In this document: positions 1-37,395 of the stretch, one piece after another | Position numbering within the stretch: position 1 is the first letter of the stretch | How the letters are laid out: the number at the start of each line of letters is the position of its first letter | Assembly (NCBI GenBank): GCA_027621385.1 | Contig: JAQCBQ010000002.1 | Coordinates: forward strand, 1 to 37,395 | Direction of reading: 5' to 3' | DNA from: Bacteroidota bacterium | GTDB taxonomy: Bacteria > Bacteroidota > Bacteroidia > CAIKAF01 | DNA: 37,395 bases | Notes under the pieces: generated by a model | Database searches by the model: none | Seen by the model: the letters and a program-made list of their open reading frames with translations, nothing else | What the model was told of the DNA's origin: nothing | Position numbers and translations under genes: made by a program

Positions 1-793
1 GCCCCCTTGAATCTCAACCCCCATCCCAAAAAACGCATAATCAAGAAACGCCGGATCCTCCGGATGCATCTCAGCCGCTTTTTCAGTCAGCTCTTTGACC
101 GCATTCCAATCATTTTGCTTCCTGGTTAATATGCCCAGCTCTCTTGCCACATTCCCGGAATGCACATCTAAGGGAAGATGTAACCGCCGCGATGGAATAG
201 AGCTCCAAATCCCAAAATCTACGCCTTCGCTACCATCCCTTACCATCCAGCGTAAAAACATGTTGATGCGCTTTGCGGCCGAGCCCTTGAGGGGGTCGGC
301 CAGATGTTTCCCGCTGCGACCGGGATGGTTGCCCCGCAAAAACGATGTTCTAAAACGATGGAGGCCTTGCCCATAATCCGCTTCAGACCTAAGGGCATTT
401 GAAAAGCAGGCTTCAAGTCCTTCTTGTTGATAAATTGACCGAAGCCGTAGAATCAACCACTTTGCATCGTGTCCATTGAATGTCCGATGAACAAAGCTGT
501 CAAGGCGGTTTAAATCTTTTTCTGAGGCCTCCATCACAAATTCATAAGGACTGTCCCACATCAGGTTCATCCATCGGCTGCTTGATTGGAGAATGCTGCG
601 CCGATTTCCCCAGCTGATTAGGGCCGTGCAAAATCCCGAAATTTCGATGTCTTCTTTTCGTGTAAAGCGATGAGGAATGGAAATGGGGTCTGCAGAGATG
701 AAATCCGGACCAGCATACCGACGCGCAATTTCAACCAAATCAATCTGTTCAATCAATGGATGAAGTGAATGTTTGGAGGCCAGTTTGCCCATG
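1..793 (-). CDS. TIGR02757/DUF2400 family protein (C-terminus runs off the window at position 1)
   Basis: Absent from the ORF track because it is open at the window edge. My manual reverse-strand translation from ATG 793-791 gives MGKLASKHSLHPLIEQ...SAAKRINMFLRWMVRDG...LHLPLDVHSGNVAREL...DYAFFGMG, with no stop down to position 1. The KRxNMFLRWMVR and PLDxH motifs match my memory of the DUF2400 family. Confidence 0.65.
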
Positions 794-851
794 TCATTGT
801 TTTTCAAAAAATGGATCCCAGAGTGTAGCTTTGAAAATCGCTTTTACAGAT

Positions 852-1574
852 TTATGAATTGGAAGGTAGGGCTTTAACCCAATTTAGGGCCATGGTCAAT
901 TGCTCTTCCATACTCAAAAAGGTATTATCCAAAACAACGGCGTCCTGGGCTTTTCTTAGTGGGTCTTCCGTCCGATTTTCGTCTTCAAAATCTCTAGCCA
1001 TTTGTTGTTCTAATACAAGTTCAATGGGCAATTCTTTGCCTTGCAGCTGCAGTTCAATTTGCCGCCGTTGTGCACGTACGGAAGGGTCGGCGGTCATGAA
1101 TATTTTCAATTCTGCCTGTGGCATAACAACGGTTCCAATGTCGCGACCATCCATTACCACGCCCTTTTCTTTAGCCATTTGTTTTTGCAGCACCTGAACA
1201 TAGTCGCGAACTTCACGAATTTGGCTCACCTTACTGGCTAGGGTAGCCACTTGTAAATTGCGAATGTTCCCTTCCACGACCTCTCCGGAAAGAGATACCA
1301 GCGAGGCTCCTGTTGCCGGGTCTATGCTAAATCCGACCTGCATGCTTGGAAGGGATTGGATTAGTGATGCCCGATTGGGCAATCCCTCTTCATCCAGCAG
1401 TCCATGTTGAATGGCAAAGTAGCCTACTGCCCTGTACATGGCTCCCGTATCTAAATACCTGTAATGAAGCGTTTTGGCCAATGATTTTGCCAGGGTGCTT
1501 TTTCCGCAGGAGGAAAATCCATCTATGGCGATGTTTATTCGTGGATAAGAATCAAATTCCTGTTCTGGGGACAT
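852..1574 (-). CDS. cmk: cytidylate kinase
   Basis: ORF 852..1616. It has the INIAIDGFSSCGKSTLAK P-loop, LDTGAMYRA and GRDIGTVV motifs. I prefer the ATG at 1574 (MSPEQEF...) over 1616. Either start overlaps the 3' end of the upstream porQ-like gene. Confidence 0.9.
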   Translation of the reverse strand: MSPEQEFDSYPRINIAIDGFSSCGKSTLAKSLAKTLHYRYLDTGAMYRAVGYFAIQHGLLDEEGLPNRASLIQSLPSMQVGFSIDPATGASLVSLSGEVVEGNIRNLQVATLASKVSQIREVRDYVQVLQKQMAKEKGVVMDGRDIGTVVMPQAELKIFMTADPSVRAQRRQIELQLQGKELPIELVLEQQMARDFEDENRTEDPLRKAQDAVVLDNTFLSMEEQLTMALNWVKALPSNS

Positions 1575-2649
1575 CAGTAGCTGCTTGTTTCTTTTTGGCA
1601 AAAAGTTTTCCTGCATTGATTTGCAGAGTTAAATGATTCGGGGAACCAACAGCGTGGTAGGTAGCGCGTGAATAGGAAAATGTAAAATGAGAAATACGAA
1701 TGCCAAAGCCCCAGCTTAGGCCGGCGGCGGCATCCGATTGTAGGGAGCTGAGTTCGCCTCCGCGAAGAAAATTGTAGCTGATTCTAAAAAACAGCCGTTG
1801 TTTGAACGGCATCAGTTCGGCCCCTAAAATAAAATGCCTTAAAATATTGTCGCCCAAGCTAATTCGATTGAAACTGGTGTCGTTCGTTAAGGGGTCAATG
1901 GAAATTGGATTTTCAATGTCTAAAAAACTTAAATCTGGACGCTGCAAATTGTTGGCTGTTATCATCAGCCTTAGGGGCAGGTGTTCAAGTTGATGCGAAA
2001 ATCCAAGTTGGATTTGGAAGGGAATGGGTTCGAAATTATTGGTGGTATAGGGATCAATCATGCTCCCCATATTTTTGAAAACCAAGCCCATGACAGTGCG
2101 TTTGTTTTTACTGCGGTAGGCTAGGCCAAGGTCAACAGCGGCACCAATGCTGGTGAAACCGGCGTAGGCACTGAAAATGGCTTTAAAATGTCCCCCCACA
2201 AATAAGGTACTATCAACGATGGGCTGGGAATATCCTAGGTATAGGGCTTGGTCGTTGGCTCTTACTTCCCCAATTATTTGACCATTTTCCAACGTTTCGG
2301 TGAAGCTTCCGTAATCAAAATATTGAATGCCTCCAAACACGGTGCCTTTGGATTTAAAGCGGTGGGCAAGGGCGAAAGATCCGTACCCAATGTTGGCAAA
2401 GTAGGCATTGATATCTATGGCAGCTTGAAGGTGCATCTGCCGGTTTAGAAGAGCTGGATTTTGGAAGGCCATACCCGGGTCGTTGTCCATGATGGCGACC
2501 TGTGTGCCACCCAATGCTTCTATGCGTGCGGAGGGCGGAAGCTGCAGGAAGGCATAGGAAAAACTACCTCCAATTTGTGCAGAGGTGAAATTGGTCAGAC
2601 TTGCCAAGGCAATCCAAACCCACAACAGATATGCAGAAACGGCCTTCAT
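1552..2649 (-). CDS. porQ: type IX secretion system outer-membrane beta-barrel protein, PorQ-like (PorV/PorQ family)
   Basis: ORF 1552..2700. The signal peptide MKAVSAYLLWVWIALASLTNFTSAQ fits a start at 2649. The N-terminal motif FSYAFLQLPPSARIEALGG is typical of PorV/PorQ-type proteins, and the rest is beta-strand rich. From memory, the porQ-cmk adjacency is also found in Porphyromonas. Confidence 0.7.
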   Translation of the reverse strand: MKAVSAYLLWVWIALASLTNFTSAQIGGSFSYAFLQLPPSARIEALGGTQVAIMDNDPGMAFQNPALLNRQMHLQAAIDINAYFANIGYGSFALAHRFKSKGTVFGGIQYFDYGSFTETLENGQIIGEVRANDQALYLGYSQPIVDSTLFVGGHFKAIFSAYAGFTSIGAAVDLGLAYRSKNKRTVMGLVFKNMGSMIDPYTTNNFEPIPFQIQLGFSHQLEHLPLRLMITANNLQRPDLSFLDIENPISIDPLTNDTSFNRISLGDNILRHFILGAELMPFKQRLFFRISYNFLRGGELSSLQSDAAAGLSWGFGIRISHFTFSYSRATYHAVGSPNHLTLQINAGKLFAKKKQAATDVPRTGI

Positions 2650-2729
2650 TCTTGGCCTAAAGGTACAAGACTGCTGTAAATTTTTTACTTGGATTTTCAT
2701 TCTTTTCCAAGCCAGGGGTTTGTAGTTCT

Positions 2730-2905
2730 AAAAAATGGGGATTGGATGTGAGCCGCTGCGCCCCCGATTGAACCGGCAGCCGGAGCCGGACAACCGGCAG
2801 TGCAACCTGGCTGAGGAGGCGACCTTGGGAGCCACCGCAAGCCAAGGTTGCACCCGGTTGTACAATCCGGCTACAGGTGAAAGCGGGAAATGGCGCCCAA
2901 CTTAA
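2730..2905 (-). repeat. GC-rich structured intergenic element, copy 1 (minus orientation)
   Basis: The reverse complement carries blocks GGGCGCCATTTCCCGCTTTCACCTGTAG (2871-2898), TGCGGTGGCTCCCAAGGTCGCCTCCTC (2813-2839) and CTGCCGGTTCAATCGGGGGCGC (2758-2779). Self-complementary arms separate the blocks, and the element ends in a T-run (2730-2736 on the minus strand). Confidence 0.8.
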
Positions 2906-2958
2906 ATTCCCAACGACCTTGAAATTTCTTGCGTAACTTAGAGCAGAATTTCTGAGGA

Positions 2959-4317
2959 ATGAGCGCACTTAACGCATTGAAATCCATAAGTCCGATTGAC
3001 GGAAGGTATGCTGGAATTACAGCTACTGCGGTTGACTATTTTTCTGAATATGCGCTAATTAAGTATAGAATTCGGGTAGAAACGGAATATTTTTTGGCCT
3101 TGGCAGAGGCGGGCTTGCCGGGCTTTCCGGCATTGATGAAAGAGCAGCGAGTTAAACTTCGGGAGCGGCTGCTGCGTGTTCAAGATGAAGATATTCTTGC
3201 AGTGAAGGAAATTGAGGGGAGAACCAATCACGATGTAAAGGCTGTTGAATACTTCATTCAACAGGTTTTTGAAGAACTGGGATTACCGGAGCAAAGCAAG
3301 GCCTTTATTCATTTTGGATTGACATCTCAAGACATCAATAATACAGCTATTCCGCTGAGCATCAAGGAATGGCAAGAAGAAGTTGGGGAGCCGCTGCTGC
3401 AAGAGTTGATTCAGCACCTGCGGGTGCAGGCCGAGGCCTTTAAAGATGTCCCTATGCTGGCTCGAACGCATGGGCAAGCGGCTTCACCGACGCGCATGGG
3501 AAAGGAGTGGATGGTCTTTGTTGAGCGCCTTGAAAATCAGGCCCGCATGCTACAATCTATTGATTTTCAATGTAAATTCGGAGGGGCAACCGGGAATTTT
3601 AATGCCCATTATGCTGCTTACCCTCAACTTCATTGGCCTTCTTTTGCCGATAAGTTTTGCCGCGAACGCCTGGGATTGGCTCGGCAGCGGTTCACTACTC
3701 AAATTGAGCACTACGATATGCTCGGGGCTTTTTTTGACACCTGGAAGCGGATTGCAGTTATTTTAGTGGATTTTTGCCGCGATGTGTGGCAGTATATTTC
3801 TATGGATTATTTCCGGCAGCGCATCCGTAAAAATGAGGTGGGCTCTTCGGCTATGCCGCATAAGGTAAACCCCATTGATTTCGAAAATGCAGAGGGAAAT
3901 TTGCTGTGGAGCATTCCCATGCTGGAATTTTTCCCGGCTAAATTGCCCGTGAGTCGCCTGCAGCGCGATTTAACCGATAGCACAGTATTGAGAAACATCG
4001 GAGTCCCTTTTTCTCATCTGATGATTGCCCTATCCTCGATTAAAAAGGGATTGGGGAAAATTAAGCTCAATCCGCAGGCCATTTTAGACGATTTAGATCG
4101 GCATCCGGAAGTAATTGCCGAAGCCATTCAAACCATACTGCGCCGCGAGGGTTTGGCAGATGCGTACGACAAACTAAAGGAATTTTCTCGGACGGGAGAA
4201 TCAATCAATCTGCTTCATTTGCAGGCCTTTGTGCGCAGTTTGGGCTTGAGTGGGCCGCTGGAACAAGAGTTGCTCAATCTGCATCCCAGGCAGTATTTGG
4301 GCGACTTTTTGCATTGA
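2959..4317 (+). CDS. purB: adenylosuccinate lyase
   Basis: 452 aa ORF. It opens with SPIDGRYA and has the fumarate-lyase signature GSSAMPHKVNP. Length is typical for PurB. Confidence 0.95.
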   Translation: MSALNALKSISPIDGRYAGITATAVDYFSEYALIKYRIRVETEYFLALAEAGLPGFPALMKEQRVKLRERLLRVQDEDILAVKEIEGRTNHDVKAVEYFIQQVFEELGLPEQSKAFIHFGLTSQDINNTAIPLSIKEWQEEVGEPLLQELIQHLRVQAEAFKDVPMLARTHGQAASPTRMGKEWMVFVERLENQARMLQSIDFQCKFGGATGNFNAHYAAYPQLHWPSFADKFCRERLGLARQRFTTQIEHYDMLGAFFDTWKRIAVILVDFCRDVWQYISMDYFRQRIRKNEVGSSAMPHKVNPIDFENAEGNLLWSIPMLEFFPAKLPVSRLQRDLTDSTVLRNIGVPFSHLMIALSSIKKGLGKIKLNPQAILDDLDRHPEVIAEAIQTILRREGLADAYDKLKEFSRTGESINLLHLQAFVRSLGLSGPLEQELLNLHPRQYLGDFLH

Positions 4318-4320
4318 TTT

Positions 4321-4508
4321 TTTTAAGGTTTTTGGGGCGCCATTTCCCGCTTTCACCTGTAGTGTAGGCTCAGCCAAGCTGCAAACAGGGCCCTGCGGTG
4401 GCTCCCAAGGTCGCCTCCTCGGTTTCTGTTTGCCGGCTTGCCTGGGCCCACACTGCCGGCTCAATCGGGGGCGCGAGGCCCAATGCTCCAGCGGATGTTT
4501 ATTTTTTC
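4321..4508 (+). repeat. GC-rich structured intergenic element, copy 2 (plus orientation)
   Basis: Blocks at 4335-4362, 4394-4420 and 4453-4474 are identical or nearly identical to copy 1. Arms 4363-4390 and 4423-4452 pair with each other but are unrelated in sequence to the copy 1 arms. A T-run lies at 4502-4507. Confidence 0.8.
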
Positions 4509-4511
4509 TGA

Positions 4512-4546
4512 AGCAAAAAAAAAGACCAAGCCTAAGCCTGGTCTTT
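4512..4546 (-). terminator. rho-independent terminator of mdh
   Basis: Perfect 8-bp stem AAAGACCA (4521-4528) / TGGTCTTT (4539-4546). On the minus strand it is followed by a run of about 9 T (complement of the A-run ending at 4523). It sits 20 nt downstream of the mdh stop. Confidence 0.7.
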
Positions 4547-4566
4547 GAATGAACTCGTTAAAGAAA

Positions 4567-5499
4567 TTAAGCGTTCATGTTGTCAAGCACATTCATCACC
4601 TCTTTCACTGCAGCGGCAGAATCCTTGACCAATACTTTTTCTTCTTCGGTCAAATCCAATTCGATGATGCGTTCAATTCCTTTTGCGCCCAAGACTACGG
4701 GAACGCCCAAATAGATGTCGTTCAAACCATATTCTCCGGTGAGCCATGCGCACACTGGGAAGATGCGTTTTTGATCGCGCACAATGGCCTCTACCATTTG
4801 GGCGGCTGCAGCTCCGGGAGCATACCAGGCGCTGGTCCCCATTAAATTTACCAATTCGCCACCGCCTTTCTTTGTGCGTTCAACAATGGCATCTAAGGCA
4901 GCGCCATCAATCATTTCAGTTACGGGAATGCCACTAACTGTTGTATATCTGGGAAGTGGAACCATGGTGTCACCATGACCGCCCAACAACATGGCTTGAA
5001 TATCTTTGGGAGAAACGTCTAGGGCTTCTGCCAAAAAAGCGCGGTAGCGAGCTGTATCTAAAATGCCGGCCATGCCCATAACCCGATGAGAAGGAATTTT
5101 GGCGGTTAAATAGGCGCAATAGGTCATTACGTCCAAGGGGTTTGAAACCACAATAACGATGGCATTTGGAGAATACTTCATAATATTCTCGGTTACAGAT
5201 TTAACAATGCCAGCGTTGGTGGCAATCAAGTCATCGCGGCTCATCCCCGGTTTTCTTGGCAATCCAGAGGTGATTACAACCACATCAGATCCGGCTGTAG
5301 GTTCGTAATTGTTGGTGTACCCTTTAACGCGGGTATTGTAATAATTCACCGGTGCAGTTTGCCACATGTCCAGTGATTTACCCTCTGCCAGCCCTTCTTT
5401 AATGTCAATTAAAATGACTTCATTGGCAAGTTCTTTGTGGGCAATTACATCGGCGCATGTTGCTCCAACATTGCCGGCTCCTACGACGGTGATTTTCAT
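4567..5499 (-). CDS. mdh: malate dehydrogenase (LDH-like MDH family)
   Basis: ORF 4567..5574. The canonical N-terminus MKITVVGAGNVGATCA begins at ATG 5499. Also present are GLPRKPGMSRDDL and the catalytic GGHGDTMVP motif. Confidence 0.95.
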   Translation of the reverse strand: MKITVVGAGNVGATCADVIAHKELANEVILIDIKEGLAEGKSLDMWQTAPVNYYNTRVKGYTNNYEPTAGSDVVVITSGLPRKPGMSRDDLIATNAGIVKSVTENIMKYSPNAIVIVVSNPLDVMTYCAYLTAKIPSHRVMGMAGILDTARYRAFLAEALDVSPKDIQAMLLGGHGDTMVPLPRYTTVSGIPVTEMIDGAALDAIVERTKKGGGELVNLMGTSAWYAPGAAAAQMVEAIVRDQKRIFPVCAWLTGEYGLNDIYLGVPVVLGAKGIERIIELDLTEEEKVLVKDSAAAVKEVMNVLDNMNA

Positions 5500-5530
5500 A
5501 TGCGTTGAATGATTAATTTTGATGTGTCCG

Positions 5531-5538
5531 CAAATATA
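5531..5538 (-). promoter_or_regulatory. candidate Bacteroidota sigma-A -7 box (TATATTTG) for mdh
   Basis: The minus strand reads TATATTTG, an exact match to the TAnnTTTG consensus, about 30 nt upstream of the mdh ATG. I found no clear -33 TTTG at the expected spacing. Confidence 0.35.
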
Positions 5539-5604
5539 AAAAACCCAAAGGCTTTGGCCCTGAAAAACCCACAACTTTTGTATTTTTTTCGTACAATTGA
5601 AGGT

Positions 5605-7488
5605 ATGAAGGTGAATTCACAAAGAACATTTTTGCTGATTTGCCTAATTGTGCTGGGTTTTAGTGTGCAATTCGCAGGGGCTCAGACTCCAACTACCTCT
5701 GATTGTCTGGGGGCAACACCGGTATGCAATAGCACCTATGATGTTCCGGTCTTGAACCCACAGCCGAATAATTTTCCAAACGAAATCAATGCCTCTTTGA
5801 GTTGCCTGAACGGAGAAACCAATGGGCAATGGTATGTTTTTACCGTTCAGTCCGGCGGACTGTTAGGATTCAATATCATTCCTTATACCTCCACCAGCGA
5901 TTACGATTGGGCCTTGTTTGACCTCAGTAATTTTGATTGTTCAGATATCGCCAGCAATGCGGCCTTGGAAGTGATATGCAATTTTAGCGCCCAAACCACC
6001 AACAATGGAATTACGGGTGCAAATGGTCAGTTGGGCGACCAAAACGAGGCTATGCTTCCTGTGGTGCAGGGACAAACGTTTGCTTTGTACATTTCCAATT
6101 ATTCCTTCGGCCAAAATCAAAGCGGATATCAATTGGATTTCTCCATTAGTACTGCGGCAGTTCCAGACAATACGGCTCCATTTGTAGAAAATGTGACCCC
6201 TTCTGCGGCGTGTAAAGCTCAGAGGTTGGAGATTGAATTTTCCGAGAACATCGATTGTGCCTCGGTTCAAGCTTCAGATTTTCAGGTGACAGGCCCGAAC
6301 GGGGTAGTAGCGGTAGCCTCTGTTTTCTCGGCCGATTGTGCCGCTGGAGCAAATTATAGCCGCACATTTGAACTGATCTTGGCAGCACCCCTAACAGGCA
6401 GCGGTCAGTTTTCTGTTCAGGTGGTTGGTTCTATTTCTGATGTATGTGGAAATGCCCTATCTGGCGCTCCGCCGTTCGACTTTAATTATGTAAGCATTGT
6501 GCTGAACATGGCGTCCACCGATTCTCAGTGCCCGGTAGACGACGGAACGGCTTCGGTTGCTGTTGCTGGTGGAGTTGCTCCTTACAGCTATGCCTGGAAT
6601 GACCCGGCTGCTCAAAGTACCTCAACCGCTACGGGCTTACCCCGGGGATTTTATACCGTCACTGTTACCGATGCTCAGGGTTGTTCAGCAACCGATAGCG
6701 TTTATGTAGGAGACCCTACGGCTTTTGTACTGCAAATTTCAGCAGTAAACGATACCTGCTATCAAGGATTTGGTCGGTTTCAAATTATTCCGGTAGGTCC
6801 CACGGCCCCTTTCAACTACATTTGGAACGATACGGTGCCGGGTACCGATGTGCTCGGTAATTTAATTGGCGGGCAATGGGTAAAGGTTCAAGTAATCGAT
6901 GCCAATGGCTGTAAACGAGATACCTTGTTGCAGGTTGGCGTAGAACTAAACGACAGTTTAACTGCATTTTTTACCGTTGATAACGATGTGGTTGACTTTC
7001 TGACTCCGCAGGTTTCATTCAACAATGCCTCACTCTATGAAAGCTCCATTTTTTGGGATATGGATGACGGCAGCAGCTATGTACTTCCCAGCTTTACCCA
7101 CAGTTTTGATAGCATCGGTAAATTTGAAGTTACCCTGTATGCTTACGACCGCAATGGATGCGTTGACACCTTCACTCAAGTAATTGAAGTGGATTATCAT
7201 TTTTCATTGTTTGTCCCTTCTGCCTTTACTCCGAATGCCGATGGGAAAAATGAACGCTTTTTGGTTACTGGGGTGGGATTGAATCCAACCACCTTTCACA
7301 TGTGGATTTTCGATAGGTGGGGACAGGCCATTTACCAAACCGACAATATGGCGTTTGGCTGGGATGGCAGTTGGCATGGCTCGGGGCCGGGAGAAGCTCC
7401 TGCGGGCGTTTATGCATACAAGATTGAGGTGGATGAAATGGACGGGACGCCAAGGGATTTTTTGGGTAAGGTGGTTTTAATTCGCTAA
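5605..7488 (+). CDS. T9SS type B (gliding-motility-associated C-terminal) sorting-domain surface protein with SprB-like repeats and a PKD-like domain
   Basis: ORF 5509..7488. Signal peptide MKVNSQRTFLLICLIVLGFSVQFAGAQ fits a start at 5605. It has a SprB-type repeat (DDGTASVAVAGGVAPYSYAWND...TVTVTDAQGC) and a PKD-like segment. The C-terminus FVPSAFTPNADGKNERF...WIFDRWGQAIY...GVYAYKI matches the type B CTD pattern. Confidence 0.8.
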   Translation: MKVNSQRTFLLICLIVLGFSVQFAGAQTPTTSDCLGATPVCNSTYDVPVLNPQPNNFPNEINASLSCLNGETNGQWYVFTVQSGGLLGFNIIPYTSTSDYDWALFDLSNFDCSDIASNAALEVICNFSAQTTNNGITGANGQLGDQNEAMLPVVQGQTFALYISNYSFGQNQSGYQLDFSISTAAVPDNTAPFVENVTPSAACKAQRLEIEFSENIDCASVQASDFQVTGPNGVVAVASVFSADCAAGANYSRTFELILAAPLTGSGQFSVQVVGSISDVCGNALSGAPPFDFNYVSIVLNMASTDSQCPVDDGTASVAVAGGVAPYSYAWNDPAAQSTSTATGLPRGFYTVTVTDAQGCSATDSVYVGDPTAFVLQISAVNDTCYQGFGRFQIIPVGPTAPFNYIWNDTVPGTDVLGNLIGGQWVKVQVIDANGCKRDTLLQVGVELNDSLTAFFTVDNDVVDFLTPQVSFNNASLYESSIFWDMDDGSSYVLPSFTHSFDSIGKFEVTLYAYDRNGCVDTFTQVIEVDYHFSLFVPSAFTPNADGKNERFLVTGVGLNPTTFHMWIFDRWGQAIYQTDNMAFGWDGSWHGSGPGEAPAGVYAYKIEVDEMDGTPRDFLGKVVLIR

Positions 7489-7543
7489 GGCTTTTTCCTT
7501 GCAACTTGGAGTTAAATTCATTCGGAATTAGCACCTTTGCAGT

Positions 7544-8557
7544 ATGCGAATAGTTTTAACGGGTGCAGCCGGTTTTATTGGTTCCCATACCTTGGTGGTT
7601 CTTCAAGAGCTAGGGCATGAGGTCATTGCCATTGATGATTTTTCAAATTCAGAATCCCATATTCCAGGTCGGATTTTTCAGATTACCGGGAAAGAAGCAG
7701 AATGGATGGAATTGGATATTGCTCAGCCCGGATTGCTGAAAAATGCCCTTCGAAATCGCCTTCCCATCGATGGGATTATCCATTTCGCCGCCTTTAAAGC
7801 GGTTGAAGAATCGGTCCACAACCCACTAAAGTATTACCGCAACAACTTATACGGGTTGGTTGAAGTTTTAGACTGCATGCGCGAGCTGAATATACCCAAA
7901 TTGGTTTTTTCCTCTTCCTGTACCGTTTATGGGAATCCGGATGAATTGCCGGTAACCGAACAAGCTCCGTTTCGGCCTGCCGTTTCTCCATACGGAGAAA
8001 CCAAGCAAATGGGAGAACGTATTTTGATGGATACTCTAAAAGCGCATCTGGAACTTCAGGCCTGCATTCTAAGGTACTTCAATCCAATAGGGGCTCACCC
8101 TTCGGGGCTCATCGGCGAACTTTGCAGGGGAGTCCCCAGCAATTTAATACCTTATCTGACCCAAACGGCCATTGGGAAACGAGAGCGCCTTCGAATTTTT
8201 GGAAATGATTATTCAACGCCGGACGGAACCTGCATCCGCGATTTTATTCATGTCTGTGATTTGGCGGATGCCCATGTTCGGGCTTTGAATTACCTGGATT
8301 CTCCCAAAGAAAATCCCGGCATATTTAATGTAGGTACAGGAAAGGGCGTTAGTGTTCAAGAAGCCGTAGATACCTTCAATTCAATTTGGGGTAAATCTTT
8401 ACCCGTGGAATACGTTTCAAGGAGAGCCGGTGACGTCGAGCAAATTTGGTCGGACACTCAAAAAATAGAACGCGATTTGGGTTGGTCGGCGAAGCGAAGC
8501 TTAGCCGATGCCCTAACCGATGCATGGCGTTGGGAACAAACCTTGGCGGGCCATTAA
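7544..8557 (+). CDS. galE: UDP-glucose 4-epimerase
   Basis: 337 aa. It has the GAAGFIGSH Rossmann motif, the YGETK catalytic YxxxK motif, and RYFNPIGAHPSG, which is typical of GalE. Confidence 0.9.
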   Translation: MRIVLTGAAGFIGSHTLVVLQELGHEVIAIDDFSNSESHIPGRIFQITGKEAEWMELDIAQPGLLKNALRNRLPIDGIIHFAAFKAVEESVHNPLKYYRNNLYGLVEVLDCMRELNIPKLVFSSSCTVYGNPDELPVTEQAPFRPAVSPYGETKQMGERILMDTLKAHLELQACILRYFNPIGAHPSGLIGELCRGVPSNLIPYLTQTAIGKRERLRIFGNDYSTPDGTCIRDFIHVCDLADAHVRALNYLDSPKENPGIFNVGTGKGVSVQEAVDTFNSIWGKSLPVEYVSRRAGDVEQIWSDTQKIERDLGWSAKRSLADALTDAWRWEQTLAGH

Positions 8558-8629
8558 GGGGAATCGAAATGCAGGTCTTTCTTAGGATGAAATGTTGCCT
8601 AAGCCCTAAGCCCTTCCTATCTTTACCCA

Positions 8630-11458
8630 ATGAACCCAAGCTCAGCTCCTAAAAAATTAGTGTTGATTGACGGCTATGCCATGGTCTATCGGGCATATTT
8701 CGCATTTATTAAAAACCCCAGGGTAAATTCGAAAGGCGAGAACACCTCTGCAGCATTTGGATTCACAAACCTGTTGAACGATTTACGGAAAAAGTTAAGC
8801 CCTACCCATTTGGCCGTGGTGTTCGATCCCGCTGAAGATCATGGCGAACGTGCAGAAATTTTTCCGGAGTATAAAGCCCACCGAGAGGCCATGCCGGAAG
8901 ATTTACGAAGTTCCCTGCCCCATATCGTATCTATTTAATACGTGGCCAAGGCCGAGTTCGTTCAAGTTGAAGGCTTTGAAGCAGATGATGTTATCGGAAC
9001 CCTCGCCGTTCAAGCTGAAAATCAGGGGTTTGAAACCTACATGGTGACCAGCGATAAGGATTATGGACAATTGGTTTCTGAAAAGCGACTTTGGTATAGG
9101 CCAGGCAGGATGGGAAGTCCAGATCAAATTCTAGGCCCGGCGGAAGTCTGCGAGAAGTTCCAGGTAGATCACCCCCTTAAGGTTATTGATTTGCTCGGTT
9201 TGATGGGAGATAGCGCAGATAACATTCCGGGAATACCCGGAGTAGGAGAAAAAACCGCCGTAAAATTATTGGCGGAGTACGGAACGGTAGAGGGGGTTTT
9301 AGCCAAGCAGAATGACGTGTCAGGCAAATTGGGGGAGCGCATTCGTGAGCATGCTGGTTTGGCTTTAATTTCAAAAAAGCTAGCCACCATTGTACTTGAT
9401 GTGCCCCTAGAATGGGATGAATCTGATTTGGAATGCAAAGCCCCAGATGCAGAAGAGCTTTCAAGGGTCTTTGCAGAATTGGAGTTTAGAAATCTCGCCG
9501 AACGCATGTTAGGCCCTTCTTCTCTTCCTGCTCAGGCAGCTTCCGCTCCGGTCCAATCGACCGCAAAACCCCAAGATTTGTTCAGCTATCAGGAGGCATG
9601 GGATGTAAGCCCCGTTGCCCTTCCTACGGAAGTTCCTGTTCAATTGAATACCCTTGAGAGCAAGCCACATCAGTACTTTGTTGTTCAAGATGCATTGTGG
9701 CGGGCCGATTTGCTTGCCGAATTGCTTCAGCAGTCTAGTATAACCATCGATACCGAGACCACAGATATAGACCCGCTAAAAGCAGAGTTGGTTGGTCTTG
9801 TTTTTTCTTTTCGGGTTGGGCAGGCCTACTATTTGCCTATGCCCCGGGAAAGGGCTGAATCATTAACACTGTTGGCCGATTTTGACCCCTTATGGAAACG
9901 GTCAGACATTGAATGGATTGGTCAAAACATCAAGTACGACCTGTTGGTTTTGAGGAACTACGATATACACCTCTCAGGGCGATTGTTCGATACCATGCTG
10001 GCTCATTACCTAATGGAACCAGAGTTGCGGCACAATTTGGATTTTATGGCTCGGACGTATTTGGGCTACGAAACCATCCCTACCGAAGCCCTGCTTGGCC
10101 CCAAAGGGAAGCAGCAAAAAAACATGCGCGATATACCTGTTGAACGGGTGGCCGACTACGCTTGTGAAGATGCTGATATAACCTTACAATTGGCTCTTCA
10201 TTTTAAGCCTTTGTTAGAGAAGGCAGGAGTTCAGTACCTGTTCGACGAAGTGGAAATGCCCTTGCTGCCTGTTTTGGCTGACATGGAATGGGAAGGGATA
10301 AATATTGATTCCGGTCGACTGGCGGAATTGAGTGCCAGTTTCGGCCAGCAAATTGAATTTGAAGATCGGACCATCCAAGAGATGGCAGGGACGAACTTCA
10401 ATACAGCTTCCCCAAAGCAACTGGGAGAAGTTTTGTTTGACCATTTAAAGTTGGATGCCAAAGCCAAGAAAACCCGTACAGGACAATACTCTACCAATGA
10501 GGAAACACTAAAGAAGTTAGAAGGGAAGCACCCCATTATAGAACATATATTTGAGCTGAGGGAATTGCAAAAGCTAAAGGGGACATATTTGGACGCGCTT
10601 CCTGAGCTACGGCTTCCAAGAACCGGAAGGGTGCACACCAACTTTAATCAGGCGGTGGCAGCTACGGGTCGCCTAAGTTCCAATAATCCCAATTTGCAAA
10701 ACATTCCCAATCGAACGGCAAGAGGTAGGGAAATCCGAACGGCCTTTGTGCCTAGGTCTTCTGATTTTCGATTGGTATCTGCTGACTACAGTCAAGTTGA
10801 ACTCAGGTTGATTGCTGAGCTGAGCGGAGAAGAGCAGATGAAAGAGGCCTTTCGGCAGGGACAGGACATTCATGCCGCTACGGCAGCCCGCATTTTTTCG
10901 GTTGCGTTGAATGAGGTGGATAAAACCATGCGCAGCAAGGCCAAGATGGTCAATTTTGGAATTATTTATGGAATCTCGGCCTTTGGCTTGGCGCAACGAT
11001 TGGGCATTCCGCGTTCAGAGGCCGCAGAAATCATCTCGGCCTATGTGGCTACCTATCCCGGGATTCGTGAGTATATGGATTCTCAAGTGGCATTTGCCCG
11101 CAATCACGGGTATGTAGAAACCCTAATGGGGAGACGGCGTTATTTGCGTGATATTACCTCTGCCAATCAGACCGTTCGTGGATTTGCGGAACGCAACGCC
11201 ATCAATGCTCCGATTCAAGGTTCGGCGGCCGACATCATTAAATTGGCCATGATTCGCATACAGCATGCCATTCAGACGGAAGGCCTGCAAAGCCGTTTGG
11301 TGCTTCAGGTGCACGATGAATTGGTGTTTGATACCCACCTATCAGAACTGGAGCGGATCGTTGAATTGGCGAAGCACCACATGCCGGCAGCCTACCCTCT
11401 TTCGGTGCCCTTAGAAGTAGAGGTGGGTGTTGGAATGAACTGGCTTGAAGCGCATTGA
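8630..11458 (+). pseudogene. polA: DNA polymerase I interrupted by one in-frame TAA (8936-8938). Track ORFs 8630..8938 and 8942..11458 are in the same frame.
   Basis: The N-terminal piece is the start of the 5'-nuclease domain (LIDGYAMVYRAYFA). The sequence continues colinearly after the stop (...PHIVSI*YVAKAEFVQVEGFEADDVIGTLA...SDKDYGQL). The 3'-5' exonuclease-like region and polymerase motifs follow (RVHTNFNQAVAATGRLSSNNPNLQNIP, DYSQVELR, QVHDELVF). The total of about 941 codons is normal for Pol I. Confidence 0.85.
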
Positions 11459-11462
11459 TGCC

Positions 11463-11840
11463 ATGCTGGGAGTTAAGGATGTGGTTTGGGTGTTTCTGGC
11501 CTGCGGCAGTGGAGGTGTTGCCCGCTTAGGGATTCAGCTACTTTGCTCTTCGTGGTTTCCTGCGGCTTGGCAGGGATGGGGGACGGTGTTGAGCAATGCC
11601 TTGGCCTGTTTTCTAGCCGGGTTGTTCAGTGGCTTTCTTGCGGGTTCAGGAACTTTGCGTTTGGCATTGCTGACCGGATTTTGCGGTGGGTTAAGCACCT
11701 TTTCAGCCTTTGCCTTGGATTATTTGCCTCTGGTTCGGGAGGGGCATTGGTCGGCTTGGGTTTTGGTTTTTGCTCAGGTGATAATGGGGTTGGTAATGGC
11801 ATGGATCGGTTTGGTTCTTGCCGATGCCATCCGAGTTTGA
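11463..11840 (+). CDS. crcB: fluoride ion channel CrcB/FluC
   Basis: ORF 11445..11840. The ATG at 11463 lies 4 nt after the polA stop. The product is about 125 aa, has four hydrophobic segments, and carries the GFCGGLSTFSAF motif typical of CrcB. Confidence 0.85.
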   Translation: MLGVKDVVWVFLACGSGGVARLGIQLLCSSWFPAAWQGWGTVLSNALACFLAGLFSGFLAGSGTLRLALLTGFCGGLSTFSAFALDYLPLVREGHWSAWVLVFAQVIMGLVMAWIGLVLADAIRV

Positions 11841-11845
11841 ATGGG

Positions 11846-13024
11846 CTAGTCGTTAGGACTTTGCTTGGGGTTATTTAAGCCTAAGGAAGAGGCCCTCAGA
11901 ATGGAGTGGGTTCCAAAACGTTCGCGCAGCTTATCCATGGTTTGGTACAGATGAATTTGGGGGCTGGGCTCATCGAAGAGTGAAAGTGTGGTTTGTCCGG
12001 TAATCCATCCGCTAAGCCGAAGGCCGATGCACCGTACTCGGCTTCGCCGTACAAACAGTGCGGACATTAAATCGCAGGCATGATCAATGAGCTGCTGATC
12101 GGAGCAGGTGTAAGGGATTTTACGCTGTTTACTGAAGGTTTGGAAATCAGAATACCGCAGTTTGACTGAAATTTCGCTGCACATTCGGTTTTGAGATCGA
12201 AGTTCCTGTCCAAGGCGTTCTGTCAATGCAATCAGATGCCTTCGGAGCTCTCGGGGATCGGCCAAATCTTGATCAAAGGTGGTTTCGGCGCTCATGGATT
12301 TTTGTTCCCGGTAGGGAGTAACGGGCAGATTGTCAATGCCTCTTGCTTTTTGGCCAATTTCAATACCGGGCTTTCCGAAGGCTTGGCCCATCCAACTGAG
12401 CGGGATTTGTTGCAGGCTTTCAATTTGAACAATGCCCATATGTTCAAGTTTGCTGGTAATGACGGGGCCGGCCATTGGGATGCTTCGAACGGGCAAGGGA
12501 GATAAGAAGCGCCTTTCTTGCCCGGCGGCAACCGCTTTACTGCCATTCGGTTTGGCTTGGCCGGTTGCAATTTTTGATACGGTTTTATTGACGGAAATTC
12601 CAAATGAAACCGGTAGGCCAAGTTCCTCGAGCATTTTTTCGCGCAGCTCCCGGGCATAGCTTAGACCTCCAAAAAACCGCTCCATACCACTTAGGTCGGC
12701 ATAAAATTCGTCGATGGATGCTTTTTCTAGGCAAGGTAGGTGCTGGTTTAGCATTTCGGTAATTTCTGCTGAGGTCTGGGAATACAATTCCATGTCGCCC
12801 CTTAGAATCAAGGCCTCAGGACAAAGGCGGCGCGCAACCGAAAGGGGCATGCCCGAGCGGATGCCCAGGGCTCTGGATTCATAGCTGCATGAGGCCACCA
12901 CGCTCCGGGCCGAATGCCCAGCGATAATGACTGCTCTGTTTTTTAAGCGGGCATCTCGGCGCTGTTCTACTGAAACAAAAAAAGAATCCATATCGATGTG
13001 AAGCACCAAAGAATCGTTTGCCAT
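11846..13024 (-). CDS. dinB: DNA polymerase IV (Y-family translesion polymerase)
   Basis: 392 aa. The N-terminus HIDMDSFFVSVE and the SIDEFYADL motif carry the catalytic acidic residues of Y-family polymerases. It converges on crcB with a 5-nt gap. Confidence 0.9.
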   Translation of the reverse strand: MANDSLVLHIDMDSFFVSVEQRRDARLKNRAVIIAGHSARSVVASCSYESRALGIRSGMPLSVARRLCPEALILRGDMELYSQTSAEITEMLNQHLPCLEKASIDEFYADLSGMERFFGGLSYARELREKMLEELGLPVSFGISVNKTVSKIATGQAKPNGSKAVAAGQERRFLSPLPVRSIPMAGPVITSKLEHMGIVQIESLQQIPLSWMGQAFGKPGIEIGQKARGIDNLPVTPYREQKSMSAETTFDQDLADPRELRRHLIALTERLGQELRSQNRMCSEISVKLRYSDFQTFSKQRKIPYTCSDQQLIDHACDLMSALFVRRSRVRCIGLRLSGWITGQTTLSLFDEPSPQIHLYQTMDKLRERFGTHSILRASSLGLNNPKQSPND

Positions 13025-13063
13025 AAAATTTGTCTATTTTACGACAACAATTTAAACAATTTG

Positions 13064-13089
13064 ATGTACATTTGTATTCAAATCATACA
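13064..13089. promoter_or_regulatory. candidate operator in the dinB / LexA-like divergent promoter region
   Basis: Perfect 8-bp palindrome ATGTACAT (13064-13071), immediately followed by TGTAT-N7-ATACA (13073-13089). A further TGTAC lies at 13142-13146. The site sits 40-65 nt from the dinB ATG and 66-90 nt from the repressor ATG. Confidence 0.35.
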
Positions 13090-13154
13090 TTTTGGTGTTT
13101 GCAATCTGCGAATGCCGGACTGGCATGACCTCACCCTAAAGTGTACCTATCGTT

Positions 13155-13961
13155 ATGGAAAATTACCTAGCAGACAACCTTAAGTTTTTGAGGCAAATGC
13201 GAAAGCAATCGCAAGAGGCATTGGCCGCTATTTTAGAAGTGAAACGCACTACCTATAGTGCCTATGAGTTGGGGAAGGCAGAGCCCAATTTGTTGACCCT
13301 CAGAAAAATTGCCGAATGGGCGCAGCTAAGTACGGACTATTTGATATCCCGTTCGCTGCGTGAAACCCCCATGTCTGTGCTGGTAGAGTGGCAAGCAATG
13401 TACAGGGCAGACGTGCACGGGAAGCACATTCGCGTAGTGGCAGTTCGGGAAGAAGAAGGAGTAGGAGGGGGGGCGGTATACGATGCTGTAAAGGTGACGG
13501 CCAGTGCCGGATATACGGCAGGGTATCACGACCGGGAATTCATTCAGGCCTTGCCTACATTTCGGATGCCCTTTCTTCGCAAACGGCTGAACGGAAGAAC
13601 GTTTCAGATTAAAGGGGATAGTATGCCGCCGGCACCCAATGGCTCTTGGGTGGCTGGTACCTACCTGGAAGACTGGAGTTTGATTCGAAATGGCATGCCT
13701 TATATTGTGGTTACACGAGAGGATGGAATCGTATTTAAGTTGGTCGAAAATCAGATTAAAGAACGGGGATGCCTACGGTTATCTTCTACCAATACCTTTT
13801 ATAAGCCCTACGACGTGCCGGTGGAACAGGTCATTGAGATTTGGGAGTTCAGCTTTTATGTGACCGAGGAATTTAGTCCGCCGGAAGATCCGGCTCAAGC
13901 GATTAATCAAGCAGTAAAGATGTTGCAAATCGAAGTTGAGAATTTGAAATCGAAGGCCTGA
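13155..13961 (+). CDS. XRE-family HTH / S24 peptidase repressor (non-canonical LexA-like, CI-type)
   Basis: 268 aa. The N-terminus has an HTH_3-type segment (QEALAAILEVKRTTYSAYELGKAEPNLLTLRKIAEWAQLS). The C-terminus has the S24 self-cleavage domain with GDSMPP (Ser nucleophile) and a downstream GIVFKL lysine. It is divergent from dinB. Confidence 0.8.
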   Translation: MENYLADNLKFLRQMRKQSQEALAAILEVKRTTYSAYELGKAEPNLLTLRKIAEWAQLSTDYLISRSLRETPMSVLVEWQAMYRADVHGKHIRVVAVREEEGVGGGAVYDAVKVTASAGYTAGYHDREFIQALPTFRMPFLRKRLNGRTFQIKGDSMPPAPNGSWVAGTYLEDWSLIRNGMPYIVVTREDGIVFKLVENQIKERGCLRLSSTNTFYKPYDVPVEQVIEIWEFSFYVTEEFSPPEDPAQAINQAVKMLQIEVENLKSKA

Positions 13962-14084
13962 TTATGCACTTTTTTTTTAATGCGTAGGTAATATATTGAT
14001 TGCAAAAGATTACCTTTAACTTAACATATCTTACCTGATTTTAAGATAATAGGTGGCATATGCAATTAAACATCAATTTTTTTT

Positions 14085-17000
14085 ATGAAAAAAATCATTA
14101 CAAAAATGAGGGCTTTTTCAGCTAAAACGTTTGCTGTAATTGCTTTTTTGTGGCTGGGCTCTGCTGCCAATGCTCAGTATTGTGTGCCCGTTGGAGATTG
14201 TGCGTTCGGTGATGAAATATTGAATTTCACACTGAATACCATCAACAACAATTCGCTGTGCCAAGGTGGATATTCCGACTTCAGCAGCAGCATCAGTACT
14301 ACCCTGAATGCCAGTGTCCCATATCCCTATTCGGCCACGTTTGGTTATACCTCTCAAGGCTTGGGTTTGTGGCTGGACATCAATCAGGATGGCGATTTTG
14401 ATGACGCCGGTGAGTTTATCTCCTCTGTGCCTTTTGTCTCCGGAGCAACCTTCGCCAGCGGTACCTTGACCATTCCCGGAACAGTCAATTCAGGTACTTA
14501 TCGCCTTCGCGTGAGGAACTGGTGGAATAATAATTTTCTTGGTTTGCCGGGTGAATCCTGTCAAACTGTTTCCTATGGCGAAACAGAAGATTACACCGTC
14601 ATTGTGGTCAACAATGCATGTACTGCTCCCCCTACGCCCGGTGTGGCCGATGCTCCATCCTCAATATGTGCCGGTGTTAACTTCAATGTAAGTTTGACCG
14701 GAAATTCAATGGGCAATGGCCAAACCTATCAATGGCAATCTTCTGCCAATGGAACCACATGGGCAGATATCTTAGGAGCGACAAATATCAATTTAACTAC
14801 ATCCGCTAATTCACCAACGTATTACCGTTGTGTAGTAACCTGCTCAGGCCAGTCTGATACCTCTGCTGCCGACTTTTTAGCTACCATTATCCCAGCCAAT
14901 ATTTGCAATGCCTGCGTTTCATCGGCTTCATTCAATGGAGATACCTATATCGAAGGAGTTCAATTGGGTAGCATCAATACCAACAGTACCCTTTGTGCCA
15001 ACTACACCAACAATACCAGCTTATCTACGGTAGTTATTAAAGGTGGAAGTTATTCTGGATCTATCATCCACGGCGATTGCGATGGCGGTTCAGCCTATCA
15101 ACGTGGAGTTTTGGTCTGGGTGGATTGGAATGCCAATGGTGATTTTACCGATCCGGGTGAGCAACTGATGTCCATCTCTTCTCCAGGCGTATTTAGCCAA
15201 GCTGAACCATTGACATTTACTGTTCCTGCGAATATTCCTTCGGGACCAGTTTTGATGAGGGTTATTGCCTCTGAGGACGATGTAACAACACCTCCTTGCG
15301 GCAATTATAGTTATGGTGAAACCGAAGATTATATTTTGATTGTGGCCGATCCCCCCTTTAATGATGCAGGTATTGCCCAATTGATCTCACCCTCAACCAA
15401 CCTCTGTTTTGTTTCCGACACCATTGTTGTTCGGTTGGAAAACGTAGGTCAGGTTGCTCTTACCTCATGCCAGTTCAACGTATCTGTGAATGGCGGAGCG
15501 GCTCAAACCTTCAATTGGACTGGAAACATCGGTCCCAATACCGCTCAAAACGTATTTGTTGGAAGCACAGTGTTGAACGATGGAGATTTCTTGAAAGTGT
15601 GGACCAGTCTGCCAAACGGAGTTCAAGATTCGTTGAACTTCAATGACACACTGCAACAAAACGTGTATCAATCCATGACGGGCATTTATACCATTGGAGG
15701 AAATGCTCCTGATTTTACTACCATCAACGATGCGCTTACCGCCCTTCAGGGTCGTGGAGCCTGCGGTGACGTTACGTTAAATGTGCGTTCCGGAACCTAT
15801 GCCGAGCAAATGAAGCTGGAAACGTTCCAAGGAAACAGCTCAGTTCAAGTGGTTCTTCAATCTGAAGTGCAAGACGCCGATTCGGTACGGATCGAATTTT
15901 CTGCGAACTCGCTCGCATCCAATTACGTAGCTTGGTTTGAATCGGTGGAAAATTTCACCATCAATGAAGTGACTTTAGCTGCTACAGGTTTCACCTATTC
16001 TACTACTACTCTTTTGAGTGGTTTAGGAAAGAACAATACCATTCAGAATTCAACCATTATCGGTGATACCCTAGCTACATTTGATAGCAACAACTCATTT
16101 AACATTAAGTCATTGGTGGACAACGACAACAACTTTAGCCTGTTGAACAATACCATTTTGGGAGGTTCTAGGGCGGTAAGTTTGTCTGGAACATCCGCTG
16201 CCGATCCAGAAAAGGGAATGCGCATCATTGGTAATACCATTGAGAAATTCTACTTCGTGGGCATTGGTCTATTCAATCAGGAAAATCCAACTGTTGAAGG
16301 CAATACAATCATCGGAAGCGGAAGCAATGCGAATGTATTTCGTATCTATTTCAATACGGTGTACAATGGGGCTAGTGTTAATGGAAATAGAGTGGGCGGT
16401 TCCAACGGTGGTTTTGGTATAAATATGGATGGAGTTAGCGGAAGCTTAACCAATCCAGCCGTTGTTTCAAACAACTTTATTCATATGGGTGATTCGTTGA
16501 GTGCTCAGAATTCTGAGGCCATTTATATTCAAAACGGATCTAATCTTTTGAATGTGTATCACAACAGTGTTGCGGTGTATTCTCAAACCACCGGAACCGC
16601 CGGATTGACTATTGGAACGGGTGCCAACGTTGACATCAACATTCAAAACAACATCATTGCCCACTACGGTCAAGGTGCTGCCTACGAAATTGATGGTTCT
16701 TTGAGCATTGCCACTTCCAACAACAATGATTTGTTTGTGGCCAACGGACCTTTGGCCAGGTATGCGGGAACCCCATACGCCGATTTGACCTCGTTTAATG
16801 CCGGTACCGGTCACGATGCCAATTCAATTTCAGTGGATCCACTTTTCACCAATCTTGATATGCATACTTGTTTGTCTGATTTTGACAATGCAGGGGCAGC
16901 CGTAGGCGTTATGAATGATATTGACGGAGATACACGCAACGCCCAAACTCCAGACATGGGAGCAGATGAATATGTATTGGCTTCTACCTTTACGTTGGGT

Positions 17001-17690
17001 AATGACATTTACAAGTGTTCTGCCGATAGCGTTGAACTTGGCGCTGAGGTTATTTTAGATGGCACCTATTACTGGAGCACGTTCAGCAACGATCCTTCCA
17101 TATTTGTAACCACGCCCGGTGAGTATAGCCTTACTTTGGTAACCAACTGCGGTACTGTAGATGATACCATTGAAGTCTTCAATATTGCTGCACCAGTTGC
17201 AAACTTTAGCAGTACCAACAGTTTCTACACCTATGTGTTTACCAATACCTCCAGCAATGCTACCACGTACAGTTGGGATTTTGGTGATGGAAACACCTCC
17301 ACTGACCCCAATCCGTTGCACATTTATGCCGCCGATGGCAACTACACGGTGACCTTAACCGCAACGAACTCTTGTGGAGAAACAAGCACCAAAACCTTGC
17401 AGGTTAATGTGAATGTTACTTCTATAGAAGAAGCAGGTCAGTTGGCAGTGGATGTATACCCTAACCCCACATCAGGCATGACAACGGTACATATTGAAGG
17501 GTTGAATGTCCAAGATCTTCACCTGAAATTAATGGATTTGGCTGGCCGGGTCTTGATTTCAAAAACCATTTCAGGTCAAGCCGGTACTTTTGAGGCTGCT
17601 CTCAATTTGAGCAAGTTTGCTTCAGGAGTTTATGTTGTACGGATTGAAAGTGATACCTTCTCTGCTGTACAGCGTATTGTTCGCCGATAG
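14085..17690 (+). CDS. large secreted surface protein: two GEVED domains, beta-helix-like repeat region, PKD domain, T9SS type A C-terminal sorting domain
   Basis: 1201 aa with signal peptide ...FLWLGSAANAQ. YGETEDY(T/I) motifs occur twice (GEVED domain). There is an N/G/S/T-rich repeat core and a PKD-like segment (YSWDFGDGNTSTDPNPLHIYAADGNYTVTLTATNSCG). The C-terminus VDVYPNPTSG...GVYVVRI matches the Por secretion CTD. Confidence 0.8.
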   Translation: MKKIITKMRAFSAKTFAVIAFLWLGSAANAQYCVPVGDCAFGDEILNFTLNTINNNSLCQGGYSDFSSSISTTLNASVPYPYSATFGYTSQGLGLWLDINQDGDFDDAGEFISSVPFVSGATFASGTLTIPGTVNSGTYRLRVRNWWNNNFLGLPGESCQTVSYGETEDYTVIVVNNACTAPPTPGVADAPSSICAGVNFNVSLTGNSMGNGQTYQWQSSANGTTWADILGATNINLTTSANSPTYYRCVVTCSGQSDTSAADFLATIIPANICNACVSSASFNGDTYIEGVQLGSINTNSTLCANYTNNTSLSTVVIKGGSYSGSIIHGDCDGGSAYQRGVLVWVDWNANGDFTDPGEQLMSISSPGVFSQAEPLTFTVPANIPSGPVLMRVIASEDDVTTPPCGNYSYGETEDYILIVADPPFNDAGIAQLISPSTNLCFVSDTIVVRLENVGQVALTSCQFNVSVNGGAAQTFNWTGNIGPNTAQNVFVGSTVLNDGDFLKVWTSLPNGVQDSLNFNDTLQQNVYQSMTGIYTIGGNAPDFTTINDALTALQGRGACGDVTLNVRSGTYAEQMKLETFQGNSSVQVVLQSEVQDADSVRIEFSANSLASNYVAWFESVENFTINEVTLAATGFTYSTTTLLSGLGKNNTIQNSTIIGDTLATFDSNNSFNIKSLVDNDNNFSLLNNTILGGSRAVSLSGTSAADPEKGMRIIGNTIEKFYFVGIGLFNQENPTVEGNTIIGSGSNANVFRIYFNTVYNGASVNGNRVGGSNGGFGINMDGVSGSLTNPAVVSNNFIHMGDSLSAQNSEAIYIQNGSNLLNVYHNSVAVYSQTTGTAGLTIGTGANVDINIQNNIIAHYGQGAAYEIDGSLSIATSNNNDLFVANGPLARYAGTPYADLTSFNAGTGHDANSISVDPLFTNLDMHTCLSDFDNAGAAVGVMNDIDGDTRNAQTPDMGADEYVLASTFTLGNDIYKCSADSVELGAEVILDGTYYWSTFSNDPSIFVTTPGEYSLTLVTNCGTVDDTIEVFNIAAPVANFSSTNSFYTYVFTNTSSNATTYSWDFGDGNTSTDPNPLHIYAADGNYTVTLTATNSCGETSTKTLQVNVNVTSIEEAGQLAVDVYPNPTSGMTTVHIEGLNVQDLHLKLMDLAGRVLISKTISGQAGTFEAALNLSKFASGVYVVRIESDTFSAVQRIVRR

Positions 17691-17711
17691 ATTTAACTAA
17701 CCTGATTAAAA

Positions 17712-17749
17712 AGGGTAAAGCGCTTGTCGCTTTACCCTTTTTTGTTTTA
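17712..17749 (+). terminator. rho-independent terminator of the 1201-aa gene
   Basis: Perfect stem AGGGTAAAGCG / CGCTTTACCCT (17712-17738) with a CTTGT loop, followed by TTTTTTGTTTT. Confidence 0.8.
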
Positions 17750-17794
17750 TGTGCTGTTCAACACCTTGCCTATGGAATTTCGGATGGACTTTGG

Positions 17795-17980
17795 GTTTTA
17801 CGTCGCCTGCGGCCCGGATGGAGCCGGCACCGCGGGCGTGAACGGGGCCGCTGGACCATGCATGGAAAGGCGACCAGCGGAAGCCATTTCCATGCCCGGT
17901 CCAGCCCCCGTTCACAACCAAGGTACAGGTGACAGCCGGATTAGCCGCCCTCATTATTCCAATACGAATGACTATTGGTG
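17795..17980 (-). repeat. GC-rich structured intergenic element, copy 4 (minus orientation, most diverged)
   Basis: The reverse complement reads GAGGGCGGCTAATCCGGCTGTCACCTGTAC, then its own complementary arms (GTGAACGGGGGCTGGACCGGGCATGGAA / TTCCATGCATGGTCCAGCGGCCCCGTTCAC) around the apical TGGCTTCCGCTGGTCGCC, then TGCCGGCTCCATCCGGGCCGCAG. Confidence 0.65.
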
Positions 17981-17996
17981 AATTCGAAAAAGAATG

Positions 17997-18004
17997 TAAA
18001 TTTG
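17997..18004 (+). promoter_or_regulatory. candidate -7 box TAAATTTG for the 495-aa gene
   Basis: Exact TAnnTTTG match 19 nt upstream of the ATG at 18024. Confidence 0.35.
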
Positions 18005-18023
18005 ATAATATTAACCCAATTTT

Positions 18024-19511
18024 ATGCCCAAACGGGATAAGCTCTTTCAGTTGGTTCGTTCGCTCAGCAAAACCGAAAAACGATATTTTAGTATCTATGC
18101 TCAGCTGCATGCCAAAAGCGAAAACAACGATTATCTGAAATTATTTCGGGAATTTGAGCGACAGGAAACCCTGGATGAATCTAGGATTAAACAAAATTTA
18201 GAAGGCGAACGACTTTTGGATCATTATGCGGTAACCAAGAGTTATTTGTACGATTTGATATTGAAGGCCATGCGGTCGTACAGCAAGCATTCTGAAGATA
18301 AGCGGGTATTGGATTTCATACAGGATGTTGAATTTTTGGCCAGCAAAGGAATTTTTGATCAAGCCCTACAGCTGCTGAATAAAGCCAGGGAAATTGCGAT
18401 AGAACATGGATTGTTGGCTAGTTTGGATTTGTTGTTGCATTGGGAAAAGCGGATTCATTTGGCCTCTGGGTTCGTTTATTTTAATGAGGAAAAGTTGGCA
18501 AATTTGGGCGATGTGCAGCTTCAATTGCAGATGAAGCGCAGAATGCAAAACCGATTGTGGAGGAAGAATGCCATGGCTTTTGGTGGGGAATTGGGCCGGA
18601 AATACACTGAAAATCCCTTGCATGGATTAAGTGCTGAGGAAGAGAAAGCACTTGAATTGTTAAAAGTTCATCCCCGGAATGAGTTGCCCGCTTTTTTCAT
18701 TGAAATTGAAAAATTGATTTTTGCAGGTAATGCCGAGGAAGCTTTACATTTTTTGGAGCAAACCCAATTGGCTTGGGAGGCTTCCAATCATGCCATAGAG
18801 TTCCCGTTTTTGTTCCTGCGGATTTGCCGAGTCCGCTTCCAGATTTTATTTGATTTGGGTAGGTACAAAGAAGTGGATATGGAGATTGAGCGTCTTGCTA
18901 CCAATGAGCCCTTGTTCACTCTCAACGATTATATTTCTGCCTGGATACGTTCGGTCTCCCTCTATTATGATGGGTATAAATCCGCCCTTCAGCGGGATGA
19001 CTTGGGGCTGAGGCAATTTGTGCTTTCTTGGGAAAAAAGGCCCATACTAGACCAGCTCTACCTGTTGGGATATGAAACCAATGCCACCTTTTTTGTAGGG
19101 TATGCTTCGTACTTACGTAGGAAATGGGATGACGCCGAACAGGAATTTGCAAAAATATGCCGAAATCCAGACGATTGGCCCAATTTGCCTGTCCTTTACG
19201 GAGCCTGGATTTATCGATTAATTTGTCATTTTAAAATGGGAAGTTGGAAGAAAATCATCCGTGTGGCGGCTCGATTTAAAGAGCGTTTGGAGTTGGATGG
19301 CCTTGCCAACTTAGATGAGGTTAAAAGCGTGTTGGGAGAATTGGCCGGAAGTCTATCGGGAACAGACGTCCTGAACTGTTTTCCTCGGCTTCTTCAAATT
19401 CAAATGAATTTCAATTTCTCAAAACAATCTTCTTCCTCATTGTTTGCTTTAAGTTTAGAGGACTTGAAAAGTTTAGATTTAGAAGAAATTCGGCCTCAGG
19501 ACTGGAAATAA
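18024..19511 (+). CDS. hypothetical all-alpha (TPR-like) protein
   Basis: 495 aa with no signal peptide. The N-terminus LVRSLSKTEKRYFSIYAQL resembles a conserved uncharacterised Bacteroidota protein family that I recognise only vaguely. Composition is helix-rich throughout. It is a long uninterrupted ORF with its own candidate promoter. Confidence 0.6.
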   Translation: MPKRDKLFQLVRSLSKTEKRYFSIYAQLHAKSENNDYLKLFREFERQETLDESRIKQNLEGERLLDHYAVTKSYLYDLILKAMRSYSKHSEDKRVLDFIQDVEFLASKGIFDQALQLLNKAREIAIEHGLLASLDLLLHWEKRIHLASGFVYFNEEKLANLGDVQLQLQMKRRMQNRLWRKNAMAFGGELGRKYTENPLHGLSAEEEKALELLKVHPRNELPAFFIEIEKLIFAGNAEEALHFLEQTQLAWEASNHAIEFPFLFLRICRVRFQILFDLGRYKEVDMEIERLATNEPLFTLNDYISAWIRSVSLYYDGYKSALQRDDLGLRQFVLSWEKRPILDQLYLLGYETNATFFVGYASYLRRKWDDAEQEFAKICRNPDDWPNLPVLYGAWIYRLICHFKMGSWKKIIRVAARFKERLELDGLANLDEVKSVLGELAGSLSGTDVLNCFPRLLQIQMNFNFSKQSSSSLFALSLEDLKSLDLEEIRPQDWK

Positions 19512-19533
19512 TGCTAGGCAGGTTGGAATTCTC

Positions 19534-19541
19534 TACTTTTG
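19534..19541 (+). promoter_or_regulatory. candidate -7 box TACTTTTG directly in front of nadK
   Basis: Exact TAnnTTTG match ending 4 nt before the ATG at 19546, which implies a leaderless or near-leaderless transcript. Confidence 0.3.
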
Positions 19542-19545
19542 GTGC

Positions 19546-20418
19546 ATGAAAATTCTATTGTTCGGGAAAAGTCTAGGAGAAGAAGATGTTTCGCTGCTTC
19601 AGGGAATGCGTGATTTTCTGATCCGGAAGAACTGTGGAGTTTGCGTGTATGAACCTTACAACCGGCACTTGCTGGAACGGCATGGACTCGACCTTGGGTT
19701 GCCAATATTTTCAGAGCGAAATGTCCCTGAAGATTCAGATGTCTTAATCGGACTGGGTGGCGATGGCACTATTTTGGAAGCCGCAACCGTTTTAAAAGCC
19801 ACCGGAATTCCAATGTTGGGAATTAATTTGGGCCGGCTTGGATTCTTGTCTCCAGTACCAAAACCATTGGTAGAACAAGCTTTAACTTCGTTAACTGAAG
19901 GGCACTTTACCATTGAAAAGCGGGGTGTATTGGTGGCGGAAGTGGAGGGCATCGAGGAAGAGGCCAAAATGGCCCTAAATGAAGTTACTTTGTTGAAGCG
20001 GGACAGCTCCTCGATGATTGAATTGCGTTGTTTGTTGGACGGTCAGTATTTTAATACGTATCGCTCTGATGGTCTGATTGTTTCAACCCCAACTGGATCT
20101 ACAGGATATTCCCTAAGCTGCGGAGGCCCCATTGTGCATCCATCGGCCCCCGTGCTGGTGATTACTCCCATTGCTCCCCATAACTTGACTCAACGGCCTT
20201 TTGTGGTTTCAGATGGTGCCGTGATTGAGCTGCAATGTACGTCAAGGACCGGAGATTATTTGGTGAGTTTAGACAGCCGCAGTTATCCTTTGCCGGATTC
20301 TCAGCCCATTCGGATTCGTAAAGCCGCCTATTCCGCTTCGTTTGTGCATTTGAAATCAATGAATTACCTTCAAACACTAAGGAATAAATTACTTTGGGGG
20401 CTGGATGCACGAAACTAA
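19546..20418 (+). CDS. nadK: NAD kinase
   Basis: 290 aa. It has the GGDGT motif (LIGLGGDGTILEA) and the TPTGSTGYSLSCGGPIV motif. Confidence 0.9.
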   Translation: MKILLFGKSLGEEDVSLLQGMRDFLIRKNCGVCVYEPYNRHLLERHGLDLGLPIFSERNVPEDSDVLIGLGGDGTILEAATVLKATGIPMLGINLGRLGFLSPVPKPLVEQALTSLTEGHFTIEKRGVLVAEVEGIEEEAKMALNEVTLLKRDSSSMIELRCLLDGQYFNTYRSDGLIVSTPTGSTGYSLSCGGPIVHPSAPVLVITPIAPHNLTQRPFVVSDGAVIELQCTSRTGDYLVSLDSRSYPLPDSQPIRIRKAAYSASFVHLKSMNYLQTLRNKLLWGLDARN

Positions 20419-20448
20419 AATCGGGTTGGTTTATTCGAGAAAGGTGCC

Positions 20449-20456
20449 TACCTTTG
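20449..20456 (+). promoter_or_regulatory. candidate -7 box TACCTTTG for the first DUF6089 gene
   Basis: Exact TAnnTTTG match 24 nt upstream of the ATG at 20481. Confidence 0.35.
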
Positions 20457-20480
20457 GGGAATATATCATTTCCTGAATCT

Positions 20481-21431
20481 ATGAATCGTTCGGCTACTCT
20501 CTCGTTGTTTCTACTACTGCTTGGCATTTCCTCTGTAAGCCAAGCCCAGTCTCGTCGCTACGCTACTGAACAAAATTGGATGGAGAATTTTCGGGTGGTA
20601 ACCGGGATTGGAACTATGAATTTTCTTGGTGATTTGGGAGGAGCCAATGACATTGGCCGCTCCTTTTTGGCCGACTGGGATTGGGAAGCGGTACGTCCTG
20701 TAATTCAGGTTGGAGCTCGGTATCAGTGGCACCGTCGGTTCGCAACCCGTGCCTCCTTTAATTTTGGATGGACCGTAGGAAAAGATTCTTGGACCGAAGA
20801 TCCAGCCAGAAATGCCCGCAATTTATCTTTCCACTCGTTTAATTTTGAATGGGGATTTTTGCCGGAGTTCTATTTCTTGCCCGACGTGCCATTGAAAGGT
20901 CGATACCGTCGCCGCGGTGTAACCGGTAAAACAGGGCGTCCCGTTTTGGGCTACATCTACAGTGGAATCGTTGGCTTTACTATGAATCCCATGGCCAGAA
21001 ATCCCTACGACGGCTTGACTTATGAATTGCAACCCCTCGGTACTGAAGGGCAATTTGTTCTCCCCACGCGGGATCCTTATAGCCTTGTTCAAGTGGCCAT
21101 TCCAATTGGAGTTGGTTTTTCCTTTAAAATTACCAATGAAATCAATCTGGATGTTGAAGTGGGTTGGAGAAGAACGTTTACCGATTACATGGATGATGTT
21201 TCATCTACGTATGTGGATCCCAATTTGTTTGATAGCGACGTTGCAAAGCAATTGTCGATCGGAACTCAAGCTTATTACGTAGATCAAACTCCTGAACCTG
21301 GCGTGCAAGTGTTTGGCCCCGGCGATCAGCGAGGCAACCCCCAAGACAACGATACTTATTTGTTTTTTGCGTTTAATTTAAGTTGGAAATTGACGGCATT
21401 CAAAAACTCAGCCCCAAAATATCCCCGCTAA
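20481..21431 (+). CDS. DUF6089-like outer-membrane beta-barrel protein (paralog 1)
   Basis: ORF 20394..21431. Signal peptide MNRSATLSLFLLLLGISSVSQAQ fits a start at 20481. It has alternating aromatic/hydrophobic beta-strand patterns and FTDYMDDVS. Its position between nadK and uppS is conserved in Bacteroidota. Confidence 0.65.
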   Translation: MNRSATLSLFLLLLGISSVSQAQSRRYATEQNWMENFRVVTGIGTMNFLGDLGGANDIGRSFLADWDWEAVRPVIQVGARYQWHRRFATRASFNFGWTVGKDSWTEDPARNARNLSFHSFNFEWGFLPEFYFLPDVPLKGRYRRRGVTGKTGRPVLGYIYSGIVGFTMNPMARNPYDGLTYELQPLGTEGQFVLPTRDPYSLVQVAIPIGVGFSFKITNEINLDVEVGWRRTFTDYMDDVSSTYVDPNLFDSDVAKQLSIGTQAYYVDQTPEPGVQVFGPGDQRGNPQDNDTYLFFAFNLSWKLTAFKNSAPKYPR

Positions 21432-21483
21432 CCTGTAGTAGATATACGAAAATGTCTGCTTCGGCGTTCGCATATTGCGCATT

Positions 21484-22314
21484 ATGAGGCTGACCTCGAC
21501 GCTTTTAGTTGCTCTTCTTTTTCATTTAAGCTCTATAGCCCAAACACATGAGTTGGGTTTTGGAGTCGGAGGTTCTTATTACCAGGGCGATTTGAACCCT
21601 GAAATCCCCTTTCAACAAACCGAATTGGGATTCCAGGTTTTTTATAGAAAAAATTTTGGCTACCATTGGTCCCTTAGGGCCGGAGGATTCATGGGTAAGG
21701 TTCGTGGAGATGATTCCCTGGGAACCTATGATTTTCAAACAAATAGAAATCTTAGGTTTGAATCGCAAATCTATGAAGGATATGGCCTTCTGGAATTTAA
21801 TTTCCTGCCCTTTCGTCCTGGCCGAACCAACAAAGGAGGCGCTTGGACCCCCTTTGTGTTTGCCGGAATTAGCCTCTTTCATTTTGCTCCCGAAGTAAAC
21901 TACAATGGAACATTGGTTGATTTGGCTTCCCTCAATACAGAAGGACAAAATCTGCCCGGTTCCGTACTGGAAGATTATGGCCGAATTTCTATGTCGGTTC
22001 CCTTCGGAGCGGGCATCAAACTGAAATTGTCCAATCGGTTTAGTCTAATGACCGAATGGGGAATGCGCATGACCTTTACAGATTACTTGGATGACGTTGG
22101 AGTTTCTTATCCCAACCAGGCCCAAATGGTCATTATCAATGGGCAATTGGCCTCTGAATTGTCTGACCCTTCCCTTGGTGGGTTGGTAGGCGGCAGCCCT
22201 TTAACAGGATACCAACGAGGAACTTCAAATAATTTAGACTGGTATTCCTTTTTCAGCGTATCTTTGGTGATTAAAATTAACGACCCAAGAATCTGTTACA
22301 TGAATGGTCTTTGA
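21484..22314 (+). CDS. DUF6089-like outer-membrane beta-barrel protein (paralog 2)
   Basis: ORF 21475..22314, with an ATG at 21484 and signal peptide MRLTSTLLVALLFHLSSIAQ. It shares FTDYLDDVG and YQGDLN-type motifs with the preceding gene. Confidence 0.65.
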   Translation: MRLTSTLLVALLFHLSSIAQTHELGFGVGGSYYQGDLNPEIPFQQTELGFQVFYRKNFGYHWSLRAGGFMGKVRGDDSLGTYDFQTNRNLRFESQIYEGYGLLEFNFLPFRPGRTNKGGAWTPFVFAGISLFHFAPEVNYNGTLVDLASLNTEGQNLPGSVLEDYGRISMSVPFGAGIKLKLSNRFSLMTEWGMRMTFTDYLDDVGVSYPNQAQMVIINGQLASELSDPSLGGLVGGSPLTGYQRGTSNNLDWYSFFSVSLVIKINDPRICYMNGL

Positions 22315-22329
22315 CCGCTAGGCAAGCTT

Positions 22330-23076
22330 ATGGGATTTAAAGAACACATTCAACCGGATAAACTTCCTCAACATGTGGCCATAATTATGGACGGGAATGG
22401 CCGTTGGGCAAAACAGAAGGGAAAGCTACGCACCTTTGGCCACAAAATTGGAGTGAAGGCCGTCCGGGAAACTGTTGAAGGTGCTGCCGAAATTGGATTG
22501 AAGGTACTTACACTCTATGCCTTTTCCACCGAAAACTGGAATCGGCCTCAACGGGAAATCAATGCCTTGATGAATTTATTGGTTGATACCATTCACCAAG
22601 AAACACCTCGGTTAATTGAGAATAAAATTCAACTTCGGGCCATGGGCGATTTAAGTCAATTGCCTTCAAATTGCCAGCGCCAACTTCAGAAAAGCATCGA
22701 TGATACTGCCAATCAATCGGGCATGATTCTGAATTTAGCCTTGTCGTATTCTGCCCGCTGGGAAATTTTACGCGCCGTTAAGGCTCTGGCCGCTCAAGTC
22801 CAAGCCGGCACAATCCGACCCGAAGACATCGATGAGGCTCAGTTTAGTAAACATTTGTGCACCGCAGAATTTCCAGACCCGGAACTGCTGATCCGCACCA
22901 GTGGTGAACAACGCATAAGCAATTACCTTTTGTGGCAAATCGCCTACAGCGAATTGTATTTCACATCTTGCCTGTGGCCAGATTTTACCCGAGAACACCT
23001 GTTTGAAGCTATGGTTGCCTATCAGCAACGGGAACGTCGTTTTGGAAAAATTAGTGAACAAGTAGCTGCGTTGTGA
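22330..23076 (+). CDS. uppS: isoprenyl transferase (undecaprenyl diphosphate synthase)
   Basis: 248 aa with the motifs HVAIIMDGNGRWA, YAFSTENWNRP and IRTSGEQRISNYLLWQ. Confidence 0.95.
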   Translation: MGFKEHIQPDKLPQHVAIIMDGNGRWAKQKGKLRTFGHKIGVKAVRETVEGAAEIGLKVLTLYAFSTENWNRPQREINALMNLLVDTIHQETPRLIENKIQLRAMGDLSQLPSNCQRQLQKSIDDTANQSGMILNLALSYSARWEILRAVKALAAQVQAGTIRPEDIDEAQFSKHLCTAEFPDPELLIRTSGEQRISNYLLWQIAYSELYFTSCLWPDFTREHLFEAMVAYQQRERRFGKISEQVAAL

Positions 23077-25715
23077 AGAGATACTCGCTCATTTGGTTAC
23101 TCCTAATTCTGCTGTGCAATTCGGCCTTGGCGCAAAAGCCTGGATTCGATGTCGATTACCGATATCCACGAACGTACACCATAGATAAAATTCGAGTCCA
23201 ATCGCCCGGCCAAAAATTAGATTCTACCTATGTGGTGCTGTTGAGCGGACTTGCTGTTGGCGATAAAATTCAAATCCCCGGCAGAGAAACCGCTGCGGCC
23301 ATTCGAAAATTGTGGAAAGAAAAAGTGTTTCGAAACATTCGGATATCTGCCAACGAATTGGAACCCGGAAGAGCTGAATTGATTATTTATGCGGAAGAAC
23401 AACCCCGCATTCTAAAGCCAATTATTTATGGCATAAAAAAGGGAGAGCAAGAAGACATTACCAATTTAATTAAATGGTATAGGGGAGAAGTTTATACTGA
23501 AAATTTGAGGAAAATTGCTGAATATCGGATTCGCGATTTTTTGGCTGAAAAAGGATTCCTGAATCCAAGCCTTGATTTTAGAACCGAAACCGACAGCACC
23601 ATGCCCCCCGATTTTGTCAATCTTGTTATTGATATCAATCGAGGTGAAAAGGTCAAGGTGGGCTCACTCGACATTAGCGGTAATGTCTTGGTGAATACCT
23701 CCAAAATCCGCCGAACCATCAAAGAAGCTTTAGTTGAAAAATCCAGAGTGGATTTGGCCCGTGATTTCTTTCAGTTTCTGCAAGGAAATCCGCGGCTGGC
23801 CGAACTGGATTCCGTCCTCTTGGGCAAAGGGTTCTATTCGGCTACCCTGGAATATCTGCGAAATGCCAACCGCATTAATATCTTCACCAAGTCCAAATAC
23901 AATGAACTGGAGTGGGATATGGCAATGCGCAGCATTGTTGGATTGTACCAAGCCAAAGGCTATCGAGATGCCAGAATTGTTCGAGATTCCGTTTTTTATG
24001 CCAATGGGGAATTGCACGCTCAAATTGAAATTTCAGAAGGCATTCAATACCATTTTCGAGACATCCGCTGGCTAGGAAATCAAAAGTACACCTCCGGTCG
24101 ATTGGATAGCCTCTTAGGGATTAAACGCGGCGAAGTGTACGACCAAGAACGATTGACCAAGCGCTTAAACATGGATCAAAACGCCTTGGACATCAGTTCG
24201 CTATACCAAAATGACGGCTATTTGTTTTTCCGCGTCGAGCCGGTAGAAGTTTTGGTGGAAGGAGATAGCATTGACTTGGAAATCCGAATATCGGAAGGCA
24301 AACAAGCCCGAATTCGAAAAATCATCCTTTCTGGAAATACCAAAACCAACGACCGGGTTTTATTGCGAGAAGTTCGCGCCAAACCTGGAGATTTGTTCCG
24401 GCGTTCGGACGTCATTCGAACTCAGCAGGCACTTTCCCAATTGGGAATTATCGACCCTCAAGCCCTAGAAATTATCCCGCGTCCCGACCCCGTAAATGGA
24501 ACGGTAGATTTGGAATTTGTGGTAACAGAGTCGCCTTCCGATCAAATTGAACTTTCGGGTGGCTGGGGCGCCAATCAGGTGGTTGGCACCTTGGGCCTTT
24601 CATTTCGGAATTTTAGCTTAAGGAATATGCTGAAACCTTCCACCTGGTCGCCGCTGCCCTCGGGCGATGGACAACAGTTGTCCATCCGAGCTCAATCCAC
24701 CGGACCTCAATTTCAAGCCTATAACTTTAGCTTTAACGAGCCGTATCTAGGGGGTAAAAAACCCATTTCTCTCGGCGTTTCTGTAAACCACAGCTTGTTT
24801 TCTTTTGGCCTATCCGATTCGTCCTCTCGGCTTATGAATACATCGGTAGGATTGAACATTGGACGGCAACTGCGCTGGCCCGACGATTATTTTCAAATTT
24901 CTGGAGGCATATCCTACAACCGATACGATGCCCGAGATTACCGCTTAATCGCAGGAACGGCTCAAAATTTTACCGGGGTTTCCAACAACTTCAATATCAA
25001 TATTGGATTGATTCGAAATTCCACCGACGATTTTATCTTCCCAACCTCGGGGTCTTTGTTTATGTTCAATGTGGAACTTACACCACCCTTTAGTGCCTTT
25101 AATTCCACCGATTATGCCTCCCTTCCTTTACAAGAACGCTATCAATGGCTGGAATACCACAAATGGAAGTTCCAAGGCAAGTGGTTCATTCCTCTAGATA
25201 AAAGAGCGAACGATAAACCCTCTAAGTTTATCCTTATGCTTAGAACCGAATTCGGTTTCTTAGGGCAATATTCACAGCGCGTCGGGCCTACTCCATTTGA
25301 ACGCTTCTTCTTAGGTGGAGACGGCCTAACCGGCTTTAATATTGACGGTAGAGAAATTATTTCCCTACGCGGATATCCCAACCTCTCATTAACTCCTGGA
25401 TTTGATGGCAATTCCGTCAACTCCGTTGGGGGAACCATTTACAACAAGCATACGCTTGAAATGCGTTTCCTATTGTCTCCCAATCCACAGGCAAAAATTT
25501 GGGTGCATGGGTTTTTGGAAGCCGGAAATGCCTGGGATGGATTCGATAATTATACACCATTTCAATTGCAACGCTCCGTCGGACTTGGTATGCGGTTCTT
25601 TTTACCTATGTTTGGGTTGCTGGGTGTCGATTATGGCTGGGGCATGGATCCACTGCCTCCCAACAATCAGGCCCCAGGAGGTCAGTTTCACTTTATGATT
25701 GGTCAACAGTTTTAA
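23073..25715 (+). CDS. bamA: outer membrane protein assembly factor BamA
   Basis: 880 aa. The GTG start overlaps the uppS stop (GTGA). It has a signal peptide, POTRA-like repeats, and a C-terminal beta-barrel ending in ...FHFMIGQQF with the terminal aromatic residue. Confidence 0.9.
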   Translation: MKRYSLIWLLLILLCNSALAQKPGFDVDYRYPRTYTIDKIRVQSPGQKLDSTYVVLLSGLAVGDKIQIPGRETAAAIRKLWKEKVFRNIRISANELEPGRAELIIYAEEQPRILKPIIYGIKKGEQEDITNLIKWYRGEVYTENLRKIAEYRIRDFLAEKGFLNPSLDFRTETDSTMPPDFVNLVIDINRGEKVKVGSLDISGNVLVNTSKIRRTIKEALVEKSRVDLARDFFQFLQGNPRLAELDSVLLGKGFYSATLEYLRNANRINIFTKSKYNELEWDMAMRSIVGLYQAKGYRDARIVRDSVFYANGELHAQIEISEGIQYHFRDIRWLGNQKYTSGRLDSLLGIKRGEVYDQERLTKRLNMDQNALDISSLYQNDGYLFFRVEPVEVLVEGDSIDLEIRISEGKQARIRKIILSGNTKTNDRVLLREVRAKPGDLFRRSDVIRTQQALSQLGIIDPQALEIIPRPDPVNGTVDLEFVVTESPSDQIELSGGWGANQVVGTLGLSFRNFSLRNMLKPSTWSPLPSGDGQQLSIRAQSTGPQFQAYNFSFNEPYLGGKKPISLGVSVNHSLFSFGLSDSSSRLMNTSVGLNIGRQLRWPDDYFQISGGISYNRYDARDYRLIAGTAQNFTGVSNNFNINIGLIRNSTDDFIFPTSGSLFMFNVELTPPFSAFNSTDYASLPLQERYQWLEYHKWKFQGKWFIPLDKRANDKPSKFILMLRTEFGFLGQYSQRVGPTPFERFFLGGDGLTGFNIDGREIISLRGYPNLSLTPGFDGNSVNSVGGTIYNKHTLEMRFLLSPNPQAKIWVHGFLEAGNAWDGFDNYTPFQLQRSVGLGMRFFLPMFGLLGVDYGWGMDPLPPNNQAPGGQFHFMIGQQF

Positions 25716-25749
25716 TCATGAATCTGCACATAGATTAACCCCGTTCATT

Positions 25750-26352
25750 ATGAAAAACGTACTTTTTTTCCTTGGCTTATCTTTCTTATTTTCCCTCTCC
25801 ATGCAGGCTCAACGCATGGCCTATGTTGATAGCGATTACATTTTGAGCAACGTGCCAGAATTTAAGGCCGCCCAAAAGCAACTGGAAGACATTTCGGTCG
25901 AATGGCAAAAGGAAATTGAAACCAAATTGACTGAAATTGATGCCATGTACCGCAACTATCAGGTGGAAAAAATTCTGTTGAGCGAAGAAATGCGCATCAA
26001 AAAAGAGGATGAAATTCTGGCTAAAGAGAAAGCCGTAAAGGAACTGCAAAAAAAACGATTTGCTCCCGGTGGAGATTTTTTCAAAAAGCAAGAAGAATTA
26101 ATTCGTCCGATTCAAGACAAAGTGTTTAATGCAATTTCTAGTCTGGCCGAAGATAAAAATTACAGCATGGTACTCGACAAGGCGGGTTCTACTACGGTGA
26201 TGTACGGCAACAAACGGTTTGACATCAGCAACGATGTAATTAAGGAAATGGGCTTGGTCCCAGGTGCCATTGACGATGAGGATTCCGATGATGAGGACGA
26301 CCCTGAGGATGAAGACTCAAAAGACCAACCCATCAAAATTGATAAGCGCTAA
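25750..26352 (+). CDS. OmpH/Skp family periplasmic chaperone with acidic C-terminal tail
   Basis: ORF 25699..26352. Signal peptide MKNVLFFLGLSFLFSLSMQAQ fits a start at 25750. The core is coiled-coil and K/E-rich, and the tail reads DDEDSDDEDDPEDEDSKD. It sits immediately downstream of bamA. Confidence 0.8.
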   Translation: MKNVLFFLGLSFLFSLSMQAQRMAYVDSDYILSNVPEFKAAQKQLEDISVEWQKEIETKLTEIDAMYRNYQVEKILLSEEMRIKKEDEILAKEKAVKELQKKRFAPGGDFFKKQEELIRPIQDKVFNAISSLAEDKNYSMVLDKAGSTTVMYGNKRFDISNDVIKEMGLVPGAIDDEDSDDEDDPEDEDSKDQPIKIDKR

Positions 26353-26353
26353 A

Positions 26354-27136
26354 ATGCGTACCCGCATCGGAATGTTTGACTCAGGAGTCGGGGGACTCAC
26401 GGTTCTAAACGCATTCCGCAAGGCCTTCCCTATGGCTGATATTCATTATGTGGGAGATACCTTGCACATGCCGTATGGCGATAAAAGCCCCGAAAAAATC
26501 CAGGAATTCAGTCGGCAAATTGCTCGTTATCTCTGCAGTCAAGGAGCTGAACTTATTGTTATTGCCTGCAATTCAGCTTCCTCATGGGCATACCAGGAGG
26601 TCTGCGATGCGGCAGGTCAGATTCCCGTTCTCGATGTGGTTCGGCCCATCGTACGCTTCTTGGCAAACTCGCCCCAGTTATCTCAGGTTGGGTTAATCGG
26701 TACCCGAGCTACCATTCAATCCGGTATTTATCCAACATTACTGAAGGCAGCAGCTCCCCAAATTCACATCGATGCCCTGCCAACCCCCTTACTGGCACCC
26801 TTGGTAGAAGAGGCCATCGAATTGCGCGCTCTCAACCGCTTATTAATTGAACACTATCTGCATCAGCTCGACACGGAATCCATTCAAGCCTTAGTCCTAG
26901 CCTGTACCCACTACCCGGTTCTGCAAGATATTTTTGTTGAGGTGCTTGGTCCCACCATTCAGGTTTTAAATCCCGGCGAGGTACTGGCCGATGAGTGCCG
27001 TTCAAATGGAATGACCTTCGAAGGTACCGGCAGCTTGCGCTGCGAAATAACCGAATACACTCAGGCATTCGACAAAACAGCTGAACGCCTGCTCGGCCAA
27101 CCCATTCAGCTCAAAACCGTTCAGCTGCCAGCCTAA
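26354..27136 (+). CDS. murI: glutamate racemase
   Basis: ORF 26264..27136. The canonical N-terminus MRTRIGMFDSGVGGLTV starts at 26354. Also present are IACNSAS and the LACTHYP cysteine motifs. Confidence 0.9.
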   Translation: MRTRIGMFDSGVGGLTVLNAFRKAFPMADIHYVGDTLHMPYGDKSPEKIQEFSRQIARYLCSQGAELIVIACNSASSWAYQEVCDAAGQIPVLDVVRPIVRFLANSPQLSQVGLIGTRATIQSGIYPTLLKAAAPQIHIDALPTPLLAPLVEEAIELRALNRLLIEHYLHQLDTESIQALVLACTHYPVLQDIFVEVLGPTIQVLNPGEVLADECRSNGMTFEGTGSLRCEITEYTQAFDKTAERLLGQPIQLKTVQLPA

Positions 27137-27171
27137 ACTCGCACTGATTTTTCTCCCAATTCATTCCTACT

Positions 27172-27341
27172 TTTTTAGGTGTTTTTAGTTTGGGCGGCCG
27201 CGGGCTTTCACCAATAGTCCGCAGCGGCAAGTGGCTGGGCCAGCGGGTTTGCGTGGGCTCCCAAGGTCGCCTCCGCACCGCGCGGCCCAGGCACTTACCG
27301 CTTTGCGGGCTATTCGGTTCAATCCCTGCCGCAATGCCCCA
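27172..27341 (+). repeat. GC-rich structured intergenic element, copy 3 (plus orientation)
   Basis: It reads GGGCGGCCGCGGGCTTTCACCAATAG, then its own arms 27218-27249 / 27278-27310. The invariant GGCTCCCAAGGTCGCCTCC lies at 27257-27275. The 3' part is CTATTCGGTTCAATCCCTGCCGCAATGCCCC. Confidence 0.75.
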
Positions 27342-27531
27342 TGACCTATCATGGAAAGGAAATTATTCCGAGCCCCTGAATCACTACTTTTTCAAAGTAA
27401 AATCACCATACACGGTGCTTTCCTCTTCAACATGAATTGCGATTGGTTCACGTTTGTTCCTTCATAATATTTGTACCTTCGAACTTTGGTTCTGCTAACC
27501 AGAGTTTTACTAATCCTTTAAATTTAAAACC

Positions 27532-28512
27532 ATGAGCAGAGGAAAAATATTTGTTACCGGCGCAGCCGGATTCATCGGAAGTCGGGTAGTTAAATTGGCC
27601 CTTGATGCCGGCTACGAGGTGCGGTGCTTGGTACGGAATTCCACCAATTTACGTCGACTTGAAGGTCTCAAATATGAACCCTTCATTGGTGATATTACGA
27701 GTTCCGATTCCATGCAGGAAGGAATTAAAGGATGTACCGCTGTAATCCACTTGGCTTCCCTCTCAAACTGGAAAGACATACATAGTCCTAAAATGCCCTT
27801 GGTGGTAATTGAAGGCAGCCGCAATGTACTCAATGCTGCTCGAGACAATGGGAATCTCCCCATGGTGTATGTTTCATCCTCAACCGCAGTGGATGGAACG
27901 GAAGAAAAGGTAATCCTGAACGAAGACAGCCCTCTTACTTTAAGCAAGGCCAATTTCGTGTATCCACATGCCAAAAAGCAGGTGGAAGGAATGTGCAAAG
28001 AATATGCCGCTGAAGGACTCCCGGTATGCATCGTCAATCCAACCGAAGTGTATGGCCCTCAAGATTGGGAAAAAATCACCTGTGGAAATTTAATTGATTT
28101 TGCTACCACCAAAACCATTCAGTTGGCGGAAGGCGGGACATCCATCGTTCATGTTGATGATGTGGCCCAAGGGATCCTGGCCGCTTTGGAAAAAGGAAAG
28201 CCCGGAGAACGTTACATCTTAGGCGGTGAGAATATGGAATTTAAAGATTTGGCCGCTCTGGCTATGGAAATCCTAGGCAAGCCGGCAAAAATTTCAATGA
28301 TATCCAGAAAAATGCTCTTGACCTTGGCTTGGATATCGAAAACATTTAAAATAAATATGGGCTTTGAACCAGCGGTAATCCCCTATGCCGTTAAATACTG
28401 GTTTGTGGATAATTCTAAAGCGAAAAAGGACTTGGGTATTCAGTTCCGCCCCCCACGCGAAATCCTGGAACCTACCCTAAATTGGGTGAAGGAAGTAGGC
28501 TGGTTAAAGTAA
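27532..28512 (+). CDS. NAD-dependent epimerase/dehydratase family protein (extended SDR, HpnA/dihydroflavonol-reductase-like)
   Basis: 326 aa with the VTGAAGFIGS Rossmann motif, the catalytic YPHAK (YxxxK) motif, and GERYILGG. Substrate is not inferable. Confidence 0.75.
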   Translation: MSRGKIFVTGAAGFIGSRVVKLALDAGYEVRCLVRNSTNLRRLEGLKYEPFIGDITSSDSMQEGIKGCTAVIHLASLSNWKDIHSPKMPLVVIEGSRNVLNAARDNGNLPMVYVSSSTAVDGTEEKVILNEDSPLTLSKANFVYPHAKKQVEGMCKEYAAEGLPVCIVNPTEVYGPQDWEKITCGNLIDFATTKTIQLAEGGTSIVHVDDVAQGILAALEKGKPGERYILGGENMEFKDLAALAMEILGKPAKISMISRKMLLTLAWISKTFKINMGFEPAVIPYAVKYWFVDNSKAKKDLGIQFRPPREILEPTLNWVKEVGWLK

Positions 28513-28601
28513 GGGATTCAAGTTCTTACTTCGGCTTTTCTTAAATGTTGGGTGTTCTAATACCTAAATTTCGGACTGCCATTCACCATGTTGCGTAGTT
28601 T

Positions 28602-29381
28602 ATGAAAGGAAGAGTTTTAATAACAGGTGCTACTTCAGGAATTGGAGCAGCAACCGCACGGCGGCTCGCAAAAGAGGGCTACGATTTAATCTTGACAGGA
28701 AGAAGAGCCGACCGCTTGGCCGATTTAACCGACGAATTGCGCTCCATTTACCCACAGATTTCTTTACTTCATTCTACGTTGGATGTACGCGATGAAATGC
28801 AGGTGAAATCTCTTTACGAAGAGTTGGAACGTAACAATAAAATACCGGATGTTTTAATCAATAACGCCGGCTTGGCCGCCGGCTTGGCTTCTGTTGATGA
28901 AGCGCTGACAGACGATTGGAATCGGATGATTGATACCAATGTTAAAGGCGCCTTATACATGTGTAAATTCCTGATTCCTTACCTGAAAAAACAGAACCGG
29001 GGACATATCGTTCAAATGTCTTCGGTCGTAAGCCGTGAGGTGTATGCCGGAGGCAGTGTGTATTCAGCCACTAAGCATGCCTTGGACGCAATTCACCGCT
29101 CGTTGCGCTTGGAATTGTTGCCCTGGAATATCCGATTAACATCCATAAATCCCGGCTTGGTTGAAACGGAATTTAGTTTGGTTCGTTTTCATGGAGATGC
29201 CCAGCGAGCACAATCGGTATATTCCGACATTCAACCCTTACAAGCTGAAGATGTAGCCGATGCCGTTGCTTACTGTTTGGGCTTGCCTGCCCATGTCAAT
29301 ATTCCCGAACTTCATATCACTGCTGCCTGCCAAGCATCGGCTACCCGAGTTCGTAAAGCGGACGGTAGCCTAAGAGGATAA
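28602..29381 (+). CDS. classical SDR family oxidoreductase (YdfG-like)
   Basis: 259 aa with the motifs TGATSGIGAATA, NNAG and YSATKHA. Confidence 0.8.
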   Translation: MKGRVLITGATSGIGAATARRLAKEGYDLILTGRRADRLADLTDELRSIYPQISLLHSTLDVRDEMQVKSLYEELERNNKIPDVLINNAGLAAGLASVDEALTDDWNRMIDTNVKGALYMCKFLIPYLKKQNRGHIVQMSSVVSREVYAGGSVYSATKHALDAIHRSLRLELLPWNIRLTSINPGLVETEFSLVRFHGDAQRAQSVYSDIQPLQAEDVADAVAYCLGLPAHVNIPELHITAACQASATRVRKADGSLRG

Positions 29382-29388
29382 CGGTAAT

Positions 29389-30993
29389 TTATCTGCCCTT
29401 TAAAATGGGCAAAATACTCCCTGCCGAGCCATTCGGAGCGGGAATACCTAACAATTGAGAAAGGGTAGGGGCAATGTCTTCCACTCCCACCTCCTGAACA
29501 TGTATGTGGGGCTTAAACATACTGCCATAAATAAGCAACGGTACGTGGGCGTCGTACTCAAACGGCGAACCATGGGTGCTCCCTTTTCCCAGCCGAAGCC
29601 CTTCCATGTATCCAGGTTTTGGAATGCCAATTAAATCGCCAGAACGCGAATGATGCACACCTTTTGCCACCATTCCGGGTCCATGATTTAAACTGAGCAT
29701 AGAATACAACTGATCAAATTCATACACATCCAAAATGCCCGGAATTGCACGCATAGCGCTCCGAAGTTTTCTTTTAAGATCGACCGGACACCCCTCTTTC
29801 AAGTACACATTTAGGTTCAGCACATCTTCAATAAACGGCGCTGCCTCCGGCACGCCTTGAATGAGCTTTTCTTTTATGCCTTCTTCAATGACTCCGCCAG
29901 GAATGCGGTTTGCCCTAGCCCGAAGTGGATTCTCTGCCGCCCCATGGTCGGCCGTAAGCACCACAACCCAATGCTCAGCTCCAATATGTTGGTCCAAATA
30001 ACCGAAGAGCTTTGCCAATTCCCGATCCAACTTGATGTAGGTGTCAGCAATTTCTAAGGAACGAATGCCAAATTGATGGCCTAAAATATCGGGTTGGGAA
30101 AAGCTGATATTTAATAGGTCGGGAGTGTCGTCCAGCCCTAATTGTTCTTGCTGAAGCATTTCAAGAACAAAATCTATCGTCAACGCATTCCCGGCAGGTA
30201 GATATTTTAAGCGCTGATAGCCCAATTCTGAACTTGTTGCTGAATTGTTGTGCGGAAAAACAGGATCAACCTCAGCCGGCAAGGGAAGCTCTTCCTCCTG
30301 CATGTCTAGATGCTTCAAACCTTGAAGTTTTTTATCCAATTCCCAAGCCTGATTTAGTCCAACTTCCTTTTTTGGGCTTTGATTGAATGCATGCACCCAC
30401 TGAGGCAAGGCATCAACATAAAAAGAAGAACTTATAAAATGGCCGTTGGCCGGATCCAACCAATATACGCCATCACTGTGGTGCCCAGACATAAGTATTG
30501 CTGACCTGTCTTTGATGGCAACGGCGGTGTTTTTGGCCTCGGGATAGGCCATTTTAAGCTCGTCTCCCAAGGTACTTGTCCAAAGGTTCCTCGGACTCAT
30601 CATTCCGGCGGTCGTATTGCTGCCAATGGTGCGAACAGATGTATCTTCAACGCAATACACAGATTTTCCTGTTGCCCTTTCATACCAATCGTTGGCTACG
30701 ATTCCATTGTACATAGGAAAAGTTCCGGTTGAAATGCACGCATGCCCGGGACCCGTATAGGTCGGCACATAATGGTATTTGGCATTTGAAAACCGAATTC
30801 CTTGACGCTTCAATCGCTGAAAGCCGCCATCTCCAAAATAAGCATCAAAACGTTCCAAATAATCATTGCGCATTTGGTCTACTGAAATGACAACCACCAA
30901 CCTCGGAGGAACTGGGCTTCCGGTATAGGGCTGTGCACGTATTTGACCGAACAAACAAAGCAACAAAAAAGCGATGGCACAAATTCGATTCAT
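29389..30993 (-). CDS. secreted alkaline phosphatase / nucleotide pyrophosphatase family protein (PafA-like)
   Basis: ORF 29389..31047. Signal peptide MNRICAIAFLLLCLFGQIRAQ fits a start at 30993. It has metal-ligand and nucleophile motifs VISVDQMR, PTYTGPGHACISTG, LTADHGA and GSTHGSP. Confidence 0.75.
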   Translation of the reverse strand: MNRICAIAFLLLCLFGQIRAQPYTGSPVPPRLVVVISVDQMRNDYLERFDAYFGDGGFQRLKRQGIRFSNAKYHYVPTYTGPGHACISTGTFPMYNGIVANDWYERATGKSVYCVEDTSVRTIGSNTTAGMMSPRNLWTSTLGDELKMAYPEAKNTAVAIKDRSAILMSGHHSDGVYWLDPANGHFISSSFYVDALPQWVHAFNQSPKKEVGLNQAWELDKKLQGLKHLDMQEEELPLPAEVDPVFPHNNSATSSELGYQRLKYLPAGNALTIDFVLEMLQQEQLGLDDTPDLLNISFSQPDILGHQFGIRSLEIADTYIKLDRELAKLFGYLDQHIGAEHWVVVLTADHGAAENPLRARANRIPGGVIEEGIKEKLIQGVPEAAPFIEDVLNLNVYLKEGCPVDLKRKLRSAMRAIPGILDVYEFDQLYSMLSLNHGPGMVAKGVHHSRSGDLIGIPKPGYMEGLRLGKGSTHGSPFEYDAHVPLLIYGSMFKPHIHVQEVGVEDIAPTLSQLLGIPAPNGSAGSILPILKGR

Positions 30994-30995
30994 AA

Positions 30996-31454
30996 CTAGG
31001 CTTTTACGGCAATAGAGGCAATGATTAAACCACTGCGCAAGGTCCATAATCCCGCGCGAACGAAGGAGCTAATCTGAAGGGCTTTGAAGGTCGCCGGTTC
31101 GGGCTTCCTCCAATAAACCGCCCGTTGCTTTCGCAACAACATCAATGAAAAACCCCAAATGCCAAGCAACAGGAAAAAGGAGAGCCCATACAACTGTATA
31201 AATCTGGCCGCATCAGGACTGGCAGACATAGACCGAACGGAGAAAATTAAGGTGGCAAACGAGGTGAGAAGTTCCAATGATACCAGCGGCAAATGCACTA
31301 AGGTAGAACGCTGTTGAAGCACCTTTGCCGCATCCTCCCTATGCTCTTTTGCTATCCACTGAAATGCCTGTAAACCCACCACAGAACTATGCCAAGCCAT
31401 CCCTGTTAAAAGAAGGCTACACAGCAATGAAATAATAAATGCCGGCGATACCAT
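30996..31454 (-). CDS. small integral membrane protein, function unknown
   Basis: 152 aa with about four hydrophobic segments. It is packed between pdxH (3-nt gap) and the phosphatase (2-nt gap) on the same strand. Confidence 0.55.
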   Translation of the reverse strand: MVSPAFIISLLCSLLLTGMAWHSSVVGLQAFQWIAKEHREDAAKVLQQRSTLVHLPLVSLELLTSFATLIFSVRSMSASPDAARFIQLYGLSFFLLLGIWGFSLMLLRKQRAVYWRKPEPATFKALQISSFVRAGLWTLRSGLIIASIAVKA

Positions 31455-31457
31455 GGC

Positions 31458-32102
31458 TTATGGGGCTAGGCGTTCTTTTTCCCAAGTGTTTCCTTCCTTC
31501 ACAAATCGAATGCGGTCATGAAGCCGCCCCGGCCGACCTTGCCAAAACTCCATACTCATTGGTTCCAAACGGTATCCTCCCCAAAAGGGTGGAGTAGGAA
31601 TCACATCTGTATTGGCAAACTTTTCTTCTGTTGCCTTTAATAAAGCCTCCAAGTGTGCCCGGTCTGGAATAGAGGAACTTTGTGGAGAGGCCCATGCCGT
31701 CAGTTGATTTAGCCTCGGCCGACTTTGAAAATAGGCGTCCGACTCAACTTTTGATAGTTTTCGTACACGACCTTGAACCCGAATTTGCCGCTCCAACTCT
31801 ACCCAAAAGAAATTTAAGGCGGCCTTGTCATTTTGCTCCAATTGCTTTGCCTTTTCAGAGGTGTAATTGGTGTAAAAGACCAATCCTAAATTGGAAAGAT
31901 CCCTTAACAATACAATTCTGCTACTTGGAAATCCAGAGGAGTCTACTGTGCTAAGGGCCATGGCGTTTGGTTCCGATTGACCCGCATTTGCGGCTTCTCC
32001 TAGCCATTTTTCTAATAAAAAAATAGGGTTAGATCCACAATCCGTTTCGGATAATGACATCAAATTATAATCTTTACGGAGTTTTGAGAGAAATTCTTTC
32101 AT
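31458..32102 (-). CDS. pdxH: pyridoxamine 5'-phosphate oxidase
   Basis: 214 aa with RIVLLRD, the FYTNYTS-K motif, and the C-terminal WGGYRL...EFWQGRP.RLHDR motif. Confidence 0.9.
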   Translation of the reverse strand: MKEFLSKLRKDYNLMSLSETDCGSNPIFLLEKWLGEAANAGQSEPNAMALSTVDSSGFPSSRIVLLRDLSNLGLVFYTNYTSEKAKQLEQNDKAALNFFWVELERQIRVQGRVRKLSKVESDAYFQSRPRLNQLTAWASPQSSSIPDRAHLEALLKATEEKFANTDVIPTPPFWGGYRLEPMSMEFWQGRPGRLHDRIRFVKEGNTWEKERLAP

Positions 32103-32122
32103 ACCTTAACACTTCTTGAATT

Positions 32123-32130
32123 CAAAGGTA
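32123..32130 (-). promoter_or_regulatory. candidate -7 box TACCTTTG for the pdxH operon
   Basis: The minus strand reads TACCTTTG, an exact TAnnTTTG match, 20 nt upstream of the pdxH ATG. It lies inside a 33-nt divergent intergenic region. Confidence 0.35.
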
Positions 32131-32135
32131 CCTAA

Positions 32136-34112
32136 ATGGAATCAATCAGCACGGGCAAAAGCGAAAGAAAACTAGACCGAGTCAAATGGCTAGCCTTTAT
32201 CATCATTGGAGTCTCCTCCTTAATCCGATTGTTTTATGCTTCATCCATTTCTTTTAGCCCGGACGAGGTCTATTCTATTTTCCAATTTTCCGATTTCGGA
32301 TTTTCCGGCCTTCTCAATCACCTCAATGAGCGCGGTGAAAACCACCCTGTTGTAGCCCAGGTTCTTTTCGGATTCTGGTATCAAATCATGCCGGCGCATG
32401 AATTTTTTGTTCGCCTTCCCTACATTCTGATTGGTTCTATGGGCATGTGGTGGGCCTACTTGCTGTTTTCAGGTTGGTTTGGAAGAAAGGTGGCAATCAT
32501 GGTGATTATTCTAATGGGCTTCGCAGCAGTAAATATGGTGTTCAGCATTTATGCTAGACCTTTTGTCTTGGGCATGGCTCTAATTCTATTCGCCGCATGG
32601 CGCTGGGATCGCGTAATCAACCGTACCGGCCAAATTCCACTGAAAAAGGGATTGTTCTTGGGCGCCGCTTGGCTCTTGGCCGCCCACGCTCATTATGGCG
32701 CACTCATGCTGGTAGGCATTATGGTGCTCGCCTCCCTTCTGTTCATCACTCCCAAAAATATGTACGCTCTAGGGGCTGCAGCTCTTATTTTACTTCTTGG
32801 TTTGGCTCCCTTTTATTCAATAGGCAGGCTACATTTCACGATGGCCAACATCGGCCCTCATGGACTTCCTGTTCCAGATCCTCAATTCGGTTGGATTGTG
32901 GATTGGTTGCTGTATTTAGTCAATCATTCTTGGTTTGTCTTCCTTACTCTATTAGGAATTATGGTCTACGCACGACCAAAAGCACATGAAAAAAAGCAGA
33001 ATTGGCGTGCCTCCAGATACCACATGGTGCTTGGAAAACAACAAGTAATCTGGCTCTCAGCCGCCTTAGGTTTCCTTCCTTTTATCGGTTTGATGTTCTA
33101 TTCTTTCGTTCAAAAGCCGGTGTTCCACGTTTCGCTTATTTTGCCCACCTTCCCCTTTATGGCCGCCTTTGTTTTTCAGTGGGCATATCCCTTTTTCCGA
33201 AAAATGCCAACCTACCTCCTGGGAGCATATTCCGTGGTTGTACTTTTTACCTCCATGACGGAAAAGGAGGCCTTTAATATTATGCCATTTACGCACTTTA
33301 AATCTGCCATTTCCGATATTGAAGACCGATTGGAAACAAATCCAAAAACCGCAGTTCTTTTTGTTTCTCCAACCCCTGAGGTCCTTCGCTATTTTATTCA
33401 AGAGGATAGCCCACTGAGAAAAGTGGGGCGTATCTTTCACCCCGATAGTCTTGACTACAATTTATTGGACTGGATGAAGAAAACAGAAAGCGACGGAAAT
33501 GAAAATTTAATCTACGCTTGGTTTGATGAAGAACCCGCCGTTGAAGTCCCTACCCAAATCCGAGCCATTTATCCCAATTATGAAACCCGAACGCGGGGCA
33601 GTCAACAGGCTCAACATTACTTCACCAAACGCTCCGTCAAATCAACGATTTTAAGAGATCAGGATACCTTACTTTCGTATAAAAAACTTTATCTCACGGC
33701 TCCTCTTGACTCTATGTTGAGTCAACCCGCCATTTTTATGGATGCCGGTCCACTCCGGGATGATATGAACCCTTGGACGGAAATTGTGGGGAAAGTTGTA
33801 CTTCAAAATTTGGATAGCCAATTGGTGAATTTCCAAGTTCATGTTGAAATTTTATCGGATTATGGAGCAAATTGGGAGAACATTTTAACGGCTGAACTTC
33901 CCCCAAACACAACACGTGCCTTCTATGTTGGAAGGAAATTAAGGGAAGAGATATCGTATAAAAAGGAACCCATTTTTAGAGTTAAAACAGACCCTATTGC
34001 CAGCAATGGACAGCCCGGAAAAATAAGAGTGCTTGAAAATTACATCTGCATCGTGGTGGGAGATGAAAAGAATTTCCCCAAAATGATGTATCCCGGTCAT
34101 CAAAAACGTTAA
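32136..34112 (+). CDS. polytopic membrane protein, GT-C fold glycosyltransferase-like (GT39/ArnT/PMT_2-like) with a C-terminal soluble domain
   Basis: 658 aa. There are about 10 or more hydrophobic segments in the first 380 aa or so. The first extracytoplasmic loop carries the FSPDEVYS (DE) motif typical of the ArnT/PMT family. The C-terminal ~270 aa are hydrophilic. Confidence 0.55.
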   Translation: MESISTGKSERKLDRVKWLAFIIIGVSSLIRLFYASSISFSPDEVYSIFQFSDFGFSGLLNHLNERGENHPVVAQVLFGFWYQIMPAHEFFVRLPYILIGSMGMWWAYLLFSGWFGRKVAIMVIILMGFAAVNMVFSIYARPFVLGMALILFAAWRWDRVINRTGQIPLKKGLFLGAAWLLAAHAHYGALMLVGIMVLASLLFITPKNMYALGAAALILLLGLAPFYSIGRLHFTMANIGPHGLPVPDPQFGWIVDWLLYLVNHSWFVFLTLLGIMVYARPKAHEKKQNWRASRYHMVLGKQQVIWLSAALGFLPFIGLMFYSFVQKPVFHVSLILPTFPFMAAFVFQWAYPFFRKMPTYLLGAYSVVVLFTSMTEKEAFNIMPFTHFKSAISDIEDRLETNPKTAVLFVSPTPEVLRYFIQEDSPLRKVGRIFHPDSLDYNLLDWMKKTESDGNENLIYAWFDEEPAVEVPTQIRAIYPNYETRTRGSQQAQHYFTKRSVKSTILRDQDTLLSYKKLYLTAPLDSMLSQPAIFMDAGPLRDDMNPWTEIVGKVVLQNLDSQLVNFQVHVEILSDYGANWENILTAELPPNTTRAFYVGRKLREEISYKKEPIFRVKTDPIASNGQPGKIRVLENYICIVVGDEKNFPKMMYPGHQKR

Positions 34113-34119
34113 TCGAATC

Positions 34120-36387
34120 ATGACCTATTTTCGCTTCTTTTCCCCCTTTTTCTTTGTTTTGGCTCTTTGCCCATCTTCGGCCTACGCTCAACTTAATCCG
34201 GAAGCTTGGCGGGTACATTTGCCCTTCTTCAGGTGCTCGCACATCGATTACCACAATGGAAAACTACTGCTGGCATCCGACCAAGGAGCATGGAGCTACG
34301 ACCTGGAAACCATCGAGCGCGAACCCTTTTCAAAGGCGGAAGGCTTTAGCGCTGTTCAAAGTTCTGTTGTTCGGTCACACCCCACCAAACCCTGGGCAAT
34401 TGTTGCCTACCAAACCGGACATGTTGACCTTCAAAAAAATGGCCGCGTTGTTCCTCTGAATGCGCTGTTAAATGCCGGAATAAACGACAGTAAATTTATA
34501 CGGTCGGCAGAATGGTATGGCGATACGGTTATTTTGGCGGCCGATTTTGGCGTCGTTATTATTGATGCAAAACAAGAGGTCTTTCGCAATTCAGCCATCC
34601 TGAAAAATAGCCCCCTGTTTACCACTGAAACTTGTCAGTCAGCTACCGTCTTTAATGGTAGGTATTGGTTTTCTTTATCTACCGGATTGTACAGTCTTCC
34701 CCTGTCTGGAAATATTAAAGATTTAACATCCTGGGTGATGCAACCCGAGGCTGGGCCAGGATTTTATGCCCATGTGTCTGCATTCAATGGTAAATTATTC
34801 GCCATCAAAGGCCAACAAGGAGACAGCTTGTTTGCCTTTACCCCAGGAACCCCAGCCCAAATCCTTTCTTTCCCCGATTTTCCATCCTACAACAGCCTTA
34901 GAACCATCGGAAATCGACTCTATCTGCTTACCGATACTGTCGCCATTGCCTTAGATGCTTCTCAACAAATAGTTTGGAACTTCCATTCTCCATTCGGTGC
35001 ATTTAAAGACATCGTTCGAGACCCCTCAGGAAATCATTATCTGGCAACATCAAGAAATGGCTTGCTGTTCAGCGCTACCAATCAAACGGCCTATGGCCCG
35101 GCAGGTCCGGAAACCCGAAACGCATACGATATAAAAGTGCTCTCTAACGGAGATGTGTGGGTGGCTTCCGGAGGAAGAACTCCGTTATGGGGTGCCATTT
35201 TTCGGCGAGACCAACTGTTCTACCGCAGTCAAGGATTTTGGAGGGTCCTTCGCGAACCCGAAGCCGGCTATCCATTAGGACATGCTGATTTACTCGCTAT
35301 AGCCCCCGATCCCGATGACCCCAAACATTTGTTTGTCGCCGCCGGAATTACAGGCCTGTATGAAATAAATAATTACACCTATTCTTCCATTCTGCAAGGC
35401 CCCCCTCTGCCCTTAGGCCTGAATCGACCTGGTTTAGGTGGCCTGGCATTTGATCGCCAAAAAAACCTCTGGGTTTCTCCTTCATATGACCCTGTCGGCC
35501 TGGTTTGCTTAAAAACAGATAATTCTTCTTTATCTGTAGATTTTCCAAATTTCACCTCAAATGCAGTTCCCACCGGAGATGTAGTTGTGGATGATTTTGG
35601 GTATGTCTGGCTCGCCGTTTGGAGCCGTGGCATCGCCGTTTATAACCCCGCCAATGGACAAAAGCAGTATTTAACAGCAACTTTCAACAGTGGCGATTTA
35701 CCCAATCTTCATATCCGAACCCTGGCAAAAGATAAAAATGGAGAAATTTGGGTGGGAACCGACGATGGCTTACGGGTATTTTCTCCCGGTCAATTGTTTA
35801 GCTCTAACCCAGTGAATGGACAGAAAATTGTACTCAGCGCCGACGATGGCAATAACGAACTCCTCTTGGCCCAAACCATAGTAAATGACATTCAGGTGGA
35901 CGGAGGAAACCGAAAATGGATCGCCACCCAAGGCGCCGGTGTTCTTCTCGTTAGCCCCGACGGAAGAACCATAATTCGTAGTTTCAATGCCGACAATAGC
36001 CCCCTACTGTCAGACAATGTTCAATGCATTGGAATTGACCCCATCACTGGTGAGGTTTATTTCGGTACTGACCTCGGAATTATATCATACCAAGGCAATG
36101 CAACAGAAGCCTCAGATGATTTTGGTGATGTTGTCGCTTTCCCCAATCCCATTAAACCCACCTACGACGGCCCAATTACCATCAAAGGCCTTGCACGAAA
36201 TGCCAACCTGAAAATCACCGATATAGCCGGCAATTTGGTCTATGAACTCGAAGCCGCCGGCGGTACAGCCACCTGGAACGGCCGCCGGTTTGACGGACGA
36301 AGGCCCCATACCGGTGTATATCTTGTGTTCGCTACCAATCAAGACGGATCCCAATCCATGGTGACCAAACTTATTTTTGTTAATTAG
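34120..36387 (+). CDS. beta-propeller protein with T9SS-type C-terminal domain, PorZ-like
   Basis: 755 aa with a signal peptide (...PSSAYAQ). It has repeated two-component-regulator-propeller-like blades (KNGEIWVGTDDGLRVF, GNRKWIATQGAGVLL, GEVYFGTDLGIISY). The C-terminus is VVAFPNPIKPTYDGPITIKGL...ATWNGRRFDGRRPHTGVYLVF. Confidence 0.55.
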   Translation: MTYFRFFSPFFFVLALCPSSAYAQLNPEAWRVHLPFFRCSHIDYHNGKLLLASDQGAWSYDLETIEREPFSKAEGFSAVQSSVVRSHPTKPWAIVAYQTGHVDLQKNGRVVPLNALLNAGINDSKFIRSAEWYGDTVILAADFGVVIIDAKQEVFRNSAILKNSPLFTTETCQSATVFNGRYWFSLSTGLYSLPLSGNIKDLTSWVMQPEAGPGFYAHVSAFNGKLFAIKGQQGDSLFAFTPGTPAQILSFPDFPSYNSLRTIGNRLYLLTDTVAIALDASQQIVWNFHSPFGAFKDIVRDPSGNHYLATSRNGLLFSATNQTAYGPAGPETRNAYDIKVLSNGDVWVASGGRTPLWGAIFRRDQLFYRSQGFWRVLREPEAGYPLGHADLLAIAPDPDDPKHLFVAAGITGLYEINNYTYSSILQGPPLPLGLNRPGLGGLAFDRQKNLWVSPSYDPVGLVCLKTDNSSLSVDFPNFTSNAVPTGDVVVDDFGYVWLAVWSRGIAVYNPANGQKQYLTATFNSGDLPNLHIRTLAKDKNGEIWVGTDDGLRVFSPGQLFSSNPVNGQKIVLSADDGNNELLLAQTIVNDIQVDGGNRKWIATQGAGVLLVSPDGRTIIRSFNADNSPLLSDNVQCIGIDPITGEVYFGTDLGIISYQGNATEASDDFGDVVAFPNPIKPTYDGPITIKGLARNANLKITDIAGNLVYELEAAGGTATWNGRRFDGRRPHTGVYLVFATNQDGSQSMVTKLIFVN

Positions 36388-36391
36388 GGCC

Positions 36392-37105
36392 ATGCCCCGA
36401 CAATTGGAATGCTTACTTCTTCACACCGTTCGGTTTGGTGATAAAGGGTATATTTTAAAATTACTGGCCGCCGATGGGGAACAGCTCGATGCAGTTTTTA
36501 TGGCCTCGGCCAATTCTAAAAAGAACAAACGTGCTTTTTTACACCCCCTTTCAGCTCTCCATTTGGTTTTAAGCGACAGCAAATCCAACAGCCTTCCCTA
36601 TGCATCTCAGTTCGCATTTCAACATGGTCGCTCTTTGGTGCATGCCGGCCCGGTAAAATTGTCCATTGCCCTGTTTATGGCTGAGGTGCTTTCAAAAATA
36701 TGCCAATGGCAAAAAAGCGATTTAGCTCTATATGATTTGGCAATCCATCACCTCGAAAGTACCCTGAATCAAATCCAATCTAAGGACCTGCCCATTTCTT
36801 TCCTGCTCGATGCCATTGAATGGGCAGGTATTTTGCCCCTACCTCCTGAAAAACCAATATTCCCTTTGGTCTTTGGAATTCAATCAGCCTCTTTTTATTC
36901 TCCCCCAGGAAATGGATTGGAACCCGTCTTCTCTCCTGAAATATCAAAAGCATGGCTGGATTTGATTCTGCATAAAAATATACCTGAAAATTCAGCCCAA
37001 AGAAGAGATTTGCTCGATGCTATGATAGGCTTTCTGGAATGGCAGTTTGAACGCCCAGGAAGCATCCAAAGCCATCGAATTTTTGCTGAAATGAATACGG
37101 CATAA
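36392..37105 (+). CDS. recO: DNA repair protein RecO
   Basis: ORF 36377..37105, with an ATG at 36392. Size is about 237 aa. The N-terminal OB-fold pattern (LLHTVRFGDKGYILKLL) and the position in the cluster fit RecO. Sequence similarity was judged from memory only. Confidence 0.65.
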   Translation: MPRQLECLLLHTVRFGDKGYILKLLAADGEQLDAVFMASANSKKNKRAFLHPLSALHLVLSDSKSNSLPYASQFAFQHGRSLVHAGPVKLSIALFMAEVLSKICQWQKSDLALYDLAIHHLESTLNQIQSKDLPISFLLDAIEWAGILPLPPEKPIFPLVFGIQSASFYSPPGNGLEPVFSPEISKAWLDLILHKNIPENSAQRRDLLDAMIGFLEWQFERPGSIQSHRIFAEMNTA

Positions 37106-37221
37106 ACTAAAATGGACCTCAAGGCCCATTCCTATAAATCTATGCTTACCGAAGTATAGATCGACTCCGAACAGTCGAAAAATAAAAAGGTGGACAAGGC
37201 AGGAATTAAGTCATAACGGCC

Positions 37222-37395
37222 AATTTTTACCACAGAGGCCGCAAAGGCAACCGCAATGTCCGCAAAGGCGCCTCCAAACTCCTGCACCCCCTCGTTATTA
37301 TTACATTCCCTCTGTGAACTTGGCGCCGACTTGGAGCTTTGTGTTAAAAAAAATCAAGCCATACATGTTAATTTTTTACCGCATCCGAGTACAAC
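37222..37395. repeat. non-coding repeat-rich element (CACAGAGG / GCAAAGGC motifs), truncated by the window end
   Basis: GCAAAGGC occurs twice (37241-37248, 37262-37269) around GCAATGTC. CACAGAGG (37231-37238) is complementary to CCTCTGTG (37309-37316), and CTCCAA (37272-37277) to TTGGAG (37331-37336). AATTTTTACC at 37222 recurs as AATTTTTTACC at 37370. Confidence 0.4.

Follow-up and report, generated by a model that had tools for sequence, protein, structure and literature searches.

What keeps a long hairpin paired while much of its sequence turns over? The question is raised by a 37,395-nucleotide stretch of Bacteroidota DNA (contig JAQCBQ010000002.1, the whole of which is called the window below), which holds four GC-rich hairpin elements. 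A preliminary description had placed the four from the letters alone, and reading each site bears out those positions. Moreover, a two-block pattern finds exactly four matches in the window, which are the four elements and none elsewhere, with 0 expected in shuffled sequence. The elements have a G+C content of 64-66% against ~46% across the window, an enrichment that had been remarked before. Each folds into one rod of 138-140 nt, with z of -3.7 to -6.9 relative to dinucleotide shuffles, so that the 5' arm of every copy does pair with its own 3' arm, as proposed. The genes of the window are housekeeping genes. The four rods are the following:

Copy 1, 2758..2896, minus strand: rod hairpin of type A; MFE -83.7 kcal/mol, z = -5.7
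Copy 2, 4337..4474, plus strand: rod hairpin of 138 nt; MFE -76 kcal/mol, z = -3.7
Copy 3, 17809..17948, minus strand: rod hairpin of a divergent subtype; MFE -90.9 kcal/mol, z = -6.9
Copy 4, 27194..27332, plus strand: rod hairpin of type B; MFE -87.2 kcal/mol, z = -5.9

Matches of the R2 covariance model to these copies score 108 bits (copy 1, 2742-2903), 93 bits (copy 2, 4330-4490), 72 bits (copy 3) and 175 bits (copy 4, 27187-27348). Copy 1 occupies a divergent intergenic region and is co-oriented with the ORF at 1552-2700, while copy 4 lies downstream of, and co-oriented with, a racemase-family gene (26264-27136). Copy 3 stands antisense between two plus-strand genes, downstream of a canonical terminator (17708-17742). 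Orthologs are available for copy 1 (loci L006, L049:685 and L061:3726) and copy 4 (L058), and those of copies 2 and 3 are taken up below. The labels of copies 3 and 4 had been interchanged in the preliminary description: the arms TCCGCAGCGGCAAG.../...CCGCTTTGCGGG and the GGGC.GGC..GGG helix belong to the plus-strand copy at 27172, and GCGG..CCGG/CCGG.CCGC to the minus-strand copy at 17795.

The anatomy of the element can be followed along copy 2, all of whose parts are given on the plus strand:

Leader, 4318..4336, plus strand: T-rich, C-free and ending in GGG, between the stop codon of purB (TGA at 4315-4317) and the rod
P1 strands, 5' 4337-4341 and 3' 4470-4474, plus strand: the ends of the rod
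Basal module, 5' side GGGCGCCATTTCCCGCTTTCACCTGTAG, 4335..4362, plus strand: P1, 5' bulge, P2 and the GCUUUC side of the internal loop
Variable 5' arm, 4363..4393, plus strand: pairs with 4421-4452 in the fold
Apical module TGCGGTGGCTCCCAAGGTCGCCTCCTC, 4394..4420, plus strand: GGC/GCC and CC/GG helices, a U/UC internal loop and a variable tri/tetraloop
Variable 3' arm, 4421..4452, plus strand: complement of 4363-4393 in the fold
Basal module, 3' side CTGCCGGCTCAATCGGGGGCGC, 4453..4474, plus strand: the UCAAUC side of the internal loop, P2 and P1
GC-rich 3' tail GAGGCCCA, 4475..4482, plus strand: family consensus R-G-S-C-C-C-C at +1..+8

An independent repeat finder reproduces the block matches between copies 1 and 2 that had been counted by hand, namely 28/28 for the 5' side of the basal module, 27/27 for the apical module and 21/22 for the 3' side of the basal module, and it finds the apex block in the plus-strand copy at 27172 as well. 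The columns of the 5' arm of copy 2 reach a best paralog identity of 0.27, which is the level of unrelated sequence. In the orthologs of copy 2 (L024, L049 and L061) the 5' arm changes with compensation, and in two orthologs the apical CC/GG pair has become CU/AG.

The term four-copy, by which the element was introduced, is right for the window and wrong for the family. RNAalifold on a plain MAFFT alignment recovered the apex only, because the arms were misaligned, and covariance models were built instead. The covariance-model search that the preliminary description had suggested finds 85 sense copies at >=50 bits in the window and three Flavobacteriales MAGs, and 116 further copies in metagenome contigs. 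Antisense matches at the same sites reach at most 31 bits, and chance loci give no score. Overall, at least 181 distinct copies are present in the window, the three MAGs and the freshwater metagenome contigs, and the density in the sampled sequence suggests that a genome probably carries a hundred or more. As far as the collected sequences tell, the family is an undescribed, intergenic and lineage-specific one of uncultured freshwater Flavobacteriales; a search of the literature on flavobacterial repeats found no described repeat of such kind.

The family unit of ~160 nt consists of a leader of ~10 nt, the rod hairpin and a GC-rich tail of ~7 nt, which ends about where the similarity between young paralogs stops. 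The hairpin measures 139.9±2.2 nt, with ~47 nt in each arm (181 unique cores), and within it two invariant, strand-asymmetric modules, basal and apical, stand on either side of a hypervariable stem, a spacer of ~30 bp that is free in sequence and fixed in length and pairing. The basal module comprises P1, a 5' bulge and P2, and also a helix in which GCUUUC faces UCAAUC and the pyrimidine-pyrimidine mismatches are fixed. Its GCUUU and ACC are near-invariant in the 85 copies, P1 and P2 covary, and TC.ATC is invariant in 56/56 pattern matches from the genome collection, though the 3' basal block was not in the search pattern. The apical module has the consensus GGCU-CC...GG-UCGCC, and nearly all copies keep GGCU.CC and GGUCGCC. 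Both sides of the internal loops are conserved, yet neither is the complement of the other. Since the arms vary, ORFs overlapping copies show no conservation.

Ahead of the rod, the leader is 45-77% T and 0-6% C at -12..-3, across the family and in every genomic context, and -2/-1 is G in >94% of copies. It was considered as a general feature of gene ends or as a T-run at the target, and both were rejected since all contexts carry it, ordinary gene ends (~30% T, 21% C) do not, and young paralogs share it. As a Bacteroidetes -7 promoter box it fails in that A is disfavoured where TAnnTTTG needs it and nothing is conserved further upstream. Nor does the rod extend into the flanks or the leader pair with A-rich sequence downstream, the duplex energies of true flanks being no better than those of mismatched pairs.

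Pairing along the rod is well conserved, with 89.9% and 91.0% of cells paired in two data sets and 46/54 and 47/54 pairs changing on both sides. Covariation scores of 0.491 and 0.442 compare with 0.13 and 0.12 in shuffles and 0.05-0.12 for slid partners, a control that thus falls 4-9 times below the observed values, and 0/500 shuffles matched these values on any of five measures. The covarying pairs that were expected to emerge once more copies were aligned are therefore present, above both the shuffled and the slid controls. The closing helix, whose covariation had been pointed out, carries GC 62 / CG 21 at one pair and CG 67 / UA 9 / GC 3 at the next, and the GTAG before the variable stem is itself part of a covarying helix, with AU 61 / UA 16 at its third pair. 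Certain positions show only U-A/U-G or G-U/A-U alternation on the sense strand; one has 56 UA and 25 UG with no other mismatch, and another has 49 UG and 26 UA.

Further, copies stand at syntenic sites in up to four genomes, between flanks with no more than 73-92% identity. Among these orthologs the blocks are unchanged and 81 pair changes go from Watson-Crick to Watson-Crick on both sides, 55 of them transversion and 26 transition pairs, which is the unbiased 2:1. Copy 3 and its ortholog L031 differ at three pairs, all compensated or repaired. One-sided changes in orthologs have left 22 A:C and 15 G:U. Across the variable stem, G:U amounts to 55 and A:C to 80 among 3509 pairs (20 and 19 in the first data set), so that G:U is no better tolerated there than A:C; an RNA helix under ordinary selection normally keeps far more G:U than A:C.

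Taken together, the data support a constraint on the hairpin and the three blocks. The arms of the four window copies are dissimilar, as had been claimed, and look unrelated because the four derive from distant lineages, but the claim does not extend to the family, where arms within subfamilies are plainly homologous and diverge gradually. What had been called fully replaced arms do still pair; a better reading is that their divergence is saturated under a constraint to pair, with exchange between copies added to it.

In 70/201 copies a co-oriented ORF has its stop codon no more than 30 nt from the hairpin's 5' base, and in 105/201 no more than 60 nt from it, the rod starting ~+9 to +30 after the stop codon, and the 3' end faces a convergent gene at <=30 nt in 19/201 and at <=60 nt in 38/201. 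The copies are spread among housekeeping genes, in either orientation. The 135 unique copies that have two long neighbours fall into 57 convergent, 55 tandem and 23 divergent regions; sense copies outnumber antisense ones 38 to 17 in tandem regions (p=0.006), and in 44/57 copies of convergent regions a stop codon lies closer to the 5' side than to the 3' side (p=5e-5). Adjacent copies always form tail-to-tail pairs (+ then -), as would be expected if two convergent genes each own a copy. Read from gene coordinates, position and orientation favour a hairpin that would be transcribed as part of a 3' UTR. Copies antisense to both neighbours, or in divergent regions, pair and keep their blocks as well as sense copies do, which indicates that maintenance is independent of 3'-UTR position. 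Such integrity and the strictly Watson-Crick variable stem leave room for an action at the DNA level.

Several known kinds of element were considered and set aside. The preliminary description had recognised no Rfam family, and Rfam 15 indeed gives no match anywhere in the window at gathering thresholds; at E<=1 the sole window match is an unrelated lncRNA model away from the elements, and copy 2 returns noise only at E<=10. ARAGORN finds no tRNA or tmRNA gene, and a tRNA-like or T-arm reading of GGTTCAATCC was dropped, since the neighbours of TTCAATC find their partners in the 5' block, across the rod, and not in each other; type A has G where C61 of a T-arm would be. An intrinsic terminator was likewise rejected, as R-G-S-C-C-C-C at +1..+8 has no T run at a fixed position, and a hairpin followed by no U tract is not a classical intrinsic terminator. 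A terminator scan called 4521-4546 and 17708-17742 and none of the elements. Plasmid and phage/viral collections gave no matches, on which ground a phage or plasmid origin was rejected.

Could the family nevertheless be mobile? A structure under selection had been set against a MITE, and of this the constraint stands, on the covariation and the compensated orthologs, but the argument that excluded a mobile repeat fails. Some paralogs of the same genome have arms 90-98% identical in unrelated flanks; copy L056:2971 is a mosaic whose arms match one lineage and whose basal module matches another; some sites occupied in one species are degraded or empty in another; and a deletion has reduced one copy to a remnant. 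The family therefore behaves as a dispersed repeat that spread or exchanged sequence. Like a MITE, it is short (~160 nt), free of ORFs and present in many copies (at least 181 distinct ones). The rod ends pair for only 5 bp (P1, a covarying helix), and the conserved blocks are internal and mutually non-complementary. Two species-level empty sites were found, in intergenic DNA too diverged to place the junctions, and a candidate empty site of high identity turned out to be an internal deletion remnant and not an empty target. No target-site duplication was found: the 5' flank is T-rich, the 3' flank reads RGSCCCC, and the boundaries of young paralogs carry no direct repeat. A tail GGGCGGC was tried as a repeat of the 5' GGGCGGC and discarded, because tails differ among near-identical young copies. 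In 460 kb (the window and loci of 1.3-15 kb around matches), no multi-copy ORF or transposase lies near copies, and no RAYT-like gene was seen in the window or near copies. The same 460 kb yielded only chance 15-mers and no trans targets when searched for arm-derived or arm-targeted sequence, and TRF applied to another repeat, in L051, found nothing.

Any explanation has to account for the anatomy, the covariation, the conservation in orthologs, the bias in position and orientation and the constant length that are observed. The reading we prefer, though tentatively and with somewhat less than even confidence, is a REP/ERIC/TRIT-like 3'-UTR RNA hairpin that would be bound by a protein at its invariant modules. 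Sense transcription would place the unit at the beginning of the upstream gene's 3' UTR, and the leader would hold the hairpin out of reach of the terminating ribosome. As RNA, the rod may then act as a 3'-end barrier or an end-forming element, guarding against 3'-5' decay or blocking read-through, and a putative lineage-specific protein would touch both invariant modules across the fixed-length helix. The family might have been seeded by mobility and might still be reshaped by exchange between copies, while many copies have kept their site from species to species. We infer transcription, an RNA active form, the protein partner and an effect on the upstream mRNA. The sense-only wobble positions, the asymmetric loops, the fixed length and the placement after stop codons speak for this reading. 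On the other side stand the lack of wobble tolerance in the variable stem, the missing U tract after the hairpin, the integrity of copies whatever their context, the position of copy 3 behind a canonical terminator, and the near-identical paralogs, the mosaic and the remnant, which fit a selfish element equally well.

Such a selfish element, a non-autonomous DNA-hairpin mobile element of the MITE/REP/PATE kind, is the main rival and is possible, though on balance we consider it unlikely. The modules would be recognised by an enzyme encoded in trans (an HUH/Y1 or other transposase, for instance) that works on one folded DNA strand, arm complementarity would arise from quasi-palindrome template switching in replication and from conversion between copies, not from a need of the host, and the post-stop placement would reflect where insertion is tolerated or targeted. 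Beyond the paralogs with 90-98% identical arms, the mosaic and the differences in site occupancy, it would accommodate a strictly Watson-Crick variable stem that is symmetric between strands, with G:U and A:C about equally frequent and compensated changes at the unbiased 2:1 (55 to 26), as well as the context-independent integrity and the limitation of the family to one clade. However, the missing target-site duplication, the chance level of flank-to-flank pairing, conserved parts that are internal and asymmetric in place of terminal inverted repeats, and the failure to find a transposase or multi-copy ORF in the window or near copies (460 kb), or any match in phage, plasmid and viral collections, all weigh against it. 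Moreover, the blocks remain perfect in old copies whose arms are unique and which are syntenic across species, where inactive selfish copies would be expected to decay; correction by template switching would erase the conserved mismatches, yet these persist; and the orientation bias towards the upstream gene needs an additional assumption.

The sense-specific wobble positions, the asymmetric conserved loops and the constant length would also suit trans-acting small RNAs of ~150 nt, made from their own promoters or processed, which might for example titrate or scaffold a protein via the two modules. Doubly antisense copies that the window and LaPlata share with compensated changes (copy 3 and L031, for example) and the independence of integrity from neighbouring genes point the same way. 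We nonetheless regard this as improbable: there is no conserved promoter at a fixed distance, -45..-13 being nearly without information; the leader misfits the Bacteroidetes TAnnTTTG box, with A disfavoured at the second position, and often begins a few nt past a stop codon, too close for a promoter to fit in between; the hairpin is not followed by a terminator; and it would be unusual for one small RNA to have a hundred or more genes. In enterobacteria, BIME-2 and RIB/RIP elements are protein-bound DNA sites at the ends of transcription units, and by analogy the element could be a duplex or cruciform DNA site for gyrase, a nucleoid protein or another chromosomal protein. The enrichment in convergent regions (57 vs 23 divergent), the strand-symmetric Watson-Crick arms and an integrity independent of transcription context agree with such a site, but a plain duplex gives no reason for arm complementarity or fixed length, G-T but not A-C at certain positions on one strand goes unexplained, and orientation bias in tandem and convergent regions is unexpected of a near-palindromic duplex, which makes this quite improbable. 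A measured substrate akin to a pri-miRNA, whose basal and apical junctions would be read as a ruler by a lineage-specific double-strand-specific enzyme or binding protein, would jointly explain the constant length, the free sequence and the intolerance of G:U and mismatches; we think it very improbable, as we do the extension in which the protein would cut out copy-specific small duplex RNAs or use the duplex as an identity tag of each locus.

If the preferred reading of a 3'-UTR RNA hairpin is true, a clade of abundant uncultured freshwater Flavobacteriales would mark a large share of its gene ends with a 140-nt hairpin, a new lineage-specific gene-end element distinct from the hairpin-plus-U-tract terminators that these genomes also possess. 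The RNA biology of the phylum Bacteroidota is poorly known, and the family would add a gene-end architecture to it and would imply a putative protein able to read the two modules over a constant helix length. As a data set, the >180 copies, of which many have orthologs in three or four species, show a long helix staying paired during sequence turnover, and the lack of wobble bias and the exchange between copies bear on covariation as proof of RNA function versus the upkeep of palindromes at the DNA level. The covariance model can be used to annotate the repeats in metagenome bins; since contigs often end at repeats, it can also explain assembly breaks.

How does the family compare with known systems? 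ERIC/IRU of enterobacteria and the Correia elements (CREE/NEMIS) of Neisseria are imperfect palindromes of 100-150 bp without ORFs, present in tens to hundreds of copies. They are intergenic, lie in or at the ends of transcription units, form long mRNA hairpins, are syntenic and spread in a MITE-like manner. The present family is likewise palindromic, ORF-free, multi-copy, intergenic and old enough for synteny. However, terminal inverted repeats are what is conserved there, as against internal asymmetric modules and a hypervariable stem here; no TA or other target duplication is seen here; and here a directional leader and tail go with a marked sense bias behind stop codons. Sequence similarity to ERIC, REP and other E. 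coli repeat families is also lacking, copy 2 having no match at E<=1e-3 in 5,426 complete E. coli genomes (blastn, 11-base words).

REP/BIME palindromes, whose cognate RAYT (Y1 transposase) genes usually have REPs on their flanks, lie at gene 3' ends, often as inverted pairs, and serve as mRNA 3'-end stabilisers and protein-binding sites and are recognised as single strands. Tail-to-tail pairs occur here too, but REPs are 20-40 nt long with a stem sequence conserved within the genome, as opposed to a 140-nt rod with a variable stem, and GT[AG]G is fixed in REPs whereas the GTAG positions here covary with their partners. TRIT of Mycobacterium is a genus-restricted, abundant hairpin with tight positioning at stop codons and a proposed role as a non-canonical terminator (the RNIE paper, PMC3152330). 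It resembles the present element, as an analogue only, in being a lineage-restricted conserved hairpin placed relative to stop codons, but it is short and centred at ~-8 from the stop (PMC3152330), while the rod here has 140 nt and starts at ~+9 to +30. Compared by description, the present rod further differs in its two modules and hypervariable spacer helix.

Finally, integron attC sites have short conserved boxes and variable self-complementary arms and fold as a single strand with fixed extrahelical or mismatched bases. Conserved short boxes combined with variable self-complementary arms are common to both. Yet the present element has no R/L boxes (GTTRRRY), no cassette arrays in one orientation and no integrase context, and its apex is conserved, whereas the terminal structure is the variable part of attC.

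Four GC-rich elements of a common architecture lie in the window, all of them between open reading frames (ORFs), and re-reading of the sequence confirmed the sites and composition given for them in the preliminary description. Each holds a hairpin of about 140 nt, here called the rod, with conserved 5', apex and 3' blocks.

Rods of the four copies and the neighbouring terminators
2758-2896 (-): copy 1, in a divergent region
4337-4474 (+): copy 2, which starts 20 nt past the purB stop codon; a canonical terminator common to mdh comes next
4521-4546 (-): terminator between copy 2 and mdh; hairpin and T-tract, with an A run on the opposite side, and looks bidirectional
17708-17742 (+): terminator, hairpin and T-tract, after a 1201-aa type IX secretion cargo gene and before copy 3
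17809-17948 (-): copy 3, antisense, behind a canonical terminator
27194-27332 (+): copy 4, behind a racemase-family gene

An independent repeat finder recovered the blocks shared by copies 1 and 2 (28 and 27 nt, both at 100%, and 22 nt at 95%) and found the apex block in copy 4 as well (27172, +), while a pattern of 5' block plus apex matched only these four sites in the window, with none expected by chance. The arm sequences and closing helices ascribed earlier to copies 3 and 4 turned out to be interchanged. Folded alone, each copy forms a single rod of 138-140 nt (-76 to -91 kcal/mol; z-scores from -3.7 to -6.9 relative to dinucleotide shuffles); folding of both strands, as had been proposed, gives rods on the element strand and about equally good folds on the reverse strand, as near-palindromes should. 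Their G+C content is 64-66% against ~46% for the window, in line with the richness first noted, and Rfam holds no family matching them even at E<=1, again as supposed. The window itself is ordinary Bacteroidota chromosome, with genes including cmk, purB, mdh, polA, a Y-family polymerase, NAD kinase, uppS, bamA, ompH, pdxH and recO, and several type IX secretion cargo proteins. Two adjoining paralogous DUF6089/outer-membrane beta-barrel genes (20394-22314), upstream of uppS and bamA, are ordinary context unrelated to the elements. The DNA polymerase I gene (8630-11458) is interrupted by an in-frame TAA at 8936-8938 (...PHIVSI*YVAKAEF...), its 5'-3' exonuclease N domain being shared out over same-frame ORFs at 8630-8938 and 8942-11458; the interruption may reflect an error in sequencing or assembly, a pseudogene or recoding.

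It is now apparent that these four copies belong to a dispersed family. A single scan of the species-representative genome collection with this two-block pattern gave 62 loci, of which 54 come from three lake metagenome-assembled genomes (MAGs) labelled 'uncultured Flavobacteriales/Bacteroidetes' (LaPlata_bin-1703, ErkenSummer_bin-6618 and K_DeepCast_35m) and 8 are single matches in unrelated phyla. LaPlata contig 19 is nearly identical to the window and carries orthologs of all four copies. A covariance model seeded with copy 4 and its ortholog, rebuilt from 63 clear sense matches and searched again, found 85 copies at >=50 bits in the window and the three MAGs (the first set), including second or third copies in many 8-kb loci that had escaped the strict pattern, and gave <=31 bits on the antisense strand of the same sites. 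The 8 out-of-phylum loci had no score with the model and are therefore chance matches. With another pattern (apex plus 3' block, 5' block unconstrained), a scan of metagenomes gave at least 120 stretches; the matches listed are JGI/ENA contigs, including the Ga0194129 data set from which the K_DeepCast MAG derives, and among them the model found at least 116 copies in 80 loci. With duplicates removed, at least 181 distinct hairpin cores remain. Nothing similar was found among viral contigs (IMG/VR), plasmids, phages or E. coli genomes, nor was a description of the family found in the literature searched; it lies outside the curated RNA families and annotated collections searched.

Young paralogs and position profiles set the limits of the unit at ~160 nt.

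Parts of the unit
Leader: ~10 nt at the 5' end, T-rich and almost C-free, with an invariant GG at its end
P1: 5 bp, GCGSC/GSCGC
5' bulge: 3-5 nt, sequence variable
P2: 3-4 bp
Mismatch helix: GCUUUC opposite UCAAUC, containing two U-A pairs as well as three pyrimidine-pyrimidine mismatches, which are fixed
Long stem: first and last parts moderately conserved, middle ~16-20 bp hypervariable
Apical module: a U/UC internal loop enclosed by GGC/GCC and CC/GG helices, with a variable 3-4 nt cap loop
Tail: 3' end, consensus R-G-S-C-C-C-C

Two main subfamilies were recognised, type A (GGGCGCC...CCCG / CGGGGGCGC), to which copies 1 and 2 belong, and type B (GGGCGGC...CGGG / CCCUGCCGC), with copy 4, besides rarer subtypes that include copy 3. 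Hairpin length is 139.9±2.2 nt (138-143 nt in 176 of 177 full-length cores), the arms between block anchors measure 47.0±1.2 and 46.5±2.7 nt, and the rod does not reach into the flanks. A different GC-rich repeat of ~130 nt, with at least two units in tandem and not reported by TRF, occupies one retrieved locus (L051:1-330, minus strand); its unit begins TTGATTTTGGGCGGAGGGAGGC..., similar to the leader and initial bases of the rod elements, contains the hairpin GGCAGCCCATGGGCTGCC, and may represent a related or decayed family.

Pairing in the rod is maintained to a degree that shuffling does not approach. Across the 85 copies, standard pairs fill 89.9% of cells against 69.0% with shuffled partners, 46 of 54 pairs are changed on both sides, doubly changed cells number 787 against 208, and the covariation score is 0.491, compared with 0.133 after shuffling and 0.07-0.12 after a shift of the partners by 1-3 columns; on every measure the observed value lies beyond all shuffles. 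The independent metagenome set agrees (91.0% paired, 47 of 54 pairs, covariation 0.442 against 0.117). Because the alignments were fitted to the model's structure they are somewhat biased towards it, yet the differences from the controls are very wide. All four Watson-Crick pairs occur at many stem positions (such as CG 27, GC 26, AU 14, UA 10), and the covariation claimed for the closing helix is borne out in the family alignment.

Flank comparison further identified at least 13 groups of same-site copies across two to four genomes, with flanks 73-92% identical and mostly coding, in which the blocks are essentially unchanged and the stems differ.

Base pairs compared between orthologs, all pairs
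No change: 985
Double change from one Watson-Crick pair to another: 81
One side changed, Watson-Crick to or from G:U: 15
One side changed, Watson-Crick to or from A:C: 22
One side changed, Watson-Crick to or from other mismatch: 57

Between copy 3 and its LaPlata ortholog, for instance, two pairs show compensated changes and one mismatch is repaired. Pairing and blocks have therefore been maintained locus by locus during species divergence. The preliminary description had held that selection on structure would be undermined if the arms were ordinary diverged homologous sequence; homologous and diverged they are once aligned, yet they have diverged under a pairing constraint.

Two features of the sequence favour the strand in the orientation given here. 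At several stem positions close to the modules the sole alternatives are a Watson-Crick pair and a wobble on the element strand (U-A 56/U-G 25 with no other combination; U-G 49/U-A 26; U-G 52), which on the opposite strand read as A-C mismatches, and the sides of the internal loops are conserved separately without being complementary to each other. A simple picture of RNA selection is opposed by the hypervariable stem, which is without any wobble tolerance (G:U 20 against A:C 19 in the first set; 55 against 80 among 3509 pairs in both). Compensated ortholog changes comprise 55 transversion and 26 transition pairs, an unbiased 2:1 ratio. One possible explanation, plausible at sites of convergent transcription, is that the helix is required on both strands; another is that a putative partner demands a perfect duplex. 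Alternatively, complementarity may be restored in DNA, one arm being copied from the other or both replaced from another copy, which requires no function for the variable stem but cannot explain the persistence of asymmetric mismatches, blocks and length.

The position of the copies was counted from the stop codons of long ORFs alone, as exact positions. Among 201 copies the 5' base of the hairpin lies <=30 nt from a co-oriented stop in 70 and <=60 nt in 105; the 3' end faces a convergent stop at <=30 nt in 19 and <=60 nt in 38. Of 135 unique copies flanked on both sides by ORFs of >=150 codons, 57 are in convergent regions (5' side nearer the stop codon in 44, p=5e-5), 55 in tandem regions (38 sense, 17 antisense, p=0.006) and 23 in divergent ones. 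Closely adjacent copies are always tail-to-tail (+ then -), one behind each convergent gene, with model matches 8-80 nt apart or, in L102, overlapping by ~20 nt, and none was seen head-to-head; in the retrieved loci, numbered L with positions after the colon, such pairs occur at L066:678-1018, L121:9778-10118 (same locus as L045:5363-5703), L102:8134-8437, L069:2497-2830, L120:5489-5829 and L130:6993-7400, and resemble BIME-like pairs. The leader is found in every context and is absent from ordinary gene ends. Copies in 'wrong' contexts are as well paired as the others (~0.90), and their blocks are no less intact. No U tract follows the rods and a terminator scan calls none of the elements; the canonical terminators at 4521-4546 and 17708-17742 indicate that the host uses ordinary intrinsic terminators besides them. 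A sigma-70-like promoter match (17953-17982, minus strand; TTCACC, 18 nt, AATAAT, with TG) ends at the 5' edge of copy 3 and is probably due to chance, since such matches are rarer in the whole region than in shuffles (22 against 27.5) and the Bacteroidota promoter consensus differs from the sigma-70 type.

The family also shows the dynamics of a repeat. In each genome some paralogs have arms 90-98% identical within unrelated flanks; others, including the type A copies of the window, have arms no closer to one another than random sequence (identity 0.27-0.45). The copy at L056:2971-3134 is a mosaic, its variable arms being 98% identical to L020:6446 and L019:4949 and its basal module, at the base of the rod, quite different, from another lineage and internally compensated (GGGCTTTCCTTGCTAC.../...GTAGCTTCGTCAGTCCC), which suggests exchange of the central part between copies as the best explanation. 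L019:4949, whose arms share 98% identity with those of paralogs from the same genome, differs in mid-stem sequence from its apparent LaPlata ortholog (L035). At two sites the element is present in one species and absent from others. At an Erken locus (L019:3258-3312) all that is left of a copy is its first 14 nt and the pre-apex TTTGCGGGGG, as GGGCGGCCGGCGGG + TTTGCGGGGG, after which the adjacent short hairpin GAGACAACCCATGGGTTGTCTC occurs a second time; the locus holds a deletion remnant, as its flanks are 93% identical to Tanganyika contigs with an intact element there (L128:2778-2918, L094:1779-1919).

Overall, the comparative evidence speaks mostly for single-strand hairpin elements that form a dispersed family and are subject to purifying selection, given the sense-strand features, the directional leader and tail, the constant length and two invariant modules, together with the strong sense preference right after stop codons and the enrichment at gene ends. 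Our leading, though tentative, view of their function is that the active form would be RNA at the start of the 3' UTR, the rod acting as a barrier or end-forming structure and a putative protein touching both modules. The main rival, a selfish DNA-hairpin element mobilised in trans, seems to us somewhat less likely: mosaicism, strand-symmetric stems, young copies and the integrity of copies irrespective of context all fit it, but it leaves unexplained the orientation bias and the perfect blocks long kept in old unique copies. Nor does it account for the lack of any terminal-repeat or duplication signature; no target-site duplication was found at the copies, and no repeated ORF near them in 460 kb. 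Less likely than either would be an independent small-RNA family, which we regard as improbable, and a duplex or cruciform protein site, slightly more improbable still.

A role of this kind is known for REP, ERIC and Correia elements. A similar role at gene ends has been proposed for the TRIT motif of Mycobacterium (PMC3152330). Like these families, the rod family shows repeat dynamics. It is the same in kind as the bacterial intergenic palindromic repeats, but its architecture is unusual for the class: its conserved modules are internal and asymmetric, and between them runs a hypervariable, strictly Watson-Crick helix of fixed length.
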